Part shown: in pieces, positions 1 to 64,000 of the stretch | Position numbering within the stretch: position 1 is the stretch's first letter | Layout: the number at the start of each line of letters is the position of its first letter | Virus record (IMG/VR): IMGVR_UViG_3300042894_005670 | Length of the DNA: 64,000 nucleotides | Source of the DNA: a virus | Direction: 5' to 3' (one strand) | The notes under the pieces: generated by a model | Database searches by the model: none | Seen by the model: only the letters and a program-made list of their open reading frames with translations | What the model was told of the DNA's origin: nothing | Made by a program: the position numbers and the translations under genes

Positions 1-308
1 CTTAATGGATTAAATTGAAACGCTTTAAATCCACGATCATTAATACTAGTAAGTGGCACAGTTTCTAGGTCACCAAATTCAGGTTCGCCTATCAGTATTT
101 GCCAATCTAGAGGCATCTTGATAATTTCATCTTGGATACGTAATACTAGCGCAGGACTGTTAAATGATTCTAAAAATATAAGTGGTATAAAAAAGTAATC
201 AACTGCATTGGGATTACTATTATCTAATATAGCAAATCGTAAGTCATCAATTTCTTCAGGTAGATTCTCTAAATTAAATTTTGTATCATCCAATAATAAT
301 ATGTTCAT
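1..308 (-). CDS. Phage hypothetical protein, 3' end beyond window (MNILLLDDTKFNLENLPEEIDDLRFAILDNS...)
   Basis: Manual translation; ATG 308-306 overlaps the uvsW TGA (ATGA); frame open to the window edge. Confidence 0.75.
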   Translation of the reverse strand, partial: MNILLLDDTKFNLENLPEEIDDLRFAILDNSNPNAVDYFFIPLIFLESFNSPALVLRIQDEIIKMPLDWQILIGEPEFGDLETVPLTSINDRGFKAFQFNPL

Positions 309-1762
309 TTATAGTTCAACTTTTCCATTGTAAATGGATAATTCGCTTCTTTGTAAAATGACTTTCTCTGTGTCAAGTGACGTTTTGAAAATTTACAACT
401 TGAAGTAATATCCCAAATTTGCACAAAGTCCTTATCCTCAGCTTTACGCAAACCACGTCCTATACTCTGTATAACACGTACAAAACTCTTCCCAGGCTCA
501 ATAAACACCAAATTAAAAATCCTTGGTATATTAATACCCACTGCTGCTACACCATACGTTGCAATAATTATCTTTTCATCCTGTATAGCAACATCTTCAT
601 ATTCTTCTTTACGCTTTTTATTACTTGTATTACCACTGACAAATACTGCGTTAGATAATCGTTTGGCTAATTCTTTTCCTGCAGTAATACGATCAACCAA
701 GACTAGAGTATTACCACTTTCCACAATATTGTCAATAAGTTTAGCTATCATGTTTAAACGATCTTCTTGCTCTAGCAAATATTTTAATTCACTTTGGTAG
801 GTTTTAAATTCAGCAAAATCTTGTAACTGCACGACATTGACATGACATGTTGCAAGAACGCCACGATCTTGCAAATCTGTTGCTGCTAACCTATTGATGA
901 CAGGACCGATACACGTAAACAATGCCTCTGACGCAAACTTTTCTTTTGGTATCGTACCTGTTAAACCCCATCGTATACATATTTTTGATAACGACCCACT
1001 TAACATTGCCTTTAAAATATCTGCTTTAGCCATGTGGCATTCATCAATCACTAACGCCACAACATCTTGTATGAACTCTTCTATGGTGATATCACCAACA
1101 CCATCTTGAGTGTTTTTAATAATATTGTTCAAGCTTTGCCATGTAACAATAGTATGTTTATGTCCAAGCTCTTTTCTATCACCAAAGTATACACCAACAT
1201 CTAAACTTAAATTTTTATAATCGTCTTCTGTTTGTGTAACTAATGATTTATTAGGAACGATAACAATGGTTCTACCATATGGTTCGCAACGATTACTCAA
1301 TGTTGCTGTGATAAGTGTTTTACCTGCGCCTGTAGCAACTTCCTGTACACATTGTGGATTGGATAAAAACTGATTGGTAATGTCAATTTGATAATCACGT
1401 AAAATAACAGGCTCACCTGCCTTAGGATGACCTGTAGGCCATGTTGCACTTGAAAAAGTATGCTCATCAACCTTTTCAAAAGTAAACGATTGCCCATAAT
1501 CACGTATATCGTCTAATTCAATGTCATAACCATTTTGCTCAAGATAGGGAACAATTTGATCTAATAAATTGATGTAAGTAGCACCACCCAAAGTAAAGTA
1601 TGATGTTTTACCATTCCATCGACCAAGCTTAACCATAGGCATAAACCTAGCCCCAGGTATCTCATACTCAAATTGTTTCACTAGGTATTTTCGGTCATCA
1701 AGATGAAGTCCTTCTATTTTTGCATTGACTTCATCTTTTACAATAATTTTTGCAGTAGGCAT
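305..1762 (-). CDS. uvsW: UvsW-like SF2 DNA helicase
   Basis: Q motif LRDYQ, Walker A ATGAGKT, DECH box, GLTGT, QSIGRGLR motif VI. Confidence 0.92.
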   Translation of the reverse strand: MPTAKIIVKDEVNAKIEGLHLDDRKYLVKQFEYEIPGARFMPMVKLGRWNGKTSYFTLGGATYINLLDQIVPYLEQNGYDIELDDIRDYGQSFTFEKVDEHTFSSATWPTGHPKAGEPVILRDYQIDITNQFLSNPQCVQEVATGAGKTLITATLSNRCEPYGRTIVIVPNKSLVTQTEDDYKNLSLDVGVYFGDRKELGHKHTIVTWQSLNNIIKNTQDGVGDITIEEFIQDVVALVIDECHMAKADILKAMLSGSLSKICIRWGLTGTIPKEKFASEALFTCIGPVINRLAATDLQDRGVLATCHVNVVQLQDFAEFKTYQSELKYLLEQEDRLNMIAKLIDNIVESGNTLVLVDRITAGKELAKRLSNAVFVSGNTSNKKRKEEYEDVAIQDEKIIIATYGVAAVGINIPRIFNLVFIEPGKSFVRVIQSIGRGLRKAEDKDFVQIWDITSSCKFSKRHLTQRKSFYKEANYPFTMEKLNYK

Positions 1763-1782
1763 GGGTCTATATATTTATAAGT

Positions 1783-1810
1783 AGTATACCAATATTTTAA
1801 ATACTGTCAA
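1783..1810 (-). promoter_or_regulatory. Sigma70-like promoter for uvsW, followed by a TATAAATA late-type element at 1772-1779
   Basis: TTGACA-16 nt-TATACT on the minus strand. Confidence 0.55.
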
Positions 1811-1811
1811 T

Positions 1812-1843
1812 AAAAAAGGAGTAATTGGTTACCCAATTACCCC
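1812..1843 (-). terminator. Intrinsic terminator after the P-loop ATPase gene
   Basis: GTAATTGG/CCAATTAC stem followed by a T6 tract on the minus strand. Confidence 0.7.
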
Positions 1844-1863
1844 AAGTTACTACAGGAGATAAC

Positions 1864-2937
1864 TTAACGATCCTTGTACATTAGTGTACGTTCAACAACT
1901 TGCTTCCAACGATCACCCTTACGTACCATATAATCAGCTACATATACAAAGGTACGTAAACTAAAACTTTTAAATCTAGTAGCATTAGTTTCAACATAGT
2001 CAAACAATTGATTAACTTGTTCAGTGGTTAAGTCAAAGTTAGCAAAGAACCCACCATCATCTTGCAAATCTTCATGCAACTGCTTTGCACGTAGCACAAT
2101 GTGTCTAGCTGAGGAACACTGTACTTCAATGGATTTCCAACGTGTTTCCATAGCTTGTAAGTGGTTCTTTAAATTTGAGTCACGCATCTTATTTAAATCA
2201 AGGTTAGTGATAAAAATTAAACTACCCTTGAACACAAAACTCTCAGGAATATCTTCCCTACGTAATTGAGCACTGTTTGAACGAATGTTAATTCGACGTT
2301 CACCCGTAGTGGCTAGTGCTGCTTTCAACAAGTTTAGCATCTCAGGGTTAAAAAAGATTGCATCACAGTCATCAAACACCGTGATATAATTTGCATCACT
2401 ACCTTCGTACAAGATTTTATACAAATGCACAGGTGAATCACCTAATGAACCACGTATGATTTGAAACTTATCACGTGAACCACCGACATTAGTAAATGTT
2501 GCGTAACGGTCAAGCACTGATTCTACGATATATGTTTTACCGCTACCACCTCCACCACAAATAAACAATCCACCTTTTTCCTCACCACGTAGCATATCTT
2601 CAATATGCTCCTCAAGGTTTTCAAAATCTTCTCTAAACCACTGCTTGATTTGTTCATCAGTAGGTTCAGGCTTAGTTACAACAGGTTCGTCTGCTGTAAA
2701 TTTTACAGGTGCTTTTTTAGGCACTGTAACAGTATTATTATCAGTTATTTCACAATTAGTTACCACAATAGTAGGTTTCTCCGAAATTTTTCCGCTTGGT
2801 TTCACCAACAAGCGATCTTTGTTTAGTACAACATATTCGTTAGGACGGGTACCTGGTTGGTGAATTTGAAACTTAGTACCGCTAGGAATAGGCTTATCAA
2901 AATACTGACCTTCAAACACAGTAATAAACTTGGGCAT
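1864..2937 (-). CDS. P-loop (AAA+-like) ATPase, probable early gene
   Basis: Walker A GGGGSGKT, Walker B ITVFDDCD, sensor IFITN. Confidence 0.75.
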   Translation of the reverse strand: MPKFITVFEGQYFDKPIPSGTKFQIHQPGTRPNEYVVLNKDRLLVKPSGKISEKPTIVVTNCEITDNNTVTVPKKAPVKFTADEPVVTKPEPTDEQIKQWFREDFENLEEHIEDMLRGEEKGGLFICGGGGSGKTYIVESVLDRYATFTNVGGSRDKFQIIRGSLGDSPVHLYKILYEGSDANYITVFDDCDAIFFNPEMLNLLKAALATTGERRINIRSNSAQLRREDIPESFVFKGSLIFITNLDLNKMRDSNLKNHLQAMETRWKSIEVQCSSARHIVLRAKQLHEDLQDDGGFFANFDLTTEQVNQLFDYVETNATRFKSFSLRTFVYVADYMVRKGDRWKQVVERTLMYKDR

Positions 2938-2970
2938 CTTTAGCTCCGTTGTTTGTCAATCGATTTGAGT

Positions 2971-2999
2971 AGTATAGCAGGGTGTTGAAACTTTGTCAA
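2971..2999 (-). promoter_or_regulatory. Sigma70 early promoter
   Basis: TTGACA-17 nt-TATACT with TG extended -10, upstream of the ATPase (GGAG RBS). Confidence 0.75.
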
Positions 3000-3332
3000 C
3001 TAACGAATACTGTAAGGGTCAAGAAACACTCGTCCATCGTTAGTAACATACAAATACTCTACATTAGGAACATTACCTATAGGGCGATAATAAGCGATTT
3101 CACCATCATGTCCATCTTCATCATAAAGTACATCGTAGCAATCAACTTGCTTAAAACGTACTTCTTTACCTGTATGATGACTAGTTACAAAAAACTGTTG
3201 CGGGAATCTACCACCAAAATACGTATTAGATAAACTTAAAACTTTATTTGTTTTATCAAAGTCACAATATTGAAGGGGTATACGTTGAAGTTCCATACTT
3301 GCGTCCTTTGTTAAGATATAAGTATGATACAT
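3000..3332 (-). CDS. Hypothetical protein
   Basis: 110-aa ORF in a tight operon. Confidence 0.6.
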   Translation of the reverse strand: MYHTYILTKDASMELQRIPLQYCDFDKTNKVLSLSNTYFGGRFPQQFFVTSHHTGKEVRFKQVDCYDVLYDEDGHDGEIAYYRPIGNVPNVEYLYVTNDGRVFLDPYSIR

Positions 3333-3614
3333 CTAAATAAACACTTTTGTCAATACTTTCTTTTTCTGTGGTTTTAATGATACACTAAAATGTGTTGCTT
3401 GTTCTTTAGTCACAACTTTTTCGGCAAGATACTGATATTTTACTTTAACTTCAGCTTCTTTAAAAATCTGTCGCACCGTGTCTAATTTATCCACTGACAC
3501 ACGATAAAAACCATGTTGTAATAGATAATCAGCTAATTCTTTATCACCTGACAAACCAACTGCTTGCCATAACGTAAAATTGTTTTTAATAGTTGATGCC
3601 TCAATATGTGCCAT
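3333..3614 (-). CDS. Hypothetical protein
   Basis: 93-aa ORF abutting neighbours, GGAG RBS. Confidence 0.6.
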   Translation of the reverse strand: MAHIEASTIKNNFTLWQAVGLSGDKELADYLLQHGFYRVSVDKLDTVRQIFKEAEVKVKYQYLAEKVVTKEQATHFSVSLKPQKKKVLTKVFI

Positions 3615-3615
3615 T

Positions 3616-4272
3616 TTATGCTCCTGCCTTAGGTTTTAATAGTGAAAGTTCTTGATCCATGCTACGGTTGTGCTCGTTGCGTGGTCCTGTCCACACATTA
3701 GTCTTAGCTTCACCTGTTACACGATTAGCCCATAGTTCACAAAATGCGCTATGTGGGCTAGTATCGTACGTTTTACCGTTTTCATGACAGGTAAAAGTTC
3801 CATCTGCATTGACAGTAAAACTTACCCTAATAGGATTACAATTAGTATCATTTTTAGATTGGCTAAAGGTTTGTCCTGCTAATTCTGCCACACGATCACG
3901 TGATTTATTACTAGCAATAAATTTTACAGCAGCAGGTTCAAGCTCAGTTTGGTTAACATTTTGTTCACTTGCTCCGTATACTTCCATAAATTTTGATACA
4001 CGCTCAACTAACATACCATCAGTATCTTCAAACCATTCACCTTGCATTCGTTCAGGCAATATAGCATGTAACATTTTTTCAACTCTGCTCATACTATCCA
4101 CTTGCCAATACTTAATCATGGTATAACCAATGGTAAACTTAGTACTGTTTAGTGCATTTTCTCTGCTTGGTACGTTAATACTTTTGCCAACTTTTTTTTC
4201 AGTAAGTGAACTGATATCCTTACCGCTATAGTGATAATAGCCACCAACGTAAATATAACCTGAATCAGTCAT
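3616..4272 (-). CDS. T5orf172/MUG113-type GIY-YIG domain protein
   Basis: GYIYV...KVGKS...R...VEKMLH...GEWF pattern; start moved to MTDSGY (GGAG upstream). Confidence 0.7.
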   Translation of the reverse strand: MTDSGYIYVGGYYHYSGKDISSLTEKKVGKSINVPSRENALNSTKFTIGYTMIKYWQVDSMSRVEKMLHAILPERMQGEWFEDTDGMLVERVSKFMEVYGASEQNVNQTELEPAAVKFIASNKSRDRVAELAGQTFSQSKNDTNCNPIRVSFTVNADGTFTCHENGKTYDTSPHSAFCELWANRVTGEAKTNVWTGPRNEHNRSMDQELSLLKPKAGA

Positions 4273-4317
4273 ATGGGTAATCTCCATGTAAATTTTCGCT
4301 ATTGTAGCAAAAAGATA

Positions 4318-4345
4318 ATAAAAAAGCACAGACTAGCTGTGCTTT
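4318..4345 (-). terminator. Intrinsic terminator
   Basis: AAAGCACAG/CTGTGCTTT inverted repeat with T tract. Confidence 0.75.
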
Positions 4346-4367
4346 AATAGATTGAAATTATCCTAAA

Positions 4368-4646
4368 TTACTTTGTTTTGGTCATGCTTTGTGAAGCGTG
4401 GTTTACAAAGTTGTACATGGTTTCTGCAGTTTTAAGAACTTGCTCGATACCTGGAAACTGTGGCATACCAAGGGTTGTTGTAACAACACCTTTATCATCA
4501 CGTTGTACGCTCATTTCCCAACCGTGAAATTTACTATGGTATTCCTCGCTGATAAGGTCTTTAGCCATTTTGAGGATTTCTGTACGGATTTCATAACCGT
4601 TTTTGTTGAATTTAACTTCAGTTTTTGGTAAATCAAAATTTGACAT
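4368..4646 (-). CDS. Phage hypothetical protein (KNGYEIRTEILKMAKD type)
   Basis: 92-aa ORF, strong AAGGAG RBS. Confidence 0.7.
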   Translation of the reverse strand: MSNFDLPKTEVKFNKNGYEIRTEILKMAKDLISEEYHSKFHGWEMSVQRDDKGVVTTTLGMPQFPGIEQVLKTAETMYNFVNHASQSMTKTK

Positions 4647-4675
4647 AATTTTCTCCTTGTGTGTGTATGTCTATG

Positions 4676-4966
4676 TTAGGCTTTTTGTTCTGCACGATTT
4701 TGTGCAGTCCAGGCATCCCAACCTGCCTTATACCAATCAATACTAAACGGATTCATTATTTTTTCAATTTTTGTATGTAAAAACTCTCTATTACAAGTAG
4801 TGATAATATTTGTAGTAGTTTCTAGTGCAGTATTTAAAAATTTACTTTGAGCCTCAATGTAAATTAACATATTATTTTTGAGGTCAGTGTGCTTGACATA
4901 TTTTTCAACAAATTGCTTTTTAGCATTTTGTACACTGTCAATAAAAAGTGAAGGTTGATTAATCAT
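4676..4966 (-). CDS. Phasin-like amphipathic helical protein (tentative)
   Basis: 96 aa, helical amphipathic pattern FIDSVQNAKKQFV...YIEAQSKF; neighbouring DUF3563-like gene and TGC-rich operator. Confidence 0.4.
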   Translation of the reverse strand: MINQPSLFIDSVQNAKKQFVEKYVKHTDLKNNMLIYIEAQSKFLNTALETTTNIITTCNREFLHTKIEKIMNPFSIDWYKAGWDAWTAQNRAEQKA

Positions 4967-5049
4967 ATTGCATTCCTTTCTGTGTATGTGTCTAAATTGA
5001 ATACACCTAATGTGTACTCATATGTATTTATACAATAAAAGTTATTGTA

Positions 5050-5178
5050 TTACAATTTTTTAGGATGATGTGGGGTTAAGAAATCCCATTCTTCGCCAAG
5101 TACATATTGATGATTTAACTTTTCATCAATATAAGCAACAAGTGCTAACGAACCAAGTATAAAATAAGCTAACATCAT
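5050..5178 (-). CDS. Small membrane protein, 42 aa (MMLAYFILGSLALVAYIDEK...)
   Basis: Manual translation; N-terminal hydrophobic helix. Confidence 0.55.
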   Translation of the reverse strand: MMLAYFILGSLALVAYIDEKLNHQYVLGEEWDFLTPHHPKKL

Positions 5179-5179
5179 A

Positions 5180-5287
5180 TTACTTACCCATTAATTTTAC
5201 TGCACTTTGCCATTTACCCCTACGTGTTAAATGACTAGCCAATAACCCTTCACACCAAACTTGGTACATTATTCTTAAAAAAGTCAT
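5180..5287 (-). CDS. Small protein, 35 aa (MTFLRIMYQVWCEG...)
   Basis: Manual translation; GGAG RBS, ATGA coupling to upstream ORF. Confidence 0.55.
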   Translation of the reverse strand: MTFLRIMYQVWCEGLLASHLTRRGKWQSAVKLMGK

Positions 5288-5394
5288 TGCCATTCTCCAC
5301 GATGTAAATGAAAGTATCTGCGAGCACGTGCTTTTCCACTTGCTTCTAACGCTTTAAATATTTTATAACCTATACTTGTTAAAAAACTAAACAT
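5284..5394 (-). CDS. Small protein, 36 aa (MFSFLTSIGYKIFKALEASGKARARRY...)
   Basis: Manual translation; AAGGA RBS. Confidence 0.55.
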   Translation of the reverse strand: MFSFLTSIGYKIFKALEASGKARARRYFHLHRGEWQ

Positions 5395-5398
5395 TTTG

Positions 5399-5569
5399 TT
5401 ATTCCTTATGAGAACTATATTCAAACTCTTTGATGTAATTGTCAAGAGTAGCAGCATCTGTAATGCTTTTTGTGCTTAGGTAACGCTCCAAACGAGTTTG
5501 GTAACCATCTTTTGGAAACATTTCTGCTAAACGCTCAAGGATATTGAGCATAAACTGTGTAATAAACAT
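5399..5569 (-). CDS. DUF3563-like small protein, 56 aa
   Basis: Manual translation ...LERYLSTKSITDAATLDNYIKEFE resembles the DUF3563 ERYL..s.D...L motif; GGAG RBS. Confidence 0.55.
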   Translation of the reverse strand: MFITQFMLNILERLAEMFPKDGYQTRLERYLSTKSITDAATLDNYIKEFEYSSHKE

Positions 5570-5600
5570 TTTCAATCTCCATGTGTATGTGTATCTATTT

Positions 5601-5623
5601 TATTTATATGCTGCAGTGCGTCA
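5601..5623 (-). promoter_or_regulatory. TATAAATA late promoter abutting a TGC-rich imperfect palindrome (PhaR-like operator)
   Basis: Plus strand TATTTATA 5601-5608 then TGCTGCAGTGCGTCA 5609-5623. Confidence 0.5.
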
Positions 5624-5634
5624 AAGACTTGGGA

Positions 5635-5658
5635 TAAAAAAGGCACCGAAGTGCCTTT
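5635..5658 (-). terminator. Intrinsic terminator
   Basis: AAAGGCAC-CGAA-GTGCCTTT; TTCG loop on the minus strand followed by T tract. Confidence 0.85.
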
Positions 5659-5875
5659 ATACTGTTTGATATACTTCATCAAACTTATTCAACGCTAACT
5701 GTCTAGCTAACCATAACCTAAATTTAATTCTTGGTGATAATTCATTATTTTCTGTAACTATTTTAATTCTAGTAAGATTACGTCCTACACTATCATCAAA
5801 TACAAAAATTTCATAATCTTCATCAAAGTCACTTTTAGGCGTAAGCGGTACGTCTTTTCGACGTGCTAGAATTAT
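5657..5875 (-). CDS. Start-less 72-codon ORF in the -1 frame of the upstream gene (IILARRKDVP...RLWLARQLALNKFDEVYQTV)
   Basis: Open frame with no ATG/GTG start, beginning at an A-AAA-AAA heptamer and ending at the terminator. Confidence 0.55.
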   Translation of the reverse strand: MILARRKDVPLTPKSDFDEDYEIFVFDDSVGRNLTRIKIVTENNELSPRIKFRLWLARQLALNKFDEVYQTV

Positions 5876-6009
5876 TTTTTTGCGTCTTTTTTATCGTCTT
5901 TCTTAGCTTCTGCTTTAGGAGCGTCTTTCTTTTCTTCTTTCTTTGCATCTGCTGCAAATGCGCTTACTGCAAAAAGTGCAGCAAATAAGGTTGCGAATAA
6001 TTGTTTCAT
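5872..6009 (-). CDS. Small secreted Lys/Asp/Ala-rich protein, 45 aa
   Basis: MKQLFATLFAALFAVSAFA signal peptide (AFA site) plus ADAKKEEKKDAPKAEAKKDDKKDAKK. Confidence 0.75.
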   Translation of the reverse strand: MKQLFATLFAALFAVSAFAADAKKEEKKDAPKAEAKKDDKKDAKK

Positions 6010-6143
6010 GATATTTCTTTATAAAAAAATGCTCTCTAATCCTTACGGACTAAGTTAATATTTCGCAGAGCAACTTAATATTAACTATACTATTACTATT
6101 AACGCATGAGTAAACAAAAGGTTTACACAATAATTATTTATTT

Positions 6144-6308
6144 TTATCCACCACGACCACTTCTACGTACTACAGTGGCATTACCAAATCCTTTACTTGG
6201 TTTGGTTGATGGTGGTTTAAACCCACCTTTTTGTGGAAATGGTTGTTTAGCCTTAGCTTCGTTAGCCATATTAATAAATGGGTTTTTTGATTTTTTAGTC
6301 TCAGTCAT
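6144..6308 (-). CDS. Small basic protein, 54 aa (MTETKKSKNPFINMAN...RRSGRGG)
   Basis: Manual translation; GGAG RBS; overlaps upstream stop. Confidence 0.6.
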   Translation of the reverse strand: MTETKKSKNPFINMANEAKAKQPFPQKGGFKPPSTKPSKGFGNATVVRRSGRGG

Positions 6309-6720
6309 TGTTCTCTCCTTTAACAGATTTTAAGTATTCAGCAACACTACCATATAATAACATCATCGTACCAATACGCTCATCATAAAATTTCACTTGA
6401 ATATGGAATCTTTTAAGTAAAGTACCACTTAAAAATTCTATATAATATGGGCTTAAAATATACTTGTCTAAGTCAAGTAATGTTTTAGCATCTACCGCAG
6501 TGCGATAAGTTTTTATTCTATTATCTAAGTCCCACATTTTCACTGTAGTGCTGCTTATGTTAGCTTCGTTAAAGCACTTTTCACCATAATCAGACAGTCG
6601 CCACCCACCTTGAATACGTTGATCCATATACAATTTAATTGGGTGATATTGTTTTAAATTCGTGTCAATTAATTGCAGAATTTTTTCTGCTACAGCTTCT
6701 CTATCAGTAGCTAGTGTCAT
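6301..6720 (-). CDS. Hypothetical protein
   Basis: 139-aa ORF, coupled. Confidence 0.65.
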   Translation of the reverse strand: MTLATDREAVAEKILQLIDTNLKQYHPIKLYMDQRIQGGWRLSDYGEKCFNEANISSTTVKMWDLDNRIKTYRTAVDAKTLLDLDKYILSPYYIEFLSGTLLKRFHIQVKFYDERIGTMMLLYGSVAEYLKSVKGENND

Positions 6721-7010
6721 TCGTCAGGATAAACTTTAGTTCCCTGATTCATAAACACCACTGAAAATTTAGTAGTCATAAATTGTTTATTTAATTTTCT
6801 GCAAAGATTTCTTGCATGGCCTGGGTTACTAAAGCTTGTTTTTTTGTATTTTGGCACAGCATTACTATCGTAATGGTGGCTATTTTTTAAATTGATTGGT
6901 TGACCATCAAAGAAAATTGCCCAAATACCTGCTGCTTCTAATACTTGGTCAACTTTGTATGTTTTTTTGTCAACCATTTCAACAAGAACTTTTGGTTGAG
7001 ATCTAGACAT
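6717..7010 (-). CDS. Hypothetical protein (KYKKTSFSNPGHA motif)
   Basis: 97-aa ORF, coupled. Confidence 0.7.
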   Translation of the reverse strand: MSRSQPKVLVEMVDKKTYKVDQVLEAAGIWAIFFDGQPINLKNSHHYDSNAVPKYKKTSFSNPGHARNLCRKLNKQFMTTKFSVVFMNQGTKVYPDE

Positions 7011-7201
7011 TAAAATTTACCCCCTGAAACTTGAACTTCAATAATTTCAAGACTATTATTTTTTTGTTCAAGTTTGTCTACAAGGAGTTTTGCTATTTCA
7101 TCACGCAACAATTTTGCTTCACTTACAGGCATGATAAAATCACGTTTGCTAGTTGAATCAATAGAACTTACCTTGTCAATAAATCTTTTTATATTAACCA
7201 T
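7010..7201 (-). CDS. Hypothetical protein
   Basis: 63-aa ORF after a TAAATA element. Confidence 0.6.
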   Translation of the reverse strand: MVNIKRFIDKVSSIDSTSKRDFIMPVSEAKLLRDEIAKLLVDKLEQKNNSLEIIEVQVSGGKF

Positions 7202-7209
7202 ACTAGTAT

Positions 7210-7656
7210 TTATGCCTTTTTTGCCTCATCTTCAGTTAAAAAAGGTCCACTATACTCGTAGCGTTGTATAAAAATATACTTTGGACAAAAAACTGTTTGC
7301 CAAACATCGTTCATTTTAATTTTAAAATATCCCGCAGCATGGTAACATTTACTCTTTTTTGATGTTGTATAAACGTGTAACTTTCGTTTAACATCATACA
7401 TATCATTGTATGTTTTTCCCTCAGTAGGCCATTTCGCAAAAGAAATATTATTATGGTGTTGTTTACGCTGTGGACGTTCAAACTCAATTAATTTTGTTTT
7501 TTCAATAGATTTAAAATCATCAAAATGTGTGATTGAACCATCAATTTTTCTGAAATCAAAACCTGTACCACTTGCTTCTACATTACCGATTTTAGTAGTA
7601 CCGTCTGTAACAACCCAAAACTGATTTTTAATAATTGGTTTAGCTTTTAGTATCAT
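7210..7656 (-). CDS. Hypothetical protein
   Basis: 148-aa ORF. Confidence 0.65.
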   Translation of the reverse strand: MILKAKPIIKNQFWVVTDGTTKIGNVEASGTGFDFRKIDGSITHFDDFKSIEKTKLIEFERPQRKQHHNNISFAKWPTEGKTYNDMYDVKRKLHVYTTSKKSKCYHAAGYFKIKMNDVWQTVFCPKYIFIQRYEYSGPFLTEDEAKKA

Positions 7657-7719
7657 GAGTAGAATGTACCTTAACCTATATATTTGGTCAAGTTATTTAG
7701 ATAAAGTATAAATTATTCG

Positions 7720-7914
7720 TTAATTTTGTTCTAGATATTTACGTGCTTCTGCACTGATCTGTATCTTAACTGCAGGTTCAACAATAGGAACATGTACAGG
7801 ATTATTAACATCTCGGTAGCTTTTATTGAAACGAACTGCACCAATACTGTTAACCATAATATCTTGACTAATTGAATAATAAGGGTTGATTGATGTAATT
7901 GGATGTATTTTCAT
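7720..7914 (-). CDS. Hypothetical protein
   Basis: 64-aa ORF directly after TATAAATA. Confidence 0.5.
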   Translation of the reverse strand: MKIHPITSINPYYSISQDIMVNSIGAVRFNKSYRDVNNPVHVPIVEPAVKIQISAEARKYLEQN

Positions 7915-7922
7915 CCATCTAT

Positions 7923-8519
7923 TTATAACACTTTTATATTCAACTCATATAAACCAAAACCTATTTTGCCCTCTACAAAAGAATTAAATGATAAACTAAT
8001 TCGTTGCTTATCACCGTTTACAGGATCTACCCCATGCACAGTGCTTGATGGAAAAATATATAATGTCCCATTTTTTGCAGGTACAGGTGTAGCTAGCGAA
8101 TTATGTACATCATTGGTCTTTGAAGGTAAATTTAATGTTCTATAAGTTGAATCATAAAAAACAATTTTATCATCTTCATTGGTATCAAAATAAAATACTG
8201 CACTTAGATAGGAATTAGGATGAGCATGAACATGATGTGATTGCCCACGTTCAGTAAGATTCAACCACGATTGAGTAATTTTACATTTTAAATCGTTATA
8301 TGGTCTGATAACATTGTTAACATATTCATCTAAAGAATTCTGACAAAAACTTTTAATTCGTGATAAAGGTTTTTCAGATAATATATAAGTATTTTCTGAT
8401 TGTAAATTAGCTATATTTGGTAAGAATTTGCACTTTTTAATATATGCAATTTCTTTAGTCAATGATTCTGTATATTCAAAATGACCTACTACAACGGGAA
8501 ATAAATGTAGTACATTCAT
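7923..8519 (-). CDS. 2OG-Fe(II) oxygenase-like protein (TIGR02466-type)
   Basis: SWLN...HAHPNSYLSAVFY...IFPS..VHGV...RISLSFN. Confidence 0.8.
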   Translation of the reverse strand: MNVLHLFPVVVGHFEYTESLTKEIAYIKKCKFLPNIANLQSENTYILSEKPLSRIKSFCQNSLDEYVNNVIRPYNDLKCKITQSWLNLTERGQSHHVHAHPNSYLSAVFYFDTNEDDKIVFYDSTYRTLNLPSKTNDVHNSLATPVPAKNGTLYIFPSSTVHGVDPVNGDKQRISLSFNSFVEGKIGFGLYELNIKVL

Positions 8520-8758
8520 GCTAATTCACCAAAATTAGTTATATAGCGTTGTCGTAATTCATCAGTTACATTAGTACAATTTGTTTCTATTAACTTAAGA
8601 AAAACATCATTAATTGGCATACCTATAAAGTTTTTGTTAGCAATAACAGGTAAAATCTCATTATTTTCAAGTTTCATGTGTCCTATAACATAGGCTACAC
8701 CATAACAATCATCTACATCATATTTAACAAAATCACCAAGTTTAAACATTTTCTTCAT
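8516..8758 (-). CDS. Hypothetical protein
   Basis: 80-aa ORF, coupled. Confidence 0.55.
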   Translation of the reverse strand: MKKMFKLGDFVKYDVDDCYGVAYVIGHMKLENNEILPVIANKNFIGMPINDVFLKLIETNCTNVTDELRQRYITNFGELA

Positions 8759-9134
8759 CCTTTGCTATACGTGCGTTTTTTAAATCAAACCAAGCTAATA
8801 CTTCTTTTGATTCTAAATCTCTAACTAAATTTATAATATGTAAGGTTAATTTATGTTTTTGATAGTCATAAGCAGGTTGGTTGTTTATTGCTTCATCCCA
8901 ATCACGTGTATTAAATGCACCACAATAGTAAAGTTTTTCAAACATTTGCTGTAAACATGTTTTCATTTGTGGAGTGCAATATACACCTGATGATATTTCC
9001 ATAGCTAAACACAAAGCTTGTGCATGTGTCATCACTAAACCATTCCAATAAACAATATACTCATCATATTTTGGAAGATATACTAAAACAGGTTTAGCAT
9101 CAAGTATACTCCAACTATGTTCAGGTCTATTCAT
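8742..9134 (-). CDS. Hypothetical protein
   Basis: ORF; start shifted to MNRPEH overlapping the upstream stop. Confidence 0.55.
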   Translation of the reverse strand: MNRPEHSWSILDAKPVLVYLPKYDEYIVYWNGLVMTHAQALCLAMEISSGVYCTPQMKTCLQQMFEKLYYCGAFNTRDWDEAINNQPAYDYQKHKLTLHIINLVRDLESKEVLAWFDLKNARIAKDEENV

Positions 9135-9750
9135 ATTCTTCCATTGAAGTAAATTTCCAAGCACTGATATCATTCTGTACAATATTTTCAATCAACCCAT
9201 CAACAGGGCGATACCCATAGGTACAATATTTTACTAAACGTTTTGCAGCTTGTGGTTGTAGCGGATAATTCATACGTAAAACTTTATTACGAATATCGCT
9301 TGCTGTATGTTCACCGATAACCCAATTTGTGCCATCTGTGCCTATTTGACACACACTAATATCAAAACTATTAACTACATCCTGTAAACTATCATAAAAA
9401 CGTTTAGTGATAATTTGTACAGTCCAATACCGTCTAATCTTTGATTTGGAAACATAAGCGTAAGTTAAAGCATTTTCTGTATGATATTTTTCTTGTACAG
9501 TAGCCTGAGCATGTAATCTTTGTTTTAACTCTTTTACTTGATTACTATCAACACAAAAAATATCAATATCAGCTTGATCTATGGGTTTATGTTGATACCA
9601 TTGTAAACATGACCCACCCGCAATAAAAGGACCTTGTGGTGTGGGACATATTACCCTAACAGGTTCTTGATCATCTGCATGAACTAAAGGATAATCCTTC
9701 TTAGGTTCTTCAGGTTTACCAAATAAATCATCAAAAGAAAAGCGACTCAT
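9127..9750 (-). CDS. Pol-beta-superfamily nucleotidyltransferase (CCA/poly(A) polymerase head-like)
   Basis: FIAGGS, DIDIF, VQII, SFDISVCQ motifs. Confidence 0.7.
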   Translation of the reverse strand: MSRFSFDDLFGKPEEPKKDYPLVHADDQEPVRVICPTPQGPFIAGGSCLQWYQHKPIDQADIDIFCVDSNQVKELKQRLHAQATVQEKYHTENALTYAYVSKSKIRRYWTVQIITKRFYDSLQDVVNSFDISVCQIGTDGTNWVIGEHTASDIRNKVLRMNYPLQPQAAKRLVKYCTYGYRPVDGLIENIVQNDISAWKFTSMEEYE

Positions 9751-9965
9751 ACAATTTTTTTATCTTGGAGCAAAGTTTCAAAAGTGCCAAACAATTGTTC
9801 AAATTTTACAGCATAAATTGTTTCCAACCCTAGCAAATAGTTTGAAATTTGATCTTTAGTAAAGTTATCATTTTCAAGAACTTGCTCGTTTAACAATTTA
9901 ATTTCATCAGTAATACCCCAACAACCTAAAATTTGTTGCTCTAAGTCAAAACGATCTGCCATCAT
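9747..9965 (-). CDS. Hypothetical protein (DRFDLEQQI type)
   Basis: 72-aa ORF. Confidence 0.6.
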   Translation of the reverse strand: MMADRFDLEQQILGCWGITDEIKLLNEQVLENDNFTKDQISNYLLGLETIYAVKFEQLFGTFETLLQDKKIV

Positions 9966-10236
9966 ATTCTCCTATACCAAAACGTTGTTGTATAACTTGT
10001 TTTACTGCAATAAGTGCTGCGTTCCAACTTGGTGTATCGTAGGGGTCACCATCAGTGCCAACTCCACTATAACCACGCAAATCATCGCATACATTGAAAC
10101 ATTCTGCAAGCACTAATTCAGTTAAATTCATTAAATCTGCTAATGCAGGTTCACTATGTACACCATATTTTGGGCTAGCATATTCTGTACGCAAAACGTT
10201 AGCCTGTCTAGCAATTTCAATAATTTTACTGTTCAT
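9946..10236 (-). CDS. MNERIKEL-family small protein, divergent paralog 1
   Basis: MNSKIIEIARQA...LTELVLAEC...IQQRFGIGE. Confidence 0.65.
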   Translation of the reverse strand: MNSKIIEIARQANVLRTEYASPKYGVHSEPALADLMNLTELVLAECFNVCDDLRGYSGVGTDGDPYDTPSWNAALIAVKQVIQQRFGIGEYDGRSF

Positions 10237-10478
10237 TAATTTACGCTCATGTTCCTACTACAATTTTTACCACAATTTTCTGTCCAATTAGTTGATCCTT
10301 GGCAATTAGTAAAATAACGATAATTTCCACCATCAACAAATCTATATACAGTGCATCCATCATGAGTAAACAATTTGTCCACTTTAAAGTCTACACCTGC
10401 TGCAGTAGTTGACTCAGGTTGTTTTGCACTACAAGAAATTAAAGTAAGCATTGCCAAAAATATAAGAAGGTACCTCAT
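10236..10478 (-). CDS. Lipoprotein (DUF4884-like)
   Basis: Lipobox LISC; KLFTHDGCTVYRF.DGG..RYFTNC. Confidence 0.65.
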   Translation of the reverse strand: MRYLLIFLAMLTLISCSAKQPESTTAAGVDFKVDKLFTHDGCTVYRFVDGGNYRYFTNCQGSTNWTENCGKNCSRNMSVN

Positions 10479-10714
10479 TTTTCAATCCCAAAGTGTTTTA
10501 ATATAATACGTTCACATCTTTTATATAATGCTTGATCCACTTTATATTCAATATCGCTTTCATAAAGGTTGGGTTCTAATGATAGTAAGCATTCTTGTAT
10601 AATGAGATCAGCAAACTTTTCTATAGCCTTGTGATCATAGTCATCCATACTATCCCAACAACCTTGTGCTGTCAGTCCTGCACGATACATTAGATCCTCA
10701 AGGCGACTATTCAT
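10475..10714 (-). CDS. MNERIKEL-family small protein, paralog 2
   Basis: EKFADLIIQEC...LKHFGIEK. Confidence 0.65.
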   Translation of the reverse strand: MNSRLEDLMYRAGLTAQGCWDSMDDYDHKAIEKFADLIIQECLLSLEPNLYESDIEYKVDQALYKRCERIILKHFGIEK

Positions 10715-10935
10715 TCTTCAACTCCGAAATGTTCTCTAATTTCTTCGTAAATATCTAATGCCTCGTGATCGGCTGCAACATTGGCACATTCCTTCACAAT
10801 CAACTCGGCGAACTTTTCTGTCCATTCATGAAGGAAAGTAAAATCTACCTCTCCACCATCATCAACAAAACTACCAAATTTTTCTTTGGTGTCATCCCAA
10901 GCCTGTTCAGCAAGTTCTTTAATTCGTTCGTTCAT
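10711..10935 (-). CDS. MNERIKEL-family small protein, paralog 3
   Basis: MNERIKELAEQA...EKFAELIVKEC...EHFGVEE; start moved to 10935. Confidence 0.7.
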   Translation of the reverse strand: MNERIKELAEQAWDDTKEKFGSFVDDGGEVDFTFLHEWTEKFAELIVKECANVAADHEALDIYEEIREHFGVEE

Positions 10936-11025
10936 TCTTCTAATCCTAATTCTTTTGCCAGCCCCAAACAAAACCAGTGACAAAACCTATCACATAACAG
11001 GCCAGCAATGCCAAACCAATCTCGT

Positions 11026-11190
11026 TCATTCTTTAACTCCTTGAACCATTTCATCCAATTCTTTTGCCAAGTCATTCATACGATAGCGACCTTCTATCTT
11101 GGAACCGATGTAGCGATTATCATAGTAATCACCGTTTTGGCGTTCACGCTCGTCTAAATACTCTTCTAACACTTCAGTAAACTTTCTCAT
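11026..11190 (-). CDS. Hypothetical protein, 54 aa (MRKFTEVLEEYLDERERQ...)
   Basis: Manual translation; ATGA coupling on both sides. Confidence 0.6.
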   Translation of the reverse strand: MRKFTEVLEEYLDERERQNGDYYDNRYIGSKIEGRYRMNDLAKELDEMVQGVKE

Positions 11191-11435
11191 TCTTCAACTC
11201 CGAAATGTTCTTTTAGACCTTGAATATTATCATAACACTTTTCAGCACAAATTTCAAAATTTGATTGAAAAACAGGATCTTCTTCTGATTCAGAAAGACC
11301 AAACAATCTTTCTGCTTCATTGTCGAGATATTGGCAACATTCTCTGACAATCAACTCGGCGAACTTTTCCGGGATAATAAACCCATGCTCTGGATCATAA
11401 CATTGTTCAGCAAGTTCTTTAATTCTCTTGTTCAT
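11187..11435 (-). CDS. MNERIKEL-family small protein, paralog 4
   Basis: MNKRIKELAEQC...EKFAELIVREC...KEHFGVEE. Confidence 0.7.
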   Translation of the reverse strand: MNKRIKELAEQCYDPEHGFIIPEKFAELIVRECCQYLDNEAERLFGLSESEEDPVFQSNFEICAEKCYDNIQGLKEHFGVEE

Positions 11436-11529
11436 TATACTTTCCTATTAAGGACAAACCCTTTAAAGTAGATAAAAAAAGCTTTAGCTACATGCTTCAT
11501 TTGACGTAAATAATATTGACGGTATGACA

Positions 11530-11724
11530 TTATTCCATTCCAAAATGTTCTTTAATGGCTCGTGCAGTGGCACTATCACCATTAAACACTGCAAGTTTAA
11601 TACATTCAAAAAGAATTAAATTAGCAAATTGCTCTAGATCGGGTTGTGCAAATGGAATCTCAAAGCCTAACCTGTCATACTTTCTTGTCGCCTGTTCAGC
11701 TAATAACTTAATTTGTTCATTCAT
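11530..11724 (-). CDS. MNERIKEL-family small protein, paralog 5
   Basis: MNEQIKLLAEQA...EQFANLILFEC...IKEHFGME. Confidence 0.7.
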   Translation of the reverse strand: MNEQIKLLAEQATRKYDRLGFEIPFAQPDLEQFANLILFECIKLAVFNGDSATARAIKEHFGME

Positions 11725-11826
11725 TGAATTATTCCTGTCAAGAACATAATTACAGTAGCAACAAAAATTAAGATCATACCAATACCAACTATAACATCAG
11801 GCATAAGCGATTCATTCTTAAGAATA

Positions 11827-11997
11827 TTACTTAACATCTTTCGCAATTTGGGCAAGTTGTTTTAAATCATCATATGTAGTTTGACAATCATACAAAAACC
11901 ACAGGATATCTGTCAACGGTTTTTTTTGATCAATCATATCCTGTAGCATATCTACTGTTCGTACATGCTGTCCAAACATTGTTCCACCTGAGTACAT
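11827..11997 (-). CDS. Hypothetical protein
   Basis: ORF from MYSGG, following the upstream stop. Confidence 0.5.
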   Translation of the reverse strand: MYSGGTMFGQHVRTVDMLQDMIDQKKPLTDILWFLYDCQTTYDDLKQLAQIAKDVK

Positions 11998-11998
11998 T

Positions 11999-12319
11999 TT
12001 ACATGCTCCAATAAAGTTCACTTGAAGGATCACAACAACGTGGCGTATCTGCAGGAATCACAACTTTTTCACCTGTCATGTAGTTTTTAACAGTCTTCAT
12101 TTCTTCAGTGGGTATTTCAACTTTTTCTACCTTCATCATCTTAAGGTAAGAATCGGAAGCACACATCATAATAGTGTTGGACTTCCCCATAATTTCAATA
12201 ATTATCCAAGGGGTCATTGCACCATCACCTGCAGGGGCAAGGAAGATTTTTTTGATAGTACCGAGAAGGTTACCTGCTGCAGAAACCCAAGTAATTGTGT
12301 CAGCTACGTTCAAGTTCAT
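11999..12319 (-). CDS. Hypothetical early protein (C-terminal TPRCCDPSSELYWSM)
   Basis: Start moved to MNLNV (AGGAG 6 nt upstream), downstream of a sigma70 promoter. Confidence 0.65.
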   Translation of the reverse strand: MNLNVADTITWVSAAGNLLGTIKKIFLAPAGDGAMTPWIIIEIMGKSNTIMMCASDSYLKMMKVEKVEIPTEEMKTVKNYMTGEKVVIPADTPRCCDPSSELYWSM

Positions 12320-12349
12320 TTCCATCTCCTTGTTAATCACCATACATGT

Positions 12350-12378
12350 AGTATATGAAAAAACAGAATTAGTGTCAA
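12350..12378 (-). promoter_or_regulatory. Sigma70 early promoter driving the small-gene array
   Basis: TTGACA-17 nt-TATACT. Confidence 0.75.
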
Positions 12379-12578
12379 GCGTTTTTTGTACTGTTGGTTT
12401 TTTGCGAATTCTCAAAGCATGGAACACAGTATGCTCCATAGGCAGGACCACGATTTGCGCTTACTGCTGTCTTACATACACTACACATGATAAAAGCGTG
12501 TGTAACAATTTGTCCTTTTTCAGCGGGGTAAATAGGACTACCATCACTGTAATATCCTAATGGCTTTTTATTATTCAT
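12375..12578 (-). CDS. Small Cys-rich (CxxC...CxxC) protein
   Basis: CSVC...CVPC; ATGA coupling to rnh. Confidence 0.5.
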   Translation of the reverse strand: MNNKKPLGYYSDGSPIYPAEKGQIVTHAFIMCSVCKTAVSANRGPAYGAYCVPCFENSQKTNSTKNA

Positions 12579-13618
12579 GCTGCTTCCGTAACAAGTTTTA
12601 AATTTCCAACATATGCCCCACGCAACCATTCAACATAAAAATTAGCTGATTCAGAAATTTTAATTAACTGATACTTACCACAAAATCTCATAAACTCAGT
12701 GCCAACTTGTCCAACAGGTTGCTTATTTACAGCAGTTTTTATCACATTATCTAACTCATTAATAATTTCTTGTGGTTGCATCGTTAAATCGATAAGCACA
12801 CGGTTACGCTCATAATCATCTTTTACTTTATGTTCAACGCCGTTATGATCAACCCAACGTTGTTGCATGACATTGTTCCAATTAAATCCTTTTTTATCTC
12901 TATCAGCATATGCTTCAATTAAACCAATGGTTTTTTTAGTAGATTTTTTACGTACACCTGGGTATGCGCTAAAGATGTTATCAGTACTATCACCACGCAT
13001 ACATTTTTCAAACAATATAAATTGTGGGTCACCAACTTGCTTATGTTCTTTAGTTTTATTATCTACAACGGGTTTACCATGTTCATCATAATAGCCTTTT
13101 ATAGTGATTAATTGATTAGCAATGCTATTATAACGTTGTACATTATGTGCTAATAGTTGATCAAAATCGGTGTCACTGCTGATTATGATATGTTCATTAT
13201 TTGGATGTAATTGAATAAAACGTGCAATTACATCATCAGCTTCTGCTACATCACATCTAATAACAGATACATTAGTTTTTTCTCGTAAGTACTTTATAAA
13301 ATCGTTATAAGTTTGATTAAACAATTCATCAAGTTGTACTTCGCTAGTAGTTTTAGCAGCATCTTTGACTAAACGATTACGCTTGTATGGTTCATAAAAT
13401 TGTTTACGCCAACTACGACCTTCAAGGGCAAAGATAACATGCACAGGTATATTAGCACCAAACTTGCGAACCATAGTGTTAGCACTTTGTAATGTAAGAT
13501 GTAATGCCATACCAATACGTTCATCATCACTGTCACTACGACTAGCTATATATTTAGATTTGAAAAATAGATTAGCGGTATCAATAATGATGTACTTAAC
13601 TGACTTCAGATCTTCCAT
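12575..13618 (-). CDS. rnh: T4 RNase H-like 5'-3' exonuclease (FEN/PIN fold)
   Basis: IIDTAN, SWRK..Y..YKRNR, EADDVIA, SSDTDF.QL, RGDSTDNI, RN..LIDL. Confidence 0.88.
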   Translation of the reverse strand: MEDLKSVKYIIIDTANLFFKSKYIASRSDSDDERIGMALHLTLQSANTMVRKFGANIPVHVIFALEGRSWRKQFYEPYKRNRLVKDAAKTTSEVQLDELFNQTYNDFIKYLREKTNVSVIRCDVAEADDVIARFIQLHPNNEHIIISSDTDFDQLLAHNVQRYNSIANQLITIKGYYDEHGKPVVDNKTKEHKQVGDPQFILFEKCMRGDSTDNIFSAYPGVRKKSTKKTIGLIEAYADRDKKGFNWNNVMQQRWVDHNGVEHKVKDDYERNRVLIDLTMQPQEIINELDNVIKTAVNKQPVGQVGTEFMRFCGKYQLIKISESANFYVEWLRGAYVGNLKLVTEAA

Positions 13619-14021
13619 TTCCTATGTCCTTAGATTTAACGATACGTAAATCGTTTTCACGGTTGTAGGGATCAGCATTTTGTTGTTCATAAACTTCTAG
13701 TGCAATATTACGACAAACTGTTTGAAACCAACGATCTACAATATCTGCTTCAGAATCATCAGGTTTAATTTTATAACCTGCTTTGATTAAGTTTATCACA
13801 AATTTATCATTAAAGTCAAGCTCAAAACTACCTGCATTAATATTGCTAGGATCAAGGTCTACTCTTACAATAGCTACATAGGGTTCATTATTTTTGTTGG
13901 CTAACTCCTTAGGTGTTAGTTCAGGTTTTTTTGGTTCTTTAGCAACCTTTTTTGGAATCTCAGGTGGATCAGGTGGTAGTGGAATTGGTTTATTCCACAA
14001 TGCTTTTATTTTATCAAACAT
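13596..14021 (-). CDS. Hypothetical protein
   Basis: ORF from MFDKIK, coupled to both neighbours. Confidence 0.65.
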   Translation of the reverse strand: MFDKIKALWNKPIPLPPDPPEIPKKVAKEPKKPELTPKELANKNNEPYVAIVRVDLDPSNINAGSFELDFNDKFVINLIKAGYKIKPDDSEADIVDRWFQTVCRNIALEVYEQQNADPYNRENDLRIVKSKDIGNGRSEVS

Positions 14022-15060
14022 AACTATCCTCAACAATCAATGTATTACTTTTGTTGTATGCTTCAAATAAACGCATACTAGCAAGATTTTTTGCTTTACT
14101 TTCGCACATAATATCACCCCATACCCAATGTGACATTGCCCATTGGTTTACTGCATTATTCCAAAAGAAGTCACTATGTGCTCGTAATTCTTGTTTCTTA
14201 TGACCACTTTCATTGAGCATAGTATAGTTAGGTAAGGTGTTTGCATCGTGTTTTACAAGTACATCCTCACGACTGACAGAATAATGGATGACAGGGCGCA
14301 CACCCCTCCAACTATGAATAACCCTATCGATGCGTTCATCATCCAAGGCGATATACTCTCCTGTTTTACACCAATGGTGATGAATGTCGAGCACAATAGG
14401 AACAACATCACTAAGTTGAAGGCAATCATCGAGTCCATAAGTTATTTCTTCATTTTCAATGGTAATACAATTTCTTGCTTCTGTAGAGAGTCTTGCAAGT
14501 GCATGGCGAAAACCTGCGGCACCTTGTTTACCCGCAAGGTGGATGTTGATTTTAAAGTCTTGGAAGTGTTTGCCATACCCCATGTAACGTGCCATATCTG
14601 CATGATACTCAAACTCCTTTATTGAATTCTCAACAATGTTCTCGTTATCACTAGCAAGAACACAAAACTGACCAGGATGAAAAGACAAACGTACACCGTT
14701 TTCTCTAGCACTATCACCAATAGTTGCAAAATGCCTCTCAAGATATCGAACAACATCAGGTTGTTGATAAAAGTAGCTCCATGATGATTCTGTATATACA
14801 GGCAAGATATCACTACTAAGGCGAACCATCCTAAGTTCTTCACGTAACCCTCCAACACGTTTGACTAATAATCGTGTTGCTTCAAGATTACCTTTCATTA
14901 AATCCCAAAGTTTATCTTCGGCAACACTGCGTACTTGTTTATTTAACCAAGTTCGTGTGGTAGTACCTGTATTGTATTTCTTGCAATCGTCGGTGGGTTT
15001 AATACCATTAACCTGATCAGCATTGTCAATCCATTTACAGGCAAATCCTAGTTTACGCAT
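14014..15060 (-). CDS. uvsE: UV-damage endonuclease UvsE/UVDE
   Basis: LGFAC, RLSSD, RLSFHPGQF.VL, NIH, IENEE, LDIHHH, HYS, AHSD, MCESKAKNLA. Confidence 0.9.
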   Translation of the reverse strand: MRKLGFACKWIDNADQVNGIKPTDDCKKYNTGTTTRTWLNKQVRSVAEDKLWDLMKGNLEATRLLVKRVGGLREELRMVRLSSDILPVYTESSWSYFYQQPDVVRYLERHFATIGDSARENGVRLSFHPGQFCVLASDNENIVENSIKEFEYHADMARYMGYGKHFQDFKINIHLAGKQGAAGFRHALARLSTEARNCITIENEEITYGLDDCLQLSDVVPIVLDIHHHWCKTGEYIALDDERIDRVIHSWRGVRPVIHYSVSREDVLVKHDANTLPNYTMLNESGHKKQELRAHSDFFWNNAVNQWAMSHWVWGDIMCESKAKNLASMRLFEAYNKSNTLIVEDSYV

Positions 15061-15062
15061 GA

Positions 15063-15275
15063 TTAAGCACTTTCAATAAGTTGTGCGGCAAGTTCATTAA
15101 GTTGTTTACTTGGTATAAACAGTTCAAAAGTACTAGTCATTATACACACTTTTTTCTCTACATCATACATTTCACGGGTAAAAGTTACTGCTCGCATATC
15201 ATACGGTGATGTACAAGGTTCAACTTTCATATACAATTTAAAATCAGGGCGGTCAACAAGATATTTCATCATCAT
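15063..15275 (-). CDS. Hypothetical protein
   Basis: 70-aa ORF, GGAG RBS. Confidence 0.55.
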   Translation of the reverse strand: MMMKYLVDRPDFKLYMKVEPCTSPYDMRAVTFTREMYDVEKKVCIMTSTFELFIPSKQLNELAAQLIESA

Positions 15276-15331
15276 TCTCCAAAGAATTTAGATTATAACA
15301 AACAACTAAATTGAATACAAGTGTGGTAAAA

Positions 15332-15811
15332 TTACCACTTCTCACTTTTATTAACACGTTGCATTTCAGCTTCCATCACCCGCTTGCGTAATGAACTTGA
15401 ACTAAAACTGTGATCACGACCATTGTATATTAGTTCAATACCACGATCAACGCATATTTGTTTACCTGTAAAATCTTTATCTTTGTACTCTATACCAAGA
15501 ATACGCATATCAATAGGTAAGACAAGAAACAAATCTTCTAAATCTTTTTCAGTATTATAAATTACAATTTCATCAACAAAACGGGTTGCGCTTAATTGTA
15601 TTTGGCGTTCTACAATACTTTGAACAGGTTGGTTTTTAGTTGGTCTATCTAAACTTGCATCATTTTGTAATGCCGCTATTAAATAATCACAATGTTGTTT
15701 GGCTTCGCTTAACATTGCAATATGCCCTGCGTGTAGTAAATCAAATTGACTACAAGTGATTCCTATTTTTAAATCACTATTTTTTAATTCTTTAATACGA
15801 TTGAATATCAT
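15332..15811 (-). CDS. TagD-like cytidylyltransferase
   Basis: FDLLHAGH (HxGH), ER...VDEI, RDHSFSSSSLR. Confidence 0.85.
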   Translation of the reverse strand: MIFNRIKELKNSDLKIGITCSQFDLLHAGHIAMLSEAKQHCDYLIAALQNDASLDRPTKNQPVQSIVERQIQLSATRFVDEIVIYNTEKDLEDLFLVLPIDMRILGIEYKDKDFTGKQICVDRGIELIYNGRDHSFSSSSLRKRVMEAEMQRVNKSEKW

Positions 15812-15847
15812 AAAAAACCCCTATCTGTTATTTAGATAGGGGTTTTT
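15812..15847. terminator. Bidirectional intrinsic terminator
   Basis: AAAAACCCCTATCT/AGATAGGGGTTTTT inverted repeat. Confidence 0.85.
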
Positions 15848-15853
15848 GTGAAT

Positions 15854-16081
15854 TTAAAAATCTGACTCCATTTTTTTCAAATCTTCTTCCCACATGTTTT
15901 TGCAATTTTTGCCTTTTAAAAACTTTTGGTATTGTTGAAATGCATAACTACGCATATTAGTAAGGTCACGCTCGTCATAACGATACCCATAATCTTTACA
16001 AAATTCTAAATAATTCTCAAGTTGTTCAAAAATTGGTTCGTTAGTACCAAATACGCTACGACTTTTACTTACTTTACTCAT
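15854..16081 (-). CDS. Hypothetical protein (FCKDYGYRYDE motif)
   Basis: 75-aa ORF. Confidence 0.65.
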   Translation of the reverse strand: MSKVSKSRSVFGTNEPIFEQLENYLEFCKDYGYRYDERDLTNMRSYAFQQYQKFLKGKNCKNMWEEDLKKMESDF

Positions 16082-16094
16082 GCTTATAATTTCC

Positions 16095-16472
16095 TTAAAT
16101 TTTAACTACTAAGTTAGGTTTATGATTACGATAATGTGTGGTTATTGCTGAACCACTGCTTTCTGTTGTAGTAATTTTAATATCACTGTCAACAAAATAG
16201 GTTGCTAATCTGAGGAAAAGTTCATCTGAAATTTTTTGACAATACTCCAAATCATAATCAGATTTAGGTTTTCCTATGTCAGCTTCATCAACATCATTAA
16301 TTATTTTATTAATGAAGTCAATATTAAAACTATTATCTTTAACTTCTACGACAATGTTTGTTCTAAAAAAGTTTTTAATTCTAGACTTTTTTCTAATGTA
16401 TATCAAACGTTCCGACATAACACGTTCGTTACGTTCTTTTAAAGCAAAATTACGTTGTGCGGTATAATCCAT
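16095..16472 (-). CDS. Possibly degenerate QueD/PTPS-like T-fold protein
   Basis: C-terminal half resembles phage QueD-like proteins as I recall them (C..ISDELF...I...E..G...Y...KPN...KI); HxH metal motif absent. Confidence 0.35.
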   Translation of the reverse strand: MDYTAQRNFALKERNERVMSERLIYIRKKSRIKNFFRTNIVVEVKDNSFNIDFINKIINDVDEADIGKPKSDYDLEYCQKISDELFLRLATYFVDSDIKITTTESSGSAITTHYRNHKPNLVVKI

Positions 16473-16690
16473 TATCTATCATCGCCCCATAGTTCAGTTT
16501 CACGTCCACTAGTAGCTTCAAATTGAAGTTTGTTAAATCTTGCAATTTCATCTTTAATTTGTAGCTTGCGCTTTTTTAAGTTTGTTACTTGCTCAGGAAT
16601 ATAATGCTTTTGTTTTTCAATGTCAAGTATTTGATTATCTAAAGCTCGGTGCATTTCTTCTAAATGTTTGATACGCTCACGATATGGCAT
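16472..16690 (-). CDS. DUF465/YdcH-like coiled-coil protein
   Basis: L.E.H..LD.QI...LKKRKLQIKDEI. Confidence 0.75.
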   Translation of the reverse strand: MPYRERIKHLEEMHRALDNQILDIEKQKHYIPEQVTNLKKRKLQIKDEIARFNKLQFEATSGRETELWGDDR

Positions 16691-16692
16691 GA

Positions 16693-17034
16693 TTACCCTC
16701 CTTTATGATCCTTTACTAAGGTTAATATTAGTTCCATTTTTTCTTTAATTTCAGCAACAGCAGGATATTCTTGAGCTAATTTGTCAAGTTCATTTTCTTT
16801 TTTCATTTTTTCTATTGCCCAATTTAACACTGTTTGTGTTTGATTGTCAAATTCTATAGTTGGATTTTGCCAATTTAGTTGTCTCCAAGTCATACCATCA
16901 TTTATTTCTAAACAATTCATGTTTGGGTTCCAACGAACATGCCCTGCTCCTGACGCTCCAGGACTTATATACGGATCAGCATAATAGGTTTGGTTAATAG
17001 TTAAACCTTTTCCTACGTTAATATTTTTAATCAT
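16693..17034 (-). CDS. Hypothetical protein
   Basis: 113-aa ORF, coupled to the clamp gene. Confidence 0.65.
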   Translation of the reverse strand: MIKNINVGKGLTINQTYYADPYISPGASGAGHVRWNPNMNCLEINDGMTWRQLNWQNPTIEFDNQTQTVLNWAIEKMKKENELDKLAQEYPAVAEIKEKMELILTLVKDHKGG

Positions 17035-17750
17035 GATGTTTGTGCAGGTAACATATATTCATAATCTGCTAAACCACTATCCACCGTGATTTTCATAGCA
17101 GGGGAATCACTTATGTGTATGACTTTGTCGCCTGGGAGGTCCATGATGCTAATAAACTGCTTGACAGGCCATGCCCATGATTTAGTAATCTTACCGCTAA
17201 CCATTGGCTCAAATACAAAATTTCCACTATGGGTGGTTACATTGCCCATGTATACTTTTAAATCTTTACCATCTTGTTTTAATATAAAAGTTGATTCATC
17301 ATTGTTAGCTTGTAACTGTTTTTTAAGACGTTGTATACTAGTTACTTTAGGTTCGAATTGTATGTTCCATGTAGCACCTGCAAATTTGACAGGTTTAATT
17401 TTTTCTTCAACTAATACCTTTGACATTAAACGATAATCATTGACAAAATCGCCACTTGATGTTTCAAAGTGTATTGTAGTAGGTAAATCATTTGTTTTAA
17501 CCATATTAATTGAAGATGTTTCATCATATTCTTCAAACCTTAGAATGGTTCTTAACTTCATTAAGTTGGGCATACCAAATATACCCTCAAAATCAGGATG
17601 TGGTGTTTTAAACACACCCTTTAGTATGACAGTACGATCTTCTGCAATAGCATTGATCACTGTTTCATCATCCGTACCTGATACCTTGATAAGATCAATA
17701 AAACCAAGTGCACAGGTATGTTGAATTAAATCTAATAAGTTGTCACGCAT
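17031..17750 (-). CDS. Sliding clamp (gp45/PCNA-like)
   Basis: 239 aa, two-domain alpha/beta pattern, C-terminal YEYMLPA, adjacent to DNA polymerase. Confidence 0.65.
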   Translation of the reverse strand: MRDNLLDLIQHTCALGFIDLIKVSGTDDETVINAIAEDRTVILKGVFKTPHPDFEGIFGMPNLMKLRTILRFEEYDETSSINMVKTNDLPTTIHFETSSGDFVNDYRLMSKVLVEEKIKPVKFAGATWNIQFEPKVTSIQRLKKQLQANNDESTFILKQDGKDLKVYMGNVTTHSGNFVFEPMVSGKITKSWAWPVKQFISIMDLPGDKVIHISDSPAMKITVDSGLADYEYMLPAQTS

Positions 17751-17813
17751 TTAAAATCCTTTAAGTTTTGTAATTATAATCATTCACTTTTATTAATCAA
17801 TAATTTTAGACAA

Positions 17814-20534
17814 CTATTCAAAAGTAAATAGTGAGTCAAATTTATTGTTTATGTTTGTATTTTTTTCTAAATCCCATCCTAATACACCAAGTAGATTGTC
17901 AATCTTTTTATCTACTAATGTATATTCCATTTCACGATCATCAAATGGTAATTCAACAAACCATTGTGGTAATCGTAACTCATCAGTAGGGTACGCAATA
18001 CTTGTAAAATTTAACGGGTTGTTTTTTAACTTACAAACAATAATTTTAGAACCATTGGTAATCTTTGTACTGTAATTATCATGGTTTAGTTGTCGAAGAA
18101 AATTCCAATTAAGCGAGGCACGAACGTGGCCTGGCATGTTGACTTTACCATCTTTACTACGGTTTAATTTTTCTTCATACAACGCTAACTTATTAACTGC
18201 TTTAGGACTACCTTTATTCCAACTTGGCATTTCACGTAGTTTATGTTTGAAAGTTATAATCTTTTTAATAATGTCATCACGTGAAGATCCTCCTAGAACA
18301 TCTTCTAGTATACTGAATAAAAACTCTTGTACAAATTTTGGTGTGTCAGCACGTTTTAGATCAAGACCCATTGCCTTAATCTTACCTAACTTACCATCAT
18401 TGTCTAAACGTTTACCTTCTTTGTCATAAATGTTAACTGCATATCTTTTCTTAGTAATAAACAATCCACGATCAGCAACTAATTCACGTCCTGCTTTAAT
18501 AATAGAACCACTTGATTTAGGACAATGAAAGGTATCATACATAAATTGTGGAAAACTTTGATTGACTGTATTGCCTAACTCATCATATATAGCAATTGCA
18601 TTTTCTTTAGTCCACGTCTTTTTTAGTTCAGCATCTTGTGACCATATAGGCCATCCACTGAAATAACATGAGTCAGTGTCACCATAAACAATAGCATCAC
18701 CTGTATGATCATATTCGCCTGTAATTAATTCATTTAAATACGCACTCATATGTTTTACAATTTGTCTACCTGTTAATGTAGTACTTTGTCCAATACGTTT
18801 ATCGTAAAATCGACAATGTTGATTCAATAGCGCACCATAGGCAGAGTTAAGTAAAATCTTACGTACAAGTTGTCGTTTATCATAAAACTCAGCTTCTTCG
18901 GGGGTTTTTGCTTCTTTAAGTTGTTTTTGAATTTGTTTACGTTCGTTATACCACCTCGTCAACAACCCAGGTATCACCCCCTCTACTTCATTAGTAAAAA
19001 TAGTACCATTGGCACTAAGTATCCATGGTTTACCACTGTTAAAAATTAGTTCGTGTATTTCCGCAGCACTTGCTACATCACTGCCACCACTTTCCCAATC
19101 AATAGTAATCATAGTATGACGTTCTTTATTCATCACCGCCGTATATTCTAAACTACCAAACAATCCTTCCCATAGGATAGGACCATCCTCGCCTTCTACC
19201 TCAGTATCTTCAGATGCATTGCGATTTTTTTTCTTTTCTCGTGCTAGTTTTTGGCTTTTATCATATAAGTATTGATCAGTTAAAGTTTGTTTTAGTTGTC
19301 CAACTATTGTTTCAGGTGCCATGTTTAGTGCACGAATCGTCGATGGATATAGCGAGTTTAAATCAACTGCTGCTATCCATTCATGTATACCTTTTTTAGG
19401 ATAAGCAACATATGCACCCGCAGCTTTACTTTCATCATCAGTATCACGTGTAGGTTTGTCAGGTATGATTAACCCACGTGAATGTGCTTCGTTAATCACA
19501 GCTTGTTCAATCATAGCTACACTGCCCATCACGGTAGGTAATAATACGGTATTTTGATGTGCAATGCTATTGGCTAAGTCTAAAAATTTTAGTTTGTTAT
19601 GAATCTTAAAAAGAAGCATCGTATCTTGACGGTTATACTCTAAGAATGTTTTCCAATCATTATTGTATAGTTGATCAAGTGTACCTTCGTAAGGTGTTTT
19701 CTTTTCACCTACTTCCATTTCACCAATATAATCAAGTTTATAACTATGACGTTGTTCGTAATTATATTTTTTATATAACTCAAGGTAATCCATGTGTATA
19801 CGACCAACTAAATCATAAGTAACTTGTTTTTGATCAAATTGAACAAACTCACGTTGTTTTGGTGGTTGGTTGAGTAAACAAAAACGGTAAGTATCTTCTT
19901 TCGATAATACTCTTGTTACACGATTAACCATATATGGTATATCATAGCCACCACTATTCCATCCTGTTAACACATCAGCATCTTCAATCAGTGTAAAAAA
20001 TGTATCAAACATTTCTGCTTCATCTGCAAAAACAAAGGTATTTTCAAATGATGATGTAATTTCTATTATTTCATCTTGTGATAATCCTTTTGGTGGCACA
20101 CATAGTGTAATCAGTGTATTGCACCAATCAAGATACATTGAAATAGAATTGACTGCATTAAACGGATCACTTGGTGGTGCGAATCCATATTCAGGGTCAA
20201 AGTTTACCTCAATGTCAAAAAAACATGTATGTAATTTTGGTGGTGGAGCATCTAAATAATTATCTGCCAAACATCGAAAGACAGGATTGATATCACTTTC
20301 ATAAGTTTTTTTCTTAGATAATACACGCAATTCTTTTTGAAATTCAGAGCGTTTTGATGTGACGAATTTAGTAAGTGATTCACCATCTACACCACGATAT
20401 TTTCCTTTTGGGTCAGGATAATAAAAAATATATTTGGCTTTGTATTCTTGGTAAACACGCTTACCTTTATCATCACGTTCTACAATGTAAATGATATCTT
20501 TGTCACGATCTAACAACGCATCAACATAACTCAT
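17814..20534 (-). CDS. Family B DNA polymerase (T4 gp43-like)
   Basis: Exo I FFDIEV, Exo II GWNS..YDIPY, Exo III YNRQD; DLNSLYPS, KILLNSAYG, YGDTDS, KKRY; C-terminal clamp-binding-like DSLFTF. Confidence 0.96.
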   Translation of the reverse strand: MSYVDALLDRDKDIIYIVERDDKGKRVYQEYKAKYIFYYPDPKGKYRGVDGESLTKFVTSKRSEFQKELRVLSKKKTYESDINPVFRCLADNYLDAPPPKLHTCFFDIEVNFDPEYGFAPPSDPFNAVNSISMYLDWCNTLITLCVPPKGLSQDEIIEITSSFENTFVFADEAEMFDTFFTLIEDADVLTGWNSGGYDIPYMVNRVTRVLSKEDTYRFCLLNQPPKQREFVQFDQKQVTYDLVGRIHMDYLELYKKYNYEQRHSYKLDYIGEMEVGEKKTPYEGTLDQLYNNDWKTFLEYNRQDTMLLFKIHNKLKFLDLANSIAHQNTVLLPTVMGSVAMIEQAVINEAHSRGLIIPDKPTRDTDDESKAAGAYVAYPKKGIHEWIAAVDLNSLYPSTIRALNMAPETIVGQLKQTLTDQYLYDKSQKLAREKKKNRNASEDTEVEGEDGPILWEGLFGSLEYTAVMNKERHTMITIDWESGGSDVASAAEIHELIFNSGKPWILSANGTIFTNEVEGVIPGLLTRWYNERKQIQKQLKEAKTPEEAEFYDKRQLVRKILLNSAYGALLNQHCRFYDKRIGQSTTLTGRQIVKHMSAYLNELITGEYDHTGDAIVYGDTDSCYFSGWPIWSQDAELKKTWTKENAIAIYDELGNTVNQSFPQFMYDTFHCPKSSGSIIKAGRELVADRGLFITKKRYAVNIYDKEGKRLDNDGKLGKIKAMGLDLKRADTPKFVQEFLFSILEDVLGGSSRDDIIKKIITFKHKLREMPSWNKGSPKAVNKLALYEEKLNRSKDGKVNMPGHVRASLNWNFLRQLNHDNYSTKITNGSKIIVCKLKNNPLNFTSIAYPTDELRLPQWFVELPFDDREMEYTLVDKKIDNLLGVLGWDLEKNTNINNKFDSLFTFE

Positions 20535-20537
20535 AAA

Positions 20538-21170
20538 TTACGTATTATAAAAGAAATTGCCTGATATACTAATTCTTGATCCATTTGAGCTATAAAATGG
20601 ATGGACCGAGTGCCCTAGCACAGAGGGAAAGATTAAACATTTATATATCATAGTTTTGTCAATTTTAATAAAATAAGATCCTATACCGCCTATTGGGTCA
20701 GGATAAATGAAAGAAAAAGTGCCACCCAAATTATATCTAGAATCTTTGCCTGGGTTTAATTGCTGTTCTTTTTCATAATCATACGGTATTTCCAAGTATA
20801 AAACAAATGATACTAATCCTGAATGATTGTGAGGAGGATTTACTTCATATTTTTTTTGAAAATTAACCCAAGCATTATTTAAAGTTAAAGTATGATTATG
20901 CATGTTAACTGTATAATAATCATAAAGGTTAATATGTTCAATATAGCTTATTACGTATGGAGTTAACAATTGCTCCAAATATTTTAAGCTATTTTTGATT
21001 CTTAATTCAGATTTAATTTGTCCAATTAAAATACTATTTGCTTCTTGATATCGATTTGGATTTTTTTTCATGTCATTTACTTCTGCAATAATGGGAAGTA
21101 AATCATCTTTAGAAAATTCTACCTCATAAAAACCAAATGAATACAATGGTTGAAATTTGGTTGGGTTCAT
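20538..21170 (-). CDS. 2OG-Fe(II) oxygenase-like protein
   Basis: WVNFQKKYE.NPPHNHSG..SFV...IFPS.LGHSVHPF...RISISGN. Confidence 0.8.
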   Translation of the reverse strand: MNPTKFQPLYSFGFYEVEFSKDDLLPIIAEVNDMKKNPNRYQEANSILIGQIKSELRIKNSLKYLEQLLTPYVISYIEHINLYDYYTVNMHNHTLTLNNAWVNFQKKYEVNPPHNHSGLVSFVLYLEIPYDYEKEQQLNPGKDSRYNLGGTFSFIYPDPIGGIGSYFIKIDKTMIYKCLIFPSVLGHSVHPFYSSNGSRISISGNFFYNT

Positions 21171-21428
21171 TTACATTGTTTTTCCAACAGTTATTAAAAT
21201 GTTTTCAAGTAACTCATGATCTTGACGTGCTTTACCCAACTCTGCTTTATGGGCAATACGAATTGCTTTTTTTAACACTGCTGCTTTAATATTCATTTCC
21301 TCAGCAATTGCTTTAACAGTATCATTTAATCCACTTTGTAAGGTATCAACCTCATGTAATACTTGACAACCCTCCGTAATTAAATGCGTTAGTTTTGCTT
21401 TTTGCTCGGAAGAAAAGGTAACACTCAT
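21171..21428 (-). CDS. GapR/T4 DsbA-like small DNA-binding protein
   Basis: 85 aa helical; L.D.VK.IAEE..IK..VLKKAIRIAHK pattern. Confidence 0.55.
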   Translation of the reverse strand: MSVTFSSEQKAKLTHLITEGCQVLHEVDTLQSGLNDTVKAIAEEMNIKAAVLKKAIRIAHKAELGKARQDHELLENILITVGKTM

Positions 21429-21500
21429 ATCAAACTCCTATAAGAAAGTACTTAGTGTACACCTTACATGCAATAAAACAATGTTTTTTGGATAATGGGG

Positions 21501-22025
21501 TTAGAGGAAAATCTGTTTAAGTTTTGGCATGACTGAATTTAAATCAGTGTACAATAATCCTATGCCACCTGCTTGATTAAATGCATCAATTTTTTTAGGA
21601 GTATCGTCGATTAATATGGCAGGTTGGTGTCCATAATTAGCCCACTTCCATTTGTTAGGTTCAAATATAGCTTTTTGAGCAACTTCCCACCCTAAATTAG
21701 TGGCTAACCAATCTTTTTTACCAACTTCACTTGCTTTACGACTATCTTTGGGATCGACCCCACTACTACGTAATGGTGCACTAAGGATACGCCAATCAAT
21801 ATTGTGATCATCTAACCACTTAATTAATTGCATTCCATCAGCTAATGGTGGCATGTTAGCGAAAAAATCTTTTACCCCACGTGGTCCTAACCTACGCAGA
21901 CTATCTACCCTACTTTCTTTGTCAGTACCATCATATTTAAGGATAGCTTGGTCAAAATCAGCTAGGACACCATCCATATCAACAAAGACAAAAGGTTTTG
22001 GTTTACTTACTTCGAAGATTTTCAT
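21501..22025 (-). CDS. HAD 5'(3')-deoxyribonucleotidase (NT5C-like) with MKIFEV N-terminus
   Basis: FVDMDGVLADF, ILSAP, K..W, LIDD. Confidence 0.8.
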   Translation of the reverse strand: MKIFEVSKPKPFVFVDMDGVLADFDQAILKYDGTDKESRVDSLRRLGPRGVKDFFANMPPLADGMQLIKWLDDHNIDWRILSAPLRSSGVDPKDSRKASEVGKKDWLATNLGWEVAQKAIFEPNKWKWANYGHQPAILIDDTPKKIDAFNQAGGIGLLYTDLNSVMPKLKQIFL

Positions 22026-22438
22026 ACTCTGCAATTTCCTATAACTTTTGTTATTGTTGTAAATTCACGTGCTACACGATCATAAAACAATTCAGGAGGT
22101 CTTTCACTGTAAGTACGATAACCTAAAGCAAGTTGCCCCATGTCAACATAATAGGATAAACTAGGCCAACGTTTTCTGTTGAGCTTTAATCCATCAATAA
22201 GTATACATTCTTCTGCCAATCTTGTCAAATTAGTTTTTTTGGTTTCACCATCAGTGTTCATGGCTTCCATTAATTTTATGGCAATAGGTTCGTTATTAAT
22301 ATTTGGGTTTTCCATATGTCTTGCAAACATATGTACGGTAAACGCCTCTATATCAGGATCAAGATTAACACATGCAGCAGCTTCGGCGGCAAGAATTACC
22401 TCGTAGCTATGCTTGACATAGGTCATCCAATGTTGCAT
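22022..22438 (-). CDS. Hypothetical helical protein
   Basis: ORF coupled to both neighbours. Confidence 0.65.
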   Translation of the reverse strand: MQHWMTYVKHSYEVILAAEAAACVNLDPDIEAFTVHMFARHMENPNINNEPIAIKLMEAMNTDGETKKTNLTRLAEECILIDGLKLNRKRWPSLSYYVDMGQLALGYRTYSERPPELFYDRVAREFTTITKVIGNCRV

Positions 22439-22439
22439 A

Positions 22440-23684
22440 TTAATGTTCAAGCAATAAGGTTATAATAACGTCATTACGGTTAGCACTATCGTCCCCATCC
22501 CCAGGCGCCACCACCACATTCCAATATGGCTCACCATTAGACTTTGTACCATCCTTAAATCCCATCATTTGATCATAAGTAATAATCGTTTGTGGTTTTA
22601 TACCATATTTTTGTGCTGCACGTTGTTTGAATGTTTCCCAAGCCTCTGCATTTTTCCAACGTAATTTATTATTTGCATCACGCCCCATTAAATCAGTAAA
22701 CAATGCACGATCAACAATTTCACTACGCTTTACTTCTTGACCTGTCTGTTTTTTAAATAATTCTACTTTTTTGAATTCTCCTGATTTTGCTCCCATAGAA
22801 AAATTAATTCTAAAATTCTTTGGACGTTCGCTTGTTGCAACATCGCCTATTTTTGTATAGGCATAAAATTGCACGTCAGGAAACTTTCTTGCAACATCAT
22901 AGGCTAAGTTAAGATATTCAGGGCTAAAGAAATCACCCGCATCGTGCCAACGAATGATGACTTGTGTACCCTGTTTTTGAAACTTATTTCTTGCAGATTC
23001 AATCTCATTTTCTAGCATAGCTTTCCATCCATCGGGATCATTAAGTAAAAAATTTAATGATCTTGATCCTGCTTCAGATGGTGGAGCATATTGTACATAA
23101 CCACCTTTCATTGCATAACATACTTGTACGCATTTTCCTGCCCCAGGGCAAGTATTTACAACCACAAATTTCATCTTTTCTTCATCTACTGCTAAACCAA
23201 CTAAAGCAGGTAAACCAATATTAAAAAATATACTGCTACTTCCATCACTATGCTGCATTTTTTCGTTTTGTTTTAACAGCTTCTTAGGACGTTGCATCAC
23301 TGATGCCATCAATTTTGGCAAATCATACAATTGATTACTAGGATCTACAATAGGCACTGTGCCACTGTGAATATATGGACGTATTAGTTTATCTTGCTTA
23401 AATCGTTTGTAAACTTCGTATTCTTCACCTGACATTTTACCAAGTTGTTTTTTACTTGGTCTACGATATTTTTTCTGTAATTCAGGGCTAAGTTTTCTAC
23501 GTAAATAGTCAGTTAATTCGTCTTCAGGATAATCTCGACGTGGTGCCCCTAAGAATTTTTCAGCTTCATCTAATTCTTCTTGATCTTGTACAAATTGTTG
23601 TAGTGACATCACCTCAACTCCCTGAGCGGCGCCTGGAAAATCGGACTTTAATGTATCTTCAAGTAATAATTCATTAATTTTCAT
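22440..23684 (-). CDS. GP88-like Cys-cluster (radical-SAM-like) protein
   Basis: LPAL...TCPGAGKCVQVCYA, IRWHDAGDFFS, FYAYTK, INFS. Confidence 0.7.
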   Translation of the reverse strand: MKINELLLEDTLKSDFPGAAQGVEVMSLQQFVQDQEELDEAEKFLGAPRRDYPEDELTDYLRRKLSPELQKKYRRPSKKQLGKMSGEEYEVYKRFKQDKLIRPYIHSGTVPIVDPSNQLYDLPKLMASVMQRPKKLLKQNEKMQHSDGSSSIFFNIGLPALVGLAVDEEKMKFVVVNTCPGAGKCVQVCYAMKGGYVQYAPPSEAGSRSLNFLLNDPDGWKAMLENEIESARNKFQKQGTQVIIRWHDAGDFFSPEYLNLAYDVARKFPDVQFYAYTKIGDVATSERPKNFRINFSMGAKSGEFKKVELFKKQTGQEVKRSEIVDRALFTDLMGRDANNKLRWKNAEAWETFKQRAAQKYGIKPQTIITYDQMMGFKDGTKSNGEPYWNVVVAPGDGDDSANRNDVIITLLLEH

Positions 23685-23716
23685 AGTAACAATACCTTTA
23701 TAGTATTTATTTCATT

Positions 23717-24418
23717 TTATCCAAAACCAAACGTGCCATAGTGTTTAGAACGTGCATAGGCAGCTATTAAAACTTTACCGCCAATCTTACGCCATTCATT
23801 ACAAAAATGATAATCTTCAGATAGTAAATTATAATCAATACTTGTTTGAAAAAATCCGTATGTTAATCGACCTGTATATTCACCCCAATTACCTATATAA
23901 GTTGGAGTATGCGGTTTTAACTTTTCAAACACATTACGTTTGATAAGCATATATCCCGTACCTGCATGAATAGCTTCTTTCAAACGATCAGGTTCATTGT
24001 CTAATTGGGGATCCTCGCCAGGGGCTGCATTAAATATATACCAAGTACTATAAAATGGTAATTTTTCAGGTGGCTCCCCGTTTCGTACAGCATGATGTAC
24101 CCATTCCCAATTAATAATTTTTGATGGATAACATCCACAAATCAAATCTACATCCTCATTAATCATACGAATTACATCAGGTGGATTGATGATTACGTCA
24201 GCGTCTAAAAATAATAAATGAGTACAATCACTTAATAAAAAATCTGATACTAAATTATCTCTAGCACGTGTGATTAACGATTGATCATACGTAAAATGAT
24301 ATTCTAATTTCCACTTTTTCTTTCTAAATTCTTCAATTAATTTAATTAATGCATCAGCAAATAACCCATGACATTGTCCACCATACATGGGTGTTGCAAG
24401 AAAAACTTTTGGCTTCAT
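23717..24418 (-). CDS. GT-A-fold glycosyltransferase-like protein
   Basis: ATPMYGG, SLITRARD, FLDADV (DxD), GTGYMLIKR.VF, SEDY.FC. Confidence 0.75.
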   Translation of the reverse strand: MKPKVFLATPMYGGQCHGLFADALIKLIEEFRKKKWKLEYHFTYDQSLITRARDNLVSDFLLSDCTHLLFLDADVIINPPDVIRMINEDVDLICGCYPSKIINWEWVHHAVRNGEPPEKLPFYSTWYIFNAAPGEDPQLDNEPDRLKEAIHAGTGYMLIKRNVFEKLKPHTPTYIGNWGEYTGRLTYGFFQTSIDYNLLSEDYHFCNEWRKIGGKVLIAAYARSKHYGTFGFG

Positions 24419-24462
24419 CTTTACCTCATTAAAAGTAAAGATATTTAATGTGGTATTGCTGT

Positions 24463-24642
24463 TTAATTATTTTTAATTAAATCATCCAAATATGCTCTTG
24501 CCGCACGATAATGTTCAACTTCAAAATTAAATGTTTTCCATTCGCCACTAGCACATTGTGCAGTAAATGAATAACTTCTTAATGGTTGTGCCATAGGTGG
24601 TGGTGCCATAGGTGCTTCGTTTGATCCTCCAACTAAACTCAT
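24463..24642 (-). CDS. Hypothetical protein
   Basis: Start moved to MSLVGG (AAGGAG RBS). Confidence 0.55.
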   Translation of the reverse strand: MSLVGGSNEAPMAPPPMAQPLRSYSFTAQCASGEWKTFNFEVEHYRAARAYLDDLIKNN

Positions 24643-24655
24643 GTTATTATTCTCC

Positions 24656-26845
24656 TTATGATGAGCCAAAAAACTTATTCATCAAAGCTTTTTGTTTTTT
24701 AGGTTTTGCCCCAAGTACAGGACTAATATTAGCCACCTTATCAGTGCCACTTAAGTATTTTGGGTTACGCTTGTCCTCTTTAGTATAACGTGGGTCTTTA
24801 GGGTCATACTCAGTACCAAATGCACTCTTAACTTGTGACGAATTGAATATGATATAAGACATATCTATATAGTCAGCTTGTTTTTGCAAATACTGATGCG
24901 CTTCTTGTTCAGCTTCTTCAGGTGTATCGCCTTCACCAATAGGTAAAGTAGGCATAACATTATCAGGTAAATATGCTACGTATTTTGATCCTTCTTTTTT
25001 AATCGTAAAATTAATGCGCTCATCAGGTCGCAATGTTCGCTTACCTTCATTAGTATTACGATATTGTATACCATCATATCCCGCATCAAACAATGAACGT
25101 GCTAATTCAGCATAGATTGTTGCTTTACAGTCATCCCAATCCATATCACGATCCCTACGAATTGCTTCAAGTTCGTTATATTCTTTTTGGTTAATAATCT
25201 TTTTCTTAAATAAAAAATTCATAACTTGACGTAAATGCTCTTCATCAGGACCAAATATGTCAGGCATAGTAAAAGGGTTTGTAATCTTTAAAAATACAGG
25301 AATTACACGTGCTCCACTATATTTGGCAAACTCATTAGCTGCTTCACGATTGCCAAAATGTATACCAAAATCACGATATAAATTTTTAAACGTTGAAAAA
25401 TCATTAGATGTACCATGATAAACAATCATAGGAGCACCATTACTATCAACTACTTTACTATTGCCAAACCATGCTCTTAAATTTTCCTCACGACCTTCTA
25501 CTAATTCTTTTAAAAAACTCATGGACTCTTTGTTGATATTAGGATTAGTTGGGTCAAATGTACCATCATTGTAAACGGATTTGATTTGCTCAGGGCGTAA
25601 TGCTATGTACCACGTTTTGGTTCTGCCTTTTATAACGAAGCCATCATTACCGTTTTCTGTAGCCTTTTTAAGAAGATTACGCACTTGGACGTATCCCTTA
25701 CTAGAATTAGACATTGACACCCATTTGTCCACGGATATAGAAAGCGGATTTTTAATAGATAAGAAAACGGGGATGATGTTGGCACCTTCTTGTTGAGCAT
25801 ACCCGCCAGCATCCGAGGCTGACGTTGAGAAAAAGATGCCTAGATAATCAGTTGCATTTGGCACACTGCTGCCTTTTGGCGCAGACTTGTCAAACGCTGC
25901 AAAGTTTCTGAGCGTACCGTGATACACCACTAACGGATCGCCTCTTTCATCAACCACCTTACTATTACCAAACCACTTATTAAAATTATTTTTTCTATCA
26001 TTACTATCTTCTTTAGTAATGTCAGGTTCATATTTACCAAATGTACCTACATTATATATAGACTTGATTTGATACTGTTCAAATGGACGATAAGTTAAAA
26101 TAATCGGTGTGCCCTCAGCACCAAGTTCTAACTCTTTTCCATCACGTGGTTCATATTTTTGGGAACCTGCTTCAAAAACATCTTTTAAAATGACACCATC
26201 ATATCCCATACCTTGTAGGTAACTTACAATATCTTCACTATCTGCAATAGTATATGTATCTATAACCGTATTGTCTAGTGCATCCTCAATAGAACTAATA
26301 TCGTCTGCTTCACCCCATGTGTCAATTTGATCTGAAAGGTCACGAAATCCTTTTATTCTAAAACCATCATCGTCATAAGCATTGATTGAAAATCTTGCGC
26401 CTGTTTTGTATATAATTTCATCTAAATCATATATCATATAGGACACATCTCTCCAACCTAATTTTTTACGTCCACCATCAGGTACATTTAGATCACTAGG
26501 CACCGTATTAATAAAATCTATTAATGATATTGTTTCGTTATAACGGGTAAGATCTAATGGTTTAACAATTCGTAAATACGCTGCGATTACAGTAGAACCA
26601 CTACCATATTGTCTTGTGTCTAAATGTCTAGAGTATACACTAGCTGCTGCAGGGTCATTAGTAAAAGATGGTACTGCACGACCTTGAGTTAATTTAAATT
26701 CTGTGGCAGCAGGTCGCTTACGTGTACCACGATATACAACAAGTGGGTTGCCATTACTATCAACCACTTTACTATTACCAAACCAACTACGAAATGCTTT
26801 TGTCTCTCTAGCTTTTTGGTATTCTAATAATTGTCCAATTTTCAT
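24656..26845 (-). CDS. Three tandem ART-PolyVal-like ADP-ribosyltransferase domains
   Basis: WFGNSKVVD..G.P..VY(H/R)GT...L.I..P...G.DG...Q(I/V)KS repeated three times. Confidence 0.8.
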   Translation of the reverse strand: MKIGQLLEYQKARETKAFRSWFGNSKVVDSNGNPLVVYRGTRKRPAATEFKLTQGRAVPSFTNDPAAASVYSRHLDTRQYGSGSTVIAAYLRIVKPLDLTRYNETISLIDFINTVPSDLNVPDGGRKKLGWRDVSYMIYDLDEIIYKTGARFSINAYDDDGFRIKGFRDLSDQIDTWGEADDISSIEDALDNTVIDTYTIADSEDIVSYLQGMGYDGVILKDVFEAGSQKYEPRDGKELELGAEGTPIILTYRPFEQYQIKSIYNVGTFGKYEPDITKEDSNDRKNNFNKWFGNSKVVDERGDPLVVYHGTLRNFAAFDKSAPKGSSVPNATDYLGIFFSTSASDAGGYAQQEGANIIPVFLSIKNPLSISVDKWVSMSNSSKGYVQVRNLLKKATENGNDGFVIKGRTKTWYIALRPEQIKSVYNDGTFDPTNPNINKESMSFLKELVEGREENLRAWFGNSKVVDSNGAPMIVYHGTSNDFSTFKNLYRDFGIHFGNREAANEFAKYSGARVIPVFLKITNPFTMPDIFGPDEEHLRQVMNFLFKKKIINQKEYNELEAIRRDRDMDWDDCKATIYAELARSLFDAGYDGIQYRNTNEGKRTLRPDERINFTIKKEGSKYVAYLPDNVMPTLPIGEGDTPEEAEQEAHQYLQKQADYIDMSYIIFNSSQVKSAFGTEYDPKDPRYTKEDKRNPKYLSGTDKVANISPVLGAKPKKQKALMNKFFGSS

Positions 26846-27282
26846 CCACGGTCTTTTTTCAATATGCTACGAAGCATCCATGAATGTTTTGCGTGACTAT
26901 CAATACGTCCTGCTATAAAATCAGCAATACCTTGCTCATCTTCTGCTTCACATTGATGGAATGTTTCTTTTAATAATACAATAATCTTTTGATTATCTTC
27001 GTACAATTCTGCCATCATTAACTCAGCACGTGGTATTTGTTGTTGCTCATCAATAATACTTAACTCTTGATACCTCGTCATGGATCCTGGTGCATATGAG
27101 TCTAACTGTCGAATTATTTCAGCTAGTTGATCAATACTGCCATATACTTCATTATACAAATCACCTAAAAATGCATGATATTGTGGAAAGTTTGGGCCTT
27201 CAATGTTCCAATGAAACCCTGCTGCCTTTATATAAAAAGCAAATGATGTTCCTAACACTTGCTTTAACTTATCTTTTAACAT
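26842..27282 (-). CDS. dps: Dps ferritin-like protein
   Basis: FHWNIEGPNFPQYH, D.LAE.IR, H.KH.WMLRS. Confidence 0.9.
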   Translation of the reverse strand: MLKDKLKQVLGTSFAFYIKAAGFHWNIEGPNFPQYHAFLGDLYNEVYGSIDQLAEIIRQLDSYAPGSMTRYQELSIIDEQQQIPRAELMMAELYEDNQKIIVLLKETFHQCEAEDEQGIADFIAGRIDSHAKHSWMLRSILKKDRG

Positions 27283-29728
27283 TCTTTTTACCTTCTAGCA
27301 TATTCTTTTGTGCTTCGTGACCTTCCATATACTCTGCTACATCTTTTATTAGTTCATCAGCACGTGTAATGTGGTCGGAGACCCATCCTGGCAAGCCTTG
27401 TCCTTCACTTCTACCTTTAATTATCTTAGCAAGTGACATTGAACTTTTTACGGTAGATAATAAACTGTTTACTGCCATTGATACTTCATGGTCAGGTTCC
27501 ATATGCTTAGCTTTAACTACATCACCACGCATACGCATTTTACCAGGCATCACTATGAGGTCTTGTTCACTTAAATCAGCTTCCTTCAATGTGTTAGGTA
27601 TAGCACCCGTATTGTTTAAGAAAAACTGATCTGTTACACCTGCTTTAATTTTTAAATCTCGCACTTGCTCTCTATACTCGTTAATTTCTTCCGCAATAGC
27701 ACGACCTAATATTTGACCAATTTGTTCAGGTGTTGCAGGTACATCAGGTCCTGTACCACCAAATTTTGTATTTACTAACCTAGGGAAGTAATTTCTAACA
27801 ACACTAGCTAAACGATTAACTGTTTCACTCGTTAAAGCTTTGTATTGTTGTATATAATTATCATATGAAATATTGTTAGCTAATGCTTTACCACCTGCGG
27901 CTATCGCTGCACCTGCCGCTGCAGCTTTACCTAAACTTCCTAAAAATCCTCTACGTGCAGGATCAGCTTCATTGATACTTTCTTCATCAGAAAATTTTGC
28001 ATCACGTAATGCATCTTCAAAAATTTCATCTAATCCATAAATTGCACTTTCTAATTCATGCTTGGCTTCATAAACACGGCTATTATGATAATTAAAATCA
28101 TCCATGTCTAATGCATAAGCTTTTACTAAATTTTCAATTTCTACCATAATTTCATTTACGGTATTATCGTATGAAATTCCTTTAGTAATTTTTCTAGCTT
28201 GCATTAAGGCACGTTCCAAATCATCTGCACGACCTTCGTTAATGCTTTCGTTCTTAGATTTATTACCCCAATTCTTTGCACCTGCTTTACGACATTTAAC
28301 TAATGCACCACTAGCATATGCACTAGGCCAAATTTTGTAACGACTTTTTACCTTATGGTAGCATGCATCTTTTTTACCTTCAGTAAATAATGCTTCACTG
28401 ACCATTTCACCATTACATTGTGGGCAAATACCCTCTTTGACATAATACTCAAGACTTTCATTCTTAGTCTTGTTGCTTACCATATCAGCCGCACCTTGAC
28501 GTTGTGGGTTTGGATCTTCACGGCGTTTTTTACGTACTGCTGCTGCAATAGCTTTTTTACCACCACTAGCACGTAATGATGCTGCTTTTTCTTTACTTAG
28601 GCATTTTGGTTTACCTTCACCTGCTTTACGTTCTCCACACTTACCAATACGCTCACCTTTAGTATTGTAGCGATCCCATCCACCGCCACCTGCACCACCT
28701 TCACCGCCTTTACCAAACCATGCACGTAAATCTTCGCTTAATTGTTCAGCAATTTCACTTTCACTGAATTCTTTGCCAACTAGTTTATCACCTGTAACAC
28801 CTTGAATTAGTGCCCATGCACGTTGAAATTCTTTTTCTTTAATTAATTGATTTAGGATTTGTTTTTGACGTGGATCTGCCATTTTAAAGAATTTAACCAT
28901 TTCCATTGCACCGATATTACCTTCATAACCTAGTTCCATCAATGCTTCTTCATTAGTATGAGATTGGTATTCATCATAATCCATATACATATCGGTATCA
29001 CGATCATAATACTTACCTTCTTTAGGATCGTAATAAACAATCTTACCTGATTTTAAACGAAATGGTCCTTCTAACCCTTGGTCTGACATATCTGTATAAC
29101 GTTCTTTATCAATTGGAGTTGATATTTTCCAACCTTCCGCCACACCTTGCGTCTCTGGACCATCCATCCAACTCTGCGTTAGTTTAATCATATCTAACGG
29201 AATGCGTTTTTTATCGTGAATTTCCATTGCCTTCAATCTTGCGGATTCTTGTGATGGGAACGGAATGGCATCAAACTTCTTATCTCTAAGAACTTTACCT
29301 TTAACTCTTACATACCAGTTTTCAGAGCCTTCCGCCACACCTTCTTTCCTAATACCAAGTGTACTCGCAGGATTACCTCCACCAAACATACTAGCAAATG
29401 CATCACTTGCTTGTTGTTTAGTATCTGCTTTTTGTTGTTTTTTTACTGATTTTTTACTCGTAACCTTTTTAAGCATTGTTTTAAACTTATCACCATCCGT
29501 TGTTGGATTAGTAGCTTCTGCCACCGTCTTTTTCTTTTTGCTACCTGCCCAATTACCCCACTCTGAAGCACTGCGCTCTACACTATTCATGTATTTTTTA
29601 CCACTATCTGCAGTCTCATCCGTTTTTTCACGTTTTACTGTTTCTTTGAATAATGGTGTGGCAACAGTAGCAACTGAACCTGCTGTCATTTCATTAATTT
29701 TATCTAAGGTTTTACGAATATCTGACAT
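27269..29728 (-). CDS. Modular virion-internal polyprotein (about 10 modules joined by hydrophobic-x-E motifs)
   Basis: INE|M, VAE|A, GVAE|G twice, LME|L, LSE|D, FTE|G, INE|G, INE|A, LKE|A separating unrelated segments; TAAATA upstream. Confidence 0.65.
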   Translation of the reverse strand: MSDIRKTLDKINEMTAGSVATVATPLFKETVKREKTDETADSGKKYMNSVERSASEWGNWAGSKKKKTVAEATNPTTDGDKFKTMLKKVTSKKSVKKQQKADTKQQASDAFASMFGGGNPASTLGIRKEGVAEGSENWYVRVKGKVLRDKKFDAIPFPSQESARLKAMEIHDKKRIPLDMIKLTQSWMDGPETQGVAEGWKISTPIDKERYTDMSDQGLEGPFRLKSGKIVYYDPKEGKYYDRDTDMYMDYDEYQSHTNEEALMELGYEGNIGAMEMVKFFKMADPRQKQILNQLIKEKEFQRAWALIQGVTGDKLVGKEFSESEIAEQLSEDLRAWFGKGGEGGAGGGGWDRYNTKGERIGKCGERKAGEGKPKCLSKEKAASLRASGGKKAIAAAVRKKRREDPNPQRQGAADMVSNKTKNESLEYYVKEGICPQCNGEMVSEALFTEGKKDACYHKVKSRYKIWPSAYASGALVKCRKAGAKNWGNKSKNESINEGRADDLERALMQARKITKGISYDNTVNEIMVEIENLVKAYALDMDDFNYHNSRVYEAKHELESAIYGLDEIFEDALRDAKFSDEESINEADPARRGFLGSLGKAAAAGAAIAAGGKALANNISYDNYIQQYKALTSETVNRLASVVRNYFPRLVNTKFGGTGPDVPATPEQIGQILGRAIAEEINEYREQVRDLKIKAGVTDQFFLNNTGAIPNTLKEADLSEQDLIVMPGKMRMRGDVVKAKHMEPDHEVSMAVNSLLSTVKSSMSLAKIIKGRSEGQGLPGWVSDHITRADELIKDVAEYMEGHEAQKNMLEGKKNVKR
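29133..29343. repeat. Exact 16-bp direct repeat CCTTCCGCCACACCTT (encodes GVAEG on the minus strand) flanking a 65-codon module
   Basis: 29133-29148 and 29328-29343, 195 nt apart. Confidence 0.9.
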
Positions 29729-29772
29729 GATGGAATTCCATAATATCTAGTATTTATTCGCTATGAATTAAT

Positions 29773-31182
29773 TTAGAACTTACCTGATGGCTTTGCTATG
29801 GGTGGTATACCACTACGTTTAATCTTACCTAAACCTAATTTTATAGCATTTTGTCTAATACTATCAGGTTTAATATCAACCGTTAATGCTGTTTTAAATC
29901 TTGGATCGTTTTTTTCTGCTTCACTAGGGATATATCCTGAAGCCTCATTAACATTAAATGTAGGATCAACTTTCTGACGTTTCATTCCTTTGGGTTGGTT
30001 AGGGTCAAGAGGATCAATATCCGTAGTAGATAAACCTGTTGCTTCTAAATCATCAATATATTTGTGTTCAGTATCTTCATCACCAAATGTTAATATGGTG
30101 CTAGGTGGTCCTTTACCAAAATCATGCTTACCTAAACCCTTAAGATTACTAATATGTTGTCCTAACTTATACCAATCATACACATCACTTACATCTACTC
30201 TAACCGTACCTTTTGGCATAGTGGGTTTAAACTCAGGACCAGGTGGGTTTCCGTTAGGGTCATAATCATCACGTAATTTACTATAATGTTTTCTATTTTT
30301 AGCCAAGTTTTTGTATGCCATTTCAGTAGCTAAACTACGCACACTAGTATTTGCCATTTCAAACTTTATACCACGCTTTAATTCACTTATGATATCATTT
30401 CTACTACAACCATGCATCTTTGCTAATTCACTAATAGTATATACAGGTTGTTCAACATTTTTACCAACCTTTTGCTCCATACTCATCTTTTCACTATGTA
30501 TTTCATTATAAGTATCACGCAGACGATGCAATAAACCACTAGTACGGAACGCTTTAAATGCTATATTTTCAGGAGAAAATTCACCTTGTGCATCTAAACC
30601 TGCTTTTCGATATTTTCTAATTGTATCTAGTAAGTCTTCAATCTTGTCTATATCTCTAGCTTGTAGTGCTAATTCAGCTACTTGTGCTAATTTTTCAAAC
30701 TTTAATTGACTTGCTGGTTCGTTGATATCAGCAACACGTTTGGTAGGAAATTTTATCCAACGATCTTTTAGTACACTGTACTCACCACGACTAACAACAG
30801 GATCAGCCGTATCTTGTACGTATAATTCTACTTCATAACCGCCTATAGTAATATCATGTTGCAAATTCCATATGATTTTTTTACTATGAAATAACTCACT
30901 ATAAATTTCATCATTTTTTAATTTCTTAATATCAACTAAAATATGTAAGTCAATATCACTATGTGGCGTATAGGTATATGAAGCATTGCTACCACTTAGT
31001 GTAATATCTTTAACATCTATATTACTTACACCAAGATGCTCCATAAAATCATCTGCAATTTCTAATAACCGATCACGCACAGCAGGAATCATGTGTTCAT
31101 CCCTAAAAATAGCAGGGTTTAACTGATCATGAAACTGTATAGCGTTTGATAATTTAAATTGTTCTAATTCTTTTAAATTCAT
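29773..31182 (-). CDS. Pol-beta-type nucleotidyltransferase fused to further modules (incl. degenerate DUF5661-like)
   Basis: LSGSNASYTYT..SDIDLH, VELYVQ; start MNLKEL after TAAATA. Confidence 0.75.
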   Translation of the reverse strand: MNLKELEQFKLSNAIQFHDQLNPAIFRDEHMIPAVRDRLLEIADDFMEHLGVSNIDVKDITLSGSNASYTYTPHSDIDLHILVDIKKLKNDEIYSELFHSKKIIWNLQHDITIGGYEVELYVQDTADPVVSRGEYSVLKDRWIKFPTKRVADINEPASQLKFEKLAQVAELALQARDIDKIEDLLDTIRKYRKAGLDAQGEFSPENIAFKAFRTSGLLHRLRDTYNEIHSEKMSMEQKVGKNVEQPVYTISELAKMHGCSRNDIISELKRGIKFEMANTSVRSLATEMAYKNLAKNRKHYSKLRDDYDPNGNPPGPEFKPTMPKGTVRVDVSDVYDWYKLGQHISNLKGLGKHDFGKGPPSTILTFGDEDTEHKYIDDLEATGLSTTDIDPLDPNQPKGMKRQKVDPTFNVNEASGYIPSEAEKNDPRFKTALTVDIKPDSIRQNAIKLGLGKIKRSGIPPIAKPSGKF

Positions 31183-31195
31183 AGTTGTATTTAGC

Positions 31196-31229
31196 AAAAA
31201 AACCGTGATAGAATTTCTCCTATCACGGT
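31196..31229 (-). terminator. Intrinsic terminator
   Basis: ACCGTGATAG/CTATCACGGT stem with T7 on the minus strand. Confidence 0.85.
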
Positions 31230-31250
31230 AAGAAGCACAACAAACTAAAT

Positions 31251-32240
31251 TTACTTCTTCTCAGAAGTTTCTTCGGGTTTTTCTAACGCTGCGTGTGTAT
31301 CTAAAGCAGGGTTAACCGTAGTGGGTTTATAAGGAACAGTTTTAACTGTATCATCTATTACGGTAAGCTTACCATTTTGTTCCATGACATTGACAAAGGC
31401 AGGTCCGATATTATTGTACAAGTACTCTTGATTTTCCATACAGAATACATAACTTCCACTGTGACGTAATAATACACGTTTATCAACCCAAATACGTCCA
31501 CCTAAGTCACGCCAATTTTCACACATTGTCCAATCTTCACTATAGTAACGATTTTGACGCACTGCTGTATCAAAAAATGTCGCCAAGTGTTGATCATAAA
31601 TTGGGTCTAAACCAATGTCATTCTTATAAGGTTTAACGGCAGGATGTGATTTCATTTTTTCAAATACATGACGTTTTGTTAGTAAGAAACCTGTACCTGC
31701 TTTTGATACTTCTTGTAGTCCATCAGGACCTTCTTCCGCACCTTCAAATCCATTGACAACCCATTTGATAGGCATTGTTTTCATTGGGTACAACCCACCA
31801 ATAACGTCTTTATCACGATTAAGTAATACCAACAAATGCCATGGTTCCCAACCAATATCAGCATCTACAAAGAATAAATGTGTTGAATCTTTTTGATGAA
31901 GAAATTTTGCAGTTAATGTATTACGTGCACGACTAATCAATGATTCATTAACCATGGTTTCTAATGTCCAATCAATCCCTAACTGACGTGCAGTGTTAGC
32001 GAATTTGATAAAAGACATAAATGTTGATTCAGTTAACATGCCACCATAACATGGCATTGCAATATGTGCTTTTGTTGTTCTTAAATAATCAACATTTACT
32101 TGTACTTGCCCTTGTTGCGGGGCGGCAGCTTTTTTTGCTTCTTCTTCGGAAACAGTACCCCCAATGCTTGCTGATTGGCTTGCTTTATCAGCTAATTCTT
32201 GGACTGCATCTACGGGAATTTTGGCTTGTTCTGTTGTCAT
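31251..32240 (-). CDS. GT-A-fold glycosyltransferase-like protein (paralog of 23717-24418)
   Basis: AMPCYGG, ESLISRARN, FVDADI, GTGFLL.KR.VF, SEDW..C. Confidence 0.75.
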   Translation of the reverse strand: MTTEQAKIPVDAVQELADKASQSASIGGTVSEEEAKKAAAPQQGQVQVNVDYLRTTKAHIAMPCYGGMLTESTFMSFIKFANTARQLGIDWTLETMVNESLISRARNTLTAKFLHQKDSTHLFFVDADIGWEPWHLLVLLNRDKDVIGGLYPMKTMPIKWVVNGFEGAEEGPDGLQEVSKAGTGFLLTKRHVFEKMKSHPAVKPYKNDIGLDPIYDQHLATFFDTAVRQNRYYSEDWTMCENWRDLGGRIWVDKRVLLRHSGSYVFCMENQEYLYNNIGPAFVNVMEQNGKLTVIDDTVKTVPYKPTTVNPALDTHAALEKPEETSEKK

Positions 32241-32292
32241 ACGTATCCTCTAAAATAGATAACGATATTTACACAAAACAACAACGATGAAA

Positions 32293-32472
32293 TTATTTTT
32301 CTTCTAGATAGTCTGCGTTAATGTTTTTGACTGATTCAACTATTTTTTCTTTTTTGTATTGAATCAAACCTTCACGTACTAAACGCAAAAAACGTACTTT
32401 CTGCTCAGGTGTGGCAGTTTTTAAGTAAGGTTTTGTCTCAGCGATTAGTCTAAATAAAGCTTCTTTTTTCAT
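32293..32472 (-). CDS. Hypothetical protein, 59 aa (MKKEALFRLIAETKP...DYLEEK)
   Basis: Manual translation; abuts the upstream gene. Confidence 0.55.
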   Translation of the reverse strand: MKKEALFRLIAETKPYLKTATPEQKVRFLRLVREGLIQYKKEKIVESVKNINADYLEEK

Positions 32473-32473
32473 A

Positions 32474-32812
32474 TTAGTAAGTAATAGAAATATTTATGAT
32501 TCCACTTGTAAAACTAGTTGCTTTACCACGCATCCATATCCAATTACCTGTAATACTTTGTGGGGCAACATTTGAAAAATCAATAGTCAATAAATCTACC
32601 CAATCTTTTTCTGCGCTTGGAGCAGGTACTAGTGAGCCTTGAATATTAACGTTTCCCGTAACCGCCCCTGTATTACTATAGTTTACTGTGGTAACATGTG
32701 TAGGACGTATTAAATACGAAACACCTTGTACTTTATTGCCTGTCCAAGTTCCTGCAATATTAGCACCATTTACTGCATTGGCTAAAACTTCTGTAGTAGA
32801 AACCAATGCCAT
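32474..32812 (-). CDS. Probable small beta-rich virion protein
   Basis: 112 aa, IQGSL...WVDL...GNWIWMR pattern. Confidence 0.5.
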   Translation of the reverse strand: MALVSTTEVLANAVNGANIAGTWTGNKVQGVSYLIRPTHVTTVNYSNTGAVTGNVNIQGSLVPAPSAEKDWVDLLTIDFSNVAPQSITGNWIWMRGKATSFTSGIINISITY

Positions 32813-32979
32813 TATGCACGTTCCACTTCGACAATAACAGCATCGCCAACTAGTTCTTGAACTACTTGCTCTAAAGTTTGTTCAATTTCTACGTTAGCAA
32901 TGCTAGGATGATCTGATTCAGAATCTTTAGTTAACTTACTTAACTTTATAACAATGACTTCTTCGTAAACTTTTGCCAT
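32812..32979 (-). CDS. Hypothetical protein, 55 aa (MAKVYEEVIVIKVSKL...)
   Basis: Manual translation; GGAGG RBS; TAATG coupling. Confidence 0.65.
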   Translation of the reverse strand: MAKVYEEVIVIKLSKLTKDSESDHPSIANVEIEQTLEQVVQELVGDAVIVEVERA

Positions 32980-32999
32980 AAAAGCCTCCTGTTATATAT

Positions 33000-33683
33000 T
33001 TATGCTACTTCAGGAGGTTTTTGTATTGAGTATTCCTTTTTAATACATTCATGAAAAGTCATATAAAACAATGATTGCATATGCTCATCGTCATAATCAA
33101 AAAATAAATCTCCACCAATCCATCGACCATTTTTATTATTTGCATCCCAATGCATATAAAAATTAAAATTAGGAGATGGGAAAAAATGTTTTTTATACTT
33201 TGTAAAAAAATCACGTAATTCAATTAATTCGGTATGAGAATACACCCTTGACTTTAAATAGATACGAAAATTATGCTTTGGGTTTTTATGATATATAATT
33301 TCTTTAGGTCTTGAAAAATTTACAAGTACTTCTTCAACAGTGTTAGGTTGACCTAAAATTTTAGCTAAATCTTCTATAATATCATAGCGTGTTGAATATA
33401 CAGTAATACTATTAACATGTTTTAATGTTTTAATATAATCATCATTTGCTGATTTCCATATAAGAAATTTCTTAATTTCAATTAAGTTTTTAACATAAGC
33501 TTCACGAAGATTAGAACGAAGTAATTCGCTTTGTATTATTTCTAAATCATAATTTCTATGGATACCAATTTGCTTAAGGTCAAAACAAACTTTATATTTG
33601 TACTTGTCATACCATAACCAATGTTGATTTACATTAGGTTGCAGTGTTGTATAGCTAAATCCTGATAATACCATCTGTTCCAA
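33000..33683 (-). CDS. Hypothetical protein
   Basis: 227-aa ORF. Confidence 0.6.
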   Translation of the reverse strand: MEQMVLSGFSYTTLQPNVNQHWLWYDKYKYKVCFDLKQIGIHRNYDLEIIQSELLRSNLREAYVKNLIEIKKFLIWKSANDDYIKTLKHVNSITVYSTRYDIIEDLAKILGQPNTVEEVLVNFSRPKEIIYHKNPKHNFRIYLKSRVYSHTELIELRDFFTKYKKHFFPSPNFNFYMHWDANNKNGRWIGGDLFFDYDDEHMQSLFYMTFHECIKKEYSIQKPPEVA

Positions 33684-35931
33684 TTACCTCATCCTTATCA
33701 ATTGTTTTTTCTGCTGTAAAATTAATTTCATCTCCGTTTAGTATAACGTGAACATTAGAATCTTTTAATTTTTCAAATAAAATCTTTTTACTTAACGGTA
33801 CTCTGATAAGTTCATCAATCTTACGAGCAAGTGGACGTGCACCCATTTTATCGTCATAACCAACTTTAGCTAAGTGCTCAACTGCTTGCTCACTAATCGT
33901 TAAATTAATCTTGTGCTGTTTAAGTAATTGTGCTTTTAACTCATTAACAAATTTAATAACAATTTTCTTAATGGCTAACATGTCTAACTTACTAAACTTA
34001 CATACTAAATCAATACGATTACGCAGTTCAGGTTTGAAAAACTCTTTAAATGCTCGGTCATCTTCACCTACTTTTTGTGTTGACCCAAAACCAATGTTTG
34101 ATTTTTCACTATCTCTAGCACCTAAATTACTAGTCATAATAATGATTGTGTTTTTAGCATCTACCGTTTTACCATTAGTGCTAGATATTCTACCCTCATC
34201 CAATAATTGTAAGAATAAGTTATACACATCAGGGTGTGCTTTTTCAACCTCATCAAACAATAATATAGCGTATGGGTTTTTACTTAGATCATTGATAATT
34301 TTTCCACCACCAAGATTACCTTCACCATAGCCGACATAGCCTGGGGGCGCACCAATCAAAGCAGCTACGCTATGTTTTTCTTGATATTCACTCATATCAT
34401 AACGTAGCAATGGCATGCTTAAATGTTCGCTTAATAATCGAGCAGTTTCAGTCTTACCGCTGCCTGTTGGTCCTAAGAATAAGAAACTTGCCATAGGTTT
34501 CTTTTCATTAGAAATACCCGCAAAGCTAACATATATTCTATCTAAAATTTTCTCTAATGTAGCATCTTGCCCATAGAGTTTTTGTTTAATATTTTGATCT
34601 AAGTTAGTCATTTTTTCTGATGAATCATTAGTAAGTTTGTCCGCAGAAACGTTACACATTCTAGTGACTTGTTCTTTAATACTATTTTCATCAATAATTG
34701 CACCAACATTGTTTGCAGCACGTTGTTTAGCACATGCTGCATCGAGTAAATCAATGGACTTATCAGGATTTTTTCTATCATGAATATATCTTGCGCTCAT
34801 AGTGACTGCCTCAGTAATAGCATTAGGCATAATTTTTACACCATGAAATGACTCAAGACGTTCACTTAATCCTGTCAAAATGTCAATAGTAGTTGCATTT
34901 GTTGGCTCATCAATAGAAACACGGTAAAATCGACGCATTAAAGCACGATCTTTTTCAAATGATTCGTAGTATTCTTCCCACGTGGTACTAGCAATTACCT
35001 TCAAGTTACCTTTTGTAATTGCAGGTTTAATCATATTGGCAAAGTCTACACTGCCACCACTACCATTTCCACTACCACGCATAGTGTGTGCTTCATCTAT
35101 GAATAAGATAGCTTTAGGTTTGGTTGCTAATGCTTCTAAAACGTGTTTAACTTTTTCCTCAAAATCACCACGATACTTACTACCTGCAAGTAGTGATCCA
35201 ATTTCTAATGAATATACTTCATGGTCAAACAAAAATGGTGGTACATTTTTGTCAAGAATTTTTTGTGCTAAACCTTCAGCAAGGACGGTTTTTCCAACGC
35301 CTGGGTCGCCAACAAGTAATACATTAGATTTGAAACGTTTAGCTAATACATTGACAATATCATTAACTTCACTTTCACGCCCAATCAATGGCTCAATTTT
35401 ATTACGTTTGGCTAACTCAGTTAAACTAATCGTAAACTCATCTAATACTTCATTAGCTTGTTGCTCAGTCATTTTTCCACTCTTACTACTTTTGTGTGCT
35501 TTATTCCAATAAGCAATAAATTCATTCCGTGTTACGCCCCATTTCAATAAGAAATAATGTGCATGGCTGTTAGTTTCCTGTAAAATTGAAATATATATGT
35601 CTATTAGTTCAATTTGTCTGCGTCCTGTGAATAATACTTGTGTTACTGCACGATTAAAAACACGCTCAAGTGAATGAGTTTTCTTTGGTGCTACAGGAGT
35701 ACCATCTTCATTTGGAGACACTTTTAAATTATTGACTGAATCTAAATATTCATCAACTTCTTGAATAAGTTGTACTGTATCGACACCAAATTCATCTAGA
35801 TGTTCCCTAAATGATTCAAAGGTAATCAAACTTAACAAAGCATGTTCTAATGTTACATAACCATGATATCTGCTTTTTGCAATCTCAATGGCATGCTCAA
35901 TTAATTTTTCAATTTCAGGGTTGTTTATCAT
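33655..35931 (-). CDS. clpA: ClpA-type Hsp100 ATPase
   Basis: Clp N domain, GDPGVGKT, GSKYRGDFE, FIDEAH, GPTGSGKT, GAPPGYVGY, FDEVEKAH, IGF loop, GARPL. Confidence 0.93.
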   Translation of the reverse strand: MINNPEIEKLIEHAIEIAKSRYHGYVTLEHALLSLITFESFREHLDEFGVDTVQLIQEVDEYLDSVNNLKVSPNEDGTPVAPKKTHSLERVFNRAVTQVLFTGRRQIELIDIYISILQETNSHAHYFLLKWGVTRNEFIAYWNKAHKSSKSGKMTEQQANEVLDEFTISLTELAKRNKIEPLIGRESEVNDIVNVLAKRFKSNVLLVGDPGVGKTVLAEGLAQKILDKNVPPFLFDHEVYSLEIGSLLAGSKYRGDFEEKVKHVLEALATKPKAILFIDEAHTMRGSGNGSGGSVDFANMIKPAITKGNLKVIASTTWEEYYESFEKDRALMRRFYRVSIDEPTNATTIDILTGLSERLESFHGVKIMPNAITEAVTMSARYIHDRKNPDKSIDLLDAACAKQRAANNVGAIIDENSIKEQVTRMCNVSADKLTNDSSEKMTNLDQNIKQKLYGQDATLEKILDRIYVSFAGISNEKKPMASFLFLGPTGSGKTETARLLSEHLSMPLLRYDMSEYQEKHSVAALIGAPPGYVGYGEGNLGGGKIINDLSKNPYAILLFDEVEKAHPDVYNLFLQLLDEGRISSTNGKTVDAKNTIIIMTSNLGARDSEKSNIGFGSTQKVGEDDRAFKEFFKPELRNRIDLVCKFSKLDMLAIKKIVIKFVNELKAQLLKQHKINLTISEQAVEHLAKVGYDDKMGARPLARKIDELIRVPLSKKILFEKLKDSNVHVILNGDEINFTAEKTIDKDEVIGTDGIIRI

Positions 35932-36361
35932 ATTGTTTTTCCAATTTTCTATCCATCATAGTAATACCATCTAAATGATCCACTTCATGTTGTATAACAC
36001 GTGCTTCTAACCCACTAAATGTTTCAACAAACATGTTACCATTTGCGTCATTGTAAGATAGCACAATAGTTTCAGGTCTGTCAAGTTCCACTGATTCATT
36101 AGGATAGCTTAAACATCCTTCAAGATAAGGTGTACTACCTTGTGCATCTTGAATCATAGGATTAAAAAAAGCTTTTTCATTATTATCTACTGCCATAACA
36201 AAAACCCTACTGCGTAATCCAACTTGATTAGCAGCAAGTCCAATACCACCACTTTCATGCATAAATTTTAACAACTGCTTAGCTAATAATTCGTTTTGTA
36301 TGGGGTATTTGAAATCAACAGGTTTAGTTTTTTGATATAATGTTCTTTTAGTTAGCTTCAT
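35915..36361 (-). CDS. def: Peptide deformylase
   Basis: [24 protein letters not shown]. Confidence 0.95.
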
Positions 36362-37152
36362 TTCGTATTTAATACACGTTCTTGCTCTAAAACTCTGATT
36401 AAATTGTCACTTATTTCTTCAGGCATAATGGGTCTAAGTATAACATACTGATCACCCAATCCAAAATTATTGGATAAACCATGACCACCTAACCTTAATG
36501 TTGCATTAGGTTTAGCTCTTGGTTGTATGCTGATTTCTAGTTCTTTACCATATATCGTTGGTACGATAATTAACGAACCTATGACTAAGTCAAAAATACT
36601 TATATCATAATTAAAATATAAATCTAACCCACGCCTTTCAAACAAAGGATGCCTATGTTGTCTATAAGTAACTTGAAGTGGTCCATCAGGCATTAACCCT
36701 TCATACTTAACAACACCACCATCGTCAATACCTTTTGGTATTTTCACTTCAAATAATTTCATACCTTGTGGTGTATTAATTTGCAAATTATGTTTATCAC
36801 CTGTGGCTATTTGTTCTAAAGTGACAAATACTGTAGCGGTATATACTCGCTGCTGCGGTGGTGCATGTGGATGCCTAAAGAATTGCCCAAAAATATCATG
36901 GATATTTTGTCCGAAATGAAACTCAAAACCACCTTGTTGTGGATTAAACCCATTAAATTGTGGTTGAGGATTGTCATAAACAGCACGTTTTTGTGGGTCA
37001 CTTAACGTGTCGTATGCTGCTTGTATAGTTTGAAAACGTGCAGTATCACCACCTCTGTCAGGATGGTGTTGACTTGCTAACTTACGATATGCTTTTTTAA
37101 TTTCATCAGGAGTAGCATTTTTTGCTACTCCTAACGTCTGATAATGATTCAT
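36358..37152 (-). CDS. dnaJ: DnaJ-class co-chaperone (type II, no Zn finger)
   Basis: J domain with HPD, G/F-rich linker, DnaJ C-terminal domain. Confidence 0.9.
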
Positions 37153-37166
37153 CAGATTATTTAATT

Positions 37167-37667
37167 CTATGCTTTTCCTGCAATTTTTTCTTGGCTACGT
37201 CCATATGCAGTTAAACCTAATACAGCACCCATAGCAATATGGTATAAACCTGCACCTTGTAAGGTAATTGGCATCCATTGACTATTAACTTGTCCATGGC
37301 TTAATGCTTGTAATACACTCCATAACACAGGAAATGCTACAAAATCAGCAAAACATGTGAGCATGTAAATAACACTCATCATGGGTCGCCAACGTTTATT
37401 AATCCAATCACCAAACTTATCATCGGTTTTGATCAATACGTCAGCAGGTCCGCTTTGCATTGCGCCGCCTGGGTTTTTAAGGATTTCTGCTTGATTTGCC
37501 TGTGGTGGTGCGCCCCATTGCATTGCTGCTTTTAAATCATGTGGATCATGCCATCCATCTGTCTTTATTTTAGGATCTTTAACTAAACGTTCATGTGCTT
37601 CATCATTCAGTGCAAAACCTCGCTCATCATCTGATCGCTGTGCTAATGTTATTGTTGTTATAGCCAT
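37167..37667 (-). CDS. Holin-like membrane protein
   Basis: WRP motif followed by TM helices; [11 protein letters not shown]-terminus. Confidence 0.6.
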
Positions 37668-37676
37668 AAGCTTTCC

Positions 37677-38219
37677 TTAAATTATACCTGCTTGACGTTG
37701 CATTTGTACAATATCAGCATCTTGTGTTTTATTTGTATTAGTTTCTAATCCTGCAATTGATCGCCACTCATTTAATTCATCTTGATGCTCTTGTTTATAT
37801 TCATTTGGTTTTAGTGCTAAATTATTTTCTAAAAATTCTTTTGATGCATCACCTGATTCGCCATTTAGCTTAATTGTCCACTGATCTAAAGTTAAACCTG
37901 TTAAAGTTTGTAAATCACTTAACAATTCTATAATATGTTTTGGTGCAAGTTTATTTCGCTCTAATTCAACAAAAACAATGTACTTACCTTGAGATACTTC
38001 ACTTGGGCTACGATCAGCATCTAAAACCCAATTGTATCCACGTTCAAACCATTCAACCAAATCATCTCCTGCATACTCATCTTTTACCGTAAAGTTTAAA
38101 GTAATAACATCACTATCTTCGCCTACAGTGGACTTGTATTGATCCACCCCTAACAATGGCAACATTAAATGTTCCATATCAAGATAACTCAAACTTTCAT
38201 TGATTTTTTCTTTTGTCAT
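37677..38219 (-). CDS. Hypothetical protein
   Basis: 180-aa ORF. Confidence 0.65.
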   Translation of the reverse strand: MTKEKINESLSYLDMEHLMLPLLGVDQYKSTVGEDSDVITLNFTVKDEYAGDDLVEWFERGYNWVLDADRSPSEVSQGKYIVFVELERNKLAPKHIIELLSDLQTLTGLTLDQWTIKLNGESGDASKEFLENNLALKPNEYKQEHQDELNEWRSIAGLETNTNKTQDADIVQMQRQAGII

Positions 38220-38836
38220 AGTGCAGGTTGTCCACTAGGTGGAGGTGGAGGCGGTGGTGGGGCTAAGCCACCGCCCCCAAATGGTGTAGGTTCTGCCATA
38301 GCATTATCACCATTGGTTTTTAATTCTTTTTTATCATAATCTTTTTGATATGCATCTTCTAAATCTTCAAGGTCAATAGCTTGTTCAGCGATATCTACAC
38401 TACCTTCACGTATATCATTCATTAATGATTTTGGTATAGTAATATTCACTAACCATACTGATTTTTTAGTTTTCTTAGGGTAATGAGTGCCTGGTTTGTA
38501 GTCCATAGGCTCTTTAATTTCAACAGGTACTTCAACAGTTGTTTTTTTAAATTTAACCTTACATCCTAGGGTAATCAAACGTTTGCCACCACGTGGATCA
38601 GGCATTAACGAGTTAGGCCACATGAAGGTGCATGAAACAAGATATTTGCTTATAACAGGACCATCAACCAATTCACCCATTTTCCAATTCTTGTATGCAT
38701 ACACATCTGCTTCATCTACTACACGTTCAAAATCTAAAAGTGTAGCCATAGTACCATCACTTGTCATGATACCTTTTACGTTATTTACAATGTCAACCCA
38801 CTCTAGTGAATCTAAGAATGTATCTTTCTTAGGCAT
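38216..38836 (-). CDS. Hypothetical protein with poly-Pro C-terminus
   Basis: Start moved to MPKKDT (GGAAGAGG RBS, TAAATA upstream). Confidence 0.65.
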   Translation of the reverse strand: MPKKDTFLDSLEWVDIVNNVKGIMTSDGTMATLLDFERVVDEADVYAYKNWKMGELVDGPVISKYLVSCTFMWPNSLMPDPRGGKRLITLGCKVKFKKTTVEVPVEIKEPMDYKPGTHYPKKTKKSVWLVNITIPKSLMNDIREGSVDIAEQAIDLEDLEDAYQKDYDKKELKTNGDNAMAEPTPFGGGGLAPPPPPPPPSGQPAL

Positions 38837-39013
38837 AATCCTCTTCCATGTAATTATATTTATCTTTAATATCGTTAAGTGAGTTAAACAAAATTTACAA
38901 CACAGTTTATTATTTATATTATTCATGTGCAAAAAACACACCTAGTAATATAAATTATAATCTATTTAAATACAGTTGAGCGCAATGCTCGATACACATA
39001 AGGAGTGATAACT

Positions 39014-39790
39014 TTGAGTCGTAGAAAAAACTCGGCAATCCGAAAAGAGCAAGAAAAATATACTAAACAAATGACTAAAAACGATACACAGACACACTAC
39101 AGAAAACATGAAAATACGATAGAATTTAATCCACAACGACAAAGACGTGCAATAAATCTCATACCAAAGAGCATTAATCAAGAAAATTATATACTAGCAC
39201 TTTGTGATGATAGTATCAACGTTGTAGTTGGTGCAGGTCCTGCAGGTACAGGAAAAACTTATCTTGCCACACTTGCTGCTATACAAGCATTACGCAGTAA
39301 ACAATGTGAACGAATAATTTTAACACGCCCTGCGATTACAGTGGATGATGAAAAACACGGGTTTTTACCTGGCGATCTTAACCAAAAAATGGAACCTTGG
39401 ACAAGACCATTGCTAGATGTGTTTCGTGAATTCTATCATGTTAAAGAAATTGAACACATGTTAGCTGAACAAATCATAGAAATATCACCCTTAGCATTTA
39501 TGCGTGGTAGAACATTTAAAAATGCGTACGTGATATTAGATGAAGCACAAAATGCCACACCAAGTCAATTTAAAATGTTGTTAACACGTATTGGTGATAA
39601 TAGCAAAATAGTTTTGGTTGGGGATACTGATCAAGCAGATAGAAAACGTTCAGATAATGGGTTATTGGATTTACAACATAGATTAAGTATGTATCCAATT
39701 CCAAGCTTAATTGTATGTAAGTTTGACGAACGTGATATTCAAAGACACAGTATTATTGAACATGTATTGTTGGCATACAAGACATTATAA
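39014..39790 (+). CDS. phoH: PhoH-like ATPase
   Basis: GPAGTGKT, LTRP, GFLPGD, MRGRTF, LDEAQN, TRIG, GD..Q; TTG start 8 nt after AGGAG. Confidence 0.95.
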   Translation: MSRRKNSAIRKEQEKYTKQMTKNDTQTHYRKHENTIEFNPQRQRRAINLIPKSINQENYILALCDDSINVVVGAGPAGTGKTYLATLAAIQALRSKQCERIILTRPAITVDDEKHGFLPGDLNQKMEPWTRPLLDVFREFYHVKEIEHMLAEQIIEISPLAFMRGRTFKNAYVILDEAQNATPSQFKMLLTRIGDNSKIVLVGDTDQADRKRSDNGLLDLQHRLSMYPIPSLIVCKFDERDIQRHSIIEHVLLAYKTL

Positions 39791-39820
39791 CTTAAAACCC
39801 GCTTAGTCGGGTTTTAAGTT
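39789..39820. terminator. Terminator after phoH
   Basis: Perfect 13-bp inverted repeat AACTTAAAACCCG/CGGGTTTTAAGTT. Confidence 0.8.
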
Positions 39821-39904
39821 TGTACTTACTTAGTGATAAATAAAGATGTGGTTCACGAGCCTCGGAAACTCCAACCACTCTAACGCTATTAAGGAGCAAT
39901 CAGC

Positions 39905-40534
39905 ATGGGTATTTATACCATATACAGAGCACGAAATACAGTGACTAATTTATCCTATATAGGATTCACTTCTAATTCACTAAAACGTCGAAAAATAACT
40001 CATAAACACAAAGCATTAATAAAACAACAAAAATCTAAATTTTATAATGCTATTCGTGAATACGGATGGGATTCATTTGAATGGATTGAATTATATCAAG
40101 CTAAAGAAGATTGTCTCCCAAATAACTCACATACCTTATCCGTAATGGAAAATTATTTCATACAAGAACACGATTCAATTAATAATGGTTACAACTCAGT
40201 AAATGGAGGAGGTTTATATCCAATTTTGATTGGTGGTCAAAATCCAATGTTTGGAAAAAAGCACAACGAACAATCAAAAAAATTAATGAAAGAAAATCGT
40301 AAAAAAACTTTTGGAAAAAATCATCACATGTATGTAGTAAAACGAACAGAAGAATGGTTAAATAAAAACGCAAGGGGTAAAAATCACCCAATGTTTGGGA
40401 AACATCATACGAAAGAATCAATACTTGCTATAAAATCAGCAGTTACAAAATGTGAATATTGTGGTATAGAAACAATTAATGGGAATTACAAACGTTGGCA
40501 TGGTAATAATTGTAAGTTTAAACCCCAACAATGA
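39905..40534 (+). mobile_element. Free-standing GIY-YIG homing endonuclease with NUMOD3 repeats
   Basis: IYTIY...YIG.T..R...H...E...NGYN; NPMFGKKH-type repeats. Confidence 0.88.
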
Positions 40535-41108
40535 TCTCATAAATTTCTTTCCAATTCTTAACACGTGGCACAAGTGGGTTATCATATCCCATATTGTGTC
40601 CGTGTTCCATAAGAAGTGGTTTTAAACCAACCTTTAATCCTGCTTGGCAGTTGGCATACTTATCTTCTATCCAAAAATATCCACTGTCTTTATATTTGAC
40701 AAGTTCATCATCTTTATCTGCTCCTGTATCAAGGCAGATAATTTCCTCAAATACAGTGTTACCAAATAGCTTTTCAAGGTTCATTTTACGCAATTTTTGT
40801 GCGTTTTTATCTAAACTTAACGATGTGATAGCATGAAAAACAAATCCATGCTCCTCATGTAACTTTTTAACATAATGTATAGCATCACGTAGCGGAGGTA
40901 AAAAACCAATGGCTGCTGATTCATTAAAAATCTTAATTAATCGTTTTCCATCTTCTTTGTCAATACCGTAACGCTTACCAATGTTATATTCAAATTGAGA
41001 ACCCTCTAGTTTCTTATGTCCGTGTTCTTGCATCCAACAATCGAAAGCATATTCCCAATTACACAATACACCATCAACATCAACCAAGATCAAATTATTA
41101 TCTGTCAA
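40518..41108 (-). CDS. HAD-family phosphatase/nucleotidase
   Basis: LVDVDGVL, ITS, K, WIEDK. Confidence 0.8.
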   Translation of the reverse strand: MTDNNLILVDVDGVLCNWEYAFDCWMQEHGHKKLEGSQFEYNIGKRYGIDKEDGKRLIKIFNESAAIGFLPPLRDAIHYVKKLHEEHGFVFHAITSLSLDKNAQKLRKMNLEKLFGNTVFEEIICLDTGADKDDELVKYKDSGYFWIEDKYANCQAGLKVGLKPLLMEHGHNMGYDNPLVPRVKNWKEIYEIIVGV

Positions 41109-41131
41109 GATTATTCCCTCACTAAAAACTT

Positions 41132-41160
41132 ATTATACCACAAGTTAATCAGTTTGTCAA
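41132..41160 (-). promoter_or_regulatory. Consensus sigma70 promoter
   Basis: TTGACA-17 nt-TATAAT with TG extended -10. Confidence 0.85.
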
Positions 41161-41411
41161 TTCTTTACTGCTGCTGCCGATAACTGTGTGATAAGTTCAG
41201 GGTATATTTTTTTGTAGTAATCATTTAGTAAATCAAAAGTAGTTTCAACCCTTTTACCTTCAATAATACACTTTACCACTTTTTGGTCTTTATAATCAAC
41301 GATAACATTACAAGTTTCAAGGTCTTTATCACGTACCTTTTTAGAAAACCCAACTTGTTCGTCAATTTGACCACCTGATTTACGCATATAGGTAATCAAT
41401 AGGTATCTCAT
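41157..41411 (-). CDS. Hypothetical protein
   Basis: 84-aa ORF, coupled. Confidence 0.6.
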   Translation of the reverse strand: MRYLLITYMRKSGGQIDEQVGFSKKVRDKDLETCNVIVDYKDQKVVKCIIEGKRVETTFDLLNDYYKKIYPELITQLSAAAVKN

Positions 41412-41680
41412 ACTTTTTTCTTCTTTGTAGCTTTAGCTTTTTTAGTTGGTGCTTCAACCACAGCACCCTCGTACCCAGGATGATACGGAGCTTCTTCAAC
41501 AAGTTTGGTTCTATGGTGTTCAGCCATAGCATCATTTATGTGCGTACGTAATTGTTCCCAATCAATAATAAAATCTACACGACCATCACCATGTATAGTA
41601 CGGGTAGAATAATGCCCTACAGTAATACTTTCTAGGTCTTTTTGTGGTTCAGTTTTTTTAGTTTTAGCTTTAGTTGCCAT
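41408..41680 (-). CDS. Hypothetical protein
   Basis: 90-aa ORF, GGAG RBS. Confidence 0.6.
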   Translation of the reverse strand: MATKAKTKKTEPQKDLESITVGHYSTRTIHGDGRVDFIIDWEQLRTHINDAMAEHHRTKLVEEAPYHPGYEGAVVEAPTKKAKATKKKKV

Positions 41681-41693
41681 ATTAGTTCTCCAA

Positions 41694-42629
41694 TTATGAT
41701 GCTGTTAGTTCAATGAGTGTGGCTGATAAATTAATTTCAGGTATACCAACAAGCGATAGATTTGCTAAACCATTTCTAATAATAATGATTGCGGTATCTT
41801 TTTGACTTTGTGTTTTACCCCATAAATCAAGATGGTCATATAACCATTTGTAAATCGATTCAATCCTTGATGGGTTAAAGCTTAAGAATTGTAATAATAG
41901 TTTTCTACCTTCAAGTATATTACCACTCTTAAATGCTTGTGCTACTTCTAATAAAGCAGCGTCTTGATCACTTTCATCAAGTGTTGATTTTTGTAATTCA
42001 CCACTTGTGCTATTGGTTTGTAACTGATTTAAGCATTTACGTAAATCAGGATATGTTTGGTGAACATAATGTTCAAGAACATCAATAGAAAACTGTATAT
42101 TTTCAGCCATTAATACAGTAGCAGCACGTGCAGTAAACTCAGTATAATCAGGTTTTGATATGTGCATTTTTACGCAACGTGATTCACGTAGCGCAGGAAT
42201 TACACGGTATTCATAATTACAGGTTAAAATAAATCGTACAGTTGACGCATAAGTTTCCATATCATTGCGTAAACTTGCTTGTGCATCACGTGTTAGATAA
42301 TCTGCCTCATCAAGTAGTACAATTTTAAAAGTGCCAAATGGCATTGTTTCAACAAAACTATGAATTTTTGTACGTACGTTATCTACACTGTTTTCACGTG
42401 ATGCATTAATTTCAAGTACATCAAACTCATTAATGTTAAGTTCATGAATGAGGATTTTAGCAAGCGTTGTTTTACCTGTACCTGGCTCGCCACTGAACAA
42501 CAAATGTGGGATAATACCCTCAGCAATCCATCCTTCTATTTGTGATTGTTGATTAGTATTAACAAAAACATAGTCATTAATTGTTTTAGGACGGTATTTT
42601 TCTGTCCATAATTTATCTTGTAGTATCAT
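41694..42629 (-). CDS. Clamp loader ATPase subunit (T4 gp44/RFC-like)
   Basis: WTEKYRP, GEPGTGKT, INAS, LLDEAD, ILTCN, SRC, PDLRK. Confidence 0.92.
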   Translation of the reverse strand: MILQDKLWTEKYRPKTINDYVFVNTNQQSQIEGWIAEGIIPHLLFSGEPGTGKTTLAKILIHELNINEFDVLEINASRENSVDNVRTKIHSFVETMPFGTFKIVLLDEADYLTRDAQASLRNDMETYASTVRFILTCNYEYRVIPALRESRCVKMHISKPDYTEFTARAATVLMAENIQFSIDVLEHYVHQTYPDLRKCLNQLQTNSTSGELQKSTLDESDQDAALLEVAQAFKSGNILEGRKLLLQFLSFNPSRIESIYKWLYDHLDLWGKTQSQKDTAIIIIRNGLANLSLVGIPEINLSATLIELTAS

Positions 42630-42922
42630 CGTGTAAGCATATTAATTGTGATAATTCTTGCTAAAAAGTCAGATAAATCCTGATTTTCCGTTACAATATG
42701 TAATTCATTCATCCATTCGTCAGTTTTTTTATCGAAATGTCTAACCTCAATAATCATACCACCTGATGCGTAATAAACACAAAAATTTAGACTTTTTCGC
42801 CTATCTAAATCAACTTCAGATCTACCACTAGAGATTGGCTGTATCGATTCTTTTGATGCTCTAATTTCATGTTTAGTTTTTTCTAATCTTGTGTTAAACC
42901 ATTTAAAAAAGAAATTTAACAT
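42626..42922 (-). CDS. Hypothetical protein
   Basis: 98-aa ORF, coupled. Confidence 0.6.
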   Translation of the reverse strand: MLNFFFKWFNTRLEKTKHEIRASKESIQPISSGRSEVDLDRRKSLNFCVYYASGGMIIEVRHFDKKTDEWMNELHIVTENQDLSDFLARIITINMLTR

Positions 42923-42923
42923 A

Positions 42924-44078
42924 TTATACCTTTAAAAATTTATTAATATCAAATCCTAATCCATTGATATTTTGTTTCCATGAATAAGGTCCCCATGAAC
43001 CATAATCAGTAGATAAGTTACCACCTGTATCATCGATGTTGGCAATAACTTTTTCTTTGAAAAAATTATCTACAGATAAATTTTTTATTGCTTGTTTTCC
43101 TTTAAGTTTAGCCATTTTCCAAAACTCAGTCTTAAAAATTGACCCATGATAATAATGAAAACCTATCATATTTTCAATAGACTGAAGTTCTTTAGTATAG
43201 AAAAAATTAATATCAAAAATTCTTGCATCAAAAGCTAAGTGGTCAAAAGTTAAACGATTAATAACGTCCATCGTACTAATTGAGGTTGCTTCTAATGGTT
43301 CTAAAAAGAATGAAGCATTACCATTATAACATACTCTTTCTGTAAAATTTTCTTTACGATAATAATTATTAAAAGAAAAAGAATTAGTCATGTCACTTGG
43401 TGTTAGGTTGTAATCCTCAAAAACGCTTTCAACATCTTTTTTAATTTCATCTAATGAATTTAATTGATTATTATATAAGTATCCTACTGAACATCTATTT
43501 TGCAAAGGTATAACAAAAACCCAACCATATTTTCTTGCAACTGTTCCCGTATAAAAAAACTTTGGTCTATCCCACAAGCACTGCGTTACGTGTACTGAAT
43601 TTACAGGAATGCGATCAGACAATGTAAAATCTTCATAAGTTTGTGGTTTGCCTGTACAATCCATAATATAATCAGCATCAATATCATCATAAGAAATAAT
43701 ATTTGACTGATGTATAGTAAGTTTTTTATTTTTTTGTGCTTCCCGTAAAATAAATTCTTGTAACTTTAAAGCGTTGAAGTGAAATGAAATGTCAGGGGGT
43801 GGGAAAAAATGAGTATACTCTTTTCCTTTCGACCAATTTTGTTTTTTAATGCCATGCTTATAAGTACCATCGATTTCATTAGCTAGCATGTCGTAATTAA
43901 AACGACAAAATTTAAAAAGTAATCGAGGTAAATTTAAAGTACTACCTTCACCCACTGCTTGTGTTGGTATAGATTCATCAAAATACCAATCTATCTCATA
44001 ATCTGAATAACTTATAAAATGTGCTACTGCTAAAGCACCTGCCGTTCCACGACCAACTATAGCTAATTTTTTACTCAC
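42924..44078 (-). CDS. Tryptophan halogenase-like flavoprotein, copy 2
   Basis: VGRGTAG, VGEGST, YKHGI...NW, DCTG, GWVFVIP, FLEPLEAT. Confidence 0.8.
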   Translation of the reverse strand: MSKKLAIVGRGTAGALAVAHFISYSDYEIDWYFDESIPTQAVGEGSTLNLPRLLFKFCRFNYDMLANEIDGTYKHGIKKQNWSKGKEYTHFFPPPDISFHFNALKLQEFILREAQKNKKLTIHQSNIISYDDIDADYIMDCTGKPQTYEDFTLSDRIPVNSVHVTQCLWDRPKFFYTGTVARKYGWVFVIPLQNRCSVGYLYNNQLNSLDEIKKDVESVFEDYNLTPSDMTNSFSFNNYYRKENFTERVCYNGNASFFLEPLEATSISTMDVINRLTFDHLAFDARIFDINFFYTKELQSIENMIGFHYYHGSIFKTEFWKMAKLKGKQAIKNLSVDNFFKEKVIANIDDTGGNLSTDYGSWGPYSWKQNINGLGFDINKFLKV

Positions 44079-45246
44079 TTTGTAAATCCTTTGGATTAAT
44101 ACCCAAATTTATCAAATTTTGCCACCATGAATAGGCATCCCATGATCCAAAATTGTTTTTATTTAATGTAATATGTTTTGGTATTTTATTTTCTTCATAC
44201 TTTATAACATCTTTTAAACATGCTTGAAACTTAGGGTGATTTTTAAGCATGTTTAAAGATGATTGACCTTTTTCTTTTGCCATTTTCCAAAATTTAGTAT
44301 TAAACTTAGAACCTTGACTGTAATGCATTGAAATCATTAACTCAATTTGAGTAATATTATTAAAATAGTGAAAGTTACATTCATCTAAACTCATATTATC
44401 GTACAGATGATCGTAAACCAAACGTGAACATTGATTAACAAAAACAAAAGAAGTTGCCTCTAAAGGTTCTAAAAAGAATGATGCATTACCATTGTATGCA
44501 ACTCTTTTAGTAAAATTTTCTTTCTTAAAATAATTTTGAAATTGAAAAGCATTTGTTTTGTCACTTGGTGTTAATTTTAATTCTTTAAAAACATTGGTAA
44601 CATCTTTTTTAACTTCATCTAAAGAACTTGTTTGTGGGTTATACAAATAACCTACTGAACAACGTTTTTGTAATGGTATACCAAAAACCCATCCATGTTT
44701 TCTAGCCATTGTCACCGTATATTCAAATTCAGGTTTATCCCAATAACATTGAGTAACATATACTGCGTTTACAGGAATAAATTTACATATGTGAAAATCT
44801 TCATAATTTTCAGGTCTACCTGAGCAATCAATAATGTAATCAGCATCAATGTCATCATGCGAATTTACATGTTGATCATATATCTTTAATCTAGGATTAT
44901 CTTTAATTTTATCATGAATAAGTTTTTGCAAAGCTATTGCATCAAAATGCATTGCTATATGGGGTGGGTAAAACCAATGATTAAAATCATGATTGTGTTT
45001 ACCCCAATTGTACTTTCTAATAGCGTACTTATAATTTCCACCTATATTTTTAAGGTCATTGTAAGTAAAATCAATAGTTTGTCTTAAATTTCCAGGTAAT
45101 ACAAGCGTACTGCCTTCTCCTACAGCTTGTGTAGGTATATTGGGGTCAAAATACCAATCAATTTCATCATTTGTAAAATTTAAAAAGTGAGCAGCATTTA
45201 CAGCACCTGCAGTGCCACGCCCAACAATCGCAAGCTTTTTTTTCAT
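44071..45246 (-). CDS. Tryptophan halogenase-like flavoprotein, copy 1
   Basis: VGRGTAG, VGEGST, YKYAI...NW, DCSG, GWVFGIP, FLEPLEAT. Confidence 0.8.
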   Translation of the reverse strand: MKKKLAIVGRGTAGAVNAAHFLNFTNDEIDWYFDPNIPTQAVGEGSTLVLPGNLRQTIDFTYNDLKNIGGNYKYAIRKYNWGKHNHDFNHWFYPPHIAMHFDAIALQKLIHDKIKDNPRLKIYDQHVNSHDDIDADYIIDCSGRPENYEDFHICKFIPVNAVYVTQCYWDKPEFEYTVTMARKHGWVFGIPLQKRCSVGYLYNPQTSSLDEVKKDVTNVFKELKLTPSDKTNAFQFQNYFKKENFTKRVAYNGNASFFLEPLEATSFVFVNQCSRLVYDHLYDNMSLDECNFHYFNNITQIELMISMHYSQGSKFNTKFWKMAKEKGQSSLNMLKNHPKFQACLKDVIKYEENKIPKHITLNKNNFGSWDAYSWWQNLINLGINPKDLQSE

Positions 45247-45674
45247 TAATCTTCTAATTTTTCAATTTTTAATTCACTATCAGTCCAACATTCAGTTTCA
45301 GTTTGAACCCATCCTTCAGACTCCCACCCATCGTAAGAATCCTCATCCCATAATTCACTCATTCTTTCTTGCTCTTGTTCATCCATATCATCAGGATATT
45401 CAACATCAGCATACCATCCATCATCTAATGAATATAGTTCAGAATCTTCAATGTTGTTGTCATGACAATTATACATGTCAATACTATCTTCAACTTCATT
45501 ACCTAATGGGTTACGCACACGGATAAATTGTGGTTCTTCATCGTCGCTTGTAGTTACATCCCATGTACCCCAACGATAACCTGTTACACGAATAATAGTT
45601 TTTCCATCTTTTACCCAATATTCGTGTTCTTCTACAGATTTTTTACTTAAAGTAGATACTCGCCAAGTAGCCAT
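45246..45674 (-). CDS. Acidic hypothetical protein
   Basis: 142-aa ORF. Confidence 0.65.
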   Translation of the reverse strand: MATWRVSTLSKKSVEEHEYWVKDGKTIIRVTGYRWGTWDVTTSDDEEPQFIRVRNPLGNEVEDSIDMYNCHDNNIEDSELYSLDDGWYADVEYPDDMDEQEQERMSELWDEDSYDGWESEGWVQTETECWTDSELKIEKLED

Positions 45675-45676
45675 AG

Positions 45677-45889
45677 TTACTGACGCTCCAACTCAGTAGC
45701 TTCCTTAATTAATACGCATAACTCTTCAACCGTAGATACCATAATTTTAGCCTGTGTCCAAGTATCAGTAAAATCTTGTCCACCTATTTCTAACATAAAC
45801 CCGTTATCATACATGTTTATGGTAAAACTATCATTGACTGTTTTCATTTTATCTGCAATTTTCTTAACTGCAACTTTTGGCTTAGACAT
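45677..45889 (-). CDS. Hypothetical protein
   Basis: 70-aa ORF. Confidence 0.6.
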   Translation of the reverse strand: MSKPKVAVKKIADKMKTVNDSFTINMYDNGFMLEIGGQDFTDTWTQAKIMVSTVEELCVLIKEATELERQ

Positions 45890-45898
45890 ATAATATCC

Positions 45899-46264
45899 TT
45901 AAATTGTTTTATCGCCCATGGTTTCATCCATGACAGGTTCATCGCTTAATGCTAAAATGTCATTATTGTCAACACGACGAACAATGTGTTCACCATGTTC
46001 ATCTTCAATCCTAATACCACGTGTCCAACGACCATGTGCTACTAAGACATATTGACCTACTTTAATTTCTTTTTGCTCAGAACCAACCGCATATACTTTA
46101 CCCCAACGTGGTCTAATACCACTGTTTTTTCCATCATCACTTACAATGACCAAACCACTTGAGGTTTTTCTTTCTTCAAAATTCATATCTGAAACAATAA
46201 CTCCATCATGTAGCGGAGTTAGTTTTTTGATTTTATGTGCCTGAAATAAGTAACTTGATTCCAT
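45899..46264 (-). CDS. groES: GroES-like co-chaperonin
   Basis: PLHD.VIV, E.KTSSGLVI mobile loop, GKVYAVG, IKVGQ.V, DILA. Confidence 0.85.
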   Translation of the reverse strand: MESSYLFQAHKIKKLTPLHDGVIVSDMNFEERKTSSGLVIVSDDGKNSGIRPRWGKVYAVGSEQKEIKVGQYVLVAHGRWTRGIRIEDEHGEHIVRRVDNNDILALSDEPVMDETMGDKTI

Positions 46265-46272
46265 ATTTTCCT

Positions 46273-46596
46273 TTATTTTTTAAGTTTGGGATCCCAATCA
46301 TCATCATAACTTGTAAACTCTTTATCAAGTTCAGATTGTGCAACAACCTGATTAGGTGCTTGCTCAACTGTTGATGTTGGATGTGAAACCCTATTAATTT
46401 TCTTACCTGACTGCATAGTTTTATTATACATACTACTTACACGTCTAGTAGCATCATTAATAACACGATTATGTGAATCAATAATGTCACCACGTGCATT
46501 CACGTTCATATTACCAACTGCACGAGTACGCTCATTTTTAGCAATCAATGCATTCATATCTAACATTTTTCCTGCTGCTGTTTTACGTTGTACCAT
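46273..46596 (-). CDS. Hypothetical protein (AVGNMNVNARGD motif)
   Basis: 107-aa ORF. Confidence 0.65.
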   Translation of the reverse strand: MVQRKTAAGKMLDMNALIAKNERTRAVGNMNVNARGDIIDSHNRVINDATRRVSSMYNKTMQSGKKINRVSHPTSTVEQAPNQVVAQSELDKEFTSYDDDWDPKLKK

Positions 46597-46605
46597 TTTT
46601 TTCTC

Positions 46606-47112
46606 CTAGCGTAAAAATTCAGTATAATCTAGGTCATAATACATACTGTCTATTTTATGTACACCTATTTTGTAAAGTACATAACTACTTACACTACTAC
46701 CACGACCTACACCCCATACTATATTATTTAATCGCATAGTATCAACCAAATACTTTAAGTATTGCAACAATGTTAACATATCAAGTTCAGCATATCGTAA
46801 TAACTCTGCGCCACATCGTTGTAACTCAGCATCATTATTACACGCTAGTAAAACCCACTCAGCTATATCTAAATCATAATATGCTTGTGGCATATGCCAT
46901 ACTGCTTGTTGCTGCTTATCAAATATGGTTACAGTGCTGTTATTTACTGTGTATACTTTAATGCTAGGAATATTTTCTAACTCTAAATTACTATCAAAAG
47001 TAATAGGTTTGTCAACTAATACATCCTTTAATATAGCCTGAGTATTTTGTAAGTATAAGTTACAAATATCTTGCTCATTCAAAATAATTTGACCAAACGA
47101 ATCTACTTTCAT
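46606..47112 (-). CDS. Stand-alone DnaE (Pol III alpha)-like palm fragment
   Basis: R...EL..Y...LQYL.YLVD...IVWGVGRGSSVSSYVLY.IGVH.ID...DL...FL; ends before the PDID motif. Confidence 0.75.
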   Translation of the reverse strand: MKVDSFGQIILNEQDICNLYLQNTQAILKDVLVDKPITFDSNLELENIPSIKVYTVNNSTVTIFDKQQQAVWHMPQAYYDLDIAEWVLLACNNDAELQRCGAELLRYAELDMLTLLQYLKYLVDTMRLNNIVWGVGRGSSVSSYVLYKIGVHKIDSMYYDLDYTEFLR

Positions 47113-47150
47113 AGATACACTATACCATAGTCAATAATAAAAGATATTAA

Positions 47151-47381
47151 TTAGGATATGTCAATTTTTGGGGCAGTGTTGCCACGCTTTGCCCATAACT
47201 CATTTTGCTGTCGAGTATATTCTGCTCGATATGATTCTAAAACCATTTGCATTTGGCGAACCATGTCATGTTTACCCATTTTAAATGCCCATTGCATCCT
47301 ATTGTTTAAAGTGGATATTTTTTCACCTAGTTCTTCTAGGTTCGAGCCTGACAAATCTGAAATAAATGGATGATTAAACAT
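47151..47381 (-). CDS. Hypothetical protein
   Basis: Start moved to MFNHPF (TGATG coupling). Confidence 0.6.
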   Translation of the reverse strand: MFNHPFISDLSGSNLEELGEKISTLNNRMQWAFKMGKHDMVRQMQMVLESYRAEYTRQQNELWAKRGNTAPKIDIS

Positions 47382-48133
47382 CACCAAGCAGATAATGTAA
47401 CACGCTTCCAAATGGCTGTAGCACCATCATAGTTTGCAGTACATACATAAAAATAATTGGCATCTGACGCAACAGTACCTGCTTTATCACCTAATGCACC
47501 AACATTACTTGCAGGTACGGTAGTAATTAACTGTGTTGTTTTTCTTGGTCTATCAATTGGCATCACCGTAATATTAGTACCGCAATCAACCGTGGAAAAT
47601 TCATGATGCACTTTTGCAACATTTGCAGGCATGGTAAAGTTACCACCTGCTACACCATTACCCGCATAATTTTCAATGGTCAGCATACCATCAGTTACGT
47701 TTGATGGTATTGTTATTACCGCATTTGCATTAGCGACATTAAATATTGTTTGTACATTTTGCTGCGTACCTGCAGGTGCCCATGCAGCAAAAGCTAAAGT
47801 AACGTTGCCTGTAATTGTACCATATTGCACATCACCGTTAGTTACATTTACCGTTACAGTACCACTTAAATTATTACCTAAGTTGTAAGTAGTGGCACGA
47901 AATCCTTGAACTAAAGCATTACTGATTAAAGTATTTGCCATGTCATTGTTTAAAGTAGTGCCTGTCAATGCACTTTTTACAACAACCTTATTTTGCAAAT
48001 CTGTAATTTCAGTTGATGCAGTATCTAAACCACTTTTTATAGCGGTAAAGTTAGTACGAAATCCCTGTGAACTGTTGTTGATGCCTGGGATTGGGTAGGC
48101 TGTATCAATTTGTCCTGTGTCAATTGCGCTCAT
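47381..48133 (-). CDS. Virion structural protein (baseplate/tail region)
   Basis: YPIPGINNSSQGFRTNF N-terminus; YFYVC...WKR C-terminal fibre motif. Confidence 0.65.
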   Translation of the reverse strand: MSAIDTGQIDTAYPIPGINNSSQGFRTNFTAIKSGLDTASTEITDLQNKVVVKSALTGTTLNNDMANTLISNALVQGFRATTYNLGNNLSGTVTVNVTNGDVQYGTITGNVTLAFAAWAPAGTQQNVQTIFNVANANAVITIPSNVTDGMLTIENYAGNGVAGGNFTMPANVAKVHHEFSTVDCGTNITVMPIDRPRKTTQLITTVPASNVGALGDKAGTVASDANYFYVCTANYDGATAIWKRVTLSAW

Positions 48134-48141
48134 AGTAATAT

Positions 48142-51100
48142 TTATCCGCTCTGTAAAGTGGTTGGAAGAATTGTGCGTTGTACAAAATGTATGTATTTGT
48201 CTTTAGAATTATTCGTTACAGCAGGTTGCCCACTTGGTAACGTGCTTACCCATTCAGTACCATTCCAATCAAAGGTAAGTGACTTATCTACCTCAAAACG
48301 ATCCACTGTAAATTGTACTGCATTAAATTTAATACCTTCAGCAGTATTTTGCCAAGCAATAATATTGTTTTTAATCGCTGTACTATACCCAGGTTTTGTA
48401 TAACAAATTACCCAAGCAGGAGTAAATCCTAAGGTACTGCCATCAGGTTGTTGACTTGTCATCCACAATGGTAAAATACTATCGTTATTAACATATCCTA
48501 ACGCATCCTCCAATTGTTGACGCATATTAACTAAACTATTTGGGTATAATATCTGTGCATACCCAGGCGTTAGCGCAGTAAAATATGTTGGCGTATAAAA
48601 TGTCAACGTATCACCCGCATAATATGTTCCACTAGGTGCTTGGTTTAAGGTTATTGTATAAGTGTTTGGTGTAATAGAAGTAATGTATGGCACAGCTCCT
48701 GTATTGCCCAAAATCATATTCAATGACAGTCCTGTCAAAGAATTAACAACATAAGTTGTAGCATTTACTACACTACTAATTGTTACAGCAACAGGACTTA
48801 CTGAATAGACATAACTTGTTTGTATAGTGGCTGATGAGTCATACCATGGTCCTAAATTTAAATCAATTCTTCTAGGCCATCCTATTTCTTTTGGTATACT
48901 AACACCTTGATTATTGATTAAATTGTCTATAATTTCACTATAGACCACTTCATATATTATATTATTACTATTATCTCTTGCCACAGCGGTTTTTAATTCA
49001 CCCAAAGTAATATCACGCCAATAATGATTGATGTTTATTGCGTTAATATACTCTTGTACAGTGCTAGCAGGTATACCATAGGCATGATTGTAAATAATAT
49101 TCTTTGCTCTTCCAAAATATGGATCTTCTAAACGATATACTGCTGCATCAGGAATTATAAGGTTAGGGTTGCCAGGTGTACTATTTCTTATTAAATCATT
49201 TATTTTTGCACGTGCAGATAATGCAGGATAACATTGCATATAAACAGTTTCCCATGGTTCAGGAAATTCTTGTATTGCAGTAAAGTAAAATTGTTTTGTT
49301 TCATTTATTTCTTCTTGACCTACAATATATGCTTGCACAGTAAAGTAAAAAGCACGTGTGCTATTTGGATATACACCATCTTGATCATATGTTGCTTCAA
49401 ACGCTAATCTACCACTTATTTCACCTGATGGTAACATGGTTAAGTTAGGTGGCAATTCTCCTAATGTTGGACTAAACCATTCAATAACAAAATTTGCGTT
49501 TTGATCGTAATATGTTAAATCATAATTAAATTCATCATACTCATCCGTAATAGCTTCGGGATTATAAATTAATATATAACGACTATAAATTATCGTACCA
49601 TACTCACCCGCAGCAACAAAATTATACTCAACACGTTGTGCACTACCTCCACTTATGTACGCACTATAGGCTGAAGTATTAAATCCTGATGTTAATCCAC
49701 TGTCAGTATATAATTCAAAAGTATTAATAGAAATAACTTTAATGTAAAATTGTTGATCATTAATTGCTGTCATACCTAACACATCAACAATACAAATTCT
49801 ATCACCACTTGAATACTGATGTGCAGAATCAGTGGTTACTAAAGCAGTTGCAGCTTGTGTTATATTTGTAATTAATATACCTACATTAGGTCTAGTTAAA
49901 CCTCGTGTAATTGAGTATAAATTATTGCCTGTTTTACCTGACAAATAACTCCATGAATTGTTTTCACCATTTTCACTATATGCAGTAAATCCATCATCAC
50001 CAACAACAAAAAATTGTCCACTATCATAGACTACATCGTTCAAACGTTCATTCGTGAATGCTTTTTGTAAAGTCCAACTTGCGCCATTATCACTTTCAAG
50101 TACAAGCCCATTATCACCCACTGCAATCCACTTAGTACCATTTGTTGCAATAGATTTAAGTGTACCCAATCTTGGTGTAATAGTACCACCACTTGTATAA
50201 GCAGTATATGTTGTTGAATTTGTAGCTGTAGTTAATGTTACAGTATTATATAAAGCAAATTTGTTTACAGCATAACCTGTTGCCTTTACATAATACGTGT
50301 TACCATTTAATTCTGTCATACCACCTACACCTGTTATGACAATACGTTGTCCGTCACTCATATTATGTACACCACTAACAGTAACAACTGCTATTGCTGC
50401 TTGTGTAACATTAGTTATAGAAATGGTATTAATAGTTGCTGCTGTCCATGTTCCACCAATAGGAAAACCCACTGCATTAGAGTAATATATTGCAGCAGTT
50501 GAATCTGATTTGTTACCTACTACATGATATGTATATGGTGTAGTAGTACCTGTTCTAATAATCTTGTTAAACACATAATCAACATCCGTTGAGGTAGATC
50601 CTGTTACTGTAATAGTTCCTAAAGTCCAAACAAATCCTGATTGACTACCTGTAATAATGGTTGCATTGTCACCTACTGCTATAAATCTTTCACCACCTGT
50701 ACGATTATCAAACATCACACTGTATAAACTGCTATTACCCGCAACTGATGCAGGACTCCAATTAATGCCATTATTTGAACCATAAATTGTTGGTTGTAAT
50801 GATTGGGTATAACCTACTGTAACTAAAGTGCCTGTTGAAGTTGTTGGATAGTAACCTGATGCAATTGATGTTAAGTTATCAAAAGTAAACTGTGGCAAAT
50901 ATTGCCATGTACGTCCATAATTAGTGCTATATGCAATTTCACCTAAATCTCCAACGGCATAGTACGATGGTACTGATGTTGTCGTTACAGCACCTACAAC
51001 AGATGATGTTATTGAATTTAGATTTCTTCTATTTTCATTAACAATACGATAGTTTACAGTTTCACCTGTCAAATTAGTATTAGCTTTAATATTAAAGTTA

Positions 51101-52458
51101 CAGATTAATCCATTATACATATAACCTAAATTAGATGGCGTAACCCAAGTAAAGTCATTATCTAAGTTACCAACTAACGTCAATGTAAAACGATATATTT
51201 GACTTGTTTTTTCAAATTGATTTGACCATACTACCCCTAATGTAGTTACTGTGGTTGGTGGGAAAGGCCATGGTGCAGTTAATGATGGATTTTGATAGAT
51301 AATAAAAGTTTGTGCGCCTGTAACTTGTACATACAATGTTGTACTGTTTACAGCAGTAGGAATACATCCCGCTAAAGTAATTTGTTGTCCATCAAAAAAC
51401 CCATGTGGTGACACGGTAGTAATTGTTGTAAGCGTTCCATCATCTGTAATACTAGATATACCTAATATATTCCCTGTATCAAATCCTGAGGGCACCGTTT
51501 TTACAACGGTTGCACTAAGGAAAAATTCTAATACTCTATTACCAATATTAGGAAATCGCCCTGTAATCCATCCTGTGTCATGATCTACCTGTATCGTCCC
51601 AGGTGTCGTTGGATTAGCTTGATTGATAGCTGCAAGATTTGTTATATCATAAGATAATACACCTGAGTTTTCAAAATCATACCCTGCTAGTTTAAACACC
51701 CATTCGTTATCATGACGTACTCTACCAATATCACCATTGAAAGGAGTATAATATCCATAATATGGATTTGTGGGTGGTATGGTTGTACTAAGTGGTTGAC
51801 TGTTTAGTAATACAGGTGGTCTAGCATTTGCTGCAGGTTTTGGGGCTAGAACATAGTAATTAATAATGGTAATACTATAGTTCATTGTAGCTATACCACT
51901 AGGTGAGGTTAATTGGAGCGTAAATGGATATGCTATAGATGTTGGTTGATTATAGATATTAAGTGGTGGTGATGGATATCCCGTAATTAAACCTGTAGGG
52001 GACATTTCAAGACCAGGAGGCAGAACGCCCGAAATTATTTGTATAAGTGCTACACTATCAGGATCAGTATTTTCATATTGTACTTGAAAATGTATGTATG
52101 TGCTATCGACGCTTGTGAGGATGTTGCCTGGGTAGGTTAAAAAACGTGGAGGACTTGCTCCTGTTACTGTTAAGGTAAATGCTCTATCACGAATATTACC
52201 AAATGAATCTGTTGCACGTACGGTAAATCCATAGGTAGTATCTGTTGCAACTTCAGTAGGAATACCATATAATAAACCATCACCACGTAATGTTAATGGT
52301 GCTTCAGGTAAACCATTAGGCAATCTACCACTTTGTAGATTATAAGTAACATTACTTAAACCATCTGCGCTAATTGCGTTAAATTGAAAAGCAACGGGTC
52401 TAAGTTCTTGAAATTGCCCAATACTTCCCGCAGGAGTATTCCATATTGGTTGTGCCAT
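48142..52458 (-). CDS. Large baseplate-wedge-like protein with Ig-like, beta-propeller and three FCCH-like repeats
   Basis: G.LP.GL Ig-like repeats; AVGD.G...S..G..W blades; three T...H....G..I...G...N units. Confidence 0.65.
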   Translation of the reverse strand: MAQPIWNTPAGSIGQFQELRPVAFQFNAISADGLSNVTYNLQSGRLPNGLPEAPLTLRGDGLLYGIPTEVATDTTYGFTVRATDSFGNIRDRAFTLTVTGASPPRFLTYPGNILTSVDSTYIHFQVQYENTDPDSVALIQIISGVLPPGLEMSPTGLITGYPSPPLNIYNQPTSIAYPFTLQLTSPSGIATMNYSITIINYYVLAPKPAANARPPVLLNSQPLSTTIPPTNPYYGYYTPFNGDIGRVRHDNEWVFKLAGYDFENSGVLSYDITNLAAINQANPTTPGTIQVDHDTGWITGRFPNIGNRVLEFFLSATVVKTVPSGFDTGNILGISSITDDGTLTTITTVSPHGFFDGQQITLAGCIPTAVNSTTLYVQVTGAQTFIIYQNPSLTAPWPFPPTTVTTLGVVWSNQFEKTSQIYRFTLTLVGNLDNDFTWVTPSNLGYMYNGLICNFNIKANTNLTGETVNYRIVNENRRNLNSITSSVVGAVTTTSVPSYYAVGDLGEIAYSTNYGRTWQYLPQFTFDNLTSIASGYYPTTSTGTLVTVGYTQSLQPTIYGSNNGINWSPASVAGNSSLYSVMFDNRTGGERFIAVGDNATIITGSQSGFVWTLGTITVTGSTSTDVDYVFNKIIRTGTTTPYTYHVVGNKSDSTAAIYYSNAVGFPIGGTWTAATINTISITNVTQAAIAVVTVSGVHNMSDGQRIVITGVGGMTELNGNTYYVKATGYAVNKFALYNTVTLTTATNSTTYTAYTSGGTITPRLGTLKSIATNGTKWIAVGDNGLVLESDNGASWTLQKAFTNERLNDVVYDSGQFFVVGDDGFTAYSENGENNSWSYLSGKTGNNLYSITRGLTRPNVGILITNITQAATALVTTDSAHQYSSGDRICIVDVLGMTAINDQQFYIKVISINTFELYTDSGLTSGFNTSAYSAYISGGSAQRVEYNFVAAGEYGTIIYSRYILIYNPEAITDEYDEFNYDLTYYDQNANFVIEWFSPTLGELPPNLTMLPSGEISGRLAFEATYDQDGVYPNSTRAFYFTVQAYIVGQEEINETKQFYFTAIQEFPEPWETVYMQCYPALSARAKINDLIRNSTPGNPNLIIPDAAVYRLEDPYFGRAKNIIYNHAYGIPASTVQEYINAININHYWRDITLGELKTAVARDNSNNIIYEVVYSEIIDNLINNQGVSIPKEIGWPRRIDLNLGPWYDSSATIQTSYVYSVSPVAVTISSVVNATTYVVNSLTGLSLNMILGNTGAVPYITSITPNTYTITLNQAPSGTYYAGDTLTFYTPTYFTALTPGYAQILYPNSLVNMRQQLEDALGYVNNDSILPLWMTSQQPDGSTLGFTPAWVICYTKPGYSTAIKNNIIAWQNTAEGIKFNAVQFTVDRFEVDKSLTFDWNGTEWVSTLPSGQPAVTNNSKDKYIHFVQRTILPTTLQSG

Positions 52459-52459
52459 A

Positions 52460-53077
52460 TTATTTATTTACTTTACATTTATCACCATGCCATCTGCCAT
52501 AATTTCTAAAATCTATAAATTTAAAACAATTTTGACATTCAAGTTTTGGTTTTTTTAAAAACAATGTTTTATTAAGATGCTCTTGTGATTTCTTTCTTCC
52601 TTTAAGTTGTTCACTAATTTTTTGTCTAACTTCAATTCTTTTTGATGGGTTGTTATCTCCGTTCATCCATTGGCGTTGTCCAAGTTTTTTACCTTTATTT
52701 GGGGAAACTTTACCTTTATTTGGGCTTCCGTTTTTTCTTGTCCAATTATTATCTCCTAGCTGAGTCTCTATAAAAGCATTTTTAGCTAATTCAAAATATC
52801 TTGAATTTATTATTCTTTTTTGTATTGAATTATTACTTTTTGTCATTTTATGAAAAGCTAAAGCACTTGGCCTATCTCTATAATGTTTCCATAATAAAAA
52901 ATGTGCGAGATAATGTTCCCTCGCTGTAAGTAAAACTAAGTTATTTTTACTGTTATCACCACCTAGCCATTTTGGAATAATATGATGACTTTCATAGTAA
53001 ATTTCGCTTTTATTTTTTTTCCTTGCTAAAATTTTTCTAGATGCAATTAATAAGTTATAATGATTTAAATAATTCAT
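52460..53077 (-). mobile_element. Free-standing HNH homing endonuclease with NUMOD3-like region
   Basis: YESHHIIPKWLGG.N...NLVLLTAREHYLAH. Confidence 0.88.
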
Positions 53078-53694
53078 TTATTTTCCAAAAGTTTTAAAGC
53101 TTTTTTATAATGATCTTGGCGGTCAGATAATCCAATAGTGCCGCCATTAATTCTTTTTGTTAATGTAATAAAATCATCTTTATCACACCATTGATTTAAT
53201 TTATTACAATCCCAAAACCATCCTGCACTAGCAACTGCCCCTGCATGAGTTTCCATATAAGCTACCACTTCATCAACTTCTAAACCAAGTGATTTTGCAA
53301 ATTTTGTATAATTTACTTTGCCTGTTAATTGAATCAATCCACGTCCACAAAATTTCCACCCATCACCACTTGCTTCATCACCATTTCCCATACGACTTGC
53401 ATAAACACGATTGGCAATCTTTTCAGGTTTACGTTCATATTGTTTTGCTAATGATTCATTAGGAAAATATTTTTTAAAAATCTTTACTAAACCTTGTGCG
53501 CTATAGTTTAGGTTTTCTTTTAAAAATTGATAACCACCACTTTCATGACCTGTTTGAGCTAAAAACCCTGCGATACGCTTTGGTGTATTAATTTCATAAT
53601 GTTCGCATGTTTGATTTAATGGATCTAAAAAAGGTTCTAATTTTGCTGCAGGAGTTTTATCACATACTGCACGTAAAATCTCTAATGTTATCAT
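53074..53694 (-). CDS. GH19 chitinase-like endolysin
   Basis: FLAQTGHESGG, ENLNYS, GRGLIQLTGK.NY, SAGWFW, TKRINGG. Confidence 0.9.
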   Translation of the reverse strand: MITLEILRAVCDKTPAAKLEPFLDPLNQTCEHYEINTPKRIAGFLAQTGHESGGYQFLKENLNYSAQGLVKIFKKYFPNESLAKQYERKPEKIANRVYASRMGNGDEASGDGWKFCGRGLIQLTGKVNYTKFAKSLGLEVDEVVAYMETHAGAVASAGWFWDCNKLNQWCDKDDFITLTKRINGGTIGLSDRQDHYKKALKLLENK

Positions 53695-56600
53695 TATACT
53701 TTTCCTATAACTATTTCGATGACTCCTTTGTCACCTTTAAAATCTTGTAATGCTTTACCAATAATGGTACCTGCCCTTGCATTATTATTAGCTGCTGCAT
53801 ATCCGTTTGGTGCGCTTACCATTAAGTCACCTTTTTGAACAGGTCCAATCACTTTAGTTGGTACTCTACCTTGCAGTGCTAACATCACAGTGTGTTCAGC
53901 ATGTAATGTAGTATTCATAACATAAGCAGGATTCGTTGATACAACACCTGCTACTTTGTGTGAATCATATTGATATGATAATGTTACTTCTTTATCGCCA
54001 TCAAATAATAAAACAGTACCACTTGGATAATGATCATCAGCCTCGTAATATTCTGCCAAGTCAGCGTATGTTGCATTTAATCTAGAACCACTTGTCAATG
54101 ACCAATTACCTGTAATTTGACCTACATTACTATTGCTTCCTGTAGTCATTAGGTTCCCTTGCCATGTTGGAGCATATATAGTCGATGTATACATGTTTCC
54201 TGCATTAGCATTAGCAGTAACATTTAAATTACCTACTACATTAGCATTAGCAGAAAATGTTGCAAGTTGTGTAACGGTGAGGTTACCTGGGATTGCAACG
54301 TTGGCATTTCTAATATTTGCAGTGCCACTAGTATTGCCAATATTTACAGTAGTAGCATCACCCCCTATGTTTAATGTTGTTGCAACTGAATTAAATAGAT
54401 TTTGTGTTGGTTGAGTGCCAATAATCGATGGATTTTGTAACGTCATTGTTCCACTTGTTGCACCCATCGAAATTGCGGATGCTGAACGTGCAAAATACAT
54501 AGTAGTTGCAACGTTATCATACAATTGTTGTGTAGTATTAGCACCATACACAGCAGGACTTCTAACCAACATCTTAGATCCTGCACTATCTTGACCTACA
54601 TTAATTGTGGTCGCTTGTCCACCTAAGTTTAAAACTCCTGCAGTAGAATTTGCTATATTAAATGTGGCAGCAGTTGTTTCAATATTACTAGCTGTAGTAT
54701 TACCAAACAATGAAATTGTTTCTCCACTACCTACCCCACCTGCGTTACCACCTACACCTAAATAATTTCCTCTAATATTAGTTCCAACATTTAGTGCTTT
54801 AGCAACACTTACACCACCTGCTGTACTAAGACTTGCTGCTGCATCAGTTGAGTTTGCGGAATCAGCAGTATCATTAATTCTGATAAATGTATTACTTACT
54901 GTACCATTGCTAGAACTACCAACAAGATATAAATTACCGCCAATAAACACATCTTTAGCAAATCCTGCACCACCTGATACTTGTAGCGCACCACCCATAA
55001 AATTAGCACTGTTTGCGTTTTGTGTTCCTAAAATTCGTACTACACCTGTAGAACCACCATTACCAATTTGAACATTAGTATCGACTGATGTTCCAATATT
55101 AACGTTAGTAGCTGTACCTGCAAAATTCATCGTACTTACTATAGTATTAAACAAATCTTGTGATGTTTGGCTTGCTCCACCAACTATAACATTACTACGT
55201 ACTGTCATTGTGCTATTAGCAGCACCAAATCGAATAGTGTTTGCTTCACCAAATGCATTCACTGAGTTTGCAATAGTATTAAACAAACTTAATTGAGTTT
55301 GTCCTGTATCACCAACGATAGTATTGCTTCTAATACGGAAAGTACCGTTAGCATTACCCATGTTTATCGTACTTGCTGCACCAAAAGCATTTACTGTGGT
55401 AGCAACTGAATCAAACAAGAATTGTACAATTTGTCCTGAATTACCAACTACATTGCTAGCAGATAAAACTAACGTAGAATTAGCATTACCCATATTAAGA
55501 GTAGATGCTGCACCAAATGCATTAACCGTAGTCGCTACACTATTAAATACATTTTGAACAACTTGTGTACCAACTACTGTTGGATTTTGTACTGTAAAGG
55601 TACCCGAATTTGCACCAATACGTATGGTTGATGCACTTCCTGCAAAATTCATACCTGTTGTTATACCTGTATCATATAATGATACCGTACCTGCTGCACC
55701 TGCAACAACATTTGGATTACGTATGGTTAGATTACCTGATGATGCTCCAATTTGTAAGCTTGTTGATTGTCCACCAATTGCTAAAGATGTAGCATTTGAG
55801 CCAAAAAGTGACACTGCGGTGCTTGTTGTTGATATATTGCCATCTGCACCAATTGTCAATATTGCATTAGTGTATCCATTGCCACCTGCGTTATTTCCAA
55901 TATATAAACTATTACCTGCAATAAATGAATTTACGTGTAAACCTTGTCCTATACCTACACCGCCACCAACAGTTAATGCACCGTTTGCAGCATTAGCAGT
56001 TCCTTGTGTACTTGCAATTGAAACAGTGTTTGATGATGATGAAAAATTAACATTACCTGCAATATTTAAATCTCCACCAATACCCACACCACCTGATACA
56101 ATAAGAGCACCTGTTGTTGTTGATGTACTTACAGTACCACCTGCAATTCTTATATCTCCGTTTGCTAAAATACCACCACTTGTTCTTACACTATAGTTAC
56201 TATTAGTAAGATTGCCGCTATCTGCATTAGTTATAGTAATTACACCTGATGATGAAATTGCAACACATGGTGATCCACCATTTGGAGCATTTGTGCCAAT
56301 ATTTACTGCAGATACACCTAAGGTATTACCAACATTGAGATTATTTGATATACCAACACCACCTGCAATTCTTGCTGCGCCTGTGTTAATATTTGAACTA
56401 TTTGTTGTTGAACCAACATAAAGATTGTTTCCAACACTTGCACCACCTACTGTTCTAAATGATCCTGTAGATGATTCTGCTCCTGTTATAACTGCTGAAT
56501 TGCTAAAAATTGCAGTTTCGCCATTGGCAGAAACTCGCATAACACCAAGACCACCATTACCTGCTGAGTTACCTATTGACAGTGTGTTACCTAATATACC

Positions 56601-57686
56601 ACTATTGACATTTAATGATCCACCAACACCAACGCCACCTGCTGTTACAATAGCCCCTGTGGTAGAATCAAATGATGAGGTTGAATTGAGTACTTGAAAA
56701 TTATTAGATGTGCTTGATAAAATTAGTTGCGATCCATTGGCAATAGTTACTGCACAATTAGTAAAATCTGTTGGTGTGTTAAGTATTGAAAATAAACCAT
56801 TAGCGTAATAACTCAAACCACCTATATTAGATGTTGCAGTGGTTGCTCCTGCATTAGATTTAATAACGATACCACGATCAACACCACTTACCGTAACATT
56901 TCCTGTAATGTTTCCAACAAATGTACCACTAATATTTCCATTAGCAGTAATATTATTTGCAACTAAATTACTTGTTATCAAACTAAAATTTGATGCATCA
57001 TATCTAAAGAAATCAGGATCACTTGTCAATACTTGTATACCCTGTGATGCTAAAAATGGTACAGGACTCAATGCATTGTAAACTATACCACCTACGTTAC
57101 TATATGGTGTGTCACGTAATGATACATTACCAACAATACGTCCTGTAGGAGTTGCTTTAAAATGATCTGCGATAATATTACCTGAAGGAACACCTGTTAC
57201 GGTATTTGCGCCAAGCACAACTAATGGTGGGTTAAGATTTGAATATAGTGAACTACTATTACCAATGGTGGCTTTATTACTGACGTTAAGATTTGCAACA
57301 TTAAAGTTTGCCAAGAAATTTGGACTAATATCTAAAATAACATCAGGGATGACACCTGGGTTACTCGTTGTAATTGTGGCTGTGGTATTACCATTAAAGG
57401 TTAGTAGCTGTGCACCTAAACTAGCAGGGTTTGATGGATCACCTGCTTGAAAAGTTATTTTATATATATTAGCACTAACGTTAACATTACCTGCTAATGT
57501 TGTTTGGGTAACTCCACTTGGATTGGTAAGTGTAATACCCGCTCCACCAACAAGTTGCGAGACACCTGCTTGTGGTAAGTTAAATAATTCGGTAAAATTT
57601 TCTTGTGTAGAAATGAATGCATCACGAATACTATTCGCATTACCGTCATCAGGATAGGCACCGTAATCTATATTTCTTTGAGCCAT
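53694..57686 (-). CDS. Long tail fibre/spike with internal repeats and C-terminal chaperone-like domain
   Basis: STTTGA.V.GGVG(I/V)GG repeats, FN.VATTVNAFGAA repeats, C-terminal ADLAEYY...GVVSTNPAY...LQGRVP.KV. Confidence 0.75.
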   Translation of the reverse strand: MAQRNIDYGAYPDDGNANSIRDAFISTQENFTELFNLPQAGVSQLVGGAGITLTNPSGVTQTTLAGNVNVSANIYKITFQAGDPSNPASLGAQLLTFNGNTTATITTSNPGVIPDVILDISPNFLANFNVANLNVSNKATIGNSSSLYSNLNPPLVVLGANTVTGVPSGNIIADHFKATPTGRIVGNVSLRDTPYSNVGGIVYNALSPVPFLASQGIQVLTSDPDFFRYDASNFSLITSNLVANNITANGNISGTFVGNITGNVTVSGVDRGIVIKSNAGATTATSNIGGLSYYANGLFSILNTPTDFTNCAVTIANGSQLILSSTSNNFQVLNSTSSFDSTTGAIVTAGGVGVGGSLNVNSGILGNTLSIGNSAGNGGLGVMRVSANGETAIFSNSAVITGAESSTGSFRTVGGASVGNNLYVGSTTNSSNINTGAARIAGGVGISNNLNVGNTLGVSAVNIGTNAPNGGSPCVAISSSGVITITNADSGNLTNSNYSVRTSGGILANGDIRIAGGTVSTSTTTGALIVSGGVGIGGDLNIAGNVNFSSSSNTVSIASTQGTANAANGALTVGGGVGIGQGLHVNSFIAGNSLYIGNNAGGNGYTNAILTIGADGNISTTSTAVSLFGSNATSLAIGGQSTSLQIGASSGNLTIRNPNVVAGAAGTVSLYDTGITTGMNFAGSASTIRIGANSGTFTVQNPTVVGTQVVQNVFNSVATTVNAFGAASTLNMGNANSTLVLSASNVVGNSGQIVQFLFDSVATTVNAFGAASTINMGNANGTFRIRSNTIVGDTGQTQLSLFNTIANSVNAFGEANTIRFGAANSTMTVRSNVIVGGASQTSQDLFNTIVSTMNFAGTATNVNIGTSVDTNVQIGNGGSTGVVRILGTQNANSANFMGGALQVSGGAGFAKDVFIGGNLYLVGSSSNGTVSNTFIRINDTADSANSTDAAASLSTAGGVSVAKALNVGTNIRGNYLGVGGNAGGVGSGETISLFGNTTASNIETTAATFNIANSTAGVLNLGGQATTINVGQDSAGSKMLVRSPAVYGANTTQQLYDNVATTMYFARSASAISMGATSGTMTLQNPSIIGTQPTQNLFNSVATTLNIGGDATTVNIGNTSGTANIRNANVAIPGNLTVTQLATFSANANVVGNLNVTANANAGNMYTSTIYAPTWQGNLMTTGSNSNVGQITGNWSLTSGSRLNATYADLAEYYEADDHYPSGTVLLFDGDKEVTLSYQYDSHKVAGVVSTNPAYVMNTTLHAEHTVMLALQGRVPTKVIGPVQKGDLMVSAPNGYAAANNNARAGTIIGKALQDFKGDKGVIEIVIGKV

Positions 57687-57732
57687 TTGTATAGAATTCC
57701 ATTAATATTTGTATTTATCTGAATATAAGGAT

Positions 57733-57764
57733 AAAAAAATCCCAACAGGGTTAGTGTTGGGATT
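57733..57764 (-). terminator. Intrinsic terminator
   Basis: AATCCCAACA/TGTTGGGATT stem with T tract on the minus strand. Confidence 0.85.
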
Positions 57765-57788
57765 GTGAGAAGCAGTCTTATGAGCTGC

Positions 57789-60626
57789 CTACTTAATACC
57801 TGCTAATTTTAACCATCCATCTAAACTTTCACTTTCTGCTACAGGACGCACTTGTGTTTTAGGAAGTGTAGTGTTATCAACCTTAGGACCGTTTAATCCA
57901 CCACTAAGTGCTTGTAACATATAATTCATTTCTGTTTGGAATTCTTCATCACTTAATTTATTCTGTGGTGAATTTGCCCATTCATCAACTTTTTTCTTGT
58001 CTTTTTTATCATCATATTCGATATCTTTGGTAACTTTTTTACCTGCTTTTTCAGCTTTGGCATCATCTTTACCTTTATGACCTTCATCATACTCTATATC
58101 TTGAGTTACTTTTTTCCCTGCCTTTTCTGCATGTTCATCTTTTTCAGCAGTAGATTCTTCAGCAATCATTGCTAATTTCTTGAACAATCCTTCAAAAGTA
58201 TAACCTTCTTCATCTAGCTTATCGTGTTGAGCACGAATCTTTGCCATTTCTTCTTTTCCTGCTCCTTCACGTCCTGCCTGCTGAAGTGCTTTCATACCTT
58301 CTTCACCATACTTCTTTTTACCAAGATATGCTTGTAGCGCACTTTCTTCAACTTCATCTTCATGCATGGCTTCCATATAACCACATTCATTGCACTCATG
58401 TGCTGATTCTTCCATAGGTGAACCACACTCCATACAAGATTTTTCTTCAAATGTTGCAGGTTGATCTAATGCTTCTTCAGGTACATATGATGCTGCTAAA
58501 CCTGCATCACGCATCGCTTCAGATCTTTCATCTTTTTCACCTGCTACATCTGTAGGATCGTCTGCATCATATGAATCTTCTTTAATATCTTCTTCATCGT
58601 CATCAGATTCTGATCCACCATAATGCTTACCTGCATGATGTTTTGTTACACCATCTTTACGCTCGATACGGCCACCTGTTGATGACTTTTCTGTATGATC
58701 TTTATGATCCTCATCATCAGCTTCTTCAACTTGTTTTTTATAACCCATTGCTTCATATTTTTTAATCACATCAGGTTCATCTCGTACTACAATTTCTTTA
58801 CCTGATGTTTTATGAACCATGTTGCACTTACCACCTGTATCTTTTACAGGACCTAAATCGTCTGATTCATCAATATCTTTAGTCTTAATCGCATTAGTGC
58901 CAGGAATCTTTTCACCAATCTTTACGTCATCGTCTTCTAACCCTTTTGTGAAAAGATTACCTTCTTCTACTTCAGCTTCATCCATCTTATTAGCCATTGG
59001 ACTCATCTCTGCATTTCCAGGACTTGCTGTCTGTGTTTGACCTTCATCACATCCACAATCAGCCTCAACAGGTATACCAATCATTTTCTTTAAGAATGAT
59101 AAATCAGTATCGCCATTATCATCATGTTCTTGTCCACCTAATTGACCTAATACTTCATCTTGATCAGTTACCTCAGGTCCCATATCATGTGCAGCATCTG
59201 CACCACCATGACCAATACCTGCGTTACGTAATAGTTCCATCATTGATTTAGCATCTTCGCCTGATGCACTAACGCTAACGCTATCTTCTTGTCCCATCGG
59301 ACCACCTGTAGAAGTTGTAACAGTTAAACCTTCTTGTAATAAAGATTGTAATTGTGAATCCCAACTTTCTTCTACTTTACCAAATTTTTTACCTTTATGC
59401 TTTGAACGTATTGCAAATTCAATTTGATTTTGTTTTTTATACTGAGGTGAACCTTCTTTATGTGGTCCTGACTTTTTGAGTTTTGATAACATTGACTGTA
59501 ACTCGTCAATTGATTTATCAGCATATTCACCTGTTTTTTCAATTTTAGCGTCACCTGCCCATTTTTCATCTAACTTTTTTGCTTCAAAGGCAAATTCACG
59601 TTGACTTGTTTCAAATGCTGATTTTTTCATACTTGGTTCCATATCTAATTGTTTATTTAATTGACGGTTGGCTTGCTGTTGTGGCACCAAATCTACCGTA
59701 GATTTTACACCAACTGTGTCTAATGTTGCGGGTTTACGCATTGATGGTGGGAAATCATATTCTTTCTTTGCCTCATGCATAACACCTGTATCTTCCATAT
59801 AACAACTTTCAACATGTCTGCGAAGTTCTTCTAGTGGACCATGCCAAATTTTACGTGGGATACGACCTTCTTTATAATAATGATCGCACAATGCCTCATA
59901 TAATCCTTCATCCATTGACCAACCTTCTTGACACATTTTGTGTTCATGTGGATAGGCTTCTAAAATTTCTTCAAGCATACTTTCCATAATAGGTTGTTTA
60001 TTAGCATCAGCACTTTCATACATACTTTCATCTTTCTTATGCTTTTTATTATATTCATCCCATGCAGTAGCATAAAGAACACCTTCCCAACGATCACCGT
60101 ATTGTTTCTTAAATGCTTCTTTACGACCTTTAATCCAATCTTCCATGCCTGGAGGGGCGACTTCTTCTAAATTTTCCTCGCCTAATGCAGTAACTTCTTT
60201 ATTTTTTACTGCTTTATCTAATGCAGCTTTTAATGGATCGTTAGGATCTTTAAAATCTATAACTTTCATGCCAACTGCAGCATTACCCGCAGGACGTGAT
60301 GTTGCTGATGGCTGTGTAGTTGCACCAATTGAGGGTACTGCTACTTGGCTTTGATCAAGTGCGACTTCATCTAATTGCTGCTTTTCTGTTTCAATTTGTT
60401 CCATATACTCTTTAAGCTTATGGGTTACACTTGTTTTACCAACAGCTTTAGCAGGTTTTTTACCAATAATATCTTGAATATCTGCACCACCACTAGTATC
60501 TAATTCTTTAGATGGTTTATCATCTTTATCATCTTTTTGTGAAGAACCACCATAGGCAGTACCACTAACTTTACGTGTGCCTTCCTCAAGTTGAGAAATT
60601 TGTGCAATAATTGATCTTAAATCCAT
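57789..60626 (-). CDS. Acidic head/internal polyprotein or scaffold-like protein
   Basis: 945 aa, Glu-rich, more than 20 hydrophobic-x-E motifs, LKLAGIK end, TAAATA upstream. Confidence 0.6.
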   Translation of the reverse strand: MDLRSIIAQISQLEEGTRKVSGTAYGGSSQKDDKDDKPSKELDTSGGADIQDIIGKKPAKAVGKTSVTHKLKEYMEQIETEKQQLDEVALDQSQVAVPSIGATTQPSATSRPAGNAAVGMKVIDFKDPNDPLKAALDKAVKNKEVTALGEENLEEVAPPGMEDWIKGRKEAFKKQYGDRWEGVLYATAWDEYNKKHKKDESMYESADANKQPIMESMLEEILEAYPHEHKMCQEGWSMDEGLYEALCDHYYKEGRIPRKIWHGPLEELRRHVESCYMEDTGVMHEAKKEYDFPPSMRKPATLDTVGVKSTVDLVPQQQANRQLNKQLDMEPSMKKSAFETSQREFAFEAKKLDEKWAGDAKIEKTGEYADKSIDELQSMLSKLKKSGPHKEGSPQYKKQNQIEFAIRSKHKGKKFGKVEESWDSQLQSLLQEGLTVTTSTGGPMGQEDSVSVSASGEDAKSMMELLRNAGIGHGGADAAHDMGPEVTDQDEVLGQLGGQEHDDNGDTDLSFLKKMIGIPVEADCGCDEGQTQTASPGNAEMSPMANKMDEAEVEEGNLFTKGLEDDDVKIGEKIPGTNAIKTKDIDESDDLGPVKDTGGKCNMVHKTSGKEIVVRDEPDVIKKYEAMGYKKQVEEADDEDHKDHTEKSSTGGRIERKDGVTKHHAGKHYGGSESDDDEEDIKEDSYDADDPTDVAGEKDERSEAMRDAGLAASYVPEEALDQPATFEEKSCMECGSPMEESAHECNECGYMEAMHEDEVEESALQAYLGKKKYGEEGMKALQQAGREGAGKEEMAKIRAQHDKLDEEGYTFEGLFKKLAMIAEESTAEKDEHAEKAGKKVTQDIEYDEGHKGKDDAKAEKAGKKVTKDIEYDDKKDKKKVDEWANSPQNKLSDEEFQTEMNYMLQALSGGLNGPKVDNTTLPKTQVRPVAESESLDGWLKLAGIK

Positions 60627-60682
60627 ATTTGTTTCCTTAATTCTTCACAATGGTATATAGTATTTAACATTTTTATCTAAAT

Positions 60683-60856
60683 TTAGGTTAATTTTGTAAA
60701 TCGCCATTATTGGATGATGCTGTAGTGGACATTTTCAATTTGTGTGACACTTGTACTTACAACTGTTGGTGTACCAATAGTTGGAGCGTTAAAAACAAAA
60801 GCACTTGTTAGTGTTATTAACCCATAAATTGTTATACCTGATAGCGTAAATTTCAT
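60683..60856 (-). pseudogene. Truncated, frameshifted remnant of an FN3-fibre paralog
   Basis: MKFTLSGITIYGLITL...NAPTIGT...TQI, then TASSNNG in another frame; matches APTIGT...TQIDVPYTASSSNGG of the upstream gene. Confidence 0.65.
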
Positions 60857-60868
60857 TTTTAAATATTC

Positions 60869-63800
60869 TTATCTAGTTGTATTAGCAGTATTTGTAGATG
60901 GGAATGATCTACCTGTTCCCCATATAATACGTACAGCACCGTTGCCACCCCTACCTCCATGATTTGGGCAATTTACAACGAAACCACCTCCACCACCTCC
61001 ATATAGCCCACCTGCACCTCCACCATTTGCACCATTTGTACCGCTAGATCCGCCACCGCCACCTGTATTAGGAGATGATGCACCTACTCCATTTGCACCT
61101 TGTCCATATATTCCAACTCCACCACCTGCACCCGCACCTGCACCCCAAGGATTACCTGTAGTGCTGATCATACCTCCACCTGCTCCTCCACCTGATCCAT
61201 TTCCTGCACTTACACTTGCATTGTTAGAACCGTCACCACCTGCTCCCGAATAACCTCCTGCGCCACCTCCGCCACTTGCAAACCAACCAGGCGCACATCG
61301 AGCACCATTTCCTCCATTACCACCACCACCACCAATAAATGTTCCACCACGAACATTAGTGGGTGAAGCATTTTCACCACCATTGCCTCCACCCCCTGAA
61401 ACAGTTGTAGAACTTATAAAATAACTAGGGGAACCGTTAAGCCCTGGGGCACGATTAGTTGCAGGGTTTCCTCCCGCTCCTACAACTAATGTATAAGAAT
61501 TTTGAGGTACAATAGGGATATTATTTTTATATCCTAAACCGCCACCACCGCCTCCTGAAGAACCCGCACAACCACCTGCTCCTCCACCGCCACCACCACC
61601 AACTGCAACTACATTGACATTAGATACTCCCACAGGCGCAATCCAAGTATAAGTCCCAGGTGTTGTGTACTCTGCTTGAGCGTTAGCACCACCATATGTT
61701 ATTGAATTACTTGCAGGACTTTGTGGTCCTGCGCCAAATTCATTCACTGCATATACTTTAAACGTGTAAGCAGTACCTGAAGTAAGTGAAAAATTATTGC
61801 TATAAACAATACTACCACTACTTGCTTGACTTAAAGTTGCTACTACGTTTCCTGGCGTTGATATCGCTCTATGACTTGTAATAGTTCCACCGTTAGCACT
61901 TGCAGCAGTAAATGGTACCGTTACTGTGCCTGTCGAAGTTGTTACTGTCCCTATGGAAGGTGTTGTCGGTAAATTTATACCTACGTTTGTTGACGGAAAT
62001 GAACGTCCTGTGCCCCAAACAATACGTACTGCTCCATTACCTCCTCTACCACCAAATTGAGCGGGGTTATTTCTACTCCAACCTCCACCTCCTCCACCAT
62101 ACAAACCACCACCTAAAACCCCACCTGCGTTGTTACCACCGTTTGTACCATTGCTACCACTAGATCCACCACCACCACCAACTCCTTCACCACTACCACC
62201 TGCACCACTTGGTCCCTCACCATATACACCTGTGCCGCCGCCACCGCCACCACCTGAGGAAAATGGGTAAGAGCCTACGCCCCCACCACCACCGCCACCT
62301 GATCCACTTAAAGCAGAAACAGTATTTGCGCTGCCATTAGCACCATTGCCACTGTAACCACCTGCCCCACCTCCACCTCCTGTAGACTGCCATCCTCCTG
62401 AGCCAAATAGACCGTGACCTCCTGTTCCTCCACCATTTCCAACATGCCCCCCTCCAGCCGCATTCGCTTGAGAGTGTCTACCTGTTCCTCCCGTTCCACC
62501 ATTACCTGCTACAGTAGAGGTATTAATAAAATAACTTTGACCACCACTAGAACCCCCGCTATTATTACCGCCTGCACCGCCTGATCCTGCAACAACAGTA
62601 TAAGATGACCCCCCAGTAACAGATATTGCATTTCTATAACCTAAACCACCACCACCCCCAGCTCCAACAGCCTGCCCAGGTGTTGCTCCACATGGACTAC
62701 ATGCGCCTGATCCCCCACCGCCTCCACCACCAATTGCAACTACGCTAACACTAGTAACACCCGCAGGTGCTACCCATGTGTAAGTTCCCGCTATATATAT
62801 TGAAGCATCAGAACCTGCGCCACTAGGTGCTGTAACTAAACTGCTTGGGTTTGAAAGTGCTCCTATACCCACAGAATTAGTTGCATATACCCTAAAAGTA
62901 TAACTTTGTCCTGCAATAAATGCATTGCTCATGGTAATTGTACCGCTACTTGCTTGACTAGCAGATACAGTAAAATTATCAGGGTCACTTATAGCAGTAT
63001 GAGTTGTTATAGGACTACCACCATTTGCAGGTGCAGTAAATGGCACAGATGCGGTACTACCTGAAAAAGACACGGTACCAACTGTTGCTTGGCTAGGTGC
63101 ATTAGCAGGTACTACTGCATTACTTGCTGCACTATTAGGTGAATTACCAACGCTATTTGTTGCATATACAACAAACGTATAACTAGTTCCTTGTGTTAAA
63201 CCTGTTACAGTAATAGATCCACTACTTGCTTGAGATATTGTTCCTGTAATCGAACCAGGTGTACTTACCGCTGTATAACTTGTTATAGCGCTACCACCAT
63301 TACTTGATGATGCTGTATATCCCACGCTTACAGACGTATTACTCAAAACAGAAGCTGTACCAATTGTTGGAGCAGTTGGGACACTTACAGGAGTTATAGC
63401 ATTACTTGCTGCACTATTAGGTGAATTACCTACACTATTTGTTGCGTATACTACAAACGTATAAGATGTCCCTGCTGTTAATCCGCTAACACGTATTGTT
63501 CCGCTACTTGCTTGTGACAATGTCCCCGTAATTGACCCAGGTGTACTTACCGCTGTATAACTTGTGATTGCGTTACCACCATCACTTGATGATGCTGTAT
63601 AGGGCACATCAATTTGGGTGGAACTTCCACCTACAAGTGCTGCTGTACCAATCGTTGGAGCAGTTGGTACTACTGCAGGAGCGATAGAATTACTTGCTGC
63701 ACTATTGGGTGAATTACCAATACTATTTGTTGCATATACAACAAAAGTATAACTTGTTCCTTGTGTTAATCCACTTACACGTATAGTACCGCTACTTGCT

Positions 63801-64000
63801 TGTGATAATGTACCCGTAATTGACCCAGGTGTACTTACCGCTGTATAGCTTGTTATAGGTGAACCACCATTGCTTGATGATGCTGTATATGGAACATCTA
63901 TTTGTGTACCACTTCCACTAACACGTATTGCTGTACCAATTGTTGGCGCACTTGCTACAAGACCCGCATATATTGAGTTACTTGCTGCACTATTTGGTGA
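60869..64000 (-). CDS. FN3-repeat, glycine-rich fibre protein (5' end beyond window)
   Basis: Frame open to 64000 (the 63607 start is internal); APTIGT...YTF.VYA.N..G FN3 units; two Gly-rich modules ending GAVRI.WG.GRSFPSTN. Confidence 0.8.
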   Translation of the reverse strand, partial: SPNSAASNSIYAGLVASAPTIGTAIRVSGSGTQIDVPYTASSSNGGSPITSYTAVSTPGSITGTLSQASSGTIRVSGLTQGTSYTFVVYATNSIGNSPNSAASNSIAPAVVPTAPTIGTAALVGGSSTQIDVPYTASSSDGGNAITSYTAVSTPGSITGTLSQASSGTIRVSGLTAGTSYTFVVYATNSVGNSPNSAASNAITPVSVPTAPTIGTASVLSNTSVSVGYTASSSNGGSAITSYTAVSTPGSITGTISQASSGSITVTGLTQGTSYTFVVYATNSVGNSPNSAASNAVVPANAPSQATVGTVSFSGSTASVPFTAPANGGSPITTHTAISDPDNFTVSASQASSGTITMSNAFIAGQSYTFRVYATNSVGIGALSNPSSLVTAPSGAGSDASIYIAGTYTWVAPAGVTSVSVVAIGGGGGGGSGACSPCGATPGQAVGAGGGGGLGYRNAISVTGGSSYTVVAGSGGAGGNNSGGSSGGQSYFINTSTVAGNGGTGGTGRHSQANAAGGGHVGNGGGTGGHGLFGSGGWQSTGGGGGAGGYSGNGANGSANTVSALSGSGGGGGGGVGSYPFSSGGGGGGGTGVYGEGPSGAGGSGEGVGGGGGSSGSNGTNGGNNAGGVLGGGLYGGGGGGWSRNNPAQFGGRGGNGAVRIVWGTGRSFPSTNVGINLPTTPSIGTVTTSTGTVTVPFTAASANGGTITSHRAISTPGNVVATLSQASSGSIVYSNNFSLTSGTAYTFKVYAVNEFGAGPQSPASNSITYGGANAQAEYTTPGTYTWIAPVGVSNVNVVAVGGGGGGGAGGCAGSSGGGGGGLGYKNNIPIVPQNSYTLVVGAGGNPATNRAPGLNGSPSYFISSTTVSGGGGNGGENASPTNVRGGTFIGGGGGNGGNGARCAPGWFASGGGGAGGYSGAGGDGSNNASVSAGNGSGGGAGGGMISTTGNPWGAGAGAGGGVGIYGQGANGVGASSPNTGGGGGSSGTNGANGGGAGGLYGGGGGGFVVNCPNHGGRGGNGAVRIIWGTGRSFPSTNTANTTR
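63121..64000. repeat. Highly similar tandem 282-288 bp FN3-coding repeats
   Basis: TACTTGCTGCACTATT at 63121, 63403, 63691 and 63979. Confidence 0.9.

Follow-up and report, generated by a model that had tools for sequence, protein, structure and literature searches.

One gene in a 64-kb stretch of phage DNA (hereafter the window) carries the same 16 nucleotides twice, in frame, on either side of a small module. Does this repeat serve the phage as DNA, as a peptide, or as both? An earlier note, made from the sequence alone, had read it as a joint recombination and protease site that bounds foreign cassettes exchanged in an integron-like manner. The in-frame direct repeat itself was borne out by exact search and by shuffling. 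It occurs exactly twice in the window, the two copies start 195 nt (65 codons) apart, and both are translated as E-G-V-A-E-G within one long open reading frame, P0001. With up to three mismatches allowed, the window has 3 matches; 100 shuffled sequences averaged 0.25, and none of them reached 3. The positions of all features are collected in Table 1.

The consensus of this linker, as we call the repeated unit, spans 18 nt (CAA GGT GTG GCG GAA GGC) and encodes Q-G-V-A-E-G. The word is G+C-rich, compared with 35% G+C for the genome. Among its five linker codons, three are rare in the window: GTG accounts for 11.7% of Val, GCG for 7.0% of Ala and GGC for 11.3% of Gly codons, whereas Glu and the first Gly are encoded by the codons most often used for them. 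The GTG-GCG pair is thus as unusual for this genome as had been remarked. In the last Gly codon, the third base follows the right-hand partner, being T before the backbone and C before cassettes.

Table 1 Features of the P0001 locus and its neighbours in the window
Feature	Position	Strand	Basis and remarks
GP88-family protein	22440..23684	-	PF17338, E 1.3e-35; N-terminus M-K-I-N-E-L-L-L-E, leader-like
Triple ART-PolyVal protein	24656..26845	-	PF18760, E 1.4e-58, three stretches; N-terminus M-K-I-G-Q-L-L-E, leader-like
P0001, 819-aa modular polyprotein gene	27269..29728	-	ORF and translation; 14 orthologs
Second variable cassette, ~135 aa, R-R-G-F-L-G / Ala-Gly-rich start	27569..27979	-	Present in 6/14, absent from 8/14 orthologs
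Downstream repeat copy	29133..29148	-	Exact; Q-G-V-A-E-G ahead of conserved backbone
Module A, ~60 aa cassette between two linkers	29149..29327	-	In 3/14 orthologs; other modules in the rest
Upstream repeat copy	29328..29343	-	Exact; E129 to G134; left joint of variable cassette region in all orthologs
T-V-A-E-A site (degenerate copy)	29513..29527	-	V-[AS]-E-A in all orthologs; no cassette polymorphism
P0001 N-terminal 13 residues ending I-N-E, possible capsid-targeting leader	29690..29728	-	Nearly invariant in orthologs
Upstream nucleotidyltransferase-like gene	29773..31182	-	Weak NTP_transf_2 match; own cassette alleles

P0001 matched no Pfam family at an E-value of 0.01 or better, and the PHROGs that matched it are families of unknown function only, each aligning to a single module. 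An AF2 prediction from the 14-row alignment had a mean pLDDT of 37.8, which is insufficient for use in a search or for demonstrating independent folding of the modules. The start of the protein may be a leader, but this assignment is tentative because its 13 residues exceed the 9-10-residue leaders of the neighbouring genes and fit poorly to the leader pattern that we used. The T-V-A-E-A sequence, which had been taken for a degenerate copy bounding a further module, is a real site, but no cassette polymorphism was found there among the 14 orthologs.

Module A, between the two exact copies, looks both foreign and mobile, in line with the earlier note. CCAG outside a CCWGG context occurs 11 times in the 64 kb, and two of these avoided sites fall inside the 179 nt of the module (Poisson p ~5e-4), which upholds the earlier count in substance. 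The module also occurs in 35 representative clusters of proteins 87-996 aa long, where its position ranges from 21 to 673. A word search for stand-alone homologs of 33-107 aa found none. Comparison of Module A and of a linker-rich polyprotein with GenBank phages gave no match, with none in cultured phages either, and the look-alikes of Module A in the Atlas were unnamed viral clusters only, with scores below 0.8.

The variability of the region became apparent from the 14 orthologs, in which the backbone DNA is 93-98% identical and the cassettes differ. Between the two repeat positions there are at least eight cassettes (A, B, C, D, E, F, G and H), which occur singly or combined and in nine arrangements. 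Module C, for instance, keeps an identity of 98-99% although the N-terminal regions of the backbones that carry it are only 88-93% identical, and it was found after four different left neighbours. Two orthologous loci, L002 and L005, differ in their cassettes solely by a 201-nt in-frame indel with flanks 97.6% and 97.9% identical. Both ends of this indel fall within linkers, producing a hybrid linker, and the SNPs of L005 beside the junction are those of L002. Modules are therefore gained, lost and swapped at the repeat, as had been proposed. When the conserved core was used for another IMG/VR scan, just one close ortholog came back, on a contig already in the set.

The same gene contains a second variable cassette of two types, 64% identical to each other. 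I-N-E and L-K-E sites flank it, as does a 9-nt direct repeat, and the empty-site allele was seen in five of the nine ortholog loci retrieved. Cassette alleles also exist in the upstream nucleotidyltransferase-like gene: its orthologs range from 367 to 495 aa and differ by whole C-terminal modules, one insertion being flanked by a repeated S-G-Y-I-P. The ART-PolyVal gene contains three internal DNA repeats. Because the short repeats at these other joints of P0001 and of the nucleotidyltransferase-like gene differ from the linker, the 14-mer is one widespread type of linker and not a unique signal.

Its spread was seen in an IMG/VR scan, which gave at least 160 linker sites at at least 120 loci. 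At least 132 of the scanned sites lie within open frames of 200 aa or more and are read there as G-V-A-E-G, in at least 124 unique contexts, and 39 of 40 spacings among the matches listed are divisible by 3. Further copies of the linker peptide carried the exact 14-mer in 36 of 52 cases, against ~0.4% expected from codon usage, as did all five members of a set picked by protein module alone. Two of the checks that the earlier note had proposed, silent-site conservation and spacing in multiples of three, thus came out positive, the codons being fixed in more than 100 unrelated contexts. That note had also named, as evidence against itself, freely varying codons and a lack of alleles that gain or lose modules; because the codons are fixed at silent, rare positions and such alleles exist, the opposite was found. 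The 26 copies in five linker-bearing records (G001-G005) all lie on a single strand per record, with a reversed-pattern control giving 0.

What lies between the linkers is diverse. A sample of 77 linker-bounded modules fell into 70 families with a median of ~73 aa, most being 45-110 aa long and without a known family. Known domains are scattered among 70 linker-bearing ORFs, with GP88 in 6 of the 70 and GNAT, ParB, LysM and deaminase domains in some. A capsid-family match among these ORFs was discarded as a chance in-frame match in a contig of 56% G+C. A literature search on the linker peptide word returned unrelated papers only, with no description of the linker.

Judged by its genes, the source of the window is an uncultured Group 2.2 (Atu_ph07- and Rak2-like) giant myovirus related to T4, with a genome of roughly 350 kb; members of that group have T4-type replication and head genes and genomes of ~350-490 kb. 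The record from which the window was taken covers 73.7 kb, ~21% of the genome by CheckV. For its DNA polymerase, identity amounts to 50% with Phosso, 46% with Atu_ph07 and 42-43% with CBB and fHe-Yen9-04, and genes for DnaJ, a ClpA-like protein and PDF are present (compare PMC7824862).

Relatives of this phage possess the protease that the linker might serve. No gp21 gene was found in the 73.7-kb record, itself ~21% complete, but Peptidase_S77 (gp21) adjoins gp20 and gp23 in three of the five linker-bearing records, whose DNA polymerases are 60-71% identical to that of the window. Proteases of the gp21 family cleave after Glu, and packaging in T4 needs only a 10-residue CTS (PMC5694885, PMC9026906). 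Leader-like N-termini are enriched among linker ORFs: 24 of 56 have one, whereas only 64 of the remaining 529 ORFs do (odds ratio 5.4, p 9e-8). Variants of the linker keep its Val and Glu, while the residue between them may be A, G, V, E, N, S, D, T or L. Against such a cut site, those known for T4 gp21 have Leu or Ile, not Val, at P3. We regard the linker as a plausible head-protease cut site because Val and Glu are kept, a gp21-type protease is present in relatives and T4-like leaders occur.

To account for the observed repeat, codon fixation, cassette alleles and break points within the linker, we infer cleavage, packaging, injection and a recombination route as follows, with a probability of about 60%: P0001 would be a head-packaged polyprotein whose linker (Q-G-V-A-E/G, the slash marking the putative cut) is at once a protease site and a microhomology for in-frame recombination of modules. 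The polyprotein would consist of internal proteins, with an N-terminal leader followed by ~10 small unrelated modules, between which lie hydrophobic-x-Glu sites such as gp21-type prohead proteases cut, and the clade would reuse the linker letter for letter between hundreds of unrelated modules. As a peptide, the linker would be cut inside the maturing head, freeing each module, and the freed modules would be injected together with the DNA, each as a small effector of its own. As DNA, it would offer a patch of identity in fixed frame where modules can be deleted, inserted or exchanged without loss of frame, probably by the general recombination or replication machinery of the phage. In favour of this route, RecA/UvsX-like genes are present in three of the five linker-bearing records; against it, 14-18 nt is short for homologous recombination of the RecA/UvsX type. 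Of the dual role claimed in the earlier note, the recombination half thus gains from codon fixation and module-swap alleles, and the protease half stays at plausible.

The linker could instead be a recombination joint only, forming a flexible spacer in an uncut, beads-on-a-string polyvalent effector, but we find this doubtful. Some polyvalent proteins are indeed packaged unprocessed (PMC5512222), Q, G, A and G are conserved in the linker beyond the need of a hydrophobic-x-Glu site, and one ortholog allele has Lys in place of the linker Glu. However, Val and Glu are the very residues retained in linker variants, the other joints of P0001 are also hydrophobic-x-Glu despite their different DNA, and the clade has leaders ending in the same motif together with a gp21-type protease.

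Another explanation keeps the protease site and treats the identity of the DNA as passive: modules would spread with their own linker by exchange in flanking homology, and the 14-mer would be identical by recent descent. At the orthologous first joint in close relatives, the linker is exact in only 5 of 10 cases and varies as much as the backbone, so that purifying selection on the DNA, site by site, is not evident; the wide identity of the linker may come from turnover and spread instead. Moreover, with backbones 93-98% identical, the variable region could be replaced in its entirety by double crossovers on either side. We nevertheless hold this explanation to be unlikely. New combinations, such as Module C with its four left neighbours, need exchange between modules that share the linker alone, and the flanks of the at least 124 contexts have no similarity past CAA and one base. 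The identity also persists among carriers with DNA polymerases only 60% identical and G+C contents from 0.36 to 0.49, and the indel between L002 and L005 terminates within linkers.

A dedicated system, close to the integron-like exchange of the earlier note, seems quite improbable to us. Here, a phage or host enzyme would recognise the 18-nt word as a signal for recombination and insert and excise coding cassettes in frame, a "protein integron" supplying a fast-evolving arsenal of injected effectors. Such an enzyme would fit the exactness of ~18 nt, rare codons included, across distant phages and the occurrence of a G+C-rich site in a genome of 35% G+C. T4-type phages have many sequence-specific endonucleases, and an HNH-NUMOD3 gene adjoins gp23 in G001. 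Nevertheless, no tyrosine or serine recombinase was found in the 73.7-kb record, extending the earlier observation that none was visible in the window, or in the five linker-bearing records (726 kb in total, all incomplete, one 81% complete), and a PF00589 (IntI-type) profile search of the same six records gave no match, with positive controls in 14 of 14 cases. The linker has no dyad symmetry, forms no hairpin, has no inverted copies and always occurs on the coding strand in one frame. Cassettes in P0001 and the neighbouring gene are also bounded by unrelated short repeats, and the hybrid linker arose with a diverged partner. The integron-like mechanism is therefore not supported. A Chi-like hotspot was dropped from the sequence alone, the word containing no known Chi sequence.

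Selection at the level of RNA or translation, in which a rare-codon or Shine-Dalgarno-like patch slows the ribosome so that modules fold separately, has very little probability in our view: rare codons, three out of five, and a word rich in purines and G would suit it, but it is always the same rare codons and never the equally rare GTC, GCC or GGG, the codons for Glu and the first Gly are the most frequent ones, and the cassette alleles and break points are left unexplained. An internal translation start at the linker was also dropped, no start codon lying at a usable distance. Finally, although the data are metagenomic contigs throughout, we give almost no credence to assemblers having fused unrelated reads at a shared short word, as the same alleles occur on 3, 6 and 3 independent contigs from NCBI, JGI, ENA and Logan, the reading frames remain open and an 18-nt repeat is far below the final assembly k-mers.

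If the reading of P0001 as a cleavable, head-packaged polyprotein is true, any module between two linkers would stay in frame, enter the head behind one leader and be freed by the protease, which would explain the turnover of an arsenal made up of small injected proteins among phages with backbones 93-98% identical. The linker would then mark the exact boundaries of hundreds of small modules, yielding a catalogue of early-acting, possibly anti-defence candidates, and it would offer a template from nature for packaging several cargos in T4-type vectors as well as a clean example of silent sites fixed for a reason other than the protein.

Among known systems, the internal proteins of T4 (IPI, IPII, IPIII and Alt; PMC9026906, PMC3012670, PMC5694885) have a short N-terminal leader ending in hydrophobic-x-Glu, like the possible leaders seen here, and are small, highly diverse and probably injected, as proposed for the modules; this clade also has a protease of the gp21 family, and an ADP-ribosyltransferase with a leader-like N-terminus lies adjacent to P0001, like Alt. 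Each T4 cargo, however, is a separate gene with its own leader, whereas here up to a dozen cargos appear to share one frame and one leader and are separated by a standard internal site with fixed DNA. Short conserved DNA also flanks accessory genes in PeSL cassettes and the polymorphic IP loci of T-even phages (Arbiol 2010, PMC2839356; Comeau 2014, PMC4122927), where PeSLs were proposed as homologous recombination sites that shuffle accessory genes, including IP genes (PMC2839356, PMC4122927; Repoila 1994, cited therein). A PeSL is intergenic, ~70 bp long and comprises an early promoter and a stem-loop, while the linker is 16-18 nt, lies in the coding frame and encodes a peptide; exchange at the linker must therefore keep the frame, and does.

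The glycine-rich motifs of the gp38 adhesin (PMC3157838) are likewise conserved, in-frame motifs between variable segments exchanged among phages, but they form the structural core of one domain with the segments as loops, whereas here whole unrelated modules are joined by a cleavage-like motif. Polyvalent proteins (Iyer 2017, PMC5512222) are long, multi-module and presumed to accompany the DNA and to have an early role in the host, and the ART-PolyVal gene next to P0001 and the GNAT, ParB, LysM and deaminase domains of some linker ORFs recall them. P0001 itself showed none of the several known effector or conflict domains that mark polyvalent proteins, at the Pfam threshold given above, and PMC5512222 contains neither a shared coded joint nor the word "linker", processing being ascribed there to peptidase domains within the protein. 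Integron cassettes, too, are arrays of exchangeable units bounded by a repeated site, but the present system lacks an integrase, an attC hairpin and promoterless free-standing ORFs, and its units are codon-phased parts of one protein.

In the window, the 16-nt repeat has two exact copies only, both on the minus strand, 195 nt apart and in frame within P0001, the gene of an 819-aa modular polyprotein, where they read E-G-V-A-E-G. A search tolerating three mismatches revealed a third site; in 100 shuffles that preserved dinucleotides, matches averaged 0.25 and never reached three. The window has a G+C content of 35%, and in its long minus-strand ORFs GTG accounts for 11.7% of Val, GCG for 7.0% of Ala and GGC for 11.3% of Gly codons, so that far fewer than 1% of such peptides would be expected to carry the codon string of the linker. 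The earlier note was thus correct on the repeat and its unusual GTG-GCG codons, and also on a degenerate copy, which codes T-V-A-E-A, and on two avoided CCAG-type sites within the module. CCAG is about five-fold under-represented over the whole window (34 seen, 163 expected), as is CTGG (26 versus 119). Most CCAG copies lie inside CCWGG; of just 11 that lie outside it in 64 kb, the 179-nt module holds two (Poisson p about 5e-4). There is a single CCGG in the 64 kb, and GGCC has 15 copies where 38 would be expected. The depletion suggests that restriction sites are avoided and that CCWGG is tolerated.

When IMG/VR was searched for exact matches to the 14-mer core of the linker, at least 120 loci were found. 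Among the matches listed, 132 of 160 sites fall within open frames of 200 aa or more and are read there as G-V-A-E-G, and 39 of 40 within-locus spacings are multiples of three; most of the remaining sites lie on high-G+C contigs and look like chance matches. The 124 distinct contexts among these matches have in common only CAA (Gln) upstream and, in 74%, a C downstream, which creates the rare GGC codon. The codons do not vary freely, since 36 of 52 further G-V-A-E-G peptides among the matches listed keep the exact word (one ascertaining copy per ORF excluded), as do 5 of 5 in 80 loci selected independently of the word, by a protein module. The five other linker-bearing records (726 kb) hold 26 copies at no more than one mismatch, on one strand per record and clustered in one to three genes; a reversed-pattern control gave 0 copies there. 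At the orthologous first joint of close relatives, the linker is exact in just 5 of 10 cases, and its wide identity therefore fits the spread and turnover of canonical joints better than strong purifying selection acting site by site.

Only about 20 of 96 ORFs among the matches listed have modules in common with P0001, at differing positions. Cutting these matches at the linkers gave 77 internal modules (median about 73 aa) in 70 families, few of which Pfam recognises. Module A, the window's own, occurs in 35 representative clusters at positions from residue 21 to residue 673 in proteins of 87-996 aa, bounded nearly always by the same linker.

No Pfam family was found for P0001, and its PHROGs matches are single stretches of unknown function. 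A protein search retrieved 14 orthologs (585-908 aa), near-identical when aligned apart from two places. The first, between the two linker positions, holds mutually unrelated modules, singly (A in the window, B, C, E) or combined (A+C, B+C, A'+D, F+G+C, F+H). In the nine orthologs compared as DNA, backbone segments show 93-98% identity, and the cassettes present do not follow the backbone groups; four phages with N-terminal regions just 88-93% identical share module C at 98-99% identity. Most joints are alike in DNA, the 14-mer being preceded by CAA and followed by C or T, and the variants retain V and E and differ in the residue between them. The final linker base depends on what adjoins it on the right, T if this is conserved backbone and C if it is a cassette, which places the homology break inside the linker. 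Alleles do gain or lose modules here, as the earlier note had proposed: the orthologous loci L002 and L005 differ in this region solely by one 201-nt in-frame indel, module C, with flanks 97.6% and 97.9% identical. The indel ends inside both linkers flanking module C and leaves a hybrid linker, and the junction-adjacent SNPs in L005 are those of L002, a pattern that would be expected if two linker copies had served as the ends of a deletion or insertion. The linker very probably marks sites of module exchange.

Exchange also occurs at joints with different DNA. The second variable place of P0001 is filled in 6 of 14 alleles and empty in 8, and is flanked by I-N-E and L-K-E sites plus a 9-nt repeat; a ParB-like insertion in the upstream nucleotidyltransferase-like gene has repeated S-G-Y-I-P on its flanks. 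This points to a general rule in which hydrophobic-x-Glu sites and short repeats delimit the modules, the 14-mer being the most successful of these joints. The earlier proposal of cassette exchange at a combined recombination and protease site is partly supported, as to the dual-use joint but not as to the integron-like mechanism. Tyrosine or serine recombinases were not found in the window's record or in the five others (one 81% complete), where the positive controls were detected; the linker word has neither dyad symmetry nor conserved flanks and, in these phages, no copy was seen on the opposite strand or in a different frame. Three of the five records carry RecA/UvsX-type genes.

Coordinates of features in the window and in related records
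Feature	Coordinates (strand)	Remarks
P0001	27269-29728 (-)	
Exact repeat copies	29133-29148, 29328-29343 (-)	
Degenerate copy	29515-29525	
Site with three mismatches	31729	
Second variable module of P0001	27569-27979 (-)	two types, 64% identical; R-R-G-F-L-G and Ala/Gly-rich stretch directly after I-N-E, resembling a twin-arginine signal
Three ART-PolyVal domains, one protein	24656-26845 (-)	downstream of P0001; E 1.4e-58; coded for by three DNA repeats that have diverged (68-79% identity across 68 nt); orthologs 729-767 aa
Ferritin/Dps-like gene		downstream of P0001
GP88-family protein		downstream of P0001
Nucleotidyltransferase-like gene	29773-31182 (-)	upstream of P0001; cassette alleles in C-terminal half; orthologs 367-495 aa
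ClpA/ClpB-like AAA+ protein, peptide deformylase, DnaJ-like genes	33655-37152 (-)	in a row; kept in orthologous loci
Tryptophan halogenase-like genes	42924-45246 (-)	two tandem paralogs; PHROG 2928, E about 1e-70 each
945-aa ORF	57789-60626 (-)	11 hydrophobic-x-Glu-[GAS] sites (1.2 per 100 aa, equal to P0001); start ends L-E-E; no PHROG match found; may, from its sequence, be a further processed polyprotein
DNA polymerase match, linker-bearing record G002	G002:C1:65117-69503	three pieces (query residues 1-116, 117-620, 608-906) over 4.4 kb; the gene may be split or carry inserted elements
HNH-NUMOD3 homing-type endonuclease gene, 300-kb relative G001	L213:9670-10440	directly after major capsid gene

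By DNA polymerase identity, the phage is closest to giant myoviruses, with Phosso at 50%, Atu_ph07 at 46%, and CBB, fHe-Yen9-04 and similar phages at 42-43%. The CheckV estimate of 21% completeness for the 73.7-kb record corresponds to a genome of about 350 kb. In three of the five linker-bearing records, a Peptidase_S77 (gp21) gene adjoins the genes for a T4-type portal and major capsid protein, and the DNA polymerases of these three are 60-71% identical to that of the window. The studied proteases of the gp21 family all cut after a Glu that follows a short motif (PMC5694885), and in T4 a 10-residue leader, removed afterwards, is enough to get a protein packaged in the head (PMC9026906). The leader pattern M-[KR]-x-x-[EDQ]-[LIF]-[LIFV]-x-E was found in 24 of 56 linker-bearing ORFs, against 64 of 529 other ORFs from these loci (odds ratio 5.4, p 9e-8); many of the 64 are neighbouring genes of this kind. 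In the window, the ART-PolyVal and GP88 genes start with such leaders, the former paralleling T4 Alt, a packaged ADP-ribosyltransferase; the N-terminus of P0001 itself fits the pattern only loosely. A role as protease site in packaged proteins is likely on these grounds, and the head protease would probably cut the linker. Our best explanation, to which we give a probability of roughly 0.6, is that the linker is at once a protease site and a joint for in-frame module exchange.

A full-text literature search for the peptide word returned nothing concerning phages, and no GenBank phages carrying these proteins were found. The nearest precedents all come from T4-type phages: their internal proteins are diverse with a leader in common (PMC3012670, PMC9026906), conserved intergenic DNA has been proposed to mediate shuffling at PeSL elements and polymorphic internal-protein loci (PMC2839356), and the gp38 adhesin carries conserved in-frame motifs (PMC3157838). 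Polyvalent proteins are similar in that many modules are delivered together; the paper on them gives no coded joint shared by the modules (PMC5512222). Compared with these known kinds, what appears to be new here is an intragenic, codon-phased joint with two putative coded functions.
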